Shown: positions 1 to 64,000 of the stretch, piece after piece | Numbering within the stretch: position 1 is the stretch's first letter | Layout of the letters: the number at the start of each line of letters is the position of its first letter | Assembly (NCBI GenBank): GCA_963804995.1 | Contig: CAWDSK010000003.1 | Span: 992,001 to 1,056,000 of the forward strand | DNA length: 64,000 nucleotides | Reading direction: 5' to 3' | Origin: an uncultured Acidobacteriota bacterium | GTDB taxonomy: Bacteria > Acidobacteriota > Terriglobia > UBA7540 | The notes under the pieces: generated by a model | Told to the model about the DNA's origin: nothing | What the model saw: only the letters and a program-made list of their open reading frames with translations | Databases searched by the model: none | Position numbers and translations under genes: made by a program

Positions 1-150
1 TAATGACATTGGGACGTTGACGCGAACCGTCTCGCCCTGGCTGCCCGAGCTCACCACGCGAACATGAATCCATTGGTCGGCTTCGGCAGCCATCGCTGTG
101 GCGCCTGCCGCGAGCAGTAAAACTGAAAGCCCCATCAGCTCTTTCCTCAC
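1..150 (-). CDS. Exported hypothetical protein, N-terminal part (runs off window)
   Basis: Manual translation from GTG at 150: MRKELMGLSVLLLAAGATAMAAEADQWIHVRVVSSGSQGETVRVNVPMSL; signal-peptide-like start; GGAGG RBS upstream. Confidence 0.7.
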   Translation of the reverse strand, partial: MRKELMGLSVLLLAAGATAMAAEADQWIHVRVVSSGSQGETVRVNVPMSL

Positions 151-296
151 AAGGCACCTCCCCTTTTCCTGATTTCCAATCTTTCCTCTCACCTCCTCCA
201 ACGAAGCAAGCGACGCAAAAGTTCCAAATATCTTTGCGCGCATTTCACGCGGCGCGCCCAGCCCTCGGCGGGGCAACGTGACATTCGCCCCAAGCC

Positions 297-558
297 AGCG
301 GCGCGGGCCATGTTTCGTAGCGCGGGCCCCCGCCTTTGGGGTCCGCGGTTCTTAGTTTGCACAACCCGCAAATCTCCAACCTGAGAGGCTGTAGCACAGC
401 CACTCCTGGCTGTGTCGCTAAGCTCGAACGACAAGCCGTATTCACAGGCAAGAGTGCCTGTGCTACCACGGGCGGCTGCATCGTGCCTATAGCTTGGCCA
501 CGATACCTTCGCTCCCCTGACGCACGAAAAGCCGCCCCGATGCATCGGGGCGCTGCGC
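297..558. repeat. Composite REP/REPIN element, copy 1 (GTAG-CGCGG outer arms with nested 76-bp GTAG-CACAG REP doublet at 391-466)
   Basis: GTAG-started hairpins; near-identical sequence at 1605-1833 and 5733-5963, and inverted at 30999-31152. Confidence 0.85.
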
Positions 559-777
559 TCGCTCGCGCAGAATCCCTCTCCGTACCTGGCCGAAAGTAAA
601 GTTCCACCAGGGCATTGCCAAACATGCTATAAGCTGACTTGCGTGGCGGCATCGGTTGTGAAAGCAGGGGTGTGGATCACCCGGGTCGGCAAGGCTGGCT
701 GGAGGCGGGAAACAGACCAAACCAGATAATTAGTCAGCCGGCAAATCACAATGCAGTTCCCGGCATAGGCCAATTCA

Positions 778-1560
778 ATGTTCTCTGGAATTGTCTTGAT
801 GGTGGGGATCGGCACGGGACTTTTCTGCTTCTTCAAGGGACTCCGCATTTACAGGAAATATCGTGTGCTCGCAGATACTCCGGAGTCTTCCCTTCATGGC
901 CTCGCCATCGGTTTTGTGGAAGTCCACGGGAAGGCACAGCCCGCCCAAGGTCGGCTGGTGAACAGCCCGGTGACCCGAACCCCCTGCCTCTTTTATAAAG
1001 TGGAGATCAAGAAATTCGCAGAAGGCCCGCACGGGGGGCACTGGTCGCCTTGCCGGACTGTGGCGGAAGGCGTGCCCTTTTACCTCACGGACGGCACGGG
1101 TAAAGCACTGGTGGACGCTCACAGGGCGGAATGCGACTTGATACGCACCGCCTGGCGCGAAACCGGCGGCGTCAGCCTGCAGGGTATTTACGAGGCCGTC
1201 CGGGAGCTTCGCTCACCCCCGAGATTCCTGGTCGACGACTGTGAGCTGATCAACTACGCCGAGTCGCTGAGTTCATCGGAACTCCCTTCCAGGCGCTACC
1301 AATTCGCCGAATACTGCCTTCTTCCCGAGCACTGGTACGATTTAGCGGGCACGTGTGTCGAAAACCCCGAACCCCTGGACGAGGACGACCGGAATATGAT
1401 CGTGAAGGGCCTGGACGTGCCGACCTTCCTAATTACCTGGCGGAGTGAGGCAGGGATAAAACAGTTGTTGCGAAATCAGGCAGCAAAGTACGTATTCGGC
1501 GGCGGAACCCTCGCCATCGCTTCCTTGGGTTTCTTGTTGTCCAAGCTCGGCTGGCTCTGA
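778..1560 (+). CDS. GIDE-domain (E3-ligase-like) membrane protein
   Basis: N- and C-terminal TM segments; 'ADTPES..LAIGFVEVHGKA...SPVTRTPCLFY...PFYLTDGTGKALVD' pattern. Confidence 0.7.
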   Translation: MFSGIVLMVGIGTGLFCFFKGLRIYRKYRVLADTPESSLHGLAIGFVEVHGKAQPAQGRLVNSPVTRTPCLFYKVEIKKFAEGPHGGHWSPCRTVAEGVPFYLTDGTGKALVDAHRAECDLIRTAWRETGGVSLQGIYEAVRELRSPPRFLVDDCELINYAESLSSSELPSRRYQFAEYCLLPEHWYDLAGTCVENPEPLDEDDRNMIVKGLDVPTFLITWRSEAGIKQLLRNQAAKYVFGGGTLAIASLGFLLSKLGWL

Positions 1561-1604
1561 ACAGCCGGGAGAAAATCACTCGGGAATTACGCCGGAATGC
1601 AAGT

Positions 1605-1833
1605 GCAGCGCGGACCTCTTTTGTAGGTCCGCGGTTCTTCGTATTGAGAAGCCGGCAAAGCTTGAACCCCGACGACTGTAGCACAGCCACTCCTGGCTGT
1701 GTCGCTAAGCTCGAACCTCGAGCCGCATTCACGGGCAGGAGTGCCTGTGCTACCACGGGCGGCTGCGTAGCACCACGATACATTCGCCCAGATAAAGCAG
1801 GAATAACCGCCCCGAAGCATCGGGGGCGCCACG
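1605..1833. repeat. Composite REP/REPIN element, copy 2 (nested 76-bp doublet at 1678-1753)
   Basis: Shares GTAGCACAGCCACTCCTGGCTGTGTCGCTAAGCTCGAAC...GAGTGCCTGTGCTAC with copies 1 and 3. Confidence 0.85.
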
Positions 1834-2303
1834 CTTGCCCTGGAAAGTTCATCCGGTCCCGTAGGCCTGGAAGCGGGGCCCACTTGGACGGCAAGGCTGT
1901 CTGAAACGTGTCAAAACAGGGATGGGGAAGATTGTGCAATATTAAACAAACAGCTTAAATCTCGATATGATAAGCTTTTATACATCCCGGAATTCACAGA
2001 TGCAGACCCTCGCGTAGACGCCGGAGAACTCTATGAAAACCCCCAGGAACAATGCATCTCGATTCGTGTCTTTCGCCGGACGCCGGACAGGGATGGGAGG
2101 ATGATCTGGTATTTATCCGTGTGCGCAAGGGCTGGAAGCAATGTATTATTTTTCCCACCAACTAAGTTTTCTGCTGGATCGTTGGCGGACGCGTGATTTA
2201 TTTTGTAGGGTAACCGTACCTCAAAGACTATCGGGCGCTAAACCGTCCGGTCGCACAATTTAACCATACGGCATGGGCTTTCGCTGCCGCCCTGGAGGTT
2301 AAC

Positions 2304-3999
2304 ATGAGAGGCAAGCTCCGGATTGTTCTCATCATCACTGGTGTTCTGATTGTCCTGGTTCTCGTCGCTCCATTCTTTATCCCCGTCAATCAATTCCGCC
2401 CGACCATTGAAGAAAAAACTTCCACCGCCCTGGGACGCAAAGTAACGGTCGGAAACCTGAGCCTCTCGCTCCTCAGTGGCTCGCTTTCCGCCGAGAATCT
2501 CGCGATCGGTGACGATCCCAAGTTCAGTTCGTCGCCCTTCCTCACCGCCAAATCGCTGAAGGTGGGCATCGAAATCATGCCGCTGATTTTCTCGAAGGCA
2601 ATCAACGTTACGGGCGTCACGATTGATGGACCACAAGTGACGCTGCTTCGGAATGCAGCCGGCCAGTGGAACTATTCTTCCCTCGGTGGCTCCTCCACTC
2701 CCGCAAAATCTCCGAGTCCGTCATCCTCTCCCACGAACTTCTCCGTTAAGGAAGTCCAGCTCAAGGACGGCAGGGTCGTTATCGGCTCCACGAATTCGCA
2801 GAAGCACACCACATACGATCACGTGAACATCACTGCTACTGACGTTTCCATGACCTCGAAAATTCCGGTCAACGTCAGCGTCGATCTTCCCGGAGGTGGT
2901 AACTTCAAGCTGGAGGGCACTGTCGGCCCTATCGATCTGGCCGACACTTCACTGACTCCGCTCGACGCCAAGCTCCATGTCGGTTCTTTAAATCTCGCCT
3001 CGACGGGTTTCCTCGATCCGACCCTGGGACTCGGAGGCATTATCGATCTCGACGGCACGATCGCCTCCGCAAGCGGTGAAGCTGAAACCAAGGGCAACGC
3101 CAAACTCTCCAAAGCTTTGTTGATTGCCGGGGGAACGCCCGCCGGGATTCCTGTCACTGTGGATTTCAATACCAAGTACAATCTCCGAAAGAGCTCCGGG
3201 GTCCTCAGTCCTTCCACCCTGAAGATCGGCGGTGCGGCGGCCAGGATGGCGGGCACCTATGAGATGGGGGGCGAGTCCGCCGTCATCAACATTAAGCTCG
3301 ATGGAAAGGATATGCCCGCCAAAGACCTCGAAGCTTTTCTCCCCGCCCTGGGGATCAGCGTTCCCAAAGGTGCTTCGCTAGAGGCCGGGACGCTCAACAC
3401 CGATCTCAGTCTCAATGGGCCAATCAGCAAACTGGTCACCACCGGCACGGCAGGTCTCTTTAAAGGAAAGCTTGCTAACTTCGATCTGGGCTCAAAGATG
3501 TCCGCCATCTCGGCGCTCACCGGCGTCAAGACCGGCAAGGACCTCGACATCGAGAGCCTCACCTCGAATCTCCGCATGGCGCCTGACGGCCTCCAAGCCG
3601 ACAATTTCAATGCGGTCGTCCCTACGCTGGGCACTCTTATTGGCGCCGGCACCATCGATGCCAAGAACAATCTTGATTTCAAAATGGTGGCCACGCTTTC
3701 GAGTTCTCCTAGCGCCCCGACCAGCGAGGCGGCGGGTGGCGCTCTGGGAGGGTTACTGGGAAGAGTAGCTGGCGGCGGTGGCGGCTCGGCTGCGATTAAG
3801 GGCCAGCGCATTCCGTTCCAGATTAAGGGCACCACTTCGGATCCCAAATTCGTTCCTGACGTTCGGCGGGATTGCCGCTGGTATGCTCAAATCACGACTC
3901 GGCAACCTGGTTTCTCCCGGCGCCACGTCGCAACAGCCGCAGGGCACCAACAATCCGCTCGGCTCACTCGGCGGCCTGTTCAAAAAGAAGACACCCTGA
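2304..3999 (+). CDS. AsmA family protein (frameshift near 3863)
   Basis: N-terminal TM followed by AsmA-like beta-rich sequence; natural C-terminus 'GGIAAGMLKSRLG...LGGLFKKKTP' lies in the 3778-3999 frame. Confidence 0.8.
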
Positions 4000-4101
4000 C
4001 GCCTGGCTTAAATGCGCGGTGTGTGAGTTTGATGTGCTTGCAGATTATTCGTAATCCAACGTTGAGTCTCTGAAAGTACGAAAAGGCGAAGGGAGGATCA
4101 C

Positions 4102-4347
4102 ATGCACATTTTATGGTGGATCATCGTTGGCCTGATCGCAGGATGGGCGACGGGGAAAATCATGAAGGGTTCTGGGTACGGCACCCTCATGGATATCGTG
4201 ATTGGCATCGTGGGGGCCCTCGTCGGCGGGTTCATCATGCGCTCCCTTGGATTTACGGGGGGAGGCGGGATGATTTACACGATCGCAGTTGCCATTATGG
4301 GTGCGGTTCTCCTTACTGTAGTCGTGCGGTTCCTCAAGAAGGCATAG
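4102..4347 (+). CDS. GlsB/YeaQ/YmgE (transglycosylase-associated) membrane protein
   Basis: 81 aa, 'WIIVGLIAGW...DIVIGIVGALVGG'; GGAGG RBS. Confidence 0.9.
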   Translation: MHILWWIIVGLIAGWATGKIMKGSGYGTLMDIVIGIVGALVGGFIMRSLGFTGGGGMIYTIAVAIMGAVLLTVVVRFLKKA

Positions 4348-4602
4348 GTTATTACGGCTCGTTGGACTCCAGCAGCAAGTCCGGTGGTCGTTTCGGCAAG
4401 ACTCGGAACGGTCGGGGGTTCATTGGTGGCGGACGCTGCCGCCCCGAGCTGGGTACAGGTCCCCCAAGGTCCGCGGCTTTCACTTTGTGCAGCAGAATTC
4501 TTGTGCCGTGGGCTCTGGCTGAGGCGTCAAAAGGAAAAGCCCAGAGCACTACTCTGCCGTAGCCACCAGACACCTCACGCCTGAAGTTGGTTGTAGAATC
4601 AA

Positions 4603-4896
4603 TTATTTCTTCGTTGGCGGCGCCGCCGGCTTGGTAGCAGCTGCCGGTTTCACCTCGATCGTCGTGGCCTTCATTAGGTACTCAATGGTCACTTTGGACC
4701 CCACCTTTAGGTCTCCGGTGACTTTTGTGGTCTTGTCGAGCGCAATCTCCCACTTCTCCGCTCCCTTTTGTACTGTAATGACATCACCCTTAATGTCCAA
4801 AACAGGCCCGGTGACTTGATAGGTCTTGGGGTTGGCAGCGAAGAGCATCATGGAGATCAATAGAAGAACAGAAAACAGCACCACGAAGCGTTTCAT
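4603..4896 (-). CDS. Small exported beta-barrel-like hypothetical protein
   Basis: Signal peptide MKRFVVLFSVLLLISMMLFA; 'TYQVTGPVL...GDLKVGSKVTIEY'; AAGGAG RBS. Confidence 0.75.
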   Translation of the reverse strand: MKRFVVLFSVLLLISMMLFAANPKTYQVTGPVLDIKGDVITVQKGAEKWEIALDKTTKVTGDLKVGSKVTIEYLMKATTIEVKPAAATKPAAPPTKK

Positions 4897-5196
4897 AATT
4901 AAGGTCTCCTTGTGCGCCGGATCAAACCGGCGAGGGGTAGTGAACGAGCCAGGATTATTATTCAAGCATCCTGGGTTGCGATAGTATAATCCCGCCGACT
5001 CGTTCGAAATCACAATTTTTCCGCCCAGGGGCCAGCGCCGCTGGCCCCTACACACATTCGGTGGGTTGGAACACGGCATTATCGGGTCATCGAGCCGTAT
5101 TCACAGGCAGGAGTGCCTGCGCCAGGCCAGGATTCAGTCGCTCAATTGACGCATGAAGAACCCAAACCTCAACAGAGGAGGTCTGACGCGCTACAC

Positions 5197-5634
5197 TTAC
5201 TTCGCGGGGGCAGGGGGGGTAATAAGGTCGGCCAGTAACTCCAGAACTTGCCGCTCGATCATATCGCGCGCGGTGCGGAAAGACTCCCGGCCCTTGGCAT
5301 AGGGATCGGGGATATCCCATTCCACAAAGCGCCCTTTGAAGCTCACTGGGACGGAACAGTAAACCTCTCGGCCCATACTAACAACCACGTCCATCTCACT
5401 CATGGAAACATCCCGCAGGCCTTTGGAGCTCTGACCGTCGAGCGCGATTCCCTTTTCGAGCATCACCTCGTAGGTTTCCGTCGTGATCACTCCCAAAGGG
5501 TGCGAGCCGGCGCTGAACGCCTGCACCTTGCCCTTGCCGAAGTGATTGGCCCACGCTTCCGCCATCTGGCTGCGGCAGGAATTGCCGATGCAGACGAAGA
5601 GGATTTTTACGGGATGGTCGGTGGCTTGGGCCAT
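5197..5634 (-). CDS. arsC: Arsenate reductase / low-molecular-weight phosphatase family
   Basis: CIGNSCRSQMAE motif, SAG, 'WDIPDPY'; resolving Cys residues appear incomplete. Confidence 0.8.
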   Translation of the reverse strand: MAQATDHPVKILFVCIGNSCRSQMAEAWANHFGKGKVQAFSAGSHPLGVITTETYEVMLEKGIALDGQSSKGLRDVSMSEMDVVVSMGREVYCSVPVSFKGRFVEWDIPDPYAKGRESFRTARDMIERQVLELLADLITPPAPAK

Positions 5635-5653
5635 TTTGTCACGGGGCGAAGGA

Positions 5654-6057
5654 TCGAAACTCGAAGGTCGAAACTCGAAATTCGAAACTCGCAGATGTAC
5701 CGAATTTCGTGTCTCGTGGGCAGCTAGCACCCGTAGCGCGGTCCCCCGTTTTGGGGGTCCGCGGTTCTTCGCATTGGAAACCCCGCAACCTGAGCAACTG
5801 TAGTAGCACAGCCACTCCTGGCTGTGTCGCTAAGCTCGAACCCCGAGCCACATTCACAGGCAGGAGTGCCTGTGCTACCACAGGCAGCAACATCACTCTA
5901 CGATACATTCGCTCCAATGGCGCACGAAGAACCGCAGACCTCAACGGCGGAGGTCTGCGCTACCATGTGTGGGCGTGGGTAGCAATGAAATCAACAAAGG
6001 ATGTACCGAGTTTCGATTTTCGATTTTCGAGTTTCGAATTTCCAGTTTCGACTTTCG
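5654..6057. repeat. Inverted pair of TCGAAAC/GTTTCGA heptamer tracts (5654-5691, 6007-6057) enclosing composite REPIN copy 3 (5733-5963)
   Basis: Read directly from sequence. Confidence 0.85.
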
Positions 6058-6067
6058 CAGGCAGCTA

Positions 6068-6661
6068 TTATGCCGCCGCATCGCTCAATTTCTTCAGAAA
6101 GTACTGGTGAATCGTGGGGTCATCGGTTAGTTCCGGGTGAAACGTCGCCACCAGGATGTTTCCCTGCTCAACCAGCACGGGGAGGTTCCCGCACCGGCCC
6201 AGCACACGCACGTTTTCGCCCACCCGCCGGATAATGGGCGCGCGGATGAAGACCATTTCCACGGGGCGGTCGGCAAGCTCAGGACACTCGCCCGGCTGCA
6301 CGGAGCTATCAATCTGGCGCCCATAGGCATTGCGCTCAACTGCAATATCAATTAATCCCAGCTTTTCCTGCGAAGGGTTCAGCACTTCCTTCGCCAGCAG
6401 AATCGCCCCCGCGCAGGTACCGAAGATGGGCTTCCCTGCCGCCGCGAAATCCTGGATGGCCGCGCCCATGCCTTCATTGGCGAAGAATTTCAGCATGGTG
6501 GTGCTCTCACCGCCGGGCAGGATGAGCCCGCTGACTTCCCCCAGTTCCGACACGTGCTTCACCAGCTTCCAAGGCGCCCGGATGCGTTCCAGCATCTTGG
6601 CGTGCATGGCAAAATCACCCTGGATGGCCAGGATGCCGACGGGTTTGTGGCCGTTGTTCAT
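6068..6661 (-). CDS. pdxT: Pyridoxal 5'-phosphate synthase glutaminase subunit
   Basis: GILAIQG, PGGEST, GTCAG, RNAYGRQ, FIRAP, FHPE motifs. Confidence 0.97.
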   Translation of the reverse strand: MNNGHKPVGILAIQGDFAMHAKMLERIRAPWKLVKHVSELGEVSGLILPGGESTTMLKFFANEGMGAAIQDFAAAGKPIFGTCAGAILLAKEVLNPSQEKLGLIDIAVERNAYGRQIDSSVQPGECPELADRPVEMVFIRAPIIRRVGENVRVLGRCGNLPVLVEQGNILVATFHPELTDDPTIHQYFLKKLSDAAA

Positions 6662-6676
6662 AGGTTGAAGAGCGCT

Positions 6677-6809
6677 GTCCGTGGTCCGTTGTCAGTGGTC
6701 CGTGGCCGGCTGTCAGTTGTTCGTCATCAGGCTTCTTGCACACACTCCATCTTGCGGGGAGCAGCACATATGCGCAGAACAACGGACGACGGACAACGGA
6801 CCACTGACA
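6677..6809. repeat. Inverted heptamer tracts (GTCCGTT/GTCAGTG vs AACGGAC/CACTGAC) between pdxS and pdxT
   Basis: Arms at about 6677-6719 and 6779-6809. Confidence 0.75.
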
Positions 6810-6816
6810 GCTTTCC

Positions 6817-7704
6817 CTACCACCCCCGCGTCTGCAACAATTCCTTGGGATCCATCTTCTGCACGTCGAGGCCTTTCATGGCTTCGCCCACTTCGGCGGA
6901 GCACTCAGCCACGACTGCCGGCTCGTTGTAGTGCGTGGTGGCGCGGACGATGGCTTTGGCGCGCTGCGCAGGGTCGGTGGATTTGAAGATGCCTGAACCC
7001 ACGAACGTGGCCTCTGCGCCGAGTTGCATGACCAGCGAGGCGTCGGCGGGCGTCGCAATGCCACCGGCCGAGAAATTCGGCACCGGCAGTTTGCCATTCT
7101 GGCTGACCCACTTCACCAGGTCGTAGGGCGAGCCCAGTTCCTTCGCCTTGTGCATCAACTCTTCTTCCCGCAGCGTGGTGAGCAGGCGAATCTCACTGGT
7201 AATGGCGCGCATGTGGCGCACAGCCTCAACGATGTTTCCCGAACCCGCTTCGCCCTTGGTGCGGATCATTGCCGCGCCTTCGCCGATACGCCGCAACGCC
7301 TCACCCAGATTGCGCGCGCCGCAAACGAACGGCACCTTGTACGACCACTTGCTGATGTGGTGCTCCTCATCCGCCGGGGTCAACACTTCACTCTCATCGA
7401 TGTAATCCACGCCCACGGCTTCAAGCACCTGCGCTTCCGCAAAGTGGCCGATGCGCACCTTGGCCATGACCGGAATGGTGACAACCGCCATGATTTCCTT
7501 GATGATTTTGATGGAGGCCATGCGGGCTACTCCGCCTTCCTTGCGGATGTCCGCCGGCACCCGCTCCAGCGCCATAACCGCCACGGCGCCTGCGTCTTCT
7601 GCAATCTTGGCCTGCTCGGCAGTGGTGACGTCCATAATCACCCCGCCCTTCAACATTTCCGCCAAACCCACTTTCAATTTCATTTGCTGATCATATTCCC
7701 ACAT
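6817..7704 (-). CDS. pdxS: Pyridoxal 5'-phosphate synthase lyase subunit
   Basis: [47 protein letters not shown]. Confidence 0.98.
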
Positions 7705-7719
7705 GACATTACTCCTTCT

Positions 7720-9270
7720 TTAGGATTTCTGGGCCGCAGCCCGCTGACTGCGCAAGGCTTCCGGCCGGAGCGCGGCATCTGTCTCCCGGCCCAAACGCGT
7801 GATAATAGCAGGAAGGGCCCGAATATCGGCAAGCGAAGTGCGAAAATTTACGATGCAGGCACGCAGCCAGAATACTCCGCCATTGACCGCGTTGGTCAGG
7901 AACGCTTCGCCACTCTTCTGCAACCTGACCAGCAATTCGCTGTTGAGCTCGTTGAGGTACGCCTCTACCTTTTCGTCGCCGGGGGCAAGATCGCGCGGCA
8001 CATAGCGGAAAGTTGAAATGCTCAGCCCCTGCCGGAAGGTCTGCAACTCCGGGTCAGCCGCGGCCAGCTCGTGCAGGGTCTTGGCGAGGCCGATGTCATC
8101 CGCAATCATGCGCGCATAACCTTCCCGCCCCACCTGGCGCAAGGCGAGCCAGATCTTCAGGGCGCGGAAGCCTCGCGAATTCTCCGGCCCATATTCGAAA
8201 AAGTTAAGGGCCTCGTCCTGCTGCAACATCTGGTAATACGCCGGCGAGTGCGGCGTGAAAGCAGCACGTAACGCCTGACGATCACGCACCAGGGCGCATC
8301 CGGCCTCAAGAGGCGCGTAAAGCCACTTGTGCGGATCGACGGCCACGGAATCCGCTTCGCTGAGCCCGCGCAAATCCGCCGACGCATCGGGCAAGACCGC
8401 CGCAAATCCGCCGTAAGCGCCATCCACGTGGAACCACAGTCCGTGTTCGCGCGCGATGGCGGCGATTTCCGGCAGGGGATCAATCGCGCCGGTGCTGACC
8501 GTGCCCGCCGTCCCGACCACCATAAACGGCAAATCACCCTTGGCCTTGTCCGCCCGGATTCGCTCCCGCAATTCGGTGGTATTGATGCGCTGGTCGGACC
8601 CGGCCGGGATCCAAACCAACGAATCTAGCCCTAGCCCAAACAGGTCTGCCGCCTTGTGAATCCAGGTATGGGTTTCGGACGAAATGTACACCCGCAGTGT
8701 CCCATTTGCGGGGCTCCCAGAGGCAGCGGGGGCGTTGTCCCACGTACTCTTGGCTTTGCGCCCGGCAAGCAGTCCCACAAAATTTGCCATGGTTCCGCCG
8801 GTTACAAGCACGCCGCCAGCTTCGCGCGGGTAGCCTATCATGTCGGCAATCCAGCGGATGGTCTGCGCCTCGATTTCGCTCGCCATCGGAGAGAGAACCC
8901 ATCCGCCGCAATTGGGATTTATCGCCGCCGCCAACAACTCCCCCAGCACGCCAATTGGAGCCGCGGGTGAAGTGATGAACCCCATGAAGCGCGGATGGCC
9001 ATTGAAAAGGGAATGGTCCACCAGCAAGCGCGCGGCTTCATCCAAAAGTTTTCCGGCAGGAGTGCCCTGCTCCGGAAGTGGACCATCCCCGAGAATGGCC
9101 CGGATTTCCCGCGGCGATTCACCCGGACTCACGGCGCGGCTCGGCAATGACTTCAGGAACTCAGCAACGCAATCGACAAGCCGATAACCGAGGGCGCGAA
9201 ATTCCTCCGGGCTCATTTCGAGCGGCGCCCTGCGAGTTTCTTTGGTCCGACTTTTCGCGATAGCTTCCAT
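7720..9270 (-). CDS. Group II PLP-dependent decarboxylase (aromatic-L-amino-acid decarboxylase-like)
   Basis: HPRFMGFI, GGTMAN, GTVSTGAIDPL, WFHVDGAYGG, DPHKWL, SRGFRALKIW. Confidence 0.92.
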   Translation of the reverse strand: MEAIAKSRTKETRRAPLEMSPEEFRALGYRLVDCVAEFLKSLPSRAVSPGESPREIRAILGDGPLPEQGTPAGKLLDEAARLLVDHSLFNGHPRFMGFITSPAAPIGVLGELLAAAINPNCGGWVLSPMASEIEAQTIRWIADMIGYPREAGGVLVTGGTMANFVGLLAGRKAKSTWDNAPAASGSPANGTLRVYISSETHTWIHKAADLFGLGLDSLVWIPAGSDQRINTTELRERIRADKAKGDLPFMVVGTAGTVSTGAIDPLPEIAAIAREHGLWFHVDGAYGGFAAVLPDASADLRGLSEADSVAVDPHKWLYAPLEAGCALVRDRQALRAAFTPHSPAYYQMLQQDEALNFFEYGPENSRGFRALKIWLALRQVGREGYARMIADDIGLAKTLHELAAADPELQTFRQGLSISTFRYVPRDLAPGDEKVEAYLNELNSELLVRLQKSGEAFLTNAVNGGVFWLRACIVNFRTSLADIRALPAIITRLGRETDAALRPEALRSQRAAAQKS

Positions 9271-9339
9271 GCCGATTCCCTTTGCAGGTACTGATTACGC
9301 CGCCCCCGGGCATAAGCCCAGCGCAACAAGGCGCGAAAC

Positions 9340-10860
9340 TTAAACCAGCGCCACGCTCGCGCCAGGCCGCGGGCTGAGTCTCCCTTTCTTCGCCCGGCGC
9401 ATCTCCGCTTTCAGGAGTTCGCCCAGAATCGCAATGCCCTTTTCAATCTTATCATCGGACAGCGCTGTGTAACATAACCGCAGCGCGTTGTGCTTGGGAT
9501 TCTGAAAGTAGAAATAACGCGCGGGGGCGAAGATCACGCGGCGCTCTCGTGCTTTCACAAGAAGTTCCGAAGCATCCAGGTACCCCGGCAATTCCACCCA
9601 AACCGACATGCCGCCTTCGGGATAGCTCACGTGCACCTCGGTTGGAAATTCGCGCCCCGCCGCGTTCCGGAGCACGTCCTGCTTGTGGGCATAAACCTTG
9701 CAGGTTTTGCGAATCCATTTGTCAAGCCAGCCGCGCCTCCCCAGTTCCTGAACAACCGCCTGCCCCAATAGGTTCGTGTGCAGGTCGGCGCGCTGCTTGG
9801 CCCAGCGGAGACGCTCAATCACCTGACGCGAAGCCACCATCCAACCCACACGCAGGCCGGGCAGTCCGACTTTCGAAAAGCTGTTCAGATAAATGACCAA
9901 GCCCGCCGTGTCCAGGGCCTTCAACGGAGGAATTTGCCGGCCGCGATAGCGCAGCGCGCCGTAAACGTCGTCCTCAATAATCGGAACCTGAAACCGTGTG
10001 GCGAGATCCAGCAAACGCTTCCGGGCCGCAAGCGGCATCGTAAAGCCCGTAGGATTCTGGAAATTCGGGCTGCAAAAAATAAGTTTGATGCGTGTCTGCT
10101 CAAGCAAAGCCTCCAGCGCATCGAGATCCAGGCCTTGCGCCGTAACCGGAACGCCAATCAGGCGGACCCCAGGCGAATCGAAAACATTCCACAGGCCGGT
10201 GTAGGTGGGATTTTCGCAGATGACGGTTTCACCAGGAGATATGAGCGCGCGGCGCAGCAGGTTGAGCGATTGCTGACAGCCGTGCGTCACCAGAATCTCC
10301 TCGAGCTCCACGGGGATGCCGTCGCGTCTGAGACGCGTCTGTAAATAGATTTTGAGTGGCTGATATCCGTCCGTGGAACCATATTGCACCAGGCGTCCGC
10401 CTTCACGGCGCATGACGGCGTCCGTAGCGCGGCGGACCAAGTCCGGGGGCGTCAACTCTTCCGCACCGTGGGCGGCGGCGAAGGAGATGACACCCTCTTC
10501 CATAGAACTGGCCATCAAGCGGCCCAAAGAATCATCGTGCGGCTCTTCCGGAAAGAAGCTCTCCCAGAAAAGATCATTGGCGAGGCGGCGCGACATACCC
10601 TGGGGAGCGCGCAGCGTCTCGGCGAGTAGCGTCACGAAGGTGCCGCGCCCTACCGTCCCCTGAATGAGGCCCTCGGCTTCGAGGTCAGCGTAGGCGTTCC
10701 CCACCGTCGTGCGATGAACCCCCAACTGGTGGGCCAAGTCTCGGCTGGGCTCCAAACGGTCACCAGGCTTCAGACCGCCAGTCACGATGCGTTCGCGAAT
10801 CTGGTCGCGTATCTGAACATAGAGCGGCTTGCGCAAACTTGAATCCAGTGTCACGAGCAT
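9340..10860 (-). CDS. MocR/GabR-family regulator (GntR HTH plus aminotransferase domain), probable PdxR
   Basis: PLYVQIRDQI...SRDLA..LGVHRTTV..AY; PNFQNPTG, IIEDDVY, SFSKVGLPGLRVGW; lies upstream of pdxST. Confidence 0.9.
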   Translation of the reverse strand: MLVTLDSSLRKPLYVQIRDQIRERIVTGGLKPGDRLEPSRDLAHQLGVHRTTVGNAYADLEAEGLIQGTVGRGTFVTLLAETLRAPQGMSRRLANDLFWESFFPEEPHDDSLGRLMASSMEEGVISFAAAHGAEELTPPDLVRRATDAVMRREGGRLVQYGSTDGYQPLKIYLQTRLRRDGIPVELEEILVTHGCQQSLNLLRRALISPGETVICENPTYTGLWNVFDSPGVRLIGVPVTAQGLDLDALEALLEQTRIKLIFCSPNFQNPTGFTMPLAARKRLLDLATRFQVPIIEDDVYGALRYRGRQIPPLKALDTAGLVIYLNSFSKVGLPGLRVGWMVASRQVIERLRWAKQRADLHTNLLGQAVVQELGRRGWLDKWIRKTCKVYAHKQDVLRNAAGREFPTEVHVSYPEGGMSVWVELPGYLDASELLVKARERRVIFAPARYFYFQNPKHNALRLCYTALSDDKIEKGIAILGELLKAEMRRAKKGRLSPRPGASVALV

Positions 10861-10876
10861 ATGGCCGGAACTCCTC

Positions 10877-10930
10877 TGGACTGTTGACTAGTCCAATCTA
10901 GAACCATAATGGTCTGTTGTAAAGAGCCAA
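10877..10930. promoter_or_regulatory. Putative MocR-type operator
   Basis: TGGAC-N9-GTCCA inverted repeat (10877-10895) and direct repeat TGGWCTGTTG at 10877 and 10910, just upstream of the regulator start. Confidence 0.5.
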
Positions 10931-10969
10931 GTAGGCCAATAGATGGATGGGCCATTGGGGGCCGGGGGT

Positions 10970-11602
10970 TCAGGCCGGAGGCAGGAGAATCGCACTCCGT
11001 GGCAAAGACCGGAAAGATGTGTTTTTTCTCGCCGACTCCGGGCGGCCCGCGGCCTTCTGCGTGCTGCTTTGCTTTATTCGTTCCCGCAGGCGCTCACGCA
11101 AGTCAGCAGGCGTGGAAGGGTTGCAGGCCACGAGAAACCACAGGGGTTCGCGGGAATCATCCGCCATCGTCTGCAGGACCGTAGGGGGAGTGTGAGGATG
11201 CCGCGCCACATTCTGCCGCACGGCCGAGTAGGGATGCGTGGCCAAATGATCGAGCAGTTCGGGTGAGGCTTCCGCGTGCTCAGTCAGCACCCGCGCCAGA
11301 AGATAATCATCCGGATGTAAGGCGTAAGCCAGACGCAGCAGTTCTTGCGAGGTGGCGTGGGGGTCGCGTGCCTTTTGAAATTTGCGATCCCAGGCAGGAG
11401 TCATGCGGTTCAGGTCCTCCGTCCGGATCTTGATCAGTTGCTTGAGCTGGCGAACTTCTGCGAGTTTCCGTGGGCGCGGAAGCCTGGCGCGTTGGACCGA
11501 GTGGAGGACTTCTTGCAAGTGGGCACGCTCTCCGAAAACTACCTGGGAACCTCGGTAGACTTTCTTAACCTTGAATTTCGCGCGAGTGTCTTCCCTCGTC
11601 AT
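10970..11602 (-). CDS. Hypothetical protein with LRV/HEAT-like repeats
   Basis: 'VRQNVARHPHTPPTVLQTMA...VACNPSTPADL' repeats; GGAGG RBS. Confidence 0.65.
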   Translation of the reverse strand: MTREDTRAKFKVKKVYRGSQVVFGERAHLQEVLHSVQRARLPRPRKLAEVRQLKQLIKIRTEDLNRMTPAWDRKFQKARDPHATSQELLRLAYALHPDDYLLARVLTEHAEASPELLDHLATHPYSAVRQNVARHPHTPPTVLQTMADDSREPLWFLVACNPSTPADLRERLRERIKQSSTQKAAGRPESARKNTSFRSLPRSAILLPPA

Positions 11603-11826
11603 TATCGGCCTCCATTATTCATCCTCTCTCTTGGCGAAACACAACCACTTGGCCACACCCCAAAAAGCACCCCCCGCTCGCTCAGCACCTAGACAATCAA
11701 TCAGGCCGGGCCCACGTCTGCACCCTACCAATAATCTCGGGGCACGAAACTTGCCATCCGCGCACGTCACTGGGAATTTCGAAGTGTATCAAGACTGCGA
11801 ACGATACTCAACGTCGGAGCCGGTTC

Positions 11827-11915
11827 GGTAGTGGGTCAATTTGATTTCGTAGCGGCGAGTTTACCTCGCCATATGGCGGCGTAAAGCCGCCTCTACATCA
11901 AATTGACCCACTACC
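11827..11915. mobile_element. 89-bp MITE with 19-bp perfect terminal inverted repeats, an internal REP doublet and an imperfect 8-bp target duplication
   Basis: GGTAGTGGGTCAATTTGAT ... ATCAAATTGACCCACTACC; flanks GCCGGTTC / GCCGGGTC. Confidence 0.7.
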
Positions 11916-12017
11916 GCCGGGTCGGGAAGCGTATGCAGCTTTACAAATACGTTGGTTCGCGGAACAATTCCTGATATGTTTCGGGTTTAGAAATAACACG
12001 CCCCGACGCCCGCAAAC

Positions 12018-13256
12018 ATGATGACAAACACATCTCCAAGGGCTGACCCGCGCACGGAAGGTCGCGCCAACCAGTGGACTGCTCTAGCCGCGGGATTTCT
12101 GGGCTGGGCGCTTGACGCCTTCGACTTCTTCATCCTCACCTTCGTATTGGCTCCGGTGGCGCGCGATTTCGGGGTTTCTCTGGTGGACATTGCTGCGACG
12201 CTCACCGCCAGCCTGATGATGCGCCCTGCCGGCGCAGTGCTGTTTGGATTAATGGCGGACCGCTACGGCCGCCGCATACCATTGATGCTCGATATTGTTT
12301 TCTACTCGGTGGTCGAGGTCCTGTCGGGTTTGGCGCCAAATTTCAAAGTGTTCTTTGTCCTGCGCCTTCTCTATGGAATTGGCATGGGAGGGGCCTGGGG
12401 GGTGGGCGCATCGCTGGCGATGGAATCGGTGTCGGTCAAGTGGCGCGGGATTGTTTCAGGGTTACTGCAACAGGGTTACGCATTGGGAAACCTGCTGGCC
12501 GCCGCGGTTTATGCTTTGGTCTTCCCGCACTGGGGCTGGCGCGCCATGTTTTTTATTGGCGGATTGCCCGCGCTGCTTTCACTCTTCATCTTCGCCAAGG
12601 TAAAGGAACCCGAGGCCTGGCACGAGTCGCGCACCGACTGGCACACTTACGGAAAGGCCATCGCCCGGCATTGGAAATTGTTTCTCTATATGGCTCTCCT
12701 GATGACGGCGATGAATTGCATTTCCCATGGCACGCAGGACCTTTTCCCCACTTTCTTGTTGCGGCAACGACACTTCAGTCCCCAGATTACGGCGATGATT
12801 ACGATGATTTCCATGGTGGGAGCGATTTGCGGAGGTGTCGCGTTTGGGCGTTACTCGGATCACGGGGGACGCCGCCGGGCGATGGTCACGGCGGTGATTT
12901 CCGCGCTCGTGCTCACCCCTGCCTGGTTGCTTGCGCCCACCGTGGCACTGATGGTCGGCGCGACGTTTTTGATGCAGTTCATGGTGCAAGGGGCGTGGGG
13001 GGTAATTCCCGCGCATCTGAACGAACTATCGCCCAACGAGTTGCGTGGATTTTTCCCAGGCTTTGCCTACCAGATCGGAGTGCTCTGCGCGGCGAGTGTT
13101 CCACTGATTCAAGCGGTTCTGACCCGGCACCTGAGCTACGCGCAATCCTTGGGATTCCTGGCGGCCGCTGTTTTGGCAGTCGGCGTGCCGATCATCGCCC
13201 TTGGGCCAGAGGCAAAAGGTGTGGCGTTCGGCAGGGCTAACCCGCCGACCGTGTAG
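12018..13256 (+). CDS. MFS transporter, sialate/lactate:H+ symporter (NanT/Jen1-like)
   Basis: GWALDAFDFF, GLMADRYGRR, GIGMGG.W, LQQGY, SHGTQDLFPT, QGAWGVIPAHLNELSP. Confidence 0.9.
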   Translation: MMTNTSPRADPRTEGRANQWTALAAGFLGWALDAFDFFILTFVLAPVARDFGVSLVDIAATLTASLMMRPAGAVLFGLMADRYGRRIPLMLDIVFYSVVEVLSGLAPNFKVFFVLRLLYGIGMGGAWGVGASLAMESVSVKWRGIVSGLLQQGYALGNLLAAAVYALVFPHWGWRAMFFIGGLPALLSLFIFAKVKEPEAWHESRTDWHTYGKAIARHWKLFLYMALLMTAMNCISHGTQDLFPTFLLRQRHFSPQITAMITMISMVGAICGGVAFGRYSDHGGRRRAMVTAVISALVLTPAWLLAPTVALMVGATFLMQFMVQGAWGVIPAHLNELSPNELRGFFPGFAYQIGVLCAASVPLIQAVLTRHLSYAQSLGFLAAAVLAVGVPIIALGPEAKGVAFGRANPPTV

Positions 13257-13379
13257 GGCCGATGCCCCCCTCACCAGTGTTTCTCACCAATCCGAGGCGT
13301 TTTCGTGGGGCAGTCGGAAGGGCGGGTCTTCAGCCCCGCTGCCGAAGCCGCCCCTCTCATTTTGGACGTCCCGTACTGC

Positions 13380-14768
13380 TTAAAGAGAATCAACGAAAAC
13401 CAAGTAGGAAGATCCCCAAAGGTTGGTGGGAATTGAGCCACGCGGCTGGCTGGTGATGACGATGTGGAAGCCTCGGGCGGCGGAGGCAATGCGCGCCTGT
13501 AAGCTCTCCATCGACGTGGGCGAGCCGGCCTTCGGCTCGATGAGCGCCAGCTTTTCGAGCACCGGGTAGATGATCTCCCCCGAGGGCGCCATGGGCGTTT
13601 CGAAGCCGTCAGCGAGAAATTGCATCTGCGCATCAATCTCGTAGAAGTGCCACGCCAGGCACGCGCAGAAGTTGACGCCTTTCTCAAATCGCGCCAGGGA
13701 TTTCTCATCCGTAGCGGGAAGCGTGGTGTCGAAGACCAGCACCAGGCGCCGTTCATCTTCGCGTGTAAATTCCCGCACCTTGAGCTTCTGGGCCTTGGCT
13801 GTGGCTTTCCAATCCACGTGGCGGGCGCTATCCGATTCCTCAAAATCACGGATCGCGTACAGGTCGTGGCCGCGGCCCTTGTAGAGGCTTTCGATCTCAC
13901 CGCCAATCAGGGGCAGGATTTCGTAAAACTCCTCCGTGGGCTGCACGTTGGGGAGAACCAGGATTTCCTGTTTGCTCGCCACCTCATGGGCTTTCCGCAG
14001 CAGGCCGAAGGGGAACTTGGAGCTGACGCGAAAGCCTTCCTGCGTGTAGCGCCCGCGGCGGGGGAAACTAAGCTCCACATGCTGCGTCACGGATGACCGG
14101 TGCGGAATGAAAGGAACATAGACCGGGGCGTCGAGGATCTGGCGCGGCATGACGATCGGCAAGCGCTTTTGCTTGCGATTCCGAGGGTCACGGGCGGAAA
14201 GCGTTATCGAGAACGAGGGGAAAACCCACTTCAGGTTTTGAACCGTCAAGCGCGAAATCAAGGGCTGCTGGGCGAAAACGTGTTCCGGCAGGACGAAATC
14301 CAGTTCGAGCTGCGAAAGCACGATCGCCGATAGAACCCCTGAGGCCAGAATTCCTGCCAGAAGATTGGCCAAAATAATAAACAGGAGATTGTTACCCGTA
14401 TTCAGCGCGGCGATGGCGATGACCATGATGATCAGGAAATAAACCACACCTTCGCGGGTGAACTCATACTCGATCTTCACCATCCACCGCTCAAGAGCAG
14501 TGCGGTGTGCGAGATAGGGGACAACCTTGACCGCCACCACGGCGGCCACAATCAGCGAAAAAGCGGCGACCCACGCGGCCCCTTCCATGTGACCCGCTTC
14601 ATGCAAAGCGGATGAATACAAAGCGAGAAAGAAGGCCAACCCCAGACCGAAGAGTGCCTGGAAGAACCGCCGCCAGGCGGGGCGGTCGACGTGCATCATC
14701 TGGTAGCGCGCCATGAGCCAAAGGTCGCGCATGACGCCGCCGTTCGAGACCGGGGAGGATGTAGCCAT
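13380..14768 (-). CDS. DUF58 domain protein (MoxR-associated)
   Basis: AALNTGNNLL, FPFGL, IRDF...RHVDWKATAK...VREF. Confidence 0.9.
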   Translation of the reverse strand: MATSSPVSNGGVMRDLWLMARYQMMHVDRPAWRRFFQALFGLGLAFFLALYSSALHEAGHMEGAAWVAAFSLIVAAVVAVKVVPYLAHRTALERWMVKIEYEFTREGVVYFLIIMVIAIAALNTGNNLLFIILANLLAGILASGVLSAIVLSQLELDFVLPEHVFAQQPLISRLTVQNLKWVFPSFSITLSARDPRNRKQKRLPIVMPRQILDAPVYVPFIPHRSSVTQHVELSFPRRGRYTQEGFRVSSKFPFGLLRKAHEVASKQEILVLPNVQPTEEFYEILPLIGGEIESLYKGRGHDLYAIRDFEESDSARHVDWKATAKAQKLKVREFTREDERRLVLVFDTTLPATDEKSLARFEKGVNFCACLAWHFYEIDAQMQFLADGFETPMAPSGEIIYPVLEKLALIEPKAGSPTSMESLQARIASAARGFHIVITSQPRGSIPTNLWGSSYLVFVDSL

Positions 14769-14802
14769 GAAGGGTTAATTGTAACTCAGGTGGCCGGGAG
14801 AA

Positions 14803-15000
14803 CAGTAGGCAGTGGGCAGTAGGCAGTAGGCAGCAAGCAGTAAGCGGAAGGCAGAAGGCGGCAAAACTGTCCCGCGTCCGGTGGTCCATAAGGGTGGGTC
14901 AGGAGTACGCTTTGAAATTTGGTGGTGGCTGAGCAGCGATTGAAATCTAGCTCCAAAATCGCTGGTGCTTGCTGCCTTCTGCCTTCCGCTTACTGCCTTC
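14803..15000. repeat. Inverted heptamer tracts (AGGCAGT/AGGCAGA vs TGCCTTC) between moxR and DUF58
   Basis: Arms at about 14803-14861 and 14970-15000. Confidence 0.75.
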
Positions 15001-15006
15001 GGTTCT

Positions 15007-15978
15007 TCACAGCGGCACGGGAGTGGTTTCAAGGATTTCACGCAGGATGGCTTCCGACTGATCAGATTTCTTCATCGTCGAGAGGTAACGCGAGCTCACG
15101 ATGCAGCGGTGGCCGAACACGGGGAGCACCAGCCGTTTGAAGTCGTCGGGGATGCAATAGGTGCGGCCTTCCATTAGGGCGAGAGCCTGGGCGGCGCGAT
15201 ACAAGGACATAGAGCCGCGCGGGCTGACCCCCAGGCTAAGATACTCATGCTGGCGAGTCTTCTCCACGATCGCCAAAGTGTAATTCATCAACTCTTCATC
15301 CACGGCCACGCGGCGAACCGACTGCTGGACTTCCAGCACCTCTTCCGCACTCATGACGGGTTCGATCTTGGCGAGCGGCTCCGAATCCGCGAAATTCCTC
15401 AGGATTTCCTTTTCACTTTGCAGATTGGGGTAGCCGACTCGCACCCGCATCAGAAAGCGGTCCAGTTGCGATTCCGGAAGAGGGTAAGTGCCGTGATGCT
15501 CAATGGGATTCTGCGTGGCCACCACCATGAACGGCTGTGGAAGCGGGTAAGTGCGGTTATCGACGGTCACCTGATGTTCGTTCATGGCTTCCAGCAAGGC
15601 GCTTTGCGTCTTGGGCGTGGTGCGATTGATTTCATCCGCCAGGACGATGTTGGCAAAGATGGGACCGGGGCGAAACTCGAAATGCTGGGACGATTGATTG
15701 AACACGCTGATGCCCACGACGTCAGAGGGCAGCATGTCGGAGGTGAACTGCAGGCGCTGGAAGGTGCAGTTGAAGGAGCGCGCCAGGGAATGCGCCAGCG
15801 TGGTCTTACCAACGCCCGGAACATCCTCAATCAGCAGGTGGCCCCGCGCGAAGAGGCCCACCAGCGTGAGCTGGATGACATCGTCTTTTCCCCGAATCAC
15901 ACTTTGCACAGACTGCTGCACGCGCTTAAGAAGATCCGATCCAACGGCGGTCTGATTGTTCACTTCAGTTCTTTCCAT
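15007..15978 (-). CDS. moxR: MoxR family AAA+ ATPase
   Basis: HLLIEDVPGVGKT, LADEINR, ATQNPIEHHGTYPLPESQLDRF, SPRG. Confidence 0.95.
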   Translation of the reverse strand: MERTEVNNQTAVGSDLLKRVQQSVQSVIRGKDDVIQLTLVGLFARGHLLIEDVPGVGKTTLAHSLARSFNCTFQRLQFTSDMLPSDVVGISVFNQSSQHFEFRPGPIFANIVLADEINRTTPKTQSALLEAMNEHQVTVDNRTYPLPQPFMVVATQNPIEHHGTYPLPESQLDRFLMRVRVGYPNLQSEKEILRNFADSEPLAKIEPVMSAEEVLEVQQSVRRVAVDEELMNYTLAIVEKTRQHEYLSLGVSPRGSMSLYRAAQALALMEGRTYCIPDDFKRLVLPVFGHRCIVSSRYLSTMKKSDQSEAILREILETTPVPL

Positions 15979-16068
15979 GTTATTGAATCTCAAGAATTGG
16001 CCCTGGGCTGGGGGTCAGTCTGCGTCTAGACCATGGCCTGAAAATCTGCTATGTTCAAGTGTTGCTGT

Positions 16069-16143
16069 GGGCGATTAACTCAGCGGTAGAGTGCTATCCT
16101 CACACGGTAGAAGTCACAGGTTCGAATCCTGTATCGCCCACCA
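16069..16143 (+). tRNA. tRNA-Val (anticodon CAC)
   Basis: GGGCGAT/ATCGCCC acceptor stem, CTATC-CTCACAC-GGTAG anticodon arm, GGTTCGAATCC T-arm, encoded CCA. Confidence 0.96.
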
Positions 16144-16314
16144 CTTCTGCCCGGCTTAACTCAAATATTCTATCAAAGTTCAGCAGCTTGTAGGCACCTT
16201 TCCCTGCAACGCCTCCGTCGTAGAGCGGTTGAGTCCCGAGACCCGCGCAGGTGTGCTAGTATCAAGGTTTGGAGTAGTTTCGCATTCATCATTCAACTGA
16301 CCTGTGGGGGAAGC

Positions 16315-17397
16315 GTGCTGCGCATTGGCATTGTCGGTCTGGCGCAGACCGGTAAGACAACCCTTTTTCAGATTCTGACTCACGCGCATGGCAGCGGGCT
16401 GGGCTCCGGGCGCCCGGAGGCCCACGTGGGTGTGGTACGCGTGCCCGACTCCCGGCTCGACCGCCTGTCCGCGCTGTACCAACCGGAGAAGACGGTCCAC
16501 GCGACCATCGAGTACATGGACATGCCGGGCAGCGTCATCGAGCTGGCGCGAACGGGGGCGCAATCGCAGGCCTTGCGCGAGCTCAACGCCCTTGTCCACG
16601 TGGTGCGCGCTTTCGATGAGGTTTCGATTCCGGTGGAAGGTGGCGCGGTCAATCCCCGGCAGGATATCGAGAATGTGGAGCTCGAGCTGATTCTCTCCGA
16701 CCTGGCGGTGGTGGAAAAAAGGCTGGAGCGGCTTTCAAAGGACATCAAGAAGCAAAAGAACCCCGCCCTCGAAAAGGAGTTCGAAGTGTTGACGGCTTCG
16801 AAGGCGGCGCTCGAAAAACAAACCCCTCTGCGCGAAATTCCCTTCAGCCTGGAAGATGCCAAGGTGATTCGCGGCTTCACCTTCCTTTCACTCAAACCCA
16901 TGCTTTACGTTCTGAACCTGGGCGAAGGCGACGCGGCGCGCGCCAACCTGGCGGAGCAGTTTGCGGCGGACGCCGGATTGAAACATCGCCCCCGCACGGC
17001 TGTCAGCGCGATTTGCGGCAAGGTGGAAGCGGAACTTGCTGAGATGAGCGATGCGGACGCCGCGGAATTTCTTTTAAGTTACGGAATTCAGGAATCAGCC
17101 ACCACCCGGCTAATTCGCGCCAGCTATCAACTCCTGGGGTTGATTTCCTTCTTCACCGTGGGCGAGGACGAATGCCGCGCCTGGACCATCCCTGCCGGCA
17201 CCACGGCGCTTGGGGCCGCGGGCGAAATCCACACCGACATCCAGCACGGATTCATCCGCGCTGAGGTGGTGAAATTTGACGATCTGATCTCAACGGGCAG
17301 CTTCGCCGAAGCCCGCAATCGCGCCCTCCTGCGTCTGGAGGGAAAAGAGTACGTCGTGCACGACGGAGAGATCGTGCATTTCCGGCATTCGGGGTAG
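16315..17397 (+). CDS. ychF: Redox-regulated Obg-like ATPase YchF
   Basis: GIVGLAQTGKTT, VPDSRLD, HVVRAF, FFTVGEDECRAWTI, IHTDI..GFIRAEV, LEGKEYVVHDG. Confidence 0.92.
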   Translation: MLRIGIVGLAQTGKTTLFQILTHAHGSGLGSGRPEAHVGVVRVPDSRLDRLSALYQPEKTVHATIEYMDMPGSVIELARTGAQSQALRELNALVHVVRAFDEVSIPVEGGAVNPRQDIENVELELILSDLAVVEKRLERLSKDIKKQKNPALEKEFEVLTASKAALEKQTPLREIPFSLEDAKVIRGFTFLSLKPMLYVLNLGEGDAARANLAEQFAADAGLKHRPRTAVSAICGKVEAELAEMSDADAAEFLLSYGIQESATTRLIRASYQLLGLISFFTVGEDECRAWTIPAGTTALGAAGEIHTDIQHGFIRAEVVKFDDLISTGSFAEARNRALLRLEGKEYVVHDGEIVHFRHSG

Positions 17398-17400
17398 TTG

Positions 17401-17592
17401 GCTTTCAGCTATCAGCAGTCAGCTTTCAGCTAAGGCAATAGTTCAGCGTCGACCAATGGCTTCTACTGATAACTCTTTGGAGCAGACCGCTGACCCCTGA
17501 TTGCTGAAGGCTGGGGACGGGACGCTGAGGTATTTTCCTAGCCCCAAGCGCCGGTTTTCAAAGCTGAAAGCTGATGGCTGAAAGCTGAGAGC
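17401..17592. repeat. Inverted heptamer tracts (TTTCAGC vs GCTGAAA) between ychF and ZIP transporter
   Basis: Arms at about 17401-17432 and 17561-17592. Confidence 0.75.
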
Positions 17593-17598
17593 TTTTGC

Positions 17599-18330
17599 AT
17601 GTTCTACCTCTGGATCAGTCTGGCGCTGGGCATAGTAGCGGGACTCGCCAATCTGTTTGGTGGCGCGATTGTCTCAGCGCGTCCCTGGAGCCGCACCTTT
17701 CTCGCCCTCTTCATTGCGCTCGGCTCAGGCTTCATGCTGGCGACGGTGCTGACGGAGATGCTGCCCGAAAGCCTGCGCCTGGCCCCGGTCTCTGCGCCCG
17801 CCCTGATTCTGCTTGGCTACTTCATTGTTCACTACTTTGAACATACCTGGCCCGCGCATTTCCATTTCGGCGAGGAAACCCATACTGACAAGTTTCTGAA
17901 CCCTTCCGTGGCGTATACCGCCCTGGCGGGCTTGACAATCCATACCTTTTTCGACGGCGTCTCCATCACTTCGGGATTCTTGATTTCCCCGTGGCTGGGG
18001 ACAATCATCTCTGGAGCTGTGGTTCTTCACAATATTCCGGAAGGCTTCACCATAGCCTCCATCATGGCCGCCGCCAAGCAGAGCCGGAGCGCCGGGGTGT
18101 GGGCGGCAGGCGCCCTGGGAATCTCGCGGATGGTGGGGGTGTTGGCCATGGCGCTGGCGCACACTTGGGTGAATTACGGCTTGGCACTCTCCGCGGGTGT
18201 CACGCTATACGTGGCAGCCTCAGACCTGATTCCCGAGGTGAATAAGATGGGCGGTCCGAGAATCGCCCTGACCGTGGGACTGGGAGTAGCCTTGGTTCTT
18301 GTGATGCGGTATTTGTTCTTTGCTTTTTAG
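17599..18330 (+). CDS. ZIP family metal transporter
   Basis: HFHFGEETH, HTFFDG, LHNIPEG, LYVAASDLIPE. Confidence 0.9.
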   Translation: MFYLWISLALGIVAGLANLFGGAIVSARPWSRTFLALFIALGSGFMLATVLTEMLPESLRLAPVSAPALILLGYFIVHYFEHTWPAHFHFGEETHTDKFLNPSVAYTALAGLTIHTFFDGVSITSGFLISPWLGTIISGAVVLHNIPEGFTIASIMAAAKQSRSAGVWAAGALGISRMVGVLAMALAHTWVNYGLALSAGVTLYVAASDLIPEVNKMGGPRIALTVGLGVALVLVMRYLFFAF

Positions 18331-18336
18331 CTTTCA

Positions 18337-18693
18337 ATGTACTCTCAAAAACTCCTCGACCACTTTCATCATCCCCGCAACGTAGGTGAGATCGCCGCGC
18401 CTACTGCTGTCGTGGAGGCATCAAATCCTATCTGTGGCGATCTGATGAAACTCTGGGCCATAGTCCGTGACGGCAAGATTCTGGAAGTGAAGTTCAAAGT
18501 CGCAGGCTGCGTACCTGCCGTGGCTTGTGGTTCGTGGTTGACGGAGAACATCGCGGGCAAGCCACTTGAAGACGCCGCCACCCTCACCGCGGACCAAATC
18601 GCTCAGGGACTTGACGGCCTGCCCTCTGCCTCCAAGCACGCCGCCGCGCTCGCCATCGATACCCTAGCGCGTCTGCTCGATAAGTTGCGCTAA
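18337..18693 (+). CDS. IscU/NifU_N-like Fe-S scaffold protein
   Basis: YSQKLLDHFHHPRNVG, NPICGD, GCVPAVAC; third canonical Cys absent. Confidence 0.85.
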   Translation: MYSQKLLDHFHHPRNVGEIAAPTAVVEASNPICGDLMKLWAIVRDGKILEVKFKVAGCVPAVACGSWLTENIAGKPLEDAATLTADQIAQGLDGLPSASKHAAALAIDTLARLLDKLR

Positions 18694-18728
18694 CGAGAGA
18701 TCGCCAACCTCTTCTGCGGGACTCTCCG

Positions 18729-19322
18729 CTACCCTGCCGGCGTTACCATCTCCTGGCCAGTCTTCTGCTCAGGCAGAGGCGATTTGGTTGTTGCCAACTC
18801 TTGTGCGCAATAGGGGCAGTAACGGTCCTCCAAGCGAACTTCCCGCTTGCACTGCGGGCAGGTGGGCCTGAGGTTGCGCTTGCAGGCGGGACAGAAATTG
18901 AACCGTGCGTTCACCATGGCGCCGCACCCGGGACAATTGTAAGGAAGCGGCTCGCGCATCAAGAAATAGATGATCAGCCCGATGAGGTAGGGCACAAAAA
19001 TCGCGAGCAACGTCCACAGCGTGGAATTCATTCCGCGCCGTTTGGCATCGCGATTGACATAGCCGAAAAGCAGCAGAAGTAAGTCGACAACAAGCGCGGT
19101 CCCTGCCGCGGCGGCCATGTAGGCGGCTAACGGACCCATATTGGGATTGTAGAAGTGAACGACCTGGGCCACTACTTGCCCAACGATGAACAGTGCGATC
19201 GCCAGGCCCTTGAGCCAGCGAGGAATAATCCGGAACTCGTCGGCAAAGCGGCTATTTTCGTGCGTCATGCGCCAACGAATCATTCGTACCTGTTCTTTCA
19301 CGGGTTGTTTTTCTTCCGTCAT
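18729..19322 (-). CDS. Membrane protein with C-terminal double zinc ribbon (in frame with upstream anti-sigma ORF)
   Basis: YVNRDAKRRGMN..LW; CPGC, CPAC, CPQC, CPYC. Confidence 0.8.
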   Translation of the reverse strand: MTEEKQPVKEQVRMIRWRMTHENSRFADEFRIIPRWLKGLAIALFIVGQVVAQVVHFYNPNMGPLAAYMAAAAGTALVVDLLLLLFGYVNRDAKRRGMNSTLWTLLAIFVPYLIGLIIYFLMREPLPYNCPGCGAMVNARFNFCPACKRNLRPTCPQCKREVRLEDRYCPYCAQELATTKSPLPEQKTGQEMVTPAG

Positions 19323-19895
19323 GGATTCATTCTCACTTTCTCCAGGCTCCTGCCCGGTCCTGCCGGTCGTTGTACCTCGGTTTGCCCCTGCCAGATTGGC
19401 CGCCGCCCAGCGGGGCAGAGTCGTGTAGCTATCCTGTGTCGCAACGTGCCGGCGCTGCCAGGCGAGGAGTACCGCCACCGCGCCTGCCGGCAACAGCCAC
19501 CAAAGCACGAAGGCCGTCTCCCAAATCAAGTTCGGCAACCTGGCGTGAAGGCCCACCCACTGGAAGGCCCGCCAGACCAGCGGCGCGCTCGCCACACCTA
19601 AAACCCAAGAGAACGCACAGGAAATCCACAGCGCGCGCATCCGCACCTGATTCTCACGCAACTCACGAGCCCGCAAGCGGACGCGGGTCTGAGTGATGCT
19701 GACTAATTCGGGGTCAACACCTACGATGTTCGACCGCAACGCCTGGAGGGCGCGTTCGTTGGCACGCATCCTGGCCCGGCACGCCGCGCATTCTTCCAAG
19801 TGCTCATCCAGCCACGCGCGTTCGGCGGCAGAAATTCCTTCCACATGCGACACGTCGATAAGTCGGCAGGCGCGCTCGTGGACTTCAGGATTCAT
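19323..19895 (-). CDS. zf-HC2 (ZAS) anti-sigma factor with two TM helices; no stop codon before the next gene
   Basis: HLEECAAC motif; ATGA overlap with the sigma-factor stop. Confidence 0.8.
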
Positions 19896-20455
19896 ACTTC
19901 CTCCTCCAGATGATTGCGGAATGTTTCGAGGCCGCGATAGAGCCGTGATTTCACCGTCGAGAGTGGGGCTCCCACCACTTCCGCAATCTCGCTTAAATCC
20001 ATATCTTCCTGAAAGCGCAGCACCAACACTTCGCGAGCGTCGGGCGGAAGACACTGAAGCACGCCCTTGACGCGTTCTGCCTGCTCGCCCGCGGCCACGA
20101 TCTCAAAGGGCGTCGCGGACCTGCGGTCCGGCCACTCGCGCACGGCGCTCTCATCGCCGGGATGCAACAACACCTCGAGGCTCTCGGGCTGGCGGCGGCG
20201 CAAGAAGTCAAGGGCGAGGTTCCGCGCAATTGAGAAGAGCCAAGTTTCGAAGGGCCATCGGGGATCGAACTGGTGGCTTTTCTCCAGTACCCGAATCCAG
20301 GTCTCCTGGAAAAGGTCCTCGGCCACCTCGCGGCTGCCCGTTAGCGTCCAGAGGTAACGGGGCAGCCGGTATTGGTAGCGGCTAATCAACTCGTCCAGCA
20401 GGTCAGGATCGTGCCGCCGCAGCCCCCGCGCCATTTCACGGGTTTCCTGTTCCAT
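19892..20455 (-). CDS. ECF RNA polymerase sigma factor
   Basis: AEDLFQETW, TWLFSIARN, EIAEVVGAPLSTVKSRLYRG. Confidence 0.93.
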   Translation of the reverse strand: MEQETREMARGLRRHDPDLLDELISRYQYRLPRYLWTLTGSREVAEDLFQETWIRVLEKSHQFDPRWPFETWLFSIARNLALDFLRRRQPESLEVLLHPGDESAVREWPDRRSATPFEIVAAGEQAERVKGVLQCLPPDAREVLVLRFQEDMDLSEIAEVVGAPLSTVKSRLYRGLETFRNHLEEEV

Positions 20456-20700
20456 CGAATTCACAAAAAGGCAAAGGCTGTTTCCCATTCTAGTCGCAAT
20501 ACGAATCAGCCTCTAAAAAAGACGCATGAGGGTGTTGACATTATTTCGGGGACTCAACCTTCTGCGGTCTGGCCGGCAGGGTCAAGGTGCCTCCCTGGCT
20601 AGACTTCGTGCCGGAGCGCTCGCGCATTAGACCCGCCCGCCGCGCTTGCCCGACAACTGCCCCCCGTGCTACGCTCGCACAGCATTTGTGGATCTTCTCC

Positions 20701-21789
20701 ATGGGTGATACTTCGACACCAATAGCCAAGGGCACGGACGACGGGTTGCTGCGCGGTTTCTGGTACCCCGCCTTGCGGAGCACGGAGATTCACAGGCGAA
20801 AGCTGCGCCAGGCAATGCTTTTGGGAGTACCGCTGGTCGTGGGCCGCAACGCCTCAGGTCAGGCATTCGCGATGCGCGATACCTGCCCGCACCGCGGCAT
20901 CCCACTCTCCGACGGCTGGTTTGACGGCGAGCTTTTGGAATGCTGTTACCACGGGTGGAAATTTGAGCCCGTCTCAGGGCAATGCCGCGAAATCCCTTCC
21001 CTGCTGCCTGATTCCAAGGTGAAGCCGGAAAAGATTTATGCCAAGGCCTTCCCAGCGGAAGAGCACGACGGCTACGTGTGGGTTCACATCCCCGACCCCG
21101 ACGCCCCCGGCGAGGCCGTGACACCCGCGCCGCGGCTGCCGGTGTTCAGTGAGCGTTACAAAATCACCCACCTGGCCGCCGACCTGCCCTGCCATGTGGA
21201 TCACGGCATCATCGGGTTGATGGACCCCGCCCACGGTCCCTTTGTGCATCAGTCGTGGTGGTGGCGCACCCGGCGCAGTATTCGCGAAAAAGAGAAGATC
21301 TTCGAGCCCATCCCCAACGGATTCCGTATTCGGGCTCATGCCCCCTCCACCAACAGCGCGCCTTACAAGTTGCTGGGGGTTTACGGCAAGCCCATTACCA
21401 CCAAGATTGAGTTTGTCCTTCCCAACATGCGTTTCGAGGAAATTCACTGCGGCGACTACTGGTTCTCCAGCCGCACCACGGTTACACCCGTCACCACCAG
21501 CTTATGCCGCATCGATTTCTGCGCCGCCTGGAACGTCTTTGCCTACGTGCCCTTCATGGTCTCGATCTTTCGCCTCTTCGGGCGGATGTTTATCGGCCAG
21601 GATCAACGCACCATGGTGCAACAGGCGCGCGGCCTCAAGTACAATCCCCCCCTCATGCTCATCGACAACGCCGACCGCCCCGCCAAATGGTACTTCGCGC
21701 TTAAAGCTGCTTATCAGGAATCGCGCCGCACCGGCGAACCGATGAAACACCCCATCGCCGGGCCGACAACACTGCATTGGCGGAGCTAG
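20701..21789 (+). CDS. Rieske non-heme iron oxygenase alpha subunit
   Basis: CPHRG...CCYHGW Rieske motif; DPAHGPFVH mononuclear iron motif. Confidence 0.9.
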   Translation: MGDTSTPIAKGTDDGLLRGFWYPALRSTEIHRRKLRQAMLLGVPLVVGRNASGQAFAMRDTCPHRGIPLSDGWFDGELLECCYHGWKFEPVSGQCREIPSLLPDSKVKPEKIYAKAFPAEEHDGYVWVHIPDPDAPGEAVTPAPRLPVFSERYKITHLAADLPCHVDHGIIGLMDPAHGPFVHQSWWWRTRRSIREKEKIFEPIPNGFRIRAHAPSTNSAPYKLLGVYGKPITTKIEFVLPNMRFEEIHCGDYWFSSRTTVTPVTTSLCRIDFCAAWNVFAYVPFMVSIFRLFGRMFIGQDQRTMVQQARGLKYNPPLMLIDNADRPAKWYFALKAAYQESRRTGEPMKHPIAGPTTLHWRS

Positions 21790-21792
21790 GCT

Positions 21793-22300
21793 GAAGGCAG
21801 TAGGCAGAAGGCAGAAGGCAGTAGGCAGTAGGCGGCGAGAACGGTAAATTGTGAATGGTGAATAGTGAAGGATGGAGAATCGGGTTGCAGCGATCCCCCA
21901 GCCCACATTAGGCCAACATGCCTCGCCGTCCAGGATAAATGGCTTCGGCAATAGGACAACAGCAGATGAAGATGGCAATCTCGCAGGAAGAAGGATTGCG
22001 CGTGGGCTACCACGAAATGGCTAATAACCGGGAGCGGGAAGCGGAAGCTCAGGAGTGGTGTGAGCGGCTGATAGGCGACGTAGCAGATCAAAAGGGGTGA
22101 CGTTCTTCGTTACTCTAAGGTCGGTTGCCTCCAGCTTACTCCCCGGTGCCTACTCCCTATTCCTTACTCCCCATTCCCTATTCTTTTCTGCCCACTGCCT
22201 TCTGCCTATTGCTTTCTGCTTTCTGCCTTCTGCTTTCTGCCTTCTGTCTACTGCCTTCTGCCTTCTGCTTTCTGCCTACTGCCTACTGCTTTCTGCCTAC
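21793..22300. repeat. Inverted heptamer tracts (AGGCAGA/AGGCAGT at 21793-21832 vs TCTGCCT/TCTGCTT at about 22187-22300)
   Basis: Read directly; the right arm overlaps the mocA-like stop. Confidence 0.85.
21966..22100 (+). pseudogene. Truncated MazE-type antitoxin-like minigene (44 aa), followed by a dead toxin start
   Basis: [44 protein letters not shown]; overlapping frame ATC-AAA-AGG-GGT-GAC-GTT = (I)KRGDV. Confidence 0.55.
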
Positions 22301-22882
22301 TCCCTCAACCAACCGTTCATAACCCTCCGGGTCGTCTACGTCGAGCAGAATGCCGAGATCGTCAATCTCTACAAATTGCGTCGCATCACAATATTTCCTG
22401 ATGACCGTGTTCGCGCCTTCACCCAGACTGAGGGCCAGGAATTCAGGGAACAGTGCACGGCTGATTACCACGGGGTGGCCGCGTTGACCTTGGCAGGTGG
22501 GAATAACCACAGGCGGGCGGGTTGCTTGGAATTGGTCCCTCAGCTTTCTTATTACCTCCACTGAAATCGCGGGATGATCGACAAGGCAGAGGATAACGGC
22601 TTCGAGTGATGGTTCCTCCAGGGCCGCGAGCCCCGTCTGGAGTGAAGACGTTTGCCCTCGCCGGTAGTCGTGGTTGACAGCCACCCGCACGTTCGCCAGA
22701 TTCACGGCGCGCTGGATTTCCTCCGCGTGATGTCCCAGCACTACGGCGACATTCTCTATCCCGGCGCCGCGAAGATTTTGGATAAGGGTGTCAAGGAAGG
22801 TGCGCCCGTGGTAGATCAGCAGGGCCTTGTCTCTGCCCATGCGTGAGGATTCCCCGGCGGCAAGAATCAGGCCTGCAATCAT
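22283..22882 (-). CDS. mocA: Molybdenum cofactor cytidylyltransferase-like nucleotidyltransferase
   Basis: [42 protein letters not shown]; coupled to xdhC. Confidence 0.85.
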
Positions 22883-23700
22883 GGGGTGTTCTGGGTTTTC
22901 GCGTGGTAAGCGAGCGATGGAACGCTCGTCGTGGCGTTGCGGCGCACCGCAATCATCTCCGCCACAATGGCGACGGCTATTTCTTCCGGAGTCAGGGCGC
23001 CGATATCGAGCCCGATGGGCGAATGCACGCGCTCGATTTTCTCCGGCGGCACTCCCTCGCGCTCCAGAACCTTACAAATCTCAATGAACTTGCGCTTGCT
23101 GCCGATCATGCCGAGGTAGCGGGGCTGCGTGGTCACGGCCCAGCGCAGGCAATCGAGATCGCCTTTGTGGCCGCGTGTCACCAGCACCAGATAGGAATGG
23201 TTGTTGATGTTGAGTTTGGGAAAGATTTCCGCCCACGGCCCCGCCAAGGTCTCAGCGGCCTCGGGAAAGCGCTCTTTGTTCGCAAAGGCTTCGCGGTCGT
23301 CGGCTACGATTACGTCAAAACCCGCAATTTTCGCAACTTTCGCCACGTGCAGGCCCACATGCCCGCCGCCCAGAATGAACACCGTGGGCGTAGACAGAAC
23401 CGGCTCGACGAAAATGTCGAGCGAGCCGCCGCAAATCAAGCCGTTGTCGTACTCGGGATTTGCGTTCAGATTGAAGTGCAGACGCCGAGGCTTTTCTTCC
23501 CGCATGACCTCCTGCGCCACTGACCACACTTCCGCTTCCACACAGCCACCGCCCACGGTTCCCACAATCGACCCGTCCTCGCGGATCAGAATCTTGGAGC
23601 TCTCGTGGCTGGGAATCGAACCCTGCACCTCAACAATGGTGGCGAGCGCGCCCTTTCGCCCTTCCTTCCGCAACCGAACGATTTCTTCAAAGATATCCAT
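22879..23700 (-). CDS. xdhC: XdhC/CoxI molybdo-hydroxylase accessory protein
   Basis: GTVGGGCVE, LICGG, GGGHVG, VTRGH..D, YLGMIGSKRK, PIGLDIGALTPEEIA. Confidence 0.93.
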   Translation of the reverse strand: MDIFEEIVRLRKEGRKGALATIVEVQGSIPSHESSKILIREDGSIVGTVGGGCVEAEVWSVAQEVMREEKPRRLHFNLNANPEYDNGLICGGSLDIFVEPVLSTPTVFILGGGHVGLHVAKVAKIAGFDVIVADDREAFANKERFPEAAETLAGPWAEIFPKLNINNHSYLVLVTRGHKGDLDCLRWAVTTQPRYLGMIGSKRKFIEICKVLEREGVPPEKIERVHSPIGLDIGALTPEEIAVAIVAEMIAVRRNATTSVPSLAYHAKTQNTP

Positions 23701-23910
23701 AGACTCTCGAAAGTTAGGTTAATCGCGCCTGCGATGAATGTCAACGAACCCTGCGAAATCCTGGCTGGGCTCACGGAGCGGCGAGTTTACCTGGCCAATC
23801 GGCGGGGTAAGGCCGCCGCCACGGCTTGCCGTATTGCGGCCAGATTCAGGCAATGTGTCCCGCTACTCGGAATATTTCTTGGTTCCGATATACAGCCGTC
23901 ATTAACGTTA

Positions 23911-23938
23911 TTGACAATACAATATTCTAGGCTATGCT
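23911..23938 (+). promoter_or_regulatory. Sigma70-like promoter
   Basis: TTGACA-N16-TATGCT. Confidence 0.4.
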
Positions 23939-24082
23939 GTGAGGTGGGGGTTGGCATGCCAGAAACTCGTGGCTCGCGAGAGATATCGAAAGGCGCAAGC
24001 GGCAAAGGGGTAAGATCCGGCTTGTGAAGATGCTATAGAAAATACAGGTCTTAGCGATGCGAAGGACAAAAGGGATGAAGAG

Positions 24083-24281
24083 CTATTTCATTGAAAAACA
24101 AGGAGTTATATTTCCGTCTCGCAAGCCGTGGGGGGCACATTTTCTCGATGCGTAAAGTCTAACGATGTGTATGAAAACAAAGGAAAATAAAAGTGACAAT
24201 TTGGCAAGTCTAACGATGTTGTTGAAAACAAATAAGTTAAGCTTATTTTCTAACGATGTTGATGATAACAAAGGGACTTAA
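24083..24281. repeat. AT-rich iterated motif TCTAACGATGT-N5-GAWAACAAA (3 full copies plus 1 partial)
   Basis: Copies near 24158, 24209 and 24249; partial copy near 24090. Confidence 0.7.
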
Positions 24282-24475
24282 CTGGAAAAAATGGTCTCCG
24301 TTCTCCATTAGAATTGTGACGTTGCCCTACGACGGCGGTTGGAGACGGCAACCACGCAGGGATTTCCTCAGGACTCCATCATAGTCGATGGAATGCTCCA
24401 TCTTGGAGCGTCTATCCAGCACAATTAAGGGTAAAATCTCCTCCACACAAGAAGCACGGTGGGAGGAAGTCATTC

Positions 24476-25504
24476 ATGAAGGCAATCCGATATCACGAGC
24501 ACGGCGGTCTCGAGGTCCTCAAGTACGAAGCTGCTCCGGAGCCTAAGATTCAAGCAAATGAAGTCCTGGTCAAGGTGAAGGCCTGTGCGCTGAATCATCT
24601 TGACCTGTGGGTGCGCGGCGGTGTGCCCGGGTGGAAGATCCCGATGCCGCACATCCTGGGCAGCGATATTTCCGGCGAGGTTGCCGAAGTGGGGGCGCTC
24701 GTCACGCGCGCCAAACCCGGTGACCGAGTGCTGCTCTGCCCGGGAATCAGTTGCGGTCAGTGCCAGATGTGCTCGAAAGGCTTGGACAGTGCCTGCCGGC
24801 AGTACACACTCTTCGGCGTATTCGTCGACGGAGGGTACGCGGAGTATGTAAGGTCTCCGGAAAGGAACGTAATTCCCATTCCCGCTGACCTCAGTTTCGA
24901 CGAAGCCGCTGCCGTCCCCCTGGTTTTTCTGACAGCCTGGCACATGCTCTTCACGCGCGCGGGCCTCAAGCCCGGCGAGGAGGTGCTGGTTATTGGCGCG
25001 GGTTCAGGCGTAGGTAGCGCGGCGATTCAGATCGCCAAGCTCGTAAATGCGCGGGTCATCACCACGGCGGGAGCAGACTGGAAGCTCGAAAAAGCCCGTG
25101 TGCTGGGCGCGGATGAAGTGATTAACCACAGCACGCAATCGATTGCCGAAGAAGTGAAGCGCCTTACCGGCAAGCGCGGTGTTGATGTCGTGGTAGATCA
25201 CGTGGGAGCAGCGGTTTGGGAAGCGTGCTTTGATTCGCTCGCCACCTACGGGAGGTTAGTGACGTGCGGGATGACAACTGGCGCAAGCCTCAAACTGAAT
25301 GGCCAGGCGCTCTTCGGACGGCAACGCACTATTCTGGGCTCCTTCATGGGCGGCAAAGCGGAACTCCTGGAGGCTCTCAAATTCGTCACGCAGGGTAAGC
25401 TGAAAGCGGTGATCGACTCCGCCTTTCCACTTGCAGACGCCTCCGCGGCTGAGCAGAAGATGGAGAGTCGCGAGTTCTTTGGCAAAATCCTGCTTCATCC
25501 TTGA
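24476..25504 (+). CDS. Zinc-binding MDR alcohol dehydrogenase / quinone oxidoreductase
   Basis: ALNHLDLW, CGQCQMC..C structural Zn motif, GAGSGVG, FFGKILL. Confidence 0.92.
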   Translation: MKAIRYHEHGGLEVLKYEAAPEPKIQANEVLVKVKACALNHLDLWVRGGVPGWKIPMPHILGSDISGEVAEVGALVTRAKPGDRVLLCPGISCGQCQMCSKGLDSACRQYTLFGVFVDGGYAEYVRSPERNVIPIPADLSFDEAAAVPLVFLTAWHMLFTRAGLKPGEEVLVIGAGSGVGSAAIQIAKLVNARVITTAGADWKLEKARVLGADEVINHSTQSIAEEVKRLTGKRGVDVVVDHVGAAVWEACFDSLATYGRLVTCGMTTGASLKLNGQALFGRQRTILGSFMGGKAELLEALKFVTQGKLKAVIDSAFPLADASAAEQKMESREFFGKILLHP

Positions 25505-25622
25505 GAATTAAGGAGCGCGCCATATCTCTTCCGCGGCGCGGAGTGAGGAGGGTGGTAGGTATGAATCTCAGACGAAATATTCGCGCGGACCGGAGTTGAA
25601 GCCAAGCGCGCTGAGTGGCATA

Positions 25623-26147
25623 ATGGAAACTGACATGGGCGTTCCGACTGCAACTGGTGATCAATCCGGATTTGAAGGCCTGATCTTCACCAAGCTCGAT
25701 CAAGCGGTGAATTGGGCGCGCAAATCATCCATCTGGCCCATGAGCTTCGGTTTGGCTTGCTGTGCCATCGAGATGATGTCCGCGGGCGCTTCGCGCTTCG
25801 ACCTGGCAAGGTTTGGCGCGGAAGTTTTCCGAGGTTCGCCCCGTCAGGCGGATTTGATGATCGTGGCGGGCCGCGTGGCGCAGAAGATGGTGCCGGTGAT
25901 CCAGAAGCTTTATGCGCAGATGCCGGAGCCCAAGTGGGTGATTTCCATGGGCGCCTGCGCAACTTCCGGCGGCGTCTTCAACAATTACGCGATCGTGCAG
26001 GGTGTCAACCAGTTCGTCCCCGTGGATGTTTATGTGCCCGGATGCCCGCCTCGGCCTGAGCAACTCATCTATGCGATCATGATGCTGCAAAAGAAGATCG
26101 AACGGCAGCGGGGCTCATTCAAAGAAGCAGTCTTTCACACCAAGTAA
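25623..26147 (+). CDS. nuoB: NADH-quinone oxidoreductase subunit B (stand-alone)
   Basis: [40 protein letters not shown]. Confidence 0.93.
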
Positions 26148-26258
26148 TTTCCCCTGTTCCTCCCCACTCTTACGGCCAAGTCGGAAAGCGGTCATCCTTC
26201 CACGCGTCAGCACCATTGATTGTTCATGAAGGGAAGATTAATGAGCAGGCACTGTCCG

Positions 26259-26681
26259 TCAGCCGCGCCTGAGGTAGGCGGAAATCAGGATTACAACAAC
26301 TCCCAGGGACAAGGCCACGATCAGCCAAGTCCGCCGCCGGGCGCGCAGCGGGTCAAAGACTTTCAAAGGAATGGTGAGCGCCAGGACGATGCCGAAAAGC
26401 GCAAACGACAGGACAATCTTCAAGGCCAGGAATTTCCACGCCTTATCCCAGGGTTCTTCCCAATAGTAACGCCGGATGTTATAGAGACCGGAAATCAACA
26501 GAAGGGTGATGGCGCTCCAGGTTGCCCAGCGGAATTTTGCAGCCACGGCCCGGGAAAGCGCTTCACGCTGTTCTGTGCTGAGGACCCGCAAAGATGGTAT
26601 CAGGATGAGGAGTAAGAAAGCCATTCCTCCGACGCCCACTACGGCAGCCATCAGGTGGACCCACTGCATCAACGTCGTCAT
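26259..26681 (-). CDS. CopD-like 4-TM membrane protein
   Basis: WVHLMAAVVGVGG, LLISGLYN, LALKIVL. Confidence 0.7.
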   Translation of the reverse strand: MTTLMQWVHLMAAVVGVGGMAFLLLILIPSLRVLSTEQREALSRAVAAKFRWATWSAITLLLISGLYNIRRYYWEEPWDKAWKFLALKIVLSFALFGIVLALTIPLKVFDPLRARRRTWLIVALSLGVVVILISAYLRRG

Positions 26682-26854
26682 AGTCTCCGTCCAGAAAGTG
26701 GGTGGATTCTATGCATTTTACCCCGGTGAGAACAAGAGTGAACTTGCACACGATGCCGATGGGTAAACCTTTACGTGCCCGGGGATAGCGAGTTGAACAC
26801 CTCTTGGCACGATCAGGGGAGATCGAAGGCAATGCCCAGGGGGTGAGAAAAGAA

Positions 26855-27145
26855 TCACGACAGTTTTCCACGCATCTGATCGATTTTCCCCGCCAAGTCG
26901 AAATCCTTCTCCGTAACCCCTCCTGCGCTGTGGGTCGAAAGGCTGATGCCCACGACGTTATAGTTGATGGTGATGTCCGGATGGTGCCCGGCGCTCTCTG
27001 CCACCACGGCGATCTTGTTCACAAACTGGATGCCGGGCAGAAAGGATGGAAAGATGTATTTCTTCTGCAGGGCGTTTTCGTGATAGGCCCACCCTTCCAT
27101 CTTTTTAAGCCTCTCATGAATTTCATCTTTGCTTAGTAACGCCAC
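26855..27145 (-). CDS. phhB: Pterin-4-alpha-carbinolamine dehydratase
   Basis: AESAGHHPDI, THSAGGVTEKDFDLA. Confidence 0.92.
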   Translation of the reverse strand: MALLSKDEIHERLKKMEGWAYHENALQKKYIFPSFLPGIQFVNKIAVVAESAGHHPDITINYNVVGISLSTHSAGGVTEKDFDLAGKIDQMRGKLS

Positions 27146-27184
27146 AGTGGCTCCTTTTTCGGCGAGGAACTGACCAAGCCGGAT

Positions 27185-27808
27185 TCAGTACCTTCCGCGC
27201 CAGGTTCCTGAAGCTTTTGCCAAACCAGGGCACACAGATTCAGGACTGGCCTCACCCAAAGCTGGCGCCCGAAACAGCGGTTTGCGTTCGAAGAGGCGTG
27301 GGTCGATTCCCCGCCAGGCGTCGGCGCGCAAGGTTGAGCCGACGAGAACCAGCGCATCGGCGCGGTGTAGGAACCGCTGCGCCGAGGGCTTGAAGTCGGT
27401 CTTCGAGCTATCGAGGACCATGATGTAGGCGGCTGGGTTCACGAATTCCAGAGCCTGGTTGCTTTCGATGATGACATGCCCTGCGCCCTCTAGAGTTTCG
27501 CGCAGGCTGCCGTAAGCTGCCGCGAAGTGCGGCTCCTCGAAACGCAGCCACAGGGCGCGCTCGGCGCCCGCGGCCAGGAATCGGCTCGTGTCCGCTTGGC
27601 CTCGGGGATTGTTCTCCTCCGTAAGGAGGAAACCCGGCGCCGTTACCTCCTCACCGTCCACTTGACCAGGAAGGAACTCCGCCCCATGCAAGTGCTGCGT
27701 GATTTTGACGGCAGTCCAACTGAGCGACGGCAACCCGCGAATCAGGCTCATGACCACGGAGGTCTTGCCGACGTTTCGCGAATGACCACCCACCACGACG
27801 ATTTTCAT
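27185..27808 (-). CDS. MobB-like P-loop protein (C-terminus possibly frameshifted near 27240)
   Basis: IVVVGGHSRNVGKT, DTSRFLAAGA, IIESN. Confidence 0.7.
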   Translation of the reverse strand: MKIVVVGGHSRNVGKTSVVMSLIRGLPSLSWTAVKITQHLHGAEFLPGQVDGEEVTAPGFLLTEENNPRGQADTSRFLAAGAERALWLRFEEPHFAAAYGSLRETLEGAGHVIIESNQALEFVNPAAYIMVLDSSKTDFKPSAQRFLHRADALVLVGSTLRADAWRGIDPRLFERKPLFRAPALGEASPESVCPGLAKASGTWRGRY

Positions 27809-28071
27809 CTTGGCAAGTTCGCCCTGCACCGAACCAGAACGAGTATAGAAATGCACCTGGGCCGAGTCAACCCGTCAATTGGCTAGCGATCAGACCGAAG
27901 ACGTCGGTCGCGCCCACAAGCGAGGGGCTATTTGTTAGGCTGACTCGTCGCACTGTTGCTGACCGTGACGGCAGCGCCACTTTTCAGGATCTCGCAGCCG
28001 GCGGATTTCAGGAGTAAGATTGCACGTTGCGGCTCGGGCCAATTTCAAGGATGAAAGGTAAACCAGCGGAA

Positions 28072-28707
28072 ATGATTCACGAGATTATTCCTGTAGGAAT
28101 GTTGGCGTGCAACTGTTCAATTCTGGGCGACGAAGCCACGGGTGAAGCTATTGTGATCGACCCGGGCGACGACGTGGAGCAAGTCCAGCAGATTCTCGCC
28201 AAGCACGGTTTGCGCGCGAAGTACATTGTCGCCACCCACGCGCACATCGATCATGTAGGCGGAATTGAAAAGCTCAAGCAGGCCACGGGCGCCGCGGTGT
28301 TGATGCACAAGAGCGATTTGCCTCTCTATCAGAACCTCGCCATGCAAGCGGACTGGTTGGGTGTTGAAGCACCCGGCGTAGTAGATGTTGACCAGTTTCT
28401 GACGGAGGGCGAAACGCTGCGATGCGGAGGGCTGGCTCTGGAGGTCCTGCACACTCCGGGGCATTCACCCGGCAGTCTTTCGCTTCACCTGCCGGGGGAG
28501 AACGCGCGACTTTTCAGCGGCGATACTTTGTTCCAGGGAAGCATCGGCCGCACGGATCTATGGGGTGGTTCGTTCGATGAAATCCTCCGTTCCATTCAGC
28601 ACCGCCTCCTGATCTTTCCCGATGAGACACCGGTTTTCCCCGGGCATGGATTGCCGACCACGATCGGCGAGGAGCGCGAGTCGAACCCTTTTCTGCGACC
28701 AAAATGA
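28072..28707 (+). CDS. MBL-fold metallo-hydrolase (glyoxalase II-like)
   Basis: THAHIDH, HTPGHSPG, GDTLF.GSIGRTD, PGHG. Confidence 0.93.
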   Translation: MIHEIIPVGMLACNCSILGDEATGEAIVIDPGDDVEQVQQILAKHGLRAKYIVATHAHIDHVGGIEKLKQATGAAVLMHKSDLPLYQNLAMQADWLGVEAPGVVDVDQFLTEGETLRCGGLALEVLHTPGHSPGSLSLHLPGENARLFSGDTLFQGSIGRTDLWGGSFDEILRSIQHRLLIFPDETPVFPGHGLPTTIGEERESNPFLRPK

Positions 28708-28887
28708 ATTGACCTTTCCTCCACCCATTTTTTGGGGTACTCGCGCTTTTTGGTGGGAACTAGCTCGCCACTCCCCGCTACAGCCCACATCTGGGACGCA
28801 CATCTGGGACTTGACCAGCACCTTGATTCCTGACAAATTGTCTTGTTGGGCTTTGCTGAAATTACTGTTGAGGAGCGAATTATCGCC

Positions 28888-29211
28888 GTGAATGATCCGA
28901 CCAAATTACCCGCGTTGGAAGCCCCACAGTCTGGGGCGGCATTGAAGCGTGCGGACAACGCCCTTTACCAGGAAAGCCGGTTGGTGGCCCGGGCCCTGGG
29001 GGCGGAAATCGACACGGACGCCAAGGAAGTTCATTTCCGTGAAGTGTACAACAGTGACGACCTGATCCTGCCCGAGGAATGCGAGTTCCAAAAGTATCGT
29101 CTCATGATTCAGCGCATCGCTGACGCCTCACGCATTGACAAGCAATTCCCGGAAAAAGGCAGGGTTTTGAAAGGAGTCGTCGCGGAAATCCTGGGCTATA
29201 GAGAGCAGTGA
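28888..29211 (+). CDS. Hypothetical protein
   Basis: About 107 aa ORF with GAGGAG upstream and normal composition. Confidence 0.6.
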   Translation: MNDPTKLPALEAPQSGAALKRADNALYQESRLVARALGAEIDTDAKEVHFREVYNSDDLILPEECEFQKYRLMIQRIADASRIDKQFPEKGRVLKGVVAEILGYREQ

Positions 29212-29261
29212 CCTGGGCCATCAGTTTAGTTGCGGAAATCCTGGGCTATAGAGAGCAGTGA
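29182..29261 (+). repeat. Perfect 30-bp direct repeat separated by 20 bp
   Basis: GCGGAAATCCTGGGCTATAGAGAGCAGTGA at 29182-29211 and 29232-29261. Confidence 0.9.
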
Positions 29262-29423
29262 GCCGGATGCGCAGCCAATGCAGTGTGACCTGAGTCGCGG
29301 TACGTGTGACTACCAAGGGGGGTGTTGTAAAGCTGAGAATTACCCGAGCACGTGCCAGCCTCCCGACCCAATGGAAAAAAATTCCGGTCGGCGGTGGTAG
29401 TATGAAGATCGACGACGTTTGCG

Positions 29424-29924
29424 CTAGACCTGATGAAAGGGCATGACCTTCCAACGCCCGGAGGTCTCGCAGACGCGGCAACTACGGGGTATGCCGCCTT
29501 CCTCCTCGAGCATCGCCAGAAGCCGTTCATCAAACTTCAGGCCGACTTGGGTGGTGCAAGTCGGGCATTCCAGCACCACCCGCACCGAGAGTTGATCGCT
29601 CGGTTCCAGCGCGGGAAGTGGCACGCCCCACAAATCCTTTTCCGGGTCCAGGCACTCAACACCCCAATAGGTATACTCGGTCTTCATGTTTCGGATTTTC
29701 GCCACCACCCGAAAGGGCGCATCCTGGTAGGTAGAATGACTATAAAGGTGGATTTCCTGGTCCGGAATAAGTTGGTGAGTCATCCGAATCTTGGCACCGT
29801 GCTGATTTACCACAACGGTGACCGAATCTTCTGTAAAAACGATCCCGCGATAATCAGTCCCGAAGACTCGGATGGGGACAGATATAGCAATACGGCAACT
29901 TCGCCGGGATTGAAAATCTGGCAT
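29424..29924 (-). CDS. PilZ-like domain protein with C-terminal zinc ribbon
   Basis: RRSCRI (RxxxR), VNQHGAKI, WGVE; CPTC...CRVC; AGGAG RBS. Confidence 0.7.
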   Translation of the reverse strand: MPDFQSRRSCRIAISVPIRVFGTDYRGIVFTEDSVTVVVNQHGAKIRMTHQLIPDQEIHLYSHSTYQDAPFRVVAKIRNMKTEYTYWGVECLDPEKDLWGVPLPALEPSDQLSVRVVLECPTCTTQVGLKFDERLLAMLEEEGGIPRSCRVCETSGRWKVMPFHQV

Positions 29925-30168
29925 AAGTCGTACTCCTATTAAGTTTGGCCTGGTGCAAGTGGGAGGGATTGTATCCGAGAGAGCTTGGGGTTTCAAGTCA
30001 CAAAGTAGTAATTACCCTGATGGATAGGTTAGATGGCGGGTAGCCTTGGACTGGGCGGTTGGGCTTCTAATGTAGTACGTCATGGACGGATGGGTTACAG
30101 CGAGTAGCACGATCCCCCCGGCTTGGGGTCCGCGCTTTTTCTTTGGGTTGGGGGCTACGCAATTTGCC

Positions 30169-30702
30169 TCATCCTTGGCGTCGATCCCACCGATTACCGA
30201 AGCGGGGTAGTGTGTCACGGCGGGGGCAGGCCATCGGGCGATCGGGTGAACAAGGAATCGGGCCATCTGGCCATCGCGCCATCGGGTCATTTGAAGGCCG
30301 CCCAATTCTCCGTTGATTGCGACCTCATGTTCCGACCCCAACCTACCGATAACCGATACGGGGAAGTGCGTCACGGCGGGGGCAGGTCGGTGGGGGGAGC
30401 CATTGGCGATTGGGGTGGGTCCGGCAATCTTCGATTTCCGATTTTGGATTAGTGCAGTGGTCCGGCAAATTTGTGATTTGCGAATTGCGATTTGTGATTT
30501 TTGAAGTCCGTCTCTGACTCATCTTCTTAGCTAACACCACCGATAATCGATAAGGGGTGTCACGGCGGGTGGGCCATCGGTTCATTGAATCATTGGGTCA
30601 TTTAGTAATTTGGGATTTGTGATTGGCGATTTTTGAAGTCGCAGATTGGTTCATCTTTTCATTGGGACCAACCGATTACCGATGTGGGGAAGTGTGTCAC
30701 GG
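30169..30702. repeat. Four-unit non-coding array TCAT-N16-ACCGATWACCGA-N3-GGGGWAGTGYGTCACGG
   Basis: Units start at 30169, 30325, 30519 and 30651; the 16-nt spacing is identical in all four. Confidence 0.85.
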
Positions 30703-30788
30703 GCGCGGCGAAGTCGGTGGGGGTGCTGGTTGCTTGTTACTCCGCACAGACTCCCATGCGGTTGCGGCGCACCACTGGCGATGAGAAT

Positions 30789-30919
30789 GCGCCGAGCGCC
30801 TTGGACTGCGGTCGCAGCAGCTACCGCTTTCCGGCTTTGGTTCATGCGGGAAATGTAGATGGGGTGGAGGGAGAATGGCGGTAGCTGCCGTTACCGCAGT
30901 CAAGGCGCCTTCGGCACGC
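30789..30919. repeat. REP doublet of a further family (GCGCCTTGGACTGCGGT..GCAGCTACCGC and its inverse)
   Basis: Inverted arms read directly. Confidence 0.7.
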
Positions 30920-30998
30920 CTACTTTCATAACAGCCTCAAGCGAGGGAGTGAGCCGCCACGCTGGCGCCCCGGCGAGTCGGGGCGATTTAGTGCTCTT

Positions 30999-31347
30999 GT
31001 AGCGCGGACCTCCGCCGTTGAGGTTCGCGGTTCTTCCTGTGCCATTTGAGCCAATGTATCGTGACGAAGAAAGAGTTGCGGCGCGACCGTCTGAGATTCG
31101 TGGGTTTGCCACATGAAGAACCGCGGACCCCAAAACCGGGGGACCGCGCTACGAAACATGGCCGCGCTACGCTTGCTGAGATTCGTGGGTTTGCCATATG
31201 AAGAACCGCGGACCCCAAAACCGGGGGACCGCGCTACGAAGCATGGCCGCGCTACGCTTGCTGAGATTCGTGGGTTTGCCATATGAAGAACCGCGGACCC
31301 CAAAACCGGGGGACCGCGCTACGAAACATGGCCGCGCTACGCTTGCT
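30999..31347. repeat. Inverted copy of the GTAG-CGCGG REPIN with an 85-bp unit tandemly triplicated
   Basis: Units at 31091, 31176 and 31261. Confidence 0.9.
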
Positions 31348-31548
31348 CTTTTGGTTGCGGCATCGCCGCGCTGCGCTACCGCGCTTAACGACACAGCCAG
31401 GAGTGCCTGTGCTACAGCTATGGCAGGCACAGGGGGGGCGCGGCCTGCGACTTGGGCCCCTCGTTCGCTTTGACCCAGGCAAAAAATCTACATCGGCAAA
31501 AGGTGGATCCCCGGAAGTCAGCGGTGCGCTGACTGGAAGGCGTTCAAT

Positions 31549-32740
31549 TCATGAAGGACTCGTATCCTGTACGGCATACTTCTGGTAAATGTGCCGGCAA
31601 GGCAATCCACGTGCGATCCACATTTGGCGTTTTGGGGGCAGAAGGTAAAAACTATCGAGACTGAATCCATCGCCAGGATGGATGGGGTGTTGGCAGATAT
31701 CAAGCCCCGGCGCAACTCCGTGGTCACGGAAGAAAGTCGTGACCAATTCCCCGTCGATATGACCACAATTGGCTTTGGCCAGGTCCGCCATCCGTCTGGC
31801 GCGAGACAGGCTGTTGGGACTAAGTTTGGGGGGGACGTTCCTGATGACTCAGCCGCCGCATTTCTTCGCTCTCAAAATGGTTGGCGCGTGCAATCCAATC
31901 GACACACTCGACTGGATAGACTTTTCCTGGCACGCCTTCCACCACCCAGACCTCACCCGCAGCGTCGCCCATAAGGAATATGAATGCCCCGGCATTTCGG
32001 GTGTTCTGCAATAACGCGATCGCCTCACGGCACGTCCGCCGTGTCAGAATTCCCGCGATCAGCGCATAGGTTGGAATGCCCACATCAGGTGGAACGCTGG
32101 GGTGAGTGCCCGACGTGGTCCACACCAGTGACAAACCGTGCTCATTCATCCCAGCGGCGGTCCAGAGTCCCGGGTAGGCGTAAGTCAGGGTAGCCGGCAT
32201 GGAGTCACTCTGCAATCGCACGAGGCTGGACCAGAGATAAACAGATGGAGACCAATCCCAGTTCTGGCCGATCACGGCTGATCCATCCACCGTGCCCTTC
32301 CCGGTGGCGCCAATGGCTGTGCAGCTATGTGTGTGCCCGATCTCTTCATGAAGGAGCAGCAGAACAATCTCCTGCATCGAGCGTCCACTTCCTTCTGCCA
32401 TGCCCTGGATAAATTCCCAGACGGGCTTCTGCCATTCCGCCAGAACTTTGCCACAGCTTTCGGCGTAGGCCAATCTGAGGGAATCGGGTGCGAGCTCCTG
32501 GTGGAGAAAAACCCCTATCGCTTCTGCCTGACTATTGCCGTAGTCACGTCCACAATCACGCGCTGTCCCGCGAAATTCGGCCAATTGGTAATTGCTCTTC
32601 TGGCGCGGCCGCGCTGCGGGCATTTGGGTGGAGGAGAGCCGCTCCATATACTTTGCGAGTGATCCCTTGGCGGTGGATAAGCTGTCGGTCAAGCAAACTG
32701 TTGACAACCCCAATTGTTTCAGCATGCGCCTTCGATTCAT
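31549..32740 (-). CDS. Tat-exported peptidase C45 / Ntn-hydrolase (frameshift at G7 run, 31828-31834)
   Basis: MNRRRML Tat-like leader; HSCTAIG nucleophile; GQNWDW; GMNEHGL; C-terminus lies in the 31549-31791 frame. Confidence 0.8.
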
Positions 32741-33021
32741 ACGTGCCCTCCTCCTGCTGGATCCCGGTCAATTTCGATGTCAGTTTTACTCTATAGTTCA
32801 ACTCAACACAATTGTATTCCCGCGGGCGGGCGCGCGCGTTGCCGGTAACCACCCTGGCGCGACTGCGGCACCCCTCCTGAATCAGAAGGGGTGCCGCGCA
32901 AAAAAAGCAGGGTATCAGAGTCTATGCTTTTCACACTCTGCGGCTCTTAATATGATGAATATACACTGTATTATTAACACGCGGGTTTGACACCGGAGGC
33001 GGTAATGCAAAAAACAGGTGA

Positions 33022-33128
33022 CAGGGAATAGGGAACGGAAGTACAGGGAACAGGGAATAGGGAACAGGGAACAGCGCGACAGTCACCCGCGACGAGCGGA
33101 AAGGCAAGAGATTGGGAACAGGGAACAG
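33022..33128. repeat. Heptamer tract GGGAACA/GGGAATA
   Basis: Read directly. Confidence 0.7.
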
Positions 33129-33233
33129 AGGCGCAGAGGCTTGAAAACAAAGGGTCATTTCTCTGCGTCTCAGCGTCTCAGCGGTGAAAATGGTATTTTT
33201 TCACACCTTCGGACGCCCGTGGCACAGCGGACG

Positions 33234-34562
33234 CTATCGGGCCTGCCCGTTAAGGTAGGTAATCACGCCGTGCGCGAGATCTTCTCCCCCCTCTTCGGTG
33301 AAGGGCGAAACGCCAGGTTCGTAACCTCCGTAACCGAATTCAGTCTTGGTGGGCAGATAGCCGAGCCAGCCATTGGTATATCCGAAATAGAACGTGTAGG
33401 GGAACTGCGAATGGTTCCGCACGTCCATGGAGATTTCGCAGAAAAGTTCGAGCGGCGCGGCCCAGATGGCCACATCCTTATTGATCCGCAAGAAGCGCAC
33501 CGGCATGCGAATCATGGCGCCTCCCGTGCTCGTCGTGCGCAGGTAGTTGCCGAGGTCAGGCGCCCAACCCAGTCCTGCTTTGCGCGGCGATTCCACAATT
33601 GTCTCACCCGTGGTGAGATCCACCTCCGAAGTCGTGGGGCCCAGGCGCGCGTTGGCCGCGATAATCGGGTCGCCCAGCAGCACCTCAAATGCCTCCAGGT
33701 GCCCGCTCTCGAAGTCCGGATAGACGGTATAGATGGGCGCCTGGTTGCCCGCCGCCCCGTTGATATAGAGCACCGGTGCGCCCAGTTTCCGCTCGACGTA
33801 AGCCTCCACGGCGCCGGGGGCGTCGCCGCTGATCAGATTATTCTCGCCGCCCAGGGCGGTGCCGTGCATGCTGTAGTTGGCGATCAGGGCCAGCAGTTTT
33901 CCATCGGCCTTCTCCAAACGCAAGAGCCCGATCTGGTGATCGACGGGGCCGTCGGGATTCAAGCCCAGGAACGTCGGACCGTCCTCATTCCGCGCCCGGC
34001 GGTTGATGGCCGCGTTCGCGTATCCCCAGCCCACGCCCAACTTTGCCGGCTCCAACTTCTCCCGCGCTTCCTTGATGCCATCGAGCAATTGCTTCTTCAC
34101 CTGGGCCGTGTAGACGCTGTTGTGATCGTGCTCATACCGCCCCTTCAGGAAGGCTTCTCCCATCCCCGGCGGCCCCACCTCCGGAGCGGCATGCGTGTGA
34201 GTCGTACTCCACCAAACCGTGAGGTTCTTCGTTCCTGCCTGCTCCTTCGCTGCCCGGGAGATCTCGTCATAAACCGAGGGAGAGACAAGGCAGATGTCGG
34301 TCGAAATCAGGATGAACTGGGTCTTGCCATCGTCCATCGCGACGATGCGGTGAAAGATGTGATCGTGCGTGCCGGTCGATTGTCGGGGGCCGTAGCCCAG
34401 CAGCCATTGCGGCGTGTCCGGGGTGATATCAATCTTGACCACCGAGGCACGAAACTGGCCGGCCAGGGCGGTGAGGGAACTCATCACCATCGCCAATAAA
34501 AAAACCGGGATGATAGCCACCCTGCCCCAGCGGTTTACTTTTGCCACTCGCCTGTTCACCAT
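33234..34562 (-). CDS. Neutral/alkaline ceramidase N-terminal-domain protein (secreted)
   Basis: DITP...GY, THTHAAP, NRR, NYSMHGT, ISGDAPG, GAAGN, GYTNGWLGYLPT...GGYE. Confidence 0.85.
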   Translation of the reverse strand: MVNRRVAKVNRWGRVAIIPVFLLAMVMSSLTALAGQFRASVVKIDITPDTPQWLLGYGPRQSTGTHDHIFHRIVAMDDGKTQFILISTDICLVSPSVYDEISRAAKEQAGTKNLTVWWSTTHTHAAPEVGPPGMGEAFLKGRYEHDHNSVYTAQVKKQLLDGIKEAREKLEPAKLGVGWGYANAAINRRARNEDGPTFLGLNPDGPVDHQIGLLRLEKADGKLLALIANYSMHGTALGGENNLISGDAPGAVEAYVERKLGAPVLYINGAAGNQAPIYTVYPDFESGHLEAFEVLLGDPIIAANARLGPTTSEVDLTTGETIVESPRKAGLGWAPDLGNYLRTTSTGGAMIRMPVRFLRINKDVAIWAAPLELFCEISMDVRNHSQFPYTFYFGYTNGWLGYLPTKTEFGYGGYEPGVSPFTEEGGEDLAHGVITYLNGQAR

Positions 34563-35009
34563 GATTTACTCCTTCTCACTGCGTTTTTGAAAATTGCGGG
34601 GGTTGCGCCGGAAAGAACCGAAGCCCGCCTGGTCTCTCTCCCCGTTGGCTAACTAAGAGTCTTCCCCGGGTGTGTACGGCCCCTTTTTCAATTCGGAAAA
34701 TATTTGAGCAACATCCTGGGAAGACATGCCACTCTTCACAGCGGCTTTATCTACCCGCCGGGATGATATGGTTATCTAACTTCGCTGTCAAACTTGAATT
34801 GGCGGATTTGTCTTGCGGGAGAGGAAGGGTTTGTAATGAAAGCCGCCCTGCGCTACCCGCGGACCATCGCATGGCAATGAATTCGCCTAAACAGAATCAG
34901 GCGGGGCAGATTGGGTAGCGCAGAGTGTGGGCCTTTCACACTCTGCGGCTCTTAATTTGATAAAGATGCGCCGTAACGTCATGTCGGCGAGCGTGAGCGT
35001 GTCTGAAGA

Positions 35010-35301
35010 AGAGCCGCAGAGTCTCGAAAAGCACGAGACTCTGCGCTACCTACCGAGACACGCTGTGCAATCTGTGTTAAGGCTTGAGAGGTACGGAGGA
35101 CACAGAGAGCCGCAGAGTCTCGAAAAGCGCGAGATTCTGCGCTACCTACCGAGACACGCTGTGCAATCTGTGTTAAGGCTTGAGAGGTACGGAGGACACA
35201 GAGAGCCGCAGAGTCTCGAAAAGCGCGAGATTCTGCGCTACCTACCGAGACACGCTGTGCAATCTGTGTTAAGGCTTGAGAAGTACAGAGGACACAGAGA
35301 G
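35010..35301. repeat. 96-bp tandem repeat x3, each unit containing a CGCAGAGTCTCG..CGAGAYTCTGCG-CTAC REP hairpin
   Basis: Units at 35011, 35107 and 35203; inverted partner REP at 34914-34953. Confidence 0.9.
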
Positions 35302-35461
35302 TTTCGTTTTGCTTTTGGCCCCGCCGCGCTGCGCTACTTGCTTCGACATCAAGGGAAGAGCCCACGGTCAAAACGACATTGACCGTGGCTACCCGCTGGG
35401 GTATGAAGGAGATGAATTTGGATTGCCGGTCAAGATCTTGCACGGCGGAGGAAACCCTAAA

Positions 35462-37785
35462 ATGAACAGACGGGAATTTCTGGGCAGCAGCGTGGTTCTA
35501 GCGTCAGGGATCGCCAAGGGCACGGGCACGGGAGGAGAGCCCCAGACCCCGGATCGCGCCCGATCGCTGCTGGTCCCTGGTCCGGACATGCCGGAGCTGG
35601 TCGTTGATGCTCGGCAATCGCCCGGCTGCGCTCACTCCACGCGGCGAGGGAGAAGCCACCCTCCGGGCGCCGGAATCCGAGGTGACGCTCGAGGCACGCT
35701 TCTCGCGGGAGGGACCTTTCGAATTCTGCCGCATACGGCACGCGCCCGGCTCATTCCTGGCTCCGGAAGAGCTGAAGCTCGAGTGGGGATTTCCCATGCA
35801 GTACAACGAGTCGATGACCTTCGACGTCGACGCGCTCGCCGGCCATCCCCTCTACCTTCCGGATAGCTCCATCCCGCCTGCGCATTATCTGAACTGGGGA
35901 ACGCTATTCTACAATCGCGAACGTAATCTGGCGATCGGCACCAAGCTGCGTGGCGCGCCGCCAGCCGCCGGCCGCTGGGGCGCGCGAACCGGCCCCACCA
36001 GTCCAACCGAACTGCACATCTGGACGGAAACCGGCTCGCCGGATCTGGAGGTCACCATCTTTACGTGGCATCCCGCCGACCCGCGTCTGTGGTGGGCGGA
36101 GTGGTATCAGGAGGAGGAACGACGCGAGCCGGGCGTGCATCGGTCCATGTTCCCGGTGCTGAGCGCGCTGCAGATAAGCTGGGCGCCGGGGGAGCGGCAG
36201 ACCATCCAGATCGTGCCGGGCCCTGCCGACGACGGCCGCGCCATGGTTTGGACGCTGATCGACGATGTGTCGGGCCAGGTGGTACGCCGAGCGCCATTTC
36301 ACTTACCAGTTGCCTGTCACGAATCTCACCGTCGAGGTGGGTAATTGGCCGACGGGATTGTATCGCGCCGTGGTGACTCCGGCCGGCGAGAAGGTGGACG
36401 GCTCGGTGCGCCGGCTCAGCCAAAAAATGATGAACCTGATCGTGCGGCCTCGCGCAAAGCTCGCGTCAGGTTCTGTTTGTCGCCCCCACGGACATGTGGC
36501 GCGCTTACGCGAGTAACGGCGGCCACGCCATGACCTCCTGGCGGGAATCCTGGCATTACGATAGCGTCGGCTACTCGCCCACTGTGCTGAACACGCGATT
36601 CCGCCGCAGCAATCACTACTACTACGGCCTGTACGAGCGCTGGTCTGACATCAAACACTATCGGTACCTGCGCGAGTTGGCGCGGCAGGATGGCCTCGCA
36701 ATCGACTACTGCACGCAGGACGACATCGCCGGCGGCCGCGTGCGACTTGACGATTACCGGCTGGTGTTGCTGGGCAATCACGCCGAATTCACCACGCTGC
36801 CTTGCTTCATGAACTTTCGCAGCTACCTGGCGCGCGGCGGTGCGGTGATGGTGCATGGCGGTGATTCGTTTGCGGTGATTGTGGAGTATCTGCCCAGCCC
36901 CGAAGAGCGCCGCTATATCTGGCAGCGGGAGCACGTCTGGATGCACCTGACGTATTCGAGCGATGATTTCCAGCCGCCCGAACTGCTTCCGCTCGATGCC
37001 GCCGCCGATACGCCCATCACTCATCCCGAGGCCGGAGGCGCGGTCGATTATCTGAATGTGTTTCATGTGAGCGTCGCGCATTGGACGGACTCCGGACGCG
37101 CCGTCGTCTCAAACGTGGACCATCCCATCGTGCGCGGGCTGGGATTGAAGCTCGGGGATCCCGTGCCGGGGCGCTGGGCGGGCGAAGCCGATATGATTTA
37201 CGAGCCGGCAGCGTGGGATGTTCTGGCTCGGTCGGTAGAGGCAATTACCGAGCCCGCGGAGGATTTCCAGGAGCGTGTCAAGCAGGCCCCGTTCCATCGC
37301 CCGGGAATCTCCGTGCACAAGAACCTGCGGCTGGCCGTGATTTCCGGCGAAAATTTTACCGGCATCCTGGATGATCCCGCCAACACGCTTTTCCGTTCAC
37401 TCTACGCGCGAACCGTGCACTACTTTCTCGATAGCGCTCCGGTTCCGGAAGATGGCCAGGCTTTGCACGCGACTGGCGACGGCACGGAGTTCGTCTTGGC
37501 TGCGCCCGCGACCATCCGGGCGATTCGGTATGAGCTTCCCGAGCTGATCGATTTTTCGGATCCCCTCTGGTTCCGCAAGCCCTGGCCGTATGCGCATTAC
37601 GTGGTGGAGGTTCGGAAGATGGGAGCACATGGACGGTGCTTGCCGACCGGCGGCATGGTCCGTGGCGCGGTTTGCAGACAGATCGGTTCGCCCCCGTCAA
37701 GGTGTCGCGAGTGCGGCTGTCAGGCACTCTATCGAACGGCGAAACTTTCCGTGTCAATAACGTTCGAGTCTTCGGGAGCGAATGA
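35462..37785 (+). CDS. Tat-exported N,N-dimethylformamidase beta-subunit-like protein with a discoidin-like tail (about 4 frameshifts)
   Basis: MNRREFLG leader; 'GLYRAVV', 'VLFVAPTDMWRAY..NGGH', 'LLGNHAEF'; frame changes near 35600, 36295, 36465 and 37612. Confidence 0.6.
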
Positions 37786-37844
37786 CCGGAGCGGCGCTGG
37801 CGCGGGCCGAACGCCGTTCGGCCCTATTTAGGTGTAGCCGTGAA

Positions 37845-38438
37845 TCACGGCTTAGGCGCGCTGAAATCCACCTTGGGAGCTTGGCGCGCTGACTCGGCAG
37901 CCGCAAAGTAGTCATTATTTCGCTGGAAGCCAGCCCAACCGGCAAAGATGCTGTTGGGGAAAAGGCCGATGTAGGTGTTGTAATCCTGGATGGCCTCGTT
38001 ATACCGGCGGCGTTCGACGGCGATGCGGTTTTCGCTCCCGGCCAGCTCATCTTGTAAGGGCCATGAAGTTCTGATCGGATTTGAGATTGGGATAGTTCTC
38101 GACAATGAGCAGCAGCCTGCCCAGAGCGCCATCCAGTTGGCCATTCGCGGCGATCTTGTCGGCGGGTGTCCGGGCATTCAGCAAACCGGCGCGGGCATTG
38201 GCGATGTCTCCGAACACGGTCTGCTCCTGCTTCGCATAGCCCTTCACCGTTTCCACGAGGTTGGGAATCAGGTCGGCGCGCCGCTGCAGCACCACATCCA
38301 CCTGCGCCCAGGCTTGCTTGATGGCTTCATTCTTGCGCACCATTTCGTTTTTGCTGCTGACGTAAGATCCCCCAATGATGAGGGCCACCAACACCAGTAA
38401 TGCCACCACAACTCCCACCACAGCCAGCGTATCTTCAT
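37845..38438 (-). CDS. lemA: LemA family protein (indels near 38429 and 38059)
   Basis: [49 protein letters not shown]. Confidence 0.92.
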
Positions 38439-38456
38439 GACCTTCCTCCGAGTAAT

Positions 38457-38525
38457 GTAGAGGCGGCGGAACCTGTCCCGATCTGATCGGAACGCCGCCA
38501 TATGGCGAGGTAAACTCGCCGCTAC
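38457..38525. repeat. REP doublet, inverse of the one inside the 11827 MITE
   Basis: GTAGAGGCGGC..GCCGCCATATGGCGAGGTAAACTCGCCGCTAC. Confidence 0.75.
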
Positions 38526-38526
38526 T

Positions 38527-39262
38527 CTATCCCTTTGCCGGTGGAACTGCCAGCCGGCGGTCAATCTCGTCCGTAACCTTGGAGACCCTGTCCAGGTACG
38601 CGCCGAATGTTGCCTGGACATCCACATCACGTTCCCGCTTGTGCCCTTCACGAATTTCGAAGATGGTGTGAAAGGGAGAGGGATCAAACCCCAGCACGGA
38701 TCCCAGGCGGTCCACGGAACTTCGCTTGCTTGGCGGTGGCTCCTCCCCCAGAGCAATCAAGGCATGCCGGAACAGCGCGGCAAACGTGGAAATGGAGGAG
38801 GTCATCAGTTCCAGGGTCTTCTGGGAGTCCGTAGGATACCTCAGGTAGTGCTGCCGCAAGCGCAGCGTATTGTTCCGCAGCTCTCTTTCCACTTGCAGGC
38901 GGTGAAGGTCCATCGGAACGTCCAGCGAGGCCATCACATCTTCGCCGTAGAAAACGCGATGCGCCGCTTTGATGTCCAATAGTTCGATGGCGAAAACATC
39001 GGCGGAATGGTGAAGCTCGACAGAGGGTAAAGAAGAGCGGCGCGGGGTGCCCCTTCTTGGCCCACCAGGCCGAAGCATCGCGCAACTTGCCCAAATCGTC
39101 CCGGCCCAGACTCTGCATGATGCAGAGAGTATTCAAGTCAGAATGCCCTGGGTGGAACTCTTCGGTGGCTGCCGAACCGTAAAGTACTACGGAGAGCAGG
39201 TTGCTTCCCGCGGCATCCTTCAGTCTAGTGACCAGGTCTGCCAGGTCCTTTTCTGCAATCAT
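38527..39262 (-). CDS. Nucleotidyltransferase-domain protein (frameshift near 39023)
   Basis: VVLYGSA...SDLN; 'SADVFAIELLDI', 'RLQVERELR'. Confidence 0.8.
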
Positions 39263-39301
39263 AGTTCTCGCTCCCGGAGTGTCTCTCGGTGAGATGATTG
39301 G

Positions 39302-40126
39302 TTACCAGCTTCCGCCGGCTCCACCCCCACCTGAGGAACCTCCACCAAAACCCCCGAAGCCTCCGCCGCCTCCACCCCCGCCAAAACCCCCGCCACCCCA
39401 GCCGTCGCTACGTCCTCCGCCTCCGGTCAAGAGAGACAGCAGAAAGAGTGGACCAAGGAACTTGAGTAAAATCGGCACCACGACAATAAAAATAATCACG
39501 AGAAGGATGATCTGTCCCGGTGTCAGGTTTAATTCCTGCCCCCCGCCATTGCGAGCGGGATGAGCCACCGCCGGGGAGTCAGCCAGGCTGTCCAGAGAAA
39601 CGTGGCTGTCCTGCGCAATCACCGCCGCGATCTGGCTCACCATTTGCACGACGGCGCCGTTGTAGTCGCCCTGGCGCAACAACGGAACCATGCTGCGTCC
39701 GAACCCACCCACTTTGCCGTCAGGAAGGATAGGTTCAAGGCCGTAGCCGACCTCGGTCCAGTACTTGTGATCGTCCGTGGCAAGCAGGACCATCACGCCG
39801 CGGTCCGTTCCCTTGTACCCCACGCCCCACTTCTGGAAAAGGTGGTTGGCGAAGTCTTCCACCGCGTCACCTTCCAGAGTCTTGACGGTGACCACCGCAA
39901 TCTGCGCCTTGGCTTTTTGATCGACCTCCGTACTCAGCCGGGTAAGTCTCGCAACCGCCGTCGGGCTGAGCACGCCGGCAAAGTCATTGACGTACCCCTG
40001 GGGGTTGAGCTTTTGCCACTGGTCCGCGTGGACAGGCGCACCGGGAATAGCCGTGAGAAACAGGATGAATATGGGAAGCGGGGTGCAACGGAAAGGCAAT
40101 TTGAATTTGCTGGATATGGACCGCAT
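39302..40126 (-). CDS. TPM domain protein with Gly-rich tail
   Basis: YVNDFAGVL, QIAVVTV, WGVG, EVGYGLE..LPD, FGGGSSGGGGAGGSW. Confidence 0.93.
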   Translation of the reverse strand: MRSISSKFKLPFRCTPLPIFILFLTAIPGAPVHADQWQKLNPQGYVNDFAGVLSPTAVARLTRLSTEVDQKAKAQIAVVTVKTLEGDAVEDFANHLFQKWGVGYKGTDRGVMVLLATDDHKYWTEVGYGLEPILPDGKVGGFGRSMVPLLRQGDYNGAVVQMVSQIAAVIAQDSHVSLDSLADSPAVAHPARNGGGQELNLTPGQIILLVIIFIVVVPILLKFLGPLFLLSLLTGGGGRSDGWGGGGFGGGGGGGGFGGFGGGSSGGGGAGGSW

Positions 40127-40400
40127 TATTCCCCGGGGAGTCGATCCCCAAAAGCTATTTGCCGGAGTCGCATCATTGTGCCATTAACTCAGGATCGCGC
40201 GCGCCGCTAGCTTACCCTTTATCGTACACGGCATCGAAACCCGGCGCAACTTCCGGGACTTCGATCGACAGCCGGGTAACTAGGGTCCATCCCGGAGCAG
40301 CGCCGTTGTGCATACGAATCCGCTTGATGATCCACCTGACACATGCCTCCAACCGGCCCACTGCTGGCGCGCTGTGTGGACTGGGAAAAAAATGGTGTAT

Positions 40401-40414
40401 ACTCATTAATGAGT
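40401..40414. promoter_or_regulatory. Perfect 14-bp palindrome, candidate operator
   Basis: ACTCATTAATGAGT in the divergent TPM / TonB-receptor intergenic region. Confidence 0.4.
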
Positions 40415-40597
40415 CAAGGGCAGATAAAGAAACTTAAGGGCAGTACGACCTATGCTCCGCTTAAATAGCCAAGGCCTGGCGGGTGAACCGGCGCACAAAT
40501 GTTCGCCACATCGCCCCAGCGGCGGTCGTTGATTTCCAGGAAACAACGCAGCGGGATCACGTTGAACGCGTCACATTGACGTTATTCCCATACACTG

Positions 40598-42997
40598 ATG
40601 ACATTCTCTGAGACTCTGATGCGCCAAGGTTTGCGCCTGGGCTGGCCGCCCCATACATTCGCAACGATAAGGCGATCGACTTCATTTGCCGCGATTTCGA
40701 TCCTCCTGCTTACACTGATTGCAAAGCCCGCGAGCGGATCCCCATCCCCCTTGGCCAGTCTAGCCGGGACGGTGATCGATTCCAGCGGCGCGCCCATCCC
40801 CAAGGCCCACGTCATGGCAGCGGGCCACAGCTTCCGTCTGACCACCACCACGGACGACCAGGGCCGCTTTGCATTTGAGAACCTACCCGCGTCGACCGGC
40901 CAGCTCACCGTCCAGGCTCCGGGTTTTACCCCCTTCACTCGGAATTGGAACGCTGGCGACCCCGAAAGCGCGCGCCTCCAGATCACCCTTCAGCCTGCTG
41001 CGGTTTCACAATCGATGACGGTAACCGCCACGCGCACGGCCACACGCCTTGACCAGACGGCCGCCGACGTTACCCTGGTGAACTCCACAGACCTTACCTC
41101 CACCGGGGCCATCGTGCTCGACGGCGCCCTGCGCCAAGTGCCCGGTTTCAGCCTGTTCCGCAGGTCCGACAGCCTCACCGCCAACCCCACTTCGCAGGGT
41201 GTCTCGCTGCGCGGCGTGGGAGCCAGCGGGCCCAGTCGCGCGCTTGTCCTGGAGGATGGCATTCCCATCACCGATCCTTTCGGCGGCTGGGTCTACTGGG
41301 ACCGGGTACCACGGCAATCCATCAGCGGTGTCGAGTTCGTCGCAGGAGGCTCTTCCGACCTCTATGGCTCAGACGCCATGGGCGGCGTCATTAATGTGCG
41401 CACATGGCCGCTTGATTCTTCCCACGTTTCTTTTGAGACTTCCTTTGGCAACCGGACGACGCCGGATCTTTCCGTTACCTCGGCGCTGGTGCAAGGCAAG
41501 TGGGGCTTGGGAGTTTCTGCTGACGGCTTTCACACCGACGGCTTTTACCTGGTGCCCGATAACCTGCGCGGGCGGGCCGATACCCTGGCGGGCGTGGACG
41601 ACCGGGCAGTGGACTTGATCCTCGATCGGCGCCTCACCGACCAGGCGAGGGTCTTCGTGCGTGGCGACTATCTGGGGGAAGCCCGCGGCGCGGGTCTCCT
41701 TAATGAAGCCAATCACACCACCCTTCGGCAGTTGGCTGCGGGCGCCGATTGGCAATCAGCCATCGTGGGCTCGTTCTCGCTTCGAGGTTACGGGGGGGAC
41801 GAGCTGTTCGACCAGAATTTCTTGTCGGCCTCCACGACTCGCGCCACGGATACGTTAACGAATGTGCAGCGCGTGCCGGTTCAGAACATCGGATTCAGCG
41901 CGCAGTGGTCACGCACCGCCGGTTCCTTCCAAACCCTGGTGGCAGGTTTTGAAGCAGAGGGGGTGCGCGGGGCGAGTAACGAGCTCAAGTTCACCGGCGG
42001 GAAGCTGACGCCCAGTTCCGCCGTGGGAGCAGGGGGACGCCAGCGAACCCTTGGGGGCTATGGCGAGGACGTTTTCAACTTCAAATCCAAGTGGGTGGTC
42101 ACGGTCGGCACGCGGCTAGACCACTGGCTGAATTATGATGCCCTCTCGACCACCTCGACCCTGCCCGGCCCCACCGCCAGAACCGTGAAGATCTTTCCCG
42201 ATCGTACGGAGCAAGCTTTGAGCCCGCGCCTCTCGGTCCTGCGACGCCTCCCGGGTGGGTTATCGCTGACCGGTTCGATCTATCGAGCCTTCCGCGCCCC
42301 CACCCTGAACGAGCTCTATCGCTCTTTCCGGCTTGGTAACGTGCTGACCAATGCCAACAACTACCTGGAAGCGGAGCACTTGACCGGCGCGGAAAGCGGC
42401 GCCACTTGGGCTTCTGGCGGGGGTCGGATGACGGCGCGCGGTGTCTTCTTCTGGAGTGATATCACCCGGCCCATTGAGAACGTCACCTTGACCATAACTC
42501 CGTCCCTAGTCACGAGGGAACGCGAGAACCTGGGCCGCACTCGGTCGCGCGGCGTCGATTTCGACTGGTCGGAGGACTTAACCCGTGCATTCCACTTGAA
42601 CGCGGGATACCAGTTCACGAATGCTACAGTTGTCAGCTACCCTGCCGGCATAAGCCTGGTGGGGCTGCGGATTCCGGAAGTCCCCCGTCACGAAGCGACC
42701 TTTCAGGTGCGTTATTCCAATTCCGGCACCACTCACCGGATGGGGCGAATCACGGCGGCCGTCCAAGGCCGCGCGGAGAGCTCCGCCTACGACGACGACC
42801 AAAACACGTTGCGCTTGAAGCCTTACTTCACGCTCGACGCCCTCCTGTCGCGACAGCTAGGCGCAAATACCGAGGTCTTTGCCGCCGCCCAAAACCTTAC
42901 CGATCAGCGCTACCAAACGGCGCTCACGCCCTATATCAATCTGGGTCCGCCGATCCTTTTCCGAGCTGGGGTCCGCTTTAACCTCGGCCGCCGATAA
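40598..42997 (+). CDS. TonB-dependent receptor with N-terminal carboxypeptidase-regulatory-like domain
   Basis: GTVIDSSGAPI, TVTATR, SLRG, LYGSDAMGGVIN, FRAPTLNELY, NLTD. Confidence 0.92.
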   Translation: MTFSETLMRQGLRLGWPPHTFATIRRSTSFAAISILLLTLIAKPASGSPSPLASLAGTVIDSSGAPIPKAHVMAAGHSFRLTTTTDDQGRFAFENLPASTGQLTVQAPGFTPFTRNWNAGDPESARLQITLQPAAVSQSMTVTATRTATRLDQTAADVTLVNSTDLTSTGAIVLDGALRQVPGFSLFRRSDSLTANPTSQGVSLRGVGASGPSRALVLEDGIPITDPFGGWVYWDRVPRQSISGVEFVAGGSSDLYGSDAMGGVINVRTWPLDSSHVSFETSFGNRTTPDLSVTSALVQGKWGLGVSADGFHTDGFYLVPDNLRGRADTLAGVDDRAVDLILDRRLTDQARVFVRGDYLGEARGAGLLNEANHTTLRQLAAGADWQSAIVGSFSLRGYGGDELFDQNFLSASTTRATDTLTNVQRVPVQNIGFSAQWSRTAGSFQTLVAGFEAEGVRGASNELKFTGGKLTPSSAVGAGGRQRTLGGYGEDVFNFKSKWVVTVGTRLDHWLNYDALSTTSTLPGPTARTVKIFPDRTEQALSPRLSVLRRLPGGLSLTGSIYRAFRAPTLNELYRSFRLGNVLTNANNYLEAEHLTGAESGATWASGGGRMTARGVFFWSDITRPIENVTLTITPSLVTRERENLGRTRSRGVDFDWSEDLTRAFHLNAGYQFTNATVVSYPAGISLVGLRIPEVPRHEATFQVRYSNSGTTHRMGRITAAVQGRAESSAYDDDQNTLRLKPYFTLDALLSRQLGANTEVFAAAQNLTDQRYQTALTPYINLGPPILFRAGVRFNLGRR

Positions 42998-43333
42998 TTT
43001 CCTGTTTGCCGTGAGAATAGCTCCCCTCCTTGACTGAGGAGGGTATTAAGGAGCTGTGGGATACGGGGACAAATCGCGCGGCTCAACCACCCACTAACCC
43101 CCTCCTTATCAAGGAGTTGAATCACCCACTGCTCTGATTTCTTGGCTACCCCTTAGCCCCAAGGAATCATCATATATACAATCAGCCTTAATGTCAGTTG
43201 CGCACCACCTGACCTTCCCTATACAATGCGCCCCAGATTCATTGGCCACGGCCTTCCGTGGATTCTCTTTCCGGAAGTGATCCCGTTCGCGATGACCGTG
43301 GGGAGCCAGGTTCTTTTCCAAAGGAGTCATGCT

Positions 43334-44072
43334 GTGAAGACATGGGCACACATTAAAATCAGGTGGATTATTCTGTTGGCCGGATTGGCCCTGGCAACCG
43401 CACTGGTCGGGTGTAAGAGCAACCCGGTATCCTCCGAAACTTCCGGTAATGCGCCGAAACCCCAACCCTCGACCCCGGATACGACTGACGCAAGGCGGTT
43501 GAGCAACGGCGCGAATAAACTTCTCGACGCACTCACCAAGCCGACCAACTCCTTCCACTTCTCGTATAAAGGGCAGGTGAATATCAACGAGAAGTATTTT
43601 CGGGATAGAACCCAGGCGCCCCATGTGGGCCCAGTGAACGTGGAGGCAGACGTTTCCACCGGACGAACTTGATCTAGTGGAGACACGCGGTACAACCAGG
43701 AAGGAGTCCAAAGCCAAAAAGGGGGATGAAATGAAATTGGCTTTGGCGAACATGACGTTGCTGGGGCTCATGACCAATGTGAATTTCTCCATCGCGGTGG
43801 GCTCCACGGTGAGCTCCTTGCCGAGCAGCGACATGCTGGGAACGAGTTTGGCCGACAAATACACCTTCGACACGAAACAAGCCAATCCATCCCAAAAGAT
43901 GGGGCTCGACGTGGCCCGCGGGATGCTCGCCCCCATTCAGGAGTCGGCGGGCACGGCCTGGATCGCGAGGAATTCCGGCTTGCTGGTGAAATTCAATATC
44001 GACACGGACTACCTGGATAAGAACGGCCACGCCTGGAAAGAACACTACGAGGGTGAGGTAACCCCGAAGTAG
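43334..44072 (+). CDS. Lipoprotein, LppX/LolA-like (frameshift near 43656)
   Basis: AAGGAG RBS, lipobox LVGC; continues in the 43677-44072 frame. Confidence 0.6.
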
Positions 44073-44933
44073 CTCCCCACCCGAGGAGGAGACGCGCAGA
44101 GAGGAAGATCTTACTCTTCCCCGTAGGAAGAGAACATAGGGTTCCCCAACGGCCTTCTTCGGAGGCTAGACAGGCTACAGGGTGACGAAATGAAGATTTA
44201 AGGATTATCCTAACCCTGCCTTACCTGCCAACCGGAAGGCATGAAGACGCGTTGAGTCGCTTGACTGCCACAGCATTCTATGTATTTCCAATAACATACA
44301 AGGGATCCCGTGCGGGCCGGCGGCCGTTTCGCCCGTCCCCCCCCGAGCCATAGGCTACAAGTGCAGGGTTGGCCCCTCCCGGAAGTCGGCTAGACTCCGG
44401 AACAATATTTCTCTGCCGCCCAGCCTAACTCGCAGGCGGGGAGCAAAAGAGCCTGACCTCAACCTGAATACTGCCATGTCTCGCGGGCAGAAGGTTGTTG
44501 GGGGTCCTCCTCGAAACCTCGCCCAGGTGGGGCTAGGAGCACGAGCGGAGATCGGAGGACTAGAACGGCTAGAACGTGAGGTTCTTCCAGATGCGTTGTG
44601 CCTGGCCCCAGGGCTGCCAGGAGGGGACGGCAGGCGGGCGACCCAACTTCAGCACCCTCAGAAATGGAAAGCGCCCACGGGAAGCCGTAAGTCTCTATTA
44701 GATTGATACATTTGATATTAAGCCATACTTGCGATCAGCAATTTTTCCCATCTGCCCCGGGCCTCATTCCGAGAAAAACCCTGACATCCTATGGCAATGC
44801 AGAATCAAAACGGTGGCTAGAAAACAAAGGCTAGCCGTATTCTAAGAAGTAACCCGCGAGGGTATTCTGGCGAGGGCTAAGCCTTCCACAGAGTGGGTGA
44901 GCTCGATATCGGAGGGCACGGGGTCAAGTCGAC

Positions 44934-46058
44934 TTACGAATTCTTGAGCACGCGCTGGTAGAGGTCCTCATAAAGGGGGATGATGGTGCTACTGCAGAAA
45001 TTACGCTGGGCGCGCTGACGGGCAGCATGAGACATCTCGGCGTGACGTTCGGGGCTGGCAAGGATTTCGAGCGCGCAGGCCGCCATCTTCTGAACATCGC
45101 CGACTTCCACCAGGAAACCCTCCACGCCATCGCGCAGAACCTCCGGCACGCCACCCACGCGCGAGCAAACGGCCGGCACACCGCACGCCATCCCCTCCAG
45201 TGCCGCCAAACCGAACGATTCCAATTCGCTGGGCAGCAGAAGAACGTCTGCACAGTTCAGCAGGTCCTGCACCTGGTTCTGTTTGCCGAGGAATATCACA
45301 TCCTGAGCTATCTTCTTTTCGCGGACCATCCACTCGGCCACGGTGCGGTCCGGGCCGTCACCGATCATCAGCAGTTTGACGGGCATCTCTTGATGGACGC
45401 GGGCGAAGATTTCGACGACGTCGGGCACGCGCTTCACGGCGCGGAAATTCGAAAGATGGGCCAGGATTTTCTCGCCCCCCGGGGCAAACTCCTCACGACG
45501 GCATTTACCGCTGGCCGGACGGAAAACATCACAGTTGACGAAGTTGGGTACGACTTCAATCGGATTACGGATTTCAAACTCACGTATCGTGACTTGACGC
45601 AGGTATTCAGAAATCGCAGTGACCGCGTCACTTTCTTCGATGGAAAAGCGGGTGATCGGGAGGTAGGAACGGTCTACCCCGACCAGCGTGATGTCCGTGC
45701 CATGCAGTGTCGTGACGAAGGGTAGCCGCCGGGGTTTCAACATGGCGCGCGCCAGATAGGCACTGACCGAGTGCGGGATCGCGTAATGGACGTGCAGCAG
45801 ATCGAGCGATTCAGTGACCGCTACATTGGTCATGGCAGTCGCGAGCGCCAAGGTGTAAGGCGGATGATCGAAGAGCGGGTAGTTGAGCATTTCGACTTCG
45901 TGGAAGTGAATCCGTCCGGCGGCTTCGCTGATGCGCACCGGCATGGCGTAACTGATGAAATGCACTTCGTGCCCGCGCGCGGCGAGCTCGATGCCGAGTT
46001 CGGTCGCGACCACACCGCTTCCGCCATAAGTGGGGTAACAAGTGATGCCGATGCGCAT
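44934..46058 (-). CDS. bshA: N-acetyl-alpha-D-glucosaminyl L-malate synthase
   Basis: IGITCYPTYGGSGVVATELG, HVHYAIPH, TTLHGTDITLVG, SNFRAVKR, ESFGLAALE. Confidence 0.95.
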   Translation of the reverse strand: MRIGITCYPTYGGSGVVATELGIELAARGHEVHFISYAMPVRISEAAGRIHFHEVEMLNYPLFDHPPYTLALATAMTNVAVTESLDLLHVHYAIPHSVSAYLARAMLKPRRLPFVTTLHGTDITLVGVDRSYLPITRFSIEESDAVTAISEYLRQVTIREFEIRNPIEVVPNFVNCDVFRPASGKCRREEFAPGGEKILAHLSNFRAVKRVPDVVEIFARVHQEMPVKLLMIGDGPDRTVAEWMVREKKIAQDVIFLGKQNQVQDLLNCADVLLLPSELESFGLAALEGMACGVPAVCSRVGGVPEVLRDGVEGFLVEVGDVQKMAACALEILASPERHAEMSHAARQRAQRNFCSSTIIPLYEDLYQRVLKNS

Positions 46059-46100
46059 AGAGGTCCTGAGAAAGATGCCAGCCCGCCTGTTGCGCTGCGG

Positions 46101-46603
46101 CTACGAGGGGGGGCCTGCTTTTTGGATTCGCCGGCAAGAATTTCGATGCGTTTTACGGTGCGGTGATCGGCATGGAGCTCGAAGAAGACGATCACATTCG
46201 TGCCGGGAATGAGGTTGGCCGGCTTGAGCCGGGTGCCGTCAGTCGTTACTACCAGCGTACCCTTTTTGACGGGAAAAATCTCCGTGACGCCGCCCTCAAC
46301 CGAGTTGACATTCAGGATATTACGCTTTTCATCAAGGGATTGTACGGTGCCGCTGAAGGCTTGGTGTGAGGCAGCACTGGTGATCTTGTCGATGACCGGC
46401 AACTTGCTCGCGCCATGTTCCTGCGCGGTCGCCAGCATAACGGAAAGCAGCAAGGCGGAGGTCAGGAAGGCCAGCGGACGGCCCCAACCCCAGAGCGCGT
46501 CGAGACACGACACCCGGGGATTAACGTGCCTGGCAGTGAAAGAGGAAAGCAAAATCGGTATCAAGGTTGAACTCGTTACGGTGAATTCTCGGCTCGGCCT
46601 CAT
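46101..46603 (-). CDS. Exported hypothetical protein (start uncertain; stop probably shifted by a G7 run)
   Basis: Signal-like 'LLLSVMLATAQ' then 'FSGTVQSLD...LIPGTNVIVFF'; one extra C would give PS* at 46101. Confidence 0.55.
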
Positions 46604-46791
46604 GCTAGGCGAGCCCCGGCTAGCTGTCAAGTACTGCATCGTGAGGCGCCCTTCGGCACCTTTTGCGCCAAGCGTCCATCGTGCCTGGCAGAGTGGGCGC
46701 GCCACAGAGGCGGGAATAACTGAGGAAGGCGGAAATTCGTCCTGCACGTTTCCGAGAGCCGATGGGACGCAGACCCCACGAATGCTAAAGA

Positions 46792-47145
46792 TTACTCTTC
46801 TGAATTCGCCTCGCCTGTATGATGGCTGTCCCCCTCATGGTTTCCGCCGTTTTTGGATTCGCCCTCTTTGTGCATGTAGCGGATGCAGGATTTCATTATG
46901 AGGAGGTTCGGTTCGTTCTGGCGGTGGACCTTAATGCAGTTCCGGTCGTACCACTCGATCACGCCATGGATTATTTCACCCTGGTTTAACACAACCACCA
47001 TGGGTGTGCGCGACTGCATTTGCTTCACGTAATAGAAATTTTCAGCGTTCGTCTGGTCCGGCGGCGCGGGCTTCTTGCGCTGCATCCGCGAGCCAAGCTG
47101 GTCCTGTACATCAGACAGGGAAGGACGAATGAGTCGTCGATTCAT
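46792..47145 (-). CDS. Hfq/Sm-like RNA chaperone paralogue
   Basis: 'TPMVVVLNQGEIIHGVIEWYDRNCIKV...LLIMKSCIRYM' fits the Sm1/Sm2 pattern. Confidence 0.75.
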   Translation of the reverse strand: MNRRLIRPSLSDVQDQLGSRMQRKKPAPPDQTNAENFYYVKQMQSRTPMVVVLNQGEIIHGVIEWYDRNCIKVHRQNEPNLLIMKSCIRYMHKEGESKNGGNHEGDSHHTGEANSEE

Positions 47146-47546
47146 GCTGGTTTACTCCTGGAGCCCAAACAGATGGGCACAGATTAATAGCTTCTCCCGG
47201 GTGAAATCGCCAAAGGCCACCTTTGTAGACGCCTGGCCCGTTGCAGCGGTTTCCTACGGCCAACACAGAAAGAACATACAAGGAAGATAGCCGCGAATGC
47301 ACTGCATACTAACATAGACTCCCATGAGCCGCAAATCGTTTTGACCGTAACGAGGGACTTTCATTATTCATTTGTCCGACAACGGATGGATATGGGCGTT
47401 TGGGATTCATAAATTGGATGACCCGGAGTTGTTTACCGTTGCCTGTCATCCGGCCGGGAAAGCGCCGGGGGCAAGATCAAACTCTTGTGCGCGATCCGGG
47501 GTGAAAGGCAGGTCTTCAGGTGGGGCCCGCGAGGAAGATCCGAAGG

Positions 47547-48629
47547 CTAGCCGGGCTTGCGGCCCGACATCATCTCGATGCCCAGAGTCTCGAAGCCCAG
47601 TTGGGGGTTAACATTGCGAATCTGCAAGCGATAGGCCTGATCGAGCCCGGCCTTTAGTCGCTCAATTCCCTCCAGGCCGAGCTTCGGGGCCCAGGCCTGA
47701 AGGCGCGGCTGCACGTCAATATTCACAACCACCTCGGGGGAGCTCGCCAACAAGACATGCAGTAGATCCGCCAGCACGGAATAACCAATTTCGAGCGTGC
47801 CGGCAAAGTCATCGCGATTTTCGGTGAGCCCACGGGCGGAGTCGAACAGCAGGCGCCAGTCCGGTGACGCCCCGGGAGCGGCGCGGCCCGCAGTGGCTTC
47901 CAGGAAATCCAGCCAGGGCTTGCGGCGACGCTCGTATTCAGAGGGGTCAAAGGCACGGGCGCGCGCCACGCTGCCCGCCGCCACGCGTGCGGCGAGAGCC
48001 AGTTGGGGCTTCGTGAAATCTTTCTCGCGGGCGAGAAGTTCCTGAATGAGCGGCTCCTCTACGGGCTGGAAAGGGAGGCGCTGACAACGCGAACGGATAG
48101 TCGAGCGCAACTCATTGGCATTCGGGCAAACCAGGATAAAGCGGGTCGTCTCCGGCGGTTCCTCCAGCACCTTGAGCAAGAGGTCAACGGCCTGCCAATG
48201 AATGGTCTGCGCGTCGTCGAGAATGAAGAGGCGGAGTGGGAACTCAAAGGGCCGCGTGTAAGCTATGGCGCGAAGTTGGCGGATCTGTTCCGTGAGAATG
48301 AATTTGGTGAACGGCTCAAGGATTTGGAAATCGAAGTAGACCAGGCCCTCCACGCGGCGGGCGGCCTCCTTGATTTCACGGCGCCGTGCCGAATCTTCCC
48401 GCGCGGCAGCGAACATCTGCTCAGCCTTGCGGCAGCGTGCGCAATGGCCGCAGAAATCTCGAGGGCCGGTCTCGCAAACCAGCGCCTTGGCCAGCATCAG
48501 GGCCAGGGTCTTCTTGCCCACGCCGTCCGGTCCGGTAAAAAGCAGGGCGCCCGGCACACGGCCAGTCACCAGCATTTCACGAACTGCGGCCACCGCCTGC
48601 GGATTACCGAGAAAAGAGTCGAAGCCCAT
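47547..48629 (-). CDS. holB: DNA polymerase III subunit delta'
   Basis: ALLFTGPDGVGK, C..FCGHCARC, LLKVLEEPP, TIRSRCQ. Confidence 0.9.
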   Translation of the reverse strand: MGFDSFLGNPQAVAAVREMLVTGRVPGALLFTGPDGVGKKTLALMLAKALVCETGPRDFCGHCARCRKAEQMFAAAREDSARRREIKEAARRVEGLVYFDFQILEPFTKFILTEQIRQLRAIAYTRPFEFPLRLFILDDAQTIHWQAVDLLLKVLEEPPETTRFILVCPNANELRSTIRSRCQRLPFQPVEEPLIQELLAREKDFTKPQLALAARVAAGSVARARAFDPSEYERRRKPWLDFLEATAGRAAPGASPDWRLLFDSARGLTENRDDFAGTLEIGYSVLADLLHVLLASSPEVVVNIDVQPRLQAWAPKLGLEGIERLKAGLDQAYRLQIRNVNPQLGFETLGIEMMSGRKPG

Positions 48630-48832
48630 GTATTCCTCAGAGAAAGCCTTGGGTTTGTGTATCCGTCCTGTGAACTCACCTTTCCCCGGGTTTGTCACTT
48701 ACGTGCGATGGCGAGCTGGACACACATCTATGCGCCAGGGTTATTGCATAACAGTCAACCTTGTGGTGAAGCTGTTCGAGGGGGCCCAAACTCTAACGCA
48801 AAGACAACTGGACATTCTTTTGCATATTTTGT

Positions 48833-49423
48833 CTAGGCGCATTTCGAAATAGCCAACACGTCCCCAAGCTCCAGTCCCACCCTAGCACGGAGTTGGCGAT
48901 TCAGCTGGCGTTTCTGTAAGGGGATTGCTGACAATACGTAGAGGTACTCGTTCAGGTATTCATCAGTAGCCAAGGCGACGAACAATCGCTTAAGGTCGAG
49001 AGGCCTGACCACTATGCAATCACTGGGTAAGGTCCTGGTTGACGCTGCAAATTGGGGAGAGAATATAACCGAGAGTCTAGCGGGAGGCTTGTTGAGATGA
49101 CGTTGGGACAGTTGTTTTAGGCGGTGATCAGAACTCCCGTAGTACCCAAGGGCTCTGCCCCTCACATTCGAACCTGAGCGCAGCCGGAGGCTCAGATCGA
49201 TAATGTCGTAGTCTCTTCGGTGAGCCACCCGTAGAAAACTAAAACCGCTTGCACGCAAGTAGTCTTTGAGCGCAGGCCGGCACTGAGCCAGAGTTCCGGC
49301 TTTCCATTGATTTTCGAAGAACGCCTCGGCTGCTTGTATGTAGCGACGGTAAGTGTACCGATAATTAAGATACCTTTCAGTAAAATGGCTTACGAGATTA
49401 CGCAGAGGTGTTGAAGTTTGCAT
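48833..49423 (-). CDS. Hypothetical basic protein (196 aa), lower GC
   Basis: AGGAG RBS; starts 4 bp after the upstream stop; no family recognised. Confidence 0.7.
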   Translation of the reverse strand: MQTSTPLRNLVSHFTERYLNYRYTYRRYIQAAEAFFENQWKAGTLAQCRPALKDYLRASGFSFLRVAHRRDYDIIDLSLRLRSGSNVRGRALGYYGSSDHRLKQLSQRHLNKPPARLSVIFSPQFAASTRTLPSDCIVVRPLDLKRLFVALATDEYLNEYLYVLSAIPLQKRQLNRQLRARVGLELGDVLAISKCA

Positions 49424-49427
49424 GCCG

Positions 49428-50198
49428 TTAACTCCTTTTCCTGCGCAAGAGAAGGACAATTCCCAATGCCGCCAAGGCGGCTCCACCTACGAGTGTCCGG
49501 GAGGGCAGTGGCAGGATTGCAAACAAACTCAAGAAAGCTGCAGCTACGACAGCACCGACCGCGGCCAGGAAAATCCATTCTTGAATCCTCTGGCTCACCG
49601 CAGTGAGAGCCTCCAGCCGCTCAAACCTGTAGTTGACTGTGCTTAAAGTAGAGGTCATCTCGTCCAGCCGTTGGCTGATCTCTATGATGCTATAAGAAAT
49701 CCGTTTCGGCACCGCCGGGGTTTGCTGGGGTTTGCTGATTTCCTCTCCGCCTTTGTACTTACAACTGGCCTGATTGTTGAGATGTTCGAACTCGCAGGTC
49801 GCAAGCGGGTCTTCATATACTAATTCGATCGGCGAATCTGTAATGTTTGCCAACGGGAAAAAAAGTAAACCGTTGTAGCCGGGGTCAATGAGCCCGCCAG
49901 AGTAAAATAACCCACGAAGTTGATGAAAGGAGCGCAACGATAGCCGACCTGCCATATTCTGCGGTAGCTTAATCTTCTCCCGACTCGATACAATGCAGGA
50001 CTGGCCGGGCTGCAAACTAAACGAACGTTGGATAATTAGTGAGTAACCACGAAGTCCATCTGGATGTGCAACGATTACGGTTTCTCCGATCCTGAAGTCA
50101 TAAGATGCGCCCTTTAGGCGGTTAGGTTCGAAAGGGGATATAAGACCTTGTTCCTCGGCGGCGGCTTCAATTTCTGTATCAACAAGTGTCTTACCCAT
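49428..50198 (-). CDS. dCTP deaminase/dUTPase-fold protein with C-terminal coiled region and two TM helices
   Basis: ASYDFRIG, E.IKLP..MAGRLSLRS, IDPGYNG; hydrophobic 'WIFLAAVGAVVAAAFLSLFAIL' and 'LVGGAALAALGIVLLL' followed by RRKR. Confidence 0.8.
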   Translation of the reverse strand: MGKTLVDTEIEAAAEEQGLISPFEPNRLKGASYDFRIGETVIVAHPDGLRGYSLIIQRSFSLQPGQSCIVSSREKIKLPQNMAGRLSLRSFHQLRGLFYSGGLIDPGYNGLLFFPLANITDSPIELVYEDPLATCEFEHLNNQASCKYKGGEEISKPQQTPAVPKRISYSIIEISQRLDEMTSTLSTVNYRFERLEALTAVSQRIQEWIFLAAVGAVVAAAFLSLFAILPLPSRTLVGGAALAALGIVLLLRRKRS

Positions 50199-50205
50199 GT
50201 CGCCA

Positions 50206-50921
50206 TCACCTCTTGTCAGTTTCGACGCTTTCGATCAAGTCCAGTTGCTCCGAAGAATCATATCCAGACTCTGAGAAAGCTCGCTTCACAATAGTGAAAA
50301 TGTTCTTGCGGACAACCTCAATCGGCTCATTGCCATCGACTGTGAAAATCTTATGTCCTTCCGATTGCAGCCGCTTGATGCAAGTTTGGTAGTTGTCGCG
50401 AACAAGGGTCAGCCTTCCTATATCCTCGAATAGTTCCACGTGCCAACGCTGTGCATCCATCCTTTTCTTTGCTATCTCAGACGGCACGTCCAAGAAGATA
50501 GTGACATCAGGGGGCAGACACTTGAGGTTTATTTGACGGACCCACTCAAACTCTAAGTCGACGCTCTGATATGCGAAGCTGGAAAGCCAGTACCGATCAG
50601 CAACTACGGTTATCCCCTTCTCGAGTTTTGGAAGAATATCTGTTGCAAGATGGTCCATTCTGTCCGCAGCAAACATTAGTGCCATGGCGGCTGAGTCGAG
50701 ACTAGAATAGCCACCTTGCGACGCAGTTGTGGAGTTTGTGGGAGAAAAGAGGCGCCTAGACAAAGCGAGGCGGATGATGGCGCCAACAGGGCCAGCGGTT
50801 GGCTCCTTGGTTAAGTACGAGAGTCTGTTTTGTTTGTCAAGCCACTTCTTGAGTAACTCAGCCTGAGTCGTGATGCCCGACCCGTCTGTTCCCTGAGCAC
50901 TATGAACCTACCCCGAGCCAT
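50206..50921 (-). CDS. tmk: Thymidylate kinase, foreign-looking (1-bp deletion near 50894)
   Basis: MARGRFIVL[E]GTDGSGITTQ...LTKEPT..; ALMFAADR.DH, VVADRYWLSSFAYQ, PDVTIFLDV. Confidence 0.85.
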
Positions 50922-51042
50922 CTGTCACCCCTTCGGAAAATTGGAATTCAACATCGTGAAGCGCGCATATCTTACCACACGCCGCAGTCGAGCTCTCGTT
51001 TTCACAAATACAAGTATGCCACACTGTACCTCGCATATATCC

Positions 51043-51192
51043 TTACTCTTTGGCATTTCGCACATTTCTCACAACGTCCCGACTCCAATATACATAGCCC
51101 CCTCGAAGCGAGCGCTGAAACGGAAATCGAAGCTGCGTGCTCTTGCCGGTGCCGTCAATCCCTTCGAAAGTGATGAAGAGGCCGGGTTGCAT
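51043..51192 (-). pseudogene. tmk: 5' stub of the native thymidylate kinase
   Basis: MQPGLFITFEGIDGTGKSTQLR followed by unrelated sequence and a stop at codon 50. Confidence 0.85.
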
Positions 51193-51207
51193 TGTTCGCT
51201 TGCCCTT

Positions 51208-51330
51208 TGTCAGTTGTCCGTTGTCAGTTGCGCGGGTCGCGACTGCGGATTACAGGGTTTGGGATTCAGGTCACACCCCTTGGGTTCAGCCATGTCACCC
51301 GAACCCATCAACGGACGACGCACTACGGAC
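51208..51330. repeat. Inverted heptamer tracts (TGTCAGT/TGTCCGT vs ACGGAC)
   Basis: Arms at about 51208-51229 and 51309-51330. Confidence 0.55.
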
Positions 51331-51477
51331 GTCTTTCTAATCCTGCATCCTAACACTCGCCGTGTGGCCGTAACAAGCTGCGAACGCGCGAGGCAACGAA
51401 TGGTAGAATGGCATCGTTTCAATTCGTCATCAGGTATCGGGAATGTGCGCCCCGCTCGACCGAGGTGAAGTCTTCCC

Positions 51478-52179
51478 ATGGAGAATGTAATCAGCATTAC
51501 AGAAAACGTGGCGCGCGTCGAAGAGCGCATCACCGCCGCCTGCCGGCGCAGCGGCCGCAAACGCGAGGAGGTGCGTCTGGTGGCAGTTTCGAAAACGCAT
51601 CCGCCAGAGCAAATTCGCGCGGCCTTTGATGCGGGCCTGCGTGACTTCGGTGAAAACCGGGTGCAGGAAGCAAAGGCCAAGCGGCCGGCGCTGGCAGACT
51701 TGGCCATTACCTGGCACCTGGTGGGGCATCTCCAAACCAACAAGGCGGGGGCCGCGCGCGAAATGTTCCATTGGGTACATTCTGTGGATTCTTGGCGCCT
51801 GGCTGAGAAGCTCGCGCAGCTCGCCTCGCCAGACGCTGCGCCCTTACCGGTGCTAATGGAAGTGAATTTGGGTGAGGAGGCATCCAAAGCGGGCATGCGC
51901 GTGGCCGATGTGCTGGATAGCGCTGCGCAGATTGGTCAGCTTCGAACGCTCGACCTGCGTGGCCTGATGGTGATTCCTCCGTTTCTCGAGGATCCCGAAC
52001 AGGTCCGGCCGTACTTCCGGCAATTACGCAGACTGGCGCGTGAGATTGAGGCGCACAACTTGCCGAACGTCTCGATGCGCGAACTTTCCATGGGCATGAG
52101 CCACGATTTCGAAGTGGCCATCGAAGAAGGCGCCACGATCGTACGCGTGGGAACGGCAATCTTTGGAGCGCGTGGTTAG
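51478..52179 (+). CDS. yggS: PLP homeostasis protein YggS
   Basis: LVAVSKT, FGENRVQE, WHLVGHLQTNK, HSVDS, LSMGMSHDF..AIEEGAT.VRVGTAIFG. Confidence 0.96.
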   Translation: MENVISITENVARVEERITAACRRSGRKREEVRLVAVSKTHPPEQIRAAFDAGLRDFGENRVQEAKAKRPALADLAITWHLVGHLQTNKAGAAREMFHWVHSVDSWRLAEKLAQLASPDAAPLPVLMEVNLGEEASKAGMRVADVLDSAAQIGQLRTLDLRGLMVIPPFLEDPEQVRPYFRQLRRLAREIEAHNLPNVSMRELSMGMSHDFEVAIEEGATIVRVGTAIFGARG

Positions 52180-52302
52180 GAATGCAGGATTTCGACCCGG
52201 GGTTGGAACAATGCTCCCAATAGCCTGGTGCAAGTTTGTTAATCGCTGAAACCTGACCGATGAGTACTGCATGCTGACACCTGGCACCTGACACCTTTTC
52301 AT

Positions 52303-52623
52303 ATGCCGGAATTCCAAATCGAACGCGAAAACGTGAGCTTCTGGTTGCGCGTCAAACCGCGTGCGGCCCGCGAGCGACTGACAGTGGACGCCTCCGGTGA
52401 GCTGCGCCTGGAGATCCACGCGCCTCCCACCGAGGGTCGCGCCAATGAGTCCTGCGTGCTATTCTTCGCCCGTGCTTTGCGCTTGCCCCAAGCTTGTGTT
52501 GTCATCCTCTCCGGCCACAAAGCGCGGCGCAAGTTGCTGCGCGTGACGGGGCGGTCGGCTGAAGAGACCGTTACACAGCTCAAAATCCTTGCGGCAGTGC
52601 CCGGGGACGGGAGGCCACGTTGA
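52303..52623 (+). CDS. DUF167 / YggU family protein
   Basis: VKPRA, APPTEGRAN, SGHKARRK. Confidence 0.88.
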   Translation: MPEFQIERENVSFWLRVKPRAARERLTVDASGELRLEIHAPPTEGRANESCVLFFARALRLPQACVVILSGHKARRKLLRVTGRSAEETVTQLKILAAVPGDGRPR

Positions 52624-53891
52624 GCTTCACCGAGCGGCTGGCGGAAATTCGTACGGGATTCAAGCCCGCCTTCTGGGTGGCGAATTTCACGGAACTTTTC
52701 GAACGCCTCGCTTACTACGGCGCGAGCGCGGTGCTGGCCATTTACCTCACCGAGCAACTGCATTTTTCGAAAGAAGTCACCGGCTGGATGATGGGGACTT
52801 TCGGATTTGTGGTCTGGTTGCTGCCGGTGTTGGGGGGGACGCTCGCTGACCGCTTCGGCTTTCGCCGCGCGCTGATGTTCGCGTATCTGGTGATGACCAT
52901 CGGCTACTTTCTGCTGGGATCACTTTCCGCCCCGTGGATGCAGGGGGCGCGCCAAGCCCTCGGCGACAAGTGGCTGGTCTTTGTCATCCTGATGGTTCCA
53001 GCGCTGGGGCCCGCGGTGGTCAAACCCTGCGTGGCAGGAACGACGGCGCGCGCTTCGGCGGAGAACGTCCGCTCCATCGGCTATTCCATTTATTACACGA
53101 TCGTCAATATCGGCGGCACGCTCGGCCCGGTAATGGCCTGGCTGGTACGCAAGCAACTGGGTTGGGGCATGGAAAATGTCTTTCGCGTTTCCGCCCTTAG
53201 CGTTTTCCTGATGTTCCTTGTCACCCTGGGCTTCTTTCACGATCCGGATCATTCCGGCGAACAGAGGGTGGCGAGCGTTGCGGTCGCCATCCGCAACATG
53301 TTCGTAGTTCTCGGCAATTTCCGCTTTGTTCTATTCCTGCTCATCTTTTCGAGTTTTTATATCGTCTTCTGGCAGGAATTCATTTCTGCGCCATTGTTCT
53401 TGCGGGGCTACGTGGACCCGAACGCCAATGCCGATCTGCTGCTTTCGATCGATGCGCTCACGGTGATCTGCTTCCAAATACTGGTGAGCTATCTGACCCG
53501 CAAGATTCCGACTTTTCCTGCGATGACCTTGGGTCTGCTCATTTCGAGTCTGTCCTGGTTAATCCTGGCCATCCATCCGTCAACCCTGGGACTGGGAGCG
53601 GCACTAGTGGTGTTGGCGCTTGGTGAAATCACCCAATCGGCGCGCTACTACGAATACATCTCGCGGCTCGCGCCTTCGGGCCAGCAGGGGCTCTATATGG
53701 GCTACGCATTCCTCCCCATTGCCATCGGGTATTTTATCGCCGGACCGCTGGGCGGATACCTTCTGCATGAGTTCGGCGACGTCCTGCACCGGCCGCAGCA
53801 AATGTGGTGGGTGGTCACGGCGGTGGGACTGGTGGGCGCCGTGATGATGGTGATCTATGACCGGGTCTTCAAACTTGGCGAAAAGACATGA
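52620..53891 (+). CDS. POT/PTR-like MFS peptide transporter
   Basis: ELFERLAYYG, GGTLADRFG, KP, YSIYY..VNIGG, ALGE, LAP.GQQGLYMG. Confidence 0.88.
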   Translation: MSFTERLAEIRTGFKPAFWVANFTELFERLAYYGASAVLAIYLTEQLHFSKEVTGWMMGTFGFVVWLLPVLGGTLADRFGFRRALMFAYLVMTIGYFLLGSLSAPWMQGARQALGDKWLVFVILMVPALGPAVVKPCVAGTTARASAENVRSIGYSIYYTIVNIGGTLGPVMAWLVRKQLGWGMENVFRVSALSVFLMFLVTLGFFHDPDHSGEQRVASVAVAIRNMFVVLGNFRFVLFLLIFSSFYIVFWQEFISAPLFLRGYVDPNANADLLLSIDALTVICFQILVSYLTRKIPTFPAMTLGLLISSLSWLILAIHPSTLGLGAALVVLALGEITQSARYYEYISRLAPSGQQGLYMGYAFLPIAIGYFIAGPLGGYLLHEFGDVLHRPQQMWWVVTAVGLVGAVMMVIYDRVFKLGEKT

Positions 53892-53949
53892 TCATTGTTG
53901 GTGAAGCACATCTGCGCATGCTGGGTGATTTTCAGAGAGGGAACATCAG

Positions 53950-56491
53950 TTGAGAATTCGACCCCTTGCACTTTTTCTTGGCGTGATGATTCTGGGGATG
54001 GCGCGCGCTGCATCCGGGCAGAGCAGCGGCAACCTGGCCGATTGGACGATCTACGTAACGAACGACACGTGTCCTGATTACACGTGGGGATTCTCTGAGG
54101 ACGTGACGCGGAGAAGCTTTGCCGATCTGGTGCGGGCGCATCTGGATGAAATGCAGCGCACCGACGGCGAGCGCGTCGAGAACCGTGACCACTACAACAT
54201 GGCGGTGACGCAGGAGGCACTGTGCTTCCTCAAGGTACCCGGAGCGGCGCGATGAACTGGTTCGGCGCATTCACGAGGGCAGGGTGTTCGTCAGCCCCTT
54301 CCTCAATAACTCACTCTGGGGCTTCCAGAGTGTCGAAGGAATGATCCGCACGCTATATCCTGCCCGCCGCCTGGAACGAGGCTGGGGCATGCCTATGACG
54401 GTGGCCCATCACATTGAACTGCCCTCCTTGCCCTGGGGTGTCGCATCAATTCTCGCCGGCTGCGGAGTGCGCTGGCTGCTGGTGCCGTTCTACGATTTTG
54501 ACTCGACGTTTGCAAGTCTGGACAATCCACCGCTCTTTGCCTACGAAGGGCCGGACGGGGCACGACTGCGGGTCATCATGGACCCGTGGGCCTCAGGAAA
54601 ATGGAGCTATGCGCAAGGCGCCGCGGTGCTCGGCAATCCCGAACTGATTTCCCGACAGTGGCTGCCCCATTATGCAGGTTTGGGTGACAAGTACCCTTTA
54701 AAGGCGGTACTGGCCAGCGGCACGCACAGCGATTACTCGCCCCGGAGCGCGTCGCAGGCGCCGGGATTCGCCGACGCAATCATCCATTACAACGCGAGAC
54801 CGGGGCCGCATCCCCGACTGGTGAACGCCATTCTCCCCCAATTCACGGAACAGGTTGACCAGGAGGAAGCACACCGGCCCTTCTTGAGAGTCCTGCGCGG
54901 TTCGTTTGGAAATTCGTGGGAGTCGTGGCCGGTCAGCCTGGCGAAGTACGCAGCCGCCATGCGTGAGGGCGAGCGACGTTTCCTGGCGGCGGAAGCGTTG
55001 ATGGCCCTGGCAGGGTGGCGAAACCCTTCGGCGGTAGACTCCAGTCGCCCCGACCGCGAACGCGCTGAATGGGATTTGGCAATGCTCGGCGATCACGCTT
55101 GGAACGGCGCGGACGAAACCAACAAGCAAGTGAATGCGGCTCTGCGGCGGAAGTGGTCGGAAGAGTTGTTGTCAATTGACCAGCGGCTGGCCCGCCAGGC
55201 ATGGGCCGGAATTGGGCTCAAGGAGCACTCGGATTCATTAATCGTATTCAACAGTCTGAGTTTCCCGCGCACGGGCCTGGTTTGCGTGGAGCCGGCGCCG
55301 GGCGTGACCGGCGTAGCGACCGAAACGTCGGGGCTGAATGCCCAGTGGGTCGATGAAAACGGCCGGCACGTGTTGTGCTTTGTATCGCCCAGGGTGGAGG
55401 GGTTTGGATTCAAGCGCCTGCTCATGACGCGAAGTTCGACCACACCCGCGAGGGCGGAGAACCGCCTTCGCGCGACTGACCGCGAATTGGAAAGCCCTTA
55501 CTACAGTCTAACGGTTGACCCGGCAACGGGCGGAATCTCGAATCTGGTGTGGAAGGCCACCGGCAGGCAGCTCCTCAAGAGTAGCCAGGGACGGACGGTT
55601 GGGCAAACCCTCTTTTTTGACGGGCAAGACCATCCGCTCGAAGATGTGAAGTCGGAGGTTGTCTCTACCGGGCCGGTGCTGGCGCGGTTGAAGATTGTGG
55701 GGCGAACCGCCGGCATTGATCTTACGACCTTTGTGACGGTCTATGCTGATCTCGATCAGGTTGATTTTGATATGCGTGTAAAGAAGCCCCTCTCGTCACA
55801 AGAACAGCGGCTGACGCACATTTTTCCCGTAATACCATCGGGGGCAATGCTGCGAATTGAAACCACTGGGGCGGTGGTTCGGCCGCAAATGCAACCCGCG
55901 GGGGATATGTTGCCAGGCTCGGACTTGCGGCGCTTGGTGGTGCAGGGGTTCGTCGATGCTTCTCTCGCGGGGGGTGAGGGAGTTACCCTGGCCCCCCTCG
56001 ATTCCTTCCTCCTGCGCGCCGACCTGGATGCTGTGACTTTTGAAGCCCTGGGCAACGATCAGGACTACAAAGAGGTGATCAGGGACCAGGCTGGAGAGAC
56101 GGAGTTCCGCTTTCGTTACAGCCTGCGAGCCCACCGGGGGGGTTACCAAAGCGCGGGCGCATTTGCCTGGAGCCGGAGTGCGGCTACTTCCTTGTTAACA
56201 GCTTGGGGTGAGTTATCGCGAAACTCCTTGCCCCGGCTGGTGGTAGATCAAGCCCGTGCCATCGCCACTGCTTTCAAGCCTGCGGACGAGGGGTCAGCAC
56301 GCGGGGTAATCGTTCGCCTGTGGGAGACGGGAGGAACTTTCGGACCGCTTCGGCTGGGCACAGGGGGGTTCCGGCGATCGTATCGCTGTGACCTGCTGGA
56401 ACGTGACCTGGGGGAATTGAGAATGGACGAGGGGGAAGTGGCGGTGCCGCTCGAAGCCAACGGTTTTGGATCAGTTCGGCTGGTTCGGTAA
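53950..56491 (+). CDS. Secreted glycoside hydrolase family 38-like protein (frameshift near 54232)
   Basis: Signal peptide; 'DTCPDYTW', 'DHAWNG', 'VFNSLSFPR', 'FKPADE...IVRLWET...CDLLER'. Confidence 0.65.
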
Positions 56492-56538
56492 CTCCCCAGA
56501 CGCGGTTACGCCCCCGGAGGGGGCGGGAAGGAAAACCT

Positions 56539-57720
56539 ATGGATCTTGAAGCAATTCAAGCTGCGTTGCGCGAAGCGAACCTGGATGGTTGGCTTTTCTA
56601 CGACCATCACCATCGTGATCCCATCGCCTATCGCGTGCTCAAGATTAACCCGGTGATGTGTACGCGCCGCTGGTATTACTTGATTCCCAAGCAGGGTGAG
56701 CCAGCGAAGCTGGTGCACCGTATCGAGTCACAAACCCTGGCGGGCTTGCCGGGCACCGAGGAGCGGTATTCCTCCTGGCGCGAGCAACGGGAGGGCCTGG
56801 GAAAGATGCTCGCGGGAAAACCTCGCATTGCAATGCAGTATTCCCCGCTCAATAACATCCCTTACGTGGGCCTGGTGGACGCCGGGACTGTGGAGCTGGT
56901 CAGAAGCTGCGGTGTTGACCTGGTCTCTTCCGCAGACCTCGTGCAGCAGTTCGAGGCGCGCTGGACAGAGGAACAGTTTCAGTCACACCTCGCGGCCGGT
57001 CAGGTGGTGCATGAGGCCGTCAGCGTGGCCTTCGCGACGATCCGCCAGGCTGTACGAGAAGGCAAGACGATTGGCGAATACGACGTGCAGCAGGAAATGA
57101 TGCGGCTGTTTGAGGCGCGGGGCGTCATCACGGACGAAGCTCCCAACGTGTCGGTTAATGCCAACACCGGCGACCCGCACTATTCACCTTCGCGCGAGAG
57201 CTCACAGCCTATTGCTGCCCGTGACTTTGTCCTGGTAGACGTTTGGGGCAAGCAGAACAAACCGGGCGCCGTCTACTTCGACATCACCTGGACGGGTTAC
57301 GTCGGTGAAGTTGTACCGCACAAATATGCGAAGATATTTGAAATCGTCCGCGAGGCGCGTGACGCAGCTATCAAGCTGGTCGAGAAGTCCATGCGTGCTG
57401 GTAAGCCCTTGCACGGCTATGAGGTCGATGACGTGGCGCGTGAGGCCATCACGGGAAGAGGGTATGGCGCTTTTTTTGTGCATCGCACCGGCCACTCGAT
57501 TGGTGAAGAGGTGCACGGCAACGGCGCCAACCTGGACAATCTTGAAACGCGCGACGAACGGCGGATCATCCCCGGAACCTGCTTTTCGGTTGAACCGGGC
57601 ATTTACCTGCATGATTTCGGTGTGCGCAGCGAAGTGAACATGTTTGTGGAAGAACGGGACGCGCGCGTGACCGGAGAAATCCAGCAGGCGATCGTGCCCA
57701 TCCTTGCTGCGCAACCCTGA
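56539..57720 (+). CDS. M24 family (Xaa-Pro) peptidase
   Basis: DPHY, LVDVW, DITWTG, HRTGHSIG..VHG, FSVEPGIY, GVRSE. Confidence 0.92.
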   Translation: MDLEAIQAALREANLDGWLFYDHHHRDPIAYRVLKINPVMCTRRWYYLIPKQGEPAKLVHRIESQTLAGLPGTEERYSSWREQREGLGKMLAGKPRIAMQYSPLNNIPYVGLVDAGTVELVRSCGVDLVSSADLVQQFEARWTEEQFQSHLAAGQVVHEAVSVAFATIRQAVREGKTIGEYDVQQEMMRLFEARGVITDEAPNVSVNANTGDPHYSPSRESSQPIAARDFVLVDVWGKQNKPGAVYFDITWTGYVGEVVPHKYAKIFEIVREARDAAIKLVEKSMRAGKPLHGYEVDDVAREAITGRGYGAFFVHRTGHSIGEEVHGNGANLDNLETRDERRIIPGTCFSVEPGIYLHDFGVRSEVNMFVEERDARVTGEIQQAIVPILAAQP

Positions 57721-57864
57721 GGTGTGTTAGCTTTTAGGGTTCCGCTTTGAGCGATGGCCTGCCTATTGTATCCAGCTTGGCGCCCTGCTTAACCGAGCGG
57801 AATCCATTATTACCCGATACTTCTATGTGAGGACGGCGGTGGCCGATCCTCCGATTTCAGCCTC

Positions 57865-58281
57865 ATGGCGAACAAAGCCGTTCAGGAAGCCGCAGCCGTC
57901 AAGGCCCAGCCTAAGCTAAGTGACTTGGTGCGATTGTGCGTGGCAGCGTGGCTGGTGCCCGGGCTAGGGCATTTCTTACTCGGCCGCAGGTGGCGGGCAC
58001 TGATCTTGTTTGCGTCGATTGTGGTGATGTTTCTAATGGGCATCGTCATGCAGGGTGAATTCTTCGCCACCGGCTCGGGATCGTATCTGCAGACATTAGG
58101 TTACTTCGGCGAGTTGTGCGTGGGCATTGCGATGCCCGCGGCGCGCTTTTTCGGGTATGCGGGGGGCGACCCGCTCTTCGTGAGCGCGGATTACGGAACG
58201 GCTTATTTGGTGGCAGCAGGAATGCTGAACGTGTTGGCGATTTTCGACGTATACGATATCGCCATGGGCAGAAAACCCTAG
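57865..58281 (+). CDS. Conserved membrane protein (DUF6677-like)
   Basis: AWLVPGLGH...DYGTAYLVAAGMLNVLAIFD. Confidence 0.7.
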   Translation: MANKAVQEAAAVKAQPKLSDLVRLCVAAWLVPGLGHFLLGRRWRALILFASIVVMFLMGIVMQGEFFATGSGSYLQTLGYFGELCVGIAMPAARFFGYAGGDPLFVSADYGTAYLVAAGMLNVLAIFDVYDIAMGRKP

Positions 58282-58391
58282 GGAAATTAATGAGTAAGCA
58301 AAAGACGAAACCCGAAACTAGTCGCGATTTTCGAGCTTCGATTTTCGAATTTCGGCCCTTGCTGTGTTGTAACTAGTCACAAGGTTCTAAA

Positions 58392-58565
58392 ATGGCTGTT
58401 CCGCATATTGTCGCAATGGTTCTGTTCTCCTTCCTGGTCTCCGTCGTGTTCGGAGTCCTTAGCAAAAATACGCCGCGCGAACGGTTGGTGTACGGCGCCA
58501 AAGTTTTTGCCGCTTTTGTGGGCATCGCACTGGTGCTAGGCTGGGTGATGTATCCCGTACCCTGA
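58392..58565 (+). CDS. Small 2-TM membrane protein (57 aa, missing from the ORF track)
   Basis: MAVPHIVAMVLFSFLVSVVFGVLSKNTPRERLVYGAKVFAAFVGIALVLGWVMYPVP*. Confidence 0.7.
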   Translation: MAVPHIVAMVLFSFLVSVVFGVLSKNTPRERLVYGAKVFAAFVGIALVLGWVMYPVP

Positions 58566-58716
58566 TCGCTAAGGACAAAGTTTCCAGCCCCGTGTCGCCT
58601 GCCTTGACTTCCCTGCGGTCCAGCCTTAGAGTAACCCTCACTTGCAAGCATAATCGTCCGCACAGCGACGGTCCCTCCCAAGGTGGAGCCACTTTTCTGG
58701 TGCGGAGGCTAACGAC

Positions 58717-59259
58717 ATGATTCTCTTGGCAGACACATCAGCGTTCGTCACCTTCCTGGCCATTGCCGCCTTTGGTTTCGTCTTCCTGATCGCCAGCTCG
58801 ATAATGGGCGACCTGTTCGAGCACGGTGACTTCAGCCACGACACGGATGGGCACGGCGCGGGGCCCAGCATCCTGAGCAGCCGCATCCTAAGTGTGTTCG
58901 TGACCGCGTTCGGCGCCTTTGGCGCCATCGGGATTCACCTGGGTTATGGGGTGGGTGTGAGCACTGCGATGGGCTTTGGAGGTGGGATACTGTTTGCGGG
59001 TGTAATCTACGCTTTTGCCAGCTTTCTCTATAGTCAACAAGCCACGAGCCATGTCCGGACAGGCGATCTAGCGGGGCATACAGCGCAGGTGAGCGTGGCG
59101 ATTCCCAAAGGTGGAATGGGCCAGGTGCGCTGCACCCTGGGCGATACGGTGGTGGAAAAGGTCGCCCGCGCCGCGAACAACGAGGAGATTCCCGTCAACA
59201 CTCTGGTCAAAATTAACGTCATCGCCGGGGAGGTCGTGTTAGTGGAGCGCATGGAGTAG
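58717..59259 (+). CDS. NfeD-like membrane protein (flotillin partner)
   Basis: TM helices, then 'LAGHTAQVSVAIP..GMGQV' OB-fold; upstream of flotillin. Confidence 0.82.
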   Translation: MILLADTSAFVTFLAIAAFGFVFLIASSIMGDLFEHGDFSHDTDGHGAGPSILSSRILSVFVTAFGAFGAIGIHLGYGVGVSTAMGFGGGILFAGVIYAFASFLYSQQATSHVRTGDLAGHTAQVSVAIPKGGMGQVRCTLGDTVVEKVARAANNEEIPVNTLVKINVIAGEVVLVERME

Positions 59260-59409
59260 CAGAAGAGTGAACGCTGTCGTGTGAAAAGTTTCGAGCAACC
59301 GAAAGATGAAAATCGAAACTCGCCGCGATTCCTGAGCTTCGATTTTTGAATTTCGGTCCCAGTTGGCTCGTTACTTGTCACTCGTCAATCTTGAGTTTCC
59401 CCCGGGAGG

Positions 59410-60990
59410 ATGATCATGCCCTTCTCACCCTTCGTCATTGGCCTGGCGGCCATTGCCGCCATCGCACTGCTCGTCGCAATTTCACGATTCGCCCGTAACT
59501 ACATCAAGGTACCGCCGAATGCGGTGGCGATTTTCAGCGGGCGCAAACACAAGTTGCCCGACGGCCGCATCGTGGGCTATCGCATGGTGCGGGGAGGCGC
59601 GGCGTTTCGTTGGCCGTTGCTCGAGCAGGTGGATTACCTGTCGCTTAACGTCTTCACGATTCCCCTGGAAATCAAGCGCGCCTATACGCTCAAAGGCGTG
59701 CCAATTTCCGTGAAGGCCGTGGCCAACGTGAAGATCAAGGGCGATGACATGTCGCTCTCGGCGGCCGCGGAGCGCTTCCTGGGCATGACGCATGACACGA
59801 TTCAGAAGGTGATTTTCCAAACGCTGGAAGGCCACTTGCGGTCGATCCTCGGCACGCTGACAGTGGAAGAGGTAAACAGCGACCGCGCCAGCTTTGCCCA
59901 GAAACTGACTTCGGAGGCTGCGCTGGACCTGGAGCGCATGGGTATTGGCGTGGACGTCCTGACTATCCAGGACATCAGCGACGAAGAAGGCTATCTCGAC
60001 GCCCTGGGCAAGAAACGCACGGCGGAAGTGAAACGCGATGGGACCATCGGCGAGGCGGAGGCCACACGCGACGCAAAGATCAAATCCGCCGTGGCGATGC
60101 AGGAAGGCGAGAAGGCGAAGTTTGACGCCGACGCTAACATTTCGAACGCGCAGCGCGACTTTCAGGTAAGGCAGGCGCAGTACCAGGCCGAAATCGAAAT
60201 GGAAAAGGCCAAGTCCGCACAGGCCGGCCCCCTGGCGGAGGCGAAAGCAAAACAGGCAGTAGTAGCTGAAGAAGTGCGTGTGGAGCGCACCCGCACGCAG
60301 GAACAGATCGCGGTCCAGGAACAGGAAGTGCTGCGCAAGCAGAAGGAACTTGAAGCCACGGTCATCAAGGCGGCAGAGGCGGAACGGCAGGCGGCCATCG
60401 TGCGCGCGGAAGCCAAGAAGCAGGCGGCAATCCTGGAAGCGGAAGGCCAGAAGGCCGCGCAAATCGCCCTGGCGCAAGCTCAACAAGAAAAACTGAAGCA
60501 GGAAGGTATGGGACGCGCGGCGGCGGTGGAAGCGGAAGGCCGCGCCGAGGCAGCGAAGATCGAGGCCATGGGCCTGGCGCAAGCGCGCGCCATTGAAGCG
60601 CAAGGCGTGGCGGAGGCCCAGGCCATCTTGAAGAAGGCGGAGGCGTGGCGCCAATTCAACGACGCAGCCAAATTGCAAACCCTGCTCGAGAAGCTGCCCA
60701 GTGTGCTGCAAGCCTCGGCAGGGATTTTTGGCGCTGTGGCTGCGCCGCTCGGGAATATCGACAAGGTTGTTGTCATTGAGCAGGGCAATGGCACGACGGG
60801 CAATGGCACGAGTGGGATCGGACGCATCGCCCAAGCGGGGCCGGCGCTGGTGTTCGGCTTGCTGCAACAACTCCAAGCCCTGGGCCTGGATATTCCCACG
60901 GTGCTGGCGCAACTCGGGGTCGAAGGCGAGAAGCTGACGGGAAAGCCCACAGCAGTAACGAGCGAAGAAAGCACGGGGAGGAAGGCATAA
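59410..60990 (+). CDS. Flotillin / SPFH domain protein
   Basis: TLEGHLRSILGTLTVEE, IQDISD..GYLDALG, AEA/EAE coiled-coil repeats. Confidence 0.94.
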   Translation: MIMPFSPFVIGLAAIAAIALLVAISRFARNYIKVPPNAVAIFSGRKHKLPDGRIVGYRMVRGGAAFRWPLLEQVDYLSLNVFTIPLEIKRAYTLKGVPISVKAVANVKIKGDDMSLSAAAERFLGMTHDTIQKVIFQTLEGHLRSILGTLTVEEVNSDRASFAQKLTSEAALDLERMGIGVDVLTIQDISDEEGYLDALGKKRTAEVKRDGTIGEAEATRDAKIKSAVAMQEGEKAKFDADANISNAQRDFQVRQAQYQAEIEMEKAKSAQAGPLAEAKAKQAVVAEEVRVERTRTQEQIAVQEQEVLRKQKELEATVIKAAEAERQAAIVRAEAKKQAAILEAEGQKAAQIALAQAQQEKLKQEGMGRAAAVEAEGRAEAAKIEAMGLAQARAIEAQGVAEAQAILKKAEAWRQFNDAAKLQTLLEKLPSVLQASAGIFGAVAAPLGNIDKVVVIEQGNGTTGNGTSGIGRIAQAGPALVFGLLQQLQALGLDIPTVLAQLGVEGEKLTGKPTAVTSEESTGRKA

Positions 60991-61106
60991 AACTAAGTCC
61001 CGGGTTCGGGGTCCAAAGCCGCGGGATGAGCTTCCTGGCTAATCTTCGGGAGCGGCTTCGATTCCCCCGCGTGGGGTGTGTCCGATAACCTGAAGAAGGA
61101 AATCGC

Positions 61107-61571
61107 ATGTCGAGTTCTCAACTCTCGTCATCACTGCACCGGGCGGATGCTGAAGTCCTTGCCATACATTGTAGTGACCATCGGTTCCAAGCAGGATTCC
61201 ACGAGTTCTTGAATCTCAAGCTGGGACTCGATGAGAACTACGATCTGCTGGTACTGCCCGGCGGGCCGCAATGCCTGACCCTCGTCGAATACCTGCCAAA
61301 GTTTTCCTGGGCGGGTTGGAAGTGGTTTCGGTACTTGGTAGAGGCGCACGACCTGAGGCGGCTGATCCTGATCCAGCACCAGGATTGCGGCTGGTACAAG
61401 GAACTGCCCTTTCACCTGCATTCTTCCACTGAGCCACGCCAGCGCCAGGAAGAAGACCTGAGGCGCGCCCGCGCGGCGCTTGCGAAAGAGCGGCCGGAGT
61501 TGAACGTGGAACTCTACTACGCCGGCTGGGACGCGAGCGAGCACATCACCATCGACCCGGTCTCCGGCTAA
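61107..61571 (+). CDS. Beta-carbonic-anhydrase-like protein
   Basis: CSDHRF ... HQDCGWY zinc ligands. Confidence 0.7.
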   Translation: MSSSQLSSSLHRADAEVLAIHCSDHRFQAGFHEFLNLKLGLDENYDLLVLPGGPQCLTLVEYLPKFSWAGWKWFRYLVEAHDLRRLILIQHQDCGWYKELPFHLHSSTEPRQRQEEDLRRARAALAKERPELNVELYYAGWDASEHITIDPVSG

Positions 61572-61603
61572 GGCAATCCACTCCTCCAGCATTTCGTGTT
61601 AGG

Positions 61604-62626
61604 ATGCCAACCATGCGCAAATTCCTCCTGATTGCTTTCTTGACATTCCTCAGCGCGCCGCTGCGGGCGGCGGGCACACTCGATGTTTACTTTATTGACG
61701 TGGAGGGTGGGCAATCCACACTCTTCGTCGCCCCTTCTGGCAAATCGATGTTGGTAGATTCAGGCTGGCCGGACTTCAATGGTCGCGACGCGGAACGCAT
61801 CTCAACCGTCGCCAAGGCGGCGGGCATCACGCGCATCGACTATTTAGTGATCACCCATTTTCACGAGGATCATGTGGGAGGTGTGCCCCAACTTGCGGAA
61901 CGCATGCCGGTCGGGACGTATGTAGATCATGGAAAAAGCGTCGAGACGGGGAAAGAAGCCGAGGAGCTGTTCCGAGATTACGTACAGGTAAGAGACCACG
62001 CCTCCCATCTGATTGTCAGGGCTGGGGACCAGATTCCCATCGAGGGAATGGAAGTGCGGGTCGTCGAGTCAACCGGCCAGGGGATTCTCCGGCCGCTGCC
62101 GGGCGCAGGTCAAACCAATCCGCTCTGTGCGGACACGAAACGGCGGGCCATTGACCACTCTGAAAATGCCCAGTCGGTGGGCATGATTATCAGCTATGGC
62201 AAGTTTCGCATAGCTGACTTCGGAGACCTTACCTGGAACAAGGAACTGGATCTCGTCTGCCCGAATAACAAGTTGGGGAGGGTGGATGTCTACCTGAGCA
62301 CGCACCACGGGTTGAACGAATCGAACGCGCCGCCCATCGTGCAGGCGCTGCGGCCCCGGGTAGCCATTGTCAATAACGGCTCGACGAAAGGTGGGTCGCC
62401 GGAGGCCCTAAGAACTATCCGGACTTCCCCGGGCATCGAGGACGTGTGGCAGTTACATTACTCCCAGAACGCCAGCATAGCGGAGAATGCCCCCGAGCCT
62501 TTCATCGTGAATGTAGATCAGGACGCAAGCGTGAGCTGGATCAAGATCGCGGCTCAGCCCGATGGGCAATTCACTGTCACCAACAGCCGTAATGGAAAGA
62601 CGAAAACTTACGCGCCACGCCACTGA
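61604..62626 (+). CDS. Secreted ComEC/Rec2-like MBL-fold hydrolase
   Basis: FIDVEGGQSTL, THFHEDHVGG, GDL, THHG. Confidence 0.85.
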   Translation: MPTMRKFLLIAFLTFLSAPLRAAGTLDVYFIDVEGGQSTLFVAPSGKSMLVDSGWPDFNGRDAERISTVAKAAGITRIDYLVITHFHEDHVGGVPQLAERMPVGTYVDHGKSVETGKEAEELFRDYVQVRDHASHLIVRAGDQIPIEGMEVRVVESTGQGILRPLPGAGQTNPLCADTKRRAIDHSENAQSVGMIISYGKFRIADFGDLTWNKELDLVCPNNKLGRVDVYLSTHHGLNESNAPPIVQALRPRVAIVNNGSTKGGSPEALRTIRTSPGIEDVWQLHYSQNASIAENAPEPFIVNVDQDASVSWIKIAAQPDGQFTVTNSRNGKTKTYAPRH

Positions 62627-62777
62627 TCGGGGTGGCGGCGGAGATGAACAGAGTGCGGAGTCTGGGGAATGAAGTGGAGCCAACAGTATAAGGACCTGGG
62701 AGATGCCATTTTCAAGGCTAAGACCGACGCATCAAATGTTGATCTGCTGTATGGCAGAGTTAACCTCACCCCCGTCA

Positions 62778-63284
62778 TCAAATTGTATCGTGGCAGGTTC
62801 GGCAGGTGGCGGGCGCCCCTTTTTCCTTGTGGCAGGTGATGCAGGCTGGCATCGAGGTGGGTTTCTCTTTGGTTAATACGTCGCGTTCGCGGACGGGGCC
62901 GTGGCAGACCTCGCAATCAAGTTTTGCCTTGTTGAGGTGAGTTCGGTGTGAGAAATAGACGTAGTCCGGCACCTTGTACACCTGCACCCACGGTACGGGC
63001 TTTTTCTGCGCAAAATACTCCGCGAGCTTTTGGATAGCGGGACTTTCTACTTTGATGGTTGCGTGGCACACCATGCATTTCTCTTCCTTCGGATAGCTCA
63101 TCGTCCAGCCGTCGGAAGCGAGTTGGTGGCAATCCAGACACTCCGGGAAAAATTGTGTATGCAGCTTGTGGCTGAAGGAAAGGGGTTGCGGCTTTGTGGC
63201 CGGCAATGGCGTCTTGTCCTCAGCGCACAGTGCACAGTTCCAAGTAAGTACAACCAGGGTAAGCGCGATGACGCCGGGGCCCAC
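62778..63284 (-). CDS. Pentaheme cytochrome c3/c7-family protein
   Basis: Five CxxCH motifs; FSHKLH, FSHRTH; start uncertain. Confidence 0.88.
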   Translation of the reverse strand: MGPGVIALTLVVLTWNCALCAEDKTPLPATKPQPLSFSHKLHTQFFPECLDCHQLASDGWTMSYPKEEKCMVCHATIKVESPAIQKLAEYFAQKKPVPWVQVYKVPDYVYFSHRTHLNKAKLDCEVCHGPVRERDVLTKEKPTSMPACITCHKEKGAPATCRTCHDTI

Positions 63285-63351
63285 GGCAGATTCTCGCTGA
63301 TTGAGGAATGAGTTTATTCGGCGTACGCGCCTGACGGAGTTGCGCAGGCCT

Positions 63352-64000
63352 TCACGGCAGCGCGAACGCCACATAGGCATCTCCCGAGCGGGTACGAGGC
63401 TTTCCCCCACCACCCGCCGCGATGACCACATACTGTTTGCCCTTCGCTTCATAGGTGCAGGGGGTCGCGTAGCCACCGGCGGATAGTTGCGCTTCCCACA
63501 GGACCTTCCCATTCTTCTTATCGAAGGCGCGGATCATCTCATCCTGGGTCGAGGCGATAAACACCAATCCGCCGGCCGTCACGATCGATCCTCCGATGTT
63601 CTGGGTGCCTGTGGGCGGAATTCCACGCGCGGTGAGTTCCTTAAATTCGCCGAGCACCGCCTGCCAGGCGATTTCCCCCTTGTTCAAATCAAAGGCGGTT
63701 AGTTGTCCCCAGGGTGGTTTAATGGCGGCGTAGCCTTCCTGGTCAAGAAAATGGTTATAGCCCGTGTGCCCATACGGGTAAGTGACGTCGGCGTGCGTAG
63801 GTACGAGCGTCATTATCCAGGGCTCATCATGCGAGTTGATGTAATACCAGCCGGTAGCCGGATCGAACGAGCCGCCGCCCCAGTTCGAGCCGCCGTCGAA
63901 GCCCGGAAAGATGATCGTACCCTCAAGGCTGGGAGGTTGCCAGGTGCCGCTGCGCGATTTCTTGAAGGTCTCCATGATGAAAGCGTGCGCTTCCGGGGAG
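63352..64000 (-). CDS. PQQ-dependent (glucose/quinate) dehydrogenase, C-terminal part
   Basis: FPGFDGGSNWGG, KPPWGQL, GGSIVTAGGLVFIA, ATPCTY..GKQYVVIAAGG. Confidence 0.9.
   Translation of the reverse strand, partial: SPEAHAFIMETFKKSRSGTWQPPSLEGTIIFPGFDGGSNWGGGSFDPATGWYYINSHDEPWIMTLVPTHADVTYPYGHTGYNHFLDQEGYAAIKPPWGQLTAFDLNKGEIAWQAVLGEFKELTARGIPPTGTQNIGGSIVTAGGLVFIASTQDEMIRAFDKKNGKVLWEAQLSAGGYATPCTYEAKGKQYVVIAAGGGGKPRTRSGDAYVAFALP

Follow-up and report, generated by a model that had tools for sequence, protein, structure and literature searches.

A four-unit array beside a PilZ gene

The window, a 64,000-nt stretch of a contig from an uncultured Acidobacteriota bacterium, contains four co-oriented units that lie between a divergent PilZ-domain gene and a group of REP-like hairpins (Table 1). 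The units follow one another at periods of 156, 194 and 132, as the original prediction had described, and all four 16-mers that it quoted from between the conserved boxes are present. Unit 3 carries the two changes ascribed to it, a C-to-T substitution after the −10 box and the loss of 5 nt from the GGGGRAGTG block. The units are separated by differing microsatellites, again as claimed, for which TRF returned 8-, 7-, 8- and 7-nt arrays; the types found in the third body also flank four-helix-bundle genes elsewhere in the genome. The TTTGAAG said to precede units 2–4 is there, but it stands 35, 19 and 19 nt from the TCAT and is hence at a variable distance.

Table 1. Features of the array and its surroundings (positions in the window)
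Feature	Position	Strand	Details
PilZ-domain gene, divergent	29424–29924	−	Pfam; own sigma-70-like site 29996–29968
REP-like hairpin family fragment directly 5′ of unit 1	30104–30141		82% inverted match to 31115–31152
Unit 1, sigma-28-type promoter	30169–30203	+	Sequence; profile score 80; geometry as in native promoters
Unit 1, −35 pentamer TCATC	30169–30173	+	Followed by a 15-bp spacer
Unit 1, −10 box ACCGATTA	30189–30196	+	
Unit 1, discriminator	30197–30203	+	
Unit 1, conserved G-rich block	30204–30220	+	Putative +1 at 30204
8-nt microsatellite, body 1	30257–30290	+	TRF
Unit 2, core	30325–30376	+	Sequence; profile score 74
Unit 2, −35 pentamer	30325–30329	+	
Unit 2, −10 box ACCGATAA	30345–30352	+	Putative +1 at 30360
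7-nt microsatellite, body 2	30469–30504	+	TRF
Unit 3, core, degenerate	30519–30565	+	Sequence; profile score 32
Unit 3, −10 box of intact promoter	30539–30546	+	Putative +1 at 30554; 5-nt deletion in downstream block
8-nt then 7-nt microsatellites, body 3	30570–30636	+	TRF
Unit 4, core	30651–30702	+	Sequence; profile score 68
Unit 4, −35 pentamer	30651–30655	+	
Unit 4, −10 box ACCGATTA	30671–30678	+	Putative +1 at 30686
Long REP-like hairpin 3′ of array	30789–30917		About 35–75 BLAST matches in the genome
GTAG-type REP-like hairpin cluster	30999–31347		One inverted copy and three 85-bp tandem copies; about 50–150 BLAST matches in the genome

The PilZ-like character of the divergent neighbour was borne out by Pfam (E = 3.9 × 10−5). 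Because the motif is missing at 28 of 28 PilZ loci in relatives, the PilZ gene is an incidental neighbour of the array. A 122-aa ORF without a Pfam match (28843–29211) adjoins PilZ in many congeners, and a 38-nt direct repeat (92%; 29179–29266) spans its 3′ end. On the other side, unit 4 would transcribe into the cluster of GTAG-type hairpins. An Rfam scan of the window gave no family at the gathering score and weak hairpin matches on the downstream REP only, and no terminator in the window rose above chance. The labels REP, RAYT and toxin–antitoxin are ones that we take to fit wherever no computed basis is given.

A dispersed repeat family of one genus

The profile search of this genome and of other Acidobacteriota that had been proposed as a check was performed, and the array proved not to be unique but one of 75–83 clusters in the genome. 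In the 7.55-Mb genome, a profile built from strict matches recovered 186 copies, which form 75 clusters with all members of a cluster on one strand, and a relaxed pattern added 19 copies, for 205 copies in 83 clusters; the block-shuffled genome held no site scoring at least 4 with the core profile. The repeated unit is a core of about 55 bp, and the clusters are intergenic and co-oriented. The core pattern was found in 21 of 28 same-genus genomes versus 0 of 32 others, and a looser pattern in 15 of 17 congeners and in 10 of 103 other genomes of the family, with 1–6 matches each. An exact scan restricted to a single genome for each species found 44 loci, the titles of which all read Acidobacteriota or Terriglobia, while viral contigs, phages and plasmids contained no match to the core pattern. 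Regular 95–97-bp tandem arrays of up to 11 units were seen in relatives (L026, at G017:C24:419000-433000; L027–L029; L034).

The 16-mers, read earlier as mutually dissimilar, instead form subfamilies tied to the sequence upstream of them (154 distinct among 186) and are conserved at some positions, spacer position 15 being C in 95% of the 186 copies. Searches of the openly accessible literature listed no account of this repeat family.

Probable sigma-28 promoter anatomy of the core

From its sequence, the core very probably has the anatomy of a sigma-28 promoter. The −10 octamer (RCCGATAA) is GCCGATAA in 83 copies and ACCGATAA in 69, which makes 152 of 205, and most of the others are one position off; the −35 pentamer is TCATC in 96 and TCATG in 49 of the 205. 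With the test anchored on the −10 box and the G block alone, leaving TCA free, 157 of 170 copies proved to have TCA exactly 20 nt upstream; in 5 it stood at 19 or 21, and 8 lacked it. A subfamily with a 6-nt discriminator keeps the TCA spacing of 20 (10 of 11). Landmarks further downstream drift, with CACRG at other offsets in 12 of 85 copies and the first TCGG spread over more than 20 positions. The units of relatives have offset 20 in 130 of 134, at loci fetched with a pattern that demanded this offset once per locus.

The suggested comparison with flagellin promoters, extended to other native promoters, places the spacing, one base longer than canonical, within the native range. Intergenic RCCGATA sites that stand before genes and outside repeats number 90; the −35 pentamer is found at offset 19 in 9 of them and at offset 20 in 13, with 1–4 at other offsets. 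Nineteen of the 22 native-promoter genes were scanned; they include cheA, two HDOD genes, one GGDEF gene, four sensor kinases and one RAYT gene, and ten of the 19 have no motility link. The fliC gene of this genome also lies behind a sigma-28-type native promoter. Across the genus, the HDOD gene that follows motAB in the flagellar cluster has T(C/T)A(T/C)G at offset 20 in 22 of 24 loci (one at 19, one cut off). For the fliC promoter the offset is 19 at 19 of 23 loci and 20 at a single one, with none found in three. As the HDOD promoters share the geometry, TCATG-N15-GCCGATA, and their spacer varies freely among the genomes of the genus, the fixed-length, variable 16 nt of the array is best understood as a promoter spacer. 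Native pentamers end in G, whereas the commonest array −35, TCATC, ends in C. A sigma-28 consensus for the genus, with two spacer lengths, also comes out of the analysis.

The E. coli FliA sites in Table 2 of PMC4183435 combine a TCAAG/TAAAG-like −35 and a GCCGATAA-type −10 with a variable spacer of fixed length and have offset 19, those with TCAAG at flgKL and fliL included. The array cores resemble them in −10 type, −35 type and fixed-length variable spacer. Relative to these sites and to the fliC promoters of the genus, the cores have a spacing one base longer and a −35 that is mostly TCATC; they carry an extra block, are repeated about 200 times and do not stand before genes.

The putative start of transcription is placed at the first G of GGGG on two grounds: the ATG of the two intact RAYT genes lies 15 nt from the octamer start, the same offset as that G, and published FliA start distances fit this position (10.1101/188474). 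The two RAYT (Y1 transposase) genes (G000:C2:467478-468029 and C3:777557-778108, G000 being the genome of the window) appear leaderless under a sigma-28-type promoter that is placed right after their left-end hairpin, and five RAYT fragments keep the promoter. When RAYT promoters were tested as the ancestor of the family, their spacer score was near the 95th percentile of random and below the family values.

The genome encodes FliA, FlgM and flagellin. It also has three orphan FliA/WhiG paralogues (G000:C9:163013-164116, C4:209953-210867 and C6:5069-6106), two of them in mobile-looking gene blocks, which makes the paralogues further candidates for the cognate sigma of the core. The paralogues have N-terminal extensions, and similar proteins (37–49% identity) occur in most congeners. 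Offset-20 HDOD promoters are present in two congeners, G011 and G012, in each of which a single FliA-like match was found, and for this reason FliA is the likelier reader of the core. FliA occurs in 26 of 28 same-genus genomes (one split); in G003, which has 7 motif matches, it lies in two overlapping pieces with a possible frameshift (C42:20019-20838). Since at least five genomes of the genus have FliA and no motif match, the presence of FliA does not predict motif copy number, which runs from 0 to 145 in congeners whose FliA is near-identical.

A conserved block downstream of the −10 box

The putative promoter is followed by a block, CGA-WRY-GGGG-R-AGTG (−6 to +9), that is conserved as strongly as the −10 box, with variation in the spacer and in the N3. 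Each half predicts the other. A scan with the promoter half gave 182 matches, 176 of them family members and five more belonging to a subfamily with a 7-nt deletion, and all 165 matches of a scan with the downstream half carry the promoter half too. Of the 205 copies, 189 have CGA and 172 have GGGG, versus 0 and 1 of 22 native sites, a set that was filtered against family-like sites; the unfiltered HDOD promoters have CGA in 1 of 23 and GGGG in 2 of 23. FliA does not account for this block. Its conservation, its coupling to the promoter and its rarity at native promoters imply a second recogniser.

The arrays face other repeats

No gene family is constant among the 335 neighbours of the clusters. 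The clusters have a direction. In 66 of 82 clusters the gap that follows the last unit is larger than the one ahead of the first (medians 944 versus 217 nt), a count whose P value overstates its significance, as array copies are not independent. The next gene downstream runs towards the cluster in 44 cases and in the same direction in 38, and other repeats cover a median of 73% of the 500 nt downstream versus 16% upstream.

A block of AT-rich boxes lies 165–510 nt downstream on the same strand in 21–22 of 83 clusters, never upstream and once on the other strand; in relatives it takes this position at 16 of 44 loci and never any of the other three positions. It marks the 3′ end of a repeated element that has a sharply bounded palindromic head and an inward-directed promoter of sigma-70-like type; within 2.1 kb, 21 of 83 clusters meet the head palindrome. 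Some copies carry a gene for a helical protein, which had no Pfam match, one weak PHROG match and only hypothetical Atlas clusters; Foldseek gave no match at E 0.001 and VIA-align only generic helical-bundle rows. The element is exemplified by G000:C4:37243-38394 (L055), alongside about 57 AT-box loci and 15 loci with the gene or a fragment of it, and its protein is Terriglobia-wide. As 18 of 30 head-plus-box elements have no array and the array of the window has REP-like hairpins rather than an AT-box block downstream, the arrays are accessories of the element and not its obligatory end. This directional link to a repeated element offers a handle on how repeats without a transposase spread in Acidobacteriota.

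Several arrays contain, or are followed by, pairs of small genes that we take to be toxin–antitoxin-like (G000:C6:1663035-1664230, C5:123992-124604, C4:106564-107779 and others); small genes near arrays number 24 downstream versus 15 upstream, a difference that is not significant.

Mosaicism and a proposed mode of spread

The units are mosaics. In 523 pairs the promoter sides are alike and the bodies unlike, in 88 pairs both sides are alike, and the reverse case of like bodies accounts for 288. One body type leads into several next-promoter types, and a block of three units followed by AT boxes recurs at several loci. Fifty-two of 61 loci in relatives have orthologues in this genome, 9 of the 52 (six sites here) being near a copy, versus 5% of genes generally. 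One filled/empty pair was found, between diverged species, with a 1,452-nt island of two units facing a 143-nt gap. The case named at the outset as fatal, variable spacing and an origin as the end of a decayed IS or MITE, was found in part: the repeat is dispersed and looks mobile, but its spacing is fixed and no IS or MITE end was found. Left boundaries vary by 0–159 nt, no inverted repeat, hairpin or fixed left end was detected at the array and no terminal inverted pair surrounds it, which speaks against a MITE.

The first 50 nt after the putative start are G-skewed (0.54 and 0.38). Between +10 and +60 a G4Hunter score of at least 1.2 is reached by 130 of 205 copies, compared with 4.8% of intergenic controls and a single one of the 22 native promoters. 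In relatives the score is reached after +9 in 33 of 134 units; with these lower scores, an R-loop step would not be general.

The explanation that best fits these observations, to which we give a probability of roughly 60%, is a genus-wide dispersed repeat whose core combines a likely sigma-28 (FliA) promoter with the opening bases of the transcript; the repeat's G-rich non-coding RNA would aid spread by recombination. FliA would read the core, with transcription starting at the first G of GGGG. The RNA would open the DNA of neighbouring repeats, probably helping the module to spread. Tandem duplication would create new units, as would exchange at cores, microsatellites and REP hairpins, and new sites would be seeded by hitch-hiking on the AT-box element and on REPs. 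In the most speculative step, modelled on Neisseria, the G-clustered 5′ RNA would form an R-loop and turn each copy into a recombination hotspot. Competition for FliA would be a side effect, since the copies outnumber native sites about 9 to 1. If the arrays are active, some nine in ten sigma-28 sites of the genome lie in repeats, a natural test of decoy promoters tuning a regulon.

A stronger version, which we put forward tentatively and hold to be rather improbable, makes the repeat a selfish module that uses the flagellar sigma: its G-rich RNA would open adjacent repeat ends and so copy the module together with its partner elements, while a second factor would read CGA-N3-GGGG-R-AGTG. This would link the shuffling of the genome to the motile phase, and most sigma-28 sites of the cell would belong to repeats.

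Relation to described promoter-bearing repeats

Neisseria REP2 and Borrelia IR-A are described in PMC3184786 as dispersed promoter repeats that lack terminal inverted repeats, traits that the arrays share as judged by sequence. REP2 and IR-A also contain a ribosome-binding site plus an ATG as well as two stem-loops, and stand directly before genes, whereas the arrays are tandem, of sigma-28 type and face repeats; fusion to an RBS and ATG was not seen, the next gene being a median of 944 nt away in either orientation, nor were the stem-loops, no fold being conserved. Correia elements and putative mobile promoters are further cases of promoters that move, and Correia elements produce RNA from adjacent intergenic DNA (PMC3184786; PMC3575422). 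A Correia element is a MITE, in contrast to the arrays, for which neither a fixed left end nor a terminal inverted repeat was found. On sequence grounds, then, the array appears to work like a mobile promoter as REP2, Correia elements and IR-A do.

The model for the R-loop step is garP-G4 of Neisseria, where a promoter firing into a G-rich tract has been shown experimentally to start pilin gene conversion through an R-loop (PMC13463697). It is one site serving one gene, whereas the arrays amount to about 200 sites with no target gene and an R-loop that is only predicted. The arrays would be new relative to described promoter-bearing repeats in being built on an alternative sigma factor, arranged in tandem and facing other repeats, a combination for which searches of the openly accessible literature listed no example.

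Alternative readings

In another reading the core serves mainly as a site that a mobile system, such as the AT-box element or an HUH nuclease, recognises or cuts, and the promoter is part of this site or is read by an element-borne sigma-28 paralogue. We consider this unlikely. It would explain why CGA-N3-GGGG-R-AGTG is as conserved as the −10, always coupled to it and rare at native promoters, and why a quarter-odd of the clusters (21 of 83) end in the sharply bounded head palindrome of the element; RAYT genes share the promoter geometry, and two of the three FliA paralogues sit in mobile-looking blocks. The absence of any detected hairpin, inverted repeat or fixed left end argues against it, as do an AT-box element protein that matches no nuclease or recombinase by Pfam or by fold and the offset-20 promoters of G011 and G012, each with one FliA-like match.

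That each unit encodes a sibling sRNA with a shared 5′ end, acting in trans on mRNAs or a protein in the flagellar phase, is quite unlikely. The original prediction had proposed this together with tandem sigma-28-like promoters; the promoters are well supported, with a one-base-longer spacing that is native and conserved in the genus, but the sibling sRNAs found no support. The first 9–17 nt are indeed conserved, sigma-28-dependent sRNA paralogues are known from Campylobacter (PMC4626219) and E. coli (PMC10578931), and in 23 of the 28 short units of relatives (95–104 bp) the G-run of the first 7 nt could pair with a 7-nt pyrimidine stretch that ends within the following −35. In the genome of the window, however, no fold is conserved (mean folding z −0.17), periods range from 105 to 551 nt, a closing stem occurs in only 29 of 118 longer units and the window has no terminator above chance. 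Complements of the 5′ ends are not enriched near start codons, apart from those in one IS1634 element in 15 copies, and the loci are mostly not position-conserved among relatives. The genome also gave no match to CsrA, which removes a CsrA sponge from consideration. The bodies are mosaics of other repeats without a conserved fold, length or target seed. Campylobacter CjNC1 and CjNC4 are likewise sigma-28-driven non-coding RNA paralogues, but PMC4626219 describes two conserved 44-nt RNAs with predicted targets, compared with hundreds of mosaic bodies here.

It is distinctly unlikely that the arrays are maintained by the host to soak up sigma-28 and so set the threshold for late flagellar expression. 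About 205 near-consensus sites stand against about 22 native candidates and face away from genes, and for E. coli it has been proposed that extra FliA sites titrate the factor (PMC4183435); such a sink is hard to reconcile with the range of copy numbers among congeners with near-identical FliA, and would require no downstream block and no link to the AT-box element.

Micro-peptides starting at a minus-strand TCAN, also suggested earlier, are very improbable. All variants are possible starts (ATG 154, GTG 15, CTG 12 and TTG 7 of 188), and the frame stays open slightly longer (median 27.5 versus 18 and 24.5 codons; P = 0.025, for copies that are not independent). Any base fits the variable position, however, the peptides of the window (5, 13, 59 and 18 aa) are unrelated, and Shine–Dalgarno pairing equals that of shuffled spacers (−5.25 versus −5.3 kcal/mol), a purely compositional signal. 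Least credible of all is the proposal that the 16-mers serve an RNA-guided system in trans as its guides. In its favour are their fixed length, the resemblance of the TCAN of the core to the right ends of IS200/IS605 elements, and 66 near matches in the genome versus 34 for shuffled 16-mers. Against it, 18 of these near matches trace to a single repeated element, a deleted copy and a family member that had been missed, and the rest share no flank; the 16-mers form subfamilies and lie upstream of the putative start, the native HDOD promoter has the same fixed-length variable spacer, the 92% complete genome has no match to Cas1 or to TnpB/Cas12f (PF07282), and the recommended comparison with phages, plasmids and viral contigs gave no 16-mer match.

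Other repeats and rejected origins

Several further readings of the core were rejected. A tRNA-like acceptor stem occurs only in the short units of relatives. The four-helix-bundle cassettes were discarded as a source: the microsatellites are common to both, but the core is present in the flanks of 0 of 15. These four-helix-bundle genes (PF05635; 15 loci, for example C1:253363 and C6:757664) are mostly flanked by inverted 7–8-nt microsatellites, the unit of which differs at each locus. An IS1634 end, suggested by a common GAAGTGCG, was dismissed as a short match to one element in 15 copies, followed by no terminal features. The left end of this IS1634-family transposase element (G000:C2:21830-23719 and 14 others) can pair with the predicted 5′ RNA of unit 2 (−31 kcal/mol), which counts as a single independent observation.

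The 5′ end of a group II intron was considered on account of GGGGGA followed by GTGTG, which is like the junction of one intron family; the motif was at the junction in 0 of 49 reverse-transcriptase loci, and GTGYG is often shortened. One group II intron is present in 38 near-identical copies (for example C2:581151 and C6:832881), with 49 reverse-transcriptase matches in all. Nearly every copy has entered a REP-like hairpin, of the family found at 30999–31347 in the window, at one and the same point of its foot, a pattern that suggests a REP-targeting burst.

Follow-up and report, generated by a model that had tools for sequence, protein, structure and literature searches.

Our results establish that the native dTMP kinase gene (tmk) of an uncultured Acidobacteriota bacterium has been displaced in situ by a foreign cassette, and that this displacement is recurrent. 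The cassette pairs a Tmk-family kinase lacking the Walker A lysine with a protein in which a Dcd/dUTPase-fold domain precedes two transmembrane (TM) helices (Dcd-2TM). With confidence a little above even, we favour the reading that the pair is a nucleotide-gated membrane defence module, with the kinase also serving as the housekeeping Tmk. We rank behind it, in this order, a metabolic module, strict addiction, and decay or mis-assembly.

The native tmk is displaced in situ by a foreign cassette

The window analysed here (64,000 nucleotides) is C3:992001-1056000 of genome G000, a 92% complete assembly of 7.55 Mb in 9 contigs. The initial annotation had described, on the minus strand, a native tmk stub, a foreign tmk, a Dcd/dUTPase-fold-2TM gene, a 196-aa ORF and holB, with only 7 and 4 nt between the three middle genes. 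Both the order and the tight spacing were borne out by the coordinates (Table 1).

Table 1. Features of the cassette and its flanks (positions in the window)
Feature	Position	Strand	Remarks
yggS (PLP-binding protein)	51478..52179	+	Conserved left flank, divergent from tmk; PF01168, E 1e-22
Native tmk stub	51127..51192	-	First 22 codons, P-loop intact (translation)
Spacer upstream of cassette	50922..51126		Foreign, non-coding, 48% GC
Foreign dTMP kinase gene	50206..50921	-	About 238 aa; TIGR00041 match, tree, homologs
QLDLI motif, kinase C-terminus	50233..50247	-	Resembles beta-clamp-binding motif
Dcd/dUTPase-fold-2TM gene	49428..50198	-	PF22769, E 3e-16
Third gene (196-aa ORF)	48833..49423	-	Probably PD-(D/E)xK-like fold
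Spacer before holB	48630..48832		48.5% GC, ~200 nt; right junction inside
holB (DNA polymerase III delta-prime)	47547..48629	-	Conserved right flank; PF13177, E 1e-35

Both flanks are conserved. The yggS flank is common to relatives and to two of the other cassette loci described below (L034 and L037), and G000 holB is 70-84% identical to most of its genus orthologs. A tmk with the P-loop lysine lies directly upstream of holB in 25 of 29 holB loci of relatives, one of these (L021) being frameshifted, and no tmk was seen upstream of holB in the other 4. In G000, the blastn match to the tmk of the closest relative (G015) breaks off precisely where the stub ends. The reading frame of the stub continues through unrelated foreign sequence and stops at 51043. 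By tblastn, no remainder of the native tmk was found in the 92% complete assembly. On the right side, DNA likeness to relatives restarts only at the start of holB. The gap between tmk and holB measures 384-630 nt in 4 of 15 genus members (L008, L016, L017 and L020), and an Hfq-related protein (PF21979) is encoded downstream of holB at 46792-47145 of the window.

The composition of the insert is foreign. As the initial annotation had noticed, the cassette is AT-rich: its GC content is 50.4% versus 58.5 ± 2.2 for the genome, and only 0.23% of 2.3-kb segments of G000 reach a value as low. The GC3 of the insert is 0.53-0.56, compared with 0.68-0.73 for yggS and holB. A kinase tree of 36 rows, hand-picked from about 150, placed the branch of the foreign kinase clade apart from the native Tmks (SH-aLRT 100%), and a tree constraining the foreign kinase with the native Tmks of the genus was rejected (p-AU 2e-38). 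The stub, the missing remainder, the synteny and the discordant tree together confirm the earlier claim that the native tmk was destroyed and a foreign one took its place.

In xenologous gene displacement in situ, a foreign homolog takes over the very position of an essential gene. Our case is alike in that a foreign homolog sits at the native locus, the native gene is gone and the phylogeny is discordant. It differs from usual displacement in that the same cassette is found repeatedly, in at least three Acidobacteriota lineages, that a passenger membrane protein is carried along, and that a native stub is still present in G000. The search for att sites or terminal repeats at the cassette returned chance-level repeats only, and promoter and terminator scans around it gave no signal above shuffle level. 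No integrase was seen around the G000 cassette, and the defence-island context that had been proposed for checking was not found either, the neighbouring genes looking like housekeeping genes.

As assembled, the foreign kinase gene lacks one base after codon 9 (near 50895, by DNA alignment). This lesion, in an assembly that is 92% complete, could mean that the frameshift is real and the cassette dead, or that the junction is chimeric. However, 7 of 51 control genes (orthologs of relatives' ORFs) are also frameshift-split in G000, about 1 per 2,500 codons, which gives a prior chance of error of ~9% in the 238-codon kinase gene. Compared with the L037 kinase gene, there are 100 synonymous and 59 residue-changing codon differences, and no other lesion. 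Since control genes are split too and the kinase is otherwise undamaged, the frameshift is probably an assembly error. Decay or mis-assembly is further opposed by two independent assemblies in which the pair occupies this locus as well, and by the other PF02223 genes of G000, which look like PPK3 (see below); we regard it as very improbable. Elsewhere in the window, the ORFs at 53950-54255 and 54284-56491 look like a single gene that was split; single-base frameshifts are frequent in this assembly.

Recurrence of the cassette at the tmk site

Homologs of Dcd-2TM at 38% identity or more, with DNA context, were found at four other loci (L034, L035, L036 and L037), giving five loci with G000. These four are three genome contigs and 1 of 8 metagenome loci; the remaining 7 metagenome loci are distant. 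The co-occurrence of three genes implied at the outset held for two of them. The kinase and Dcd-2TM genes stand together in 5/5 loci, a member of the kinase clade lying directly upstream of Dcd-2TM in all four others, but the third gene is missing from L034, L035 and L037 and has only a weak counterpart in L036.

The pair lies between yggS and holB in L034 (Acidobacteriaceae) and L037, and no native tmk or stub was seen at these two loci. In L035 (Anaerolinea), it lies between an R3H-AAA gene and an intact native tmk, and the insertion position equals the tmk position in L060 and L086. The L036 cassette is cut by the contig end, and the tmk of its genome is located elsewhere. The host tmk site is thus occupied by four of the five cassettes, of which three replace tmk, and cassettes at this site were found in at least two Acidobacteriota orders. 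The native tmk is intact alongside the cassette in two of the five genomes (G429 and G430). The stretch 4250-8750 of L035 also contains, in addition to Dcd-2TM and the native tmk, a degenerate extra Tmk, a Tmk fusion ending in QLQLDF and a deaminase-domain fusion gene.

Between L034 and G000, holB is 37% identical and the kinases are 69% identical. The holB fragment of L037 is 73% identical to that of G000, and closer relatives, at 83-84%, retain the native tmk. No member of the kinase clade was found in 28 genus genomes, 400 class genomes or 150 other genomes of the order of L034. Taken together, these comparisons point to separate arrivals of the cassettes at one locus. Our guess is that recombination aided by homology of tmk or the flanks targets them there. 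No cassette was found on viral contigs (11 distant kinases, 4 neighbourhoods inspected) or among 14 distant viral dcd/dut matches (1 inspected).

The third gene, which we treat as optional in the cassette, has one close homolog (66% identity) and belongs to no Pfam, NCBIfam or PADLOC family. Among 1.84 billion representatives, a profile search recovered nothing but the query itself. Its structure model (pLDDT 68) has an alpha-beta-beta-beta-alpha-beta core of restriction-endonuclease-like topology. VIA matched it to AF1548, XisH-like, AspBHI, NucS-like, MspJI and LlaBIII structures with Z of 6.0-6.8 and rmsd of 3.0-3.8 Å over 87-127 residues, values within the range of common arrangements. An Atlas search also gave PD-(D/E)xK leads, and Foldseek with the model gave no match under E 0.001. 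The D...ExK motif is missing, the third strand being RALGYY in both the gene and its close homolog. The model suggests that the protein probably adopts a restriction-endonuclease-like fold of the PD-(D/E)xK type that lacks the ExK motif, with the caveat that the alignment behind the fold includes the weak L036 counterpart. This counterpart, the gene after Dcd-2TM in L036, aligns with hhalign at E 0.046, and 7 to 123 of 1000 shuffles reach its score.

The lysine-less kinase and its C-terminal tail

Read beyond the frameshift, the foreign kinase scores 133.5 bits with TIGR00041 (cut-off 83.25), and its intact homolog P0011 scores 157.5 bits; it is 69-75% identical to intact homologs. Its P-loop is GSGITT, with Ile in place of the Walker A Lys. 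This Lys occurs in none of the 118 clade homologs whose P-loop could be read (the other 2 of 120 lacked a readable one), and the TKEP, DR and DRY substrate-binding motifs are invariant across 25 aligned kinase sequences. A Lys-less kinase is the sole PF02223 match in 5/5 Chloroflexota genomes and the only strong one in genome G428, and for this reason the clade very likely works as a dTMP kinase. This would make it, as a side result, a Tmk clade seemingly working without the Walker A lysine; the available part of PMC9599734 contains no mention of a lysine-less Tmk.

Another tmk was to be looked for in the genome. G000 does carry two more PF02223 genes, a tandem pair on contig C6, but both look like PPK3 rather than dTMP kinase. 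PPK3, a recently described polyphosphate kinase, is defined in PMC12995831 by a tandem Tmk-like pair beside CHAD that is related to STK_15430. The first C6 gene is closest to the PPK3 subunit STK_15430 (197 bits to 2plr/5h70 versus 56 for the next match). Given this likeness and the adjacent CHAD, the pair was rejected as a backup Tmk, which leaves the foreign kinase as the only dTMP-kinase candidate found in G000. The pair occupies G000:C6:1533580-1536127 (L002, L003), and most genus members have a similar one. An ORF resembling, by eye, a group II intron reverse transcriptase adjoins it at G000:C6:1536682-1538118.

The PADLOC profile PDC-M51B partially matched the foreign kinase (E 1.5e-12, 99 residues). 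This profile is Tmk-like, but no partner gene matches, and the hit most likely reflects generic Tmk similarity. On the viral contig L092 (4171-7765), one operon holds a calcineurin-like phosphoesterase, a lysine-less Tmk, MazG and thymidylate synthase, so that the Lys-less kinase type also occurs inside another nucleotide-centred cluster.

The beta-clamp-binding consensus is QL[SD]LF, and the kinase tail carries a motif close to it (Table 1). Among kinase-family tails of at least 10 residues, Q[LMI]x[LFI] was present in 66 of 90, versus a shuffle mean of 2.9 and maximum of 9. After 60% dereplication it was present in 11 of 24 (shuffle mean 0.9, maximum 5), and it was found in 0/16 native Tmk tails. 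All five cassette kinases have the motif, compared with none of 8 stand-alone Chloroflexota Lys-less kinases. When the tail was folded with G000 DnaN, the score was 0.38, versus 0.00 for the best control. The mark for a complex was reached by 116 of 157 solved pairs and 2 of 215 mismatched pairs; at a score of 0.60 or under, it was reached by only 18 of the 157 solved pairs and by both mismatches. Contacts agreed by at least 81% between the tail-DnaN runs, and partner pLDDT was at least 54. Since clamp-peptide complexes have already been solved, the pass may reflect likeness to known structures. The modelling thus weakly supports binding of the tail to the clamp, which would give a second side result, a nucleotide kinase possibly tethered to the replisome.

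The Dcd-fold membrane protein and the proposed function

In the Dcd-2TM protein, the Dcd/dUTPase-fold domain (aa 1 to about 150) is followed by a long helical stalk (about aa 171-210) and hydrophobic segments at aa 211-229 and 233-251; the structure model is of low confidence (pLDDT 52). The catalytic residues of dCTP deaminases include the Glu of ITLEL and the Arg of SSLGR. Both are missing here, LFFPL and SFHQL being aligned to these motifs (2qlp, 2qxx, 4xjc). RS and DPGY are retained. The protein scores 65.4 bits with the dCTP deaminase model TIGR02274, below the cut-off of 92.8. A separate above-cut-off dcd is encoded elsewhere in 4/4 cassette genomes. The ITLEL Glu is absent in all 13 Dcd-TM proteins examined, and DPG[YF] is kept in 12 of the 12 motifs read.

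The protein retains the motif-3 Asp of dUTPases (invariant in 6/6), and the nearest solved structures to the domain, the Dcd/dUTPase-type proteins 8y1w and 9ln0, likewise lack the Glu, so that a membrane-anchored dUTPase is possible. Together with a clamp-tethered Tmk, it would form a metabolic module that supplies dTTP and clears dUTP, and the displacement would be an ordinary one with no defence involved. The use of Lys-less kinases as the sole Tmk in other genomes, the clamp-like tail and the housekeeping neighbourhood beside holB agree with this explanation. However, the second nucleotide-binding motif reads RSFH instead of RSSL, the score with the trimeric dUTPase model TIGR00576 is far under its cut-off (23.8 versus 102.55 bits), and the stalk and TM helices have no evident metabolic use. 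The patchy spread and the defence-like neighbours of Dcd-TM relatives, described below, also argue against it, and we consider the metabolic module unlikely.

A defence role is plausible on indirect grounds. The 2TM effectors of CBASS and Pycsar have a ligand-binding domain fused to two TM helices. The cassette protein is similar in combining a putative ligand domain with two TM helices, but the cassette has no cyclase, and the receptor fold is Dcd/dUTPase rather than SAVED or beta-barrel. In dCTP deaminase defence (AvcID), a Zn-dependent CMP/dCMP deaminase fold depletes dCTP. Here too a P-loop kinase-like unit is paired with a deaminase-named domain; unlike AvcID, this domain has the trimeric dUTPase fold without the deaminase residues and is membrane-anchored.

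The accessible part of a preprint on type II Metis describes the HAD phosphatase MisB and the 3-TM effector MisC (bioRxiv 10.1101/2025.11.05.686725). Like the cassette, type II Metis is a two-gene operon of a nucleotide enzyme and a membrane protein, and gating by a deoxynucleotide released during infection is proposed in that part of the text. The cassette differs in having a Tmk-family kinase and a Dcd-fold-stalk-2TM protein, which suggests a pyrimidine ligand. No homology to MisB or MisC was found in the cassette, whose Pfam matches are Tmk and DCD with no HAD, and which has 2 TM. In Clover, according to the available portion of PMC12265719, the CloA dGTPase is activated by dTTP, and a dTTP rise is a real phage cue. 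Unlike the cassette, Clover as described there combines an HD-domain dGTPase and a nucleotidyltransferase, without Tmk, Dcd fold or TM effector. The part of the DefensePredictor paper at hand (PMC13092281) mentions an unvalidated predicted dUTPase-containing system. The pair of kinase and Dcd-2TM was not recognisable in the open-access literature searched. PADLOC-DB 2.0 has no family matching Dcd-2TM or the third gene, in line with the initial annotation, which did not recognise the combination as a named system.

In the defence reading, the cassette would be a rare, horizontally moving two-gene module with optional extras that lands at the host tmk locus. If the kinase it brings functions as a Tmk, loss of the native gene becomes tolerable, and from then on the host depends on the cassette's kinase gene. 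As expected from the fold, the Dcd domain would trimerise and act as a pyrimidine-nucleotide receptor. Phage infection would cause a surge of a pyrimidine deoxynucleotide or an abnormal one (dTTP, dUTP or a modified base), which the kinase would pass on or clear. Binding of the ligand to the Dcd domain would turn the membrane helices toxic and abort the infection, with the kinase probably tethered to the beta clamp by its tail. A methyl-cytosine ligand was weakened as a candidate, as no C5 methyltransferase was found in G000. If phage defence is true, the protein would represent a new receptor fold for nucleotide-sensing immunity. An accessory module would also persist without a toxin-antitoxin pair by occupying the locus of an essential enzyme.

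The initial annotation had further proposed that the cassette makes itself indispensable. The kinase is probably indispensable, but this lock would hold the kinase gene alone, and two of the five genomes keep the native tmk. True addiction would mean that Dcd-2TM is toxic unless its own kinase removes the ligand; the pair would maintain itself, and replacement of the native tmk would be a second lock. The linkage of the two genes in 5/5 loci and the restriction of the tail motif to the cassette kinases in the comparison with the stand-alone Chloroflexota kinases are consistent with it, and MisB of Metis, in the part of the preprint cited above, is a precedent for ligand removal. On the other hand, related Dcd-TM genes often stand alone, and clearance of the substrate could equally be done by a native Tmk. 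The evidence does not support strict addiction, which we think quite unlikely.

Distant Dcd-TM proteins are scattered: they were found in 3 of 400 phylum genomes and, with a looser cut-off, in 11 of 132 family genomes, which include the unpublished G1080 and some matches without TM helices. The Glu is missing from these distant Dcd-TM proteins as well. The distant two-TM forms L117, L143 and L145 pair with adenylosuccinate-synthetase-like and kinase genes. On two plasmids, Dcd-2TM occurs with a flavin oxidoreductase, in one case directly after Gabija and in the other beside DUF4062. No PADLOC match was found for 10 distant Dcd-TM relatives and partners. One-TM forms often stand alone (L046, L048, L136, L139, L141 and L142), so that a kinase partner is not generally required. 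Nucleotide-signal immunity shows such a pattern, in which the receptor-membrane protein stays constant and its partner enzymes are exchanged; type II Metis (bioRxiv 10.1101/2025.11.05.686725), CBASS and Pycsar are alike in this. We tentatively propose, at somewhat less than even confidence, that Glu-less Dcd-TM proteins are undescribed nucleotide-gated membrane immune effectors with interchangeable enzymes (Tmk; adenylosuccinate-synthetase-like plus kinase; MazG-like plus flavin oxidoreductase). The present branch would then have become entrenched through a clamp-tethered Lys-less Tmk that displaced the host gene at its own locus. If true, this would name a wider Dcd-TM family that is currently annotated as dCTP deaminase or hypothetical.

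The operon of L117 (6023-10441, genome G267), L143 and L145 consists of genes for an RNase_H_2 exonuclease-like protein, a P-loop kinase, an adenylosuccinate-synthetase-like protein and Dcd-2TM. We regard this operon type as a candidate for defence by nucleotide signalling; the two of its genes that were scanned had no PADLOC match. In L117 the operon adjoins a duplicated gyrB 3' fragment. The plasmid loci are L104 (5004-7094, Rhizobium) and L102 (4980-8164, Priestia), and L104 adds a small gene, MazG-like as judged by eye but without a Pfam match.
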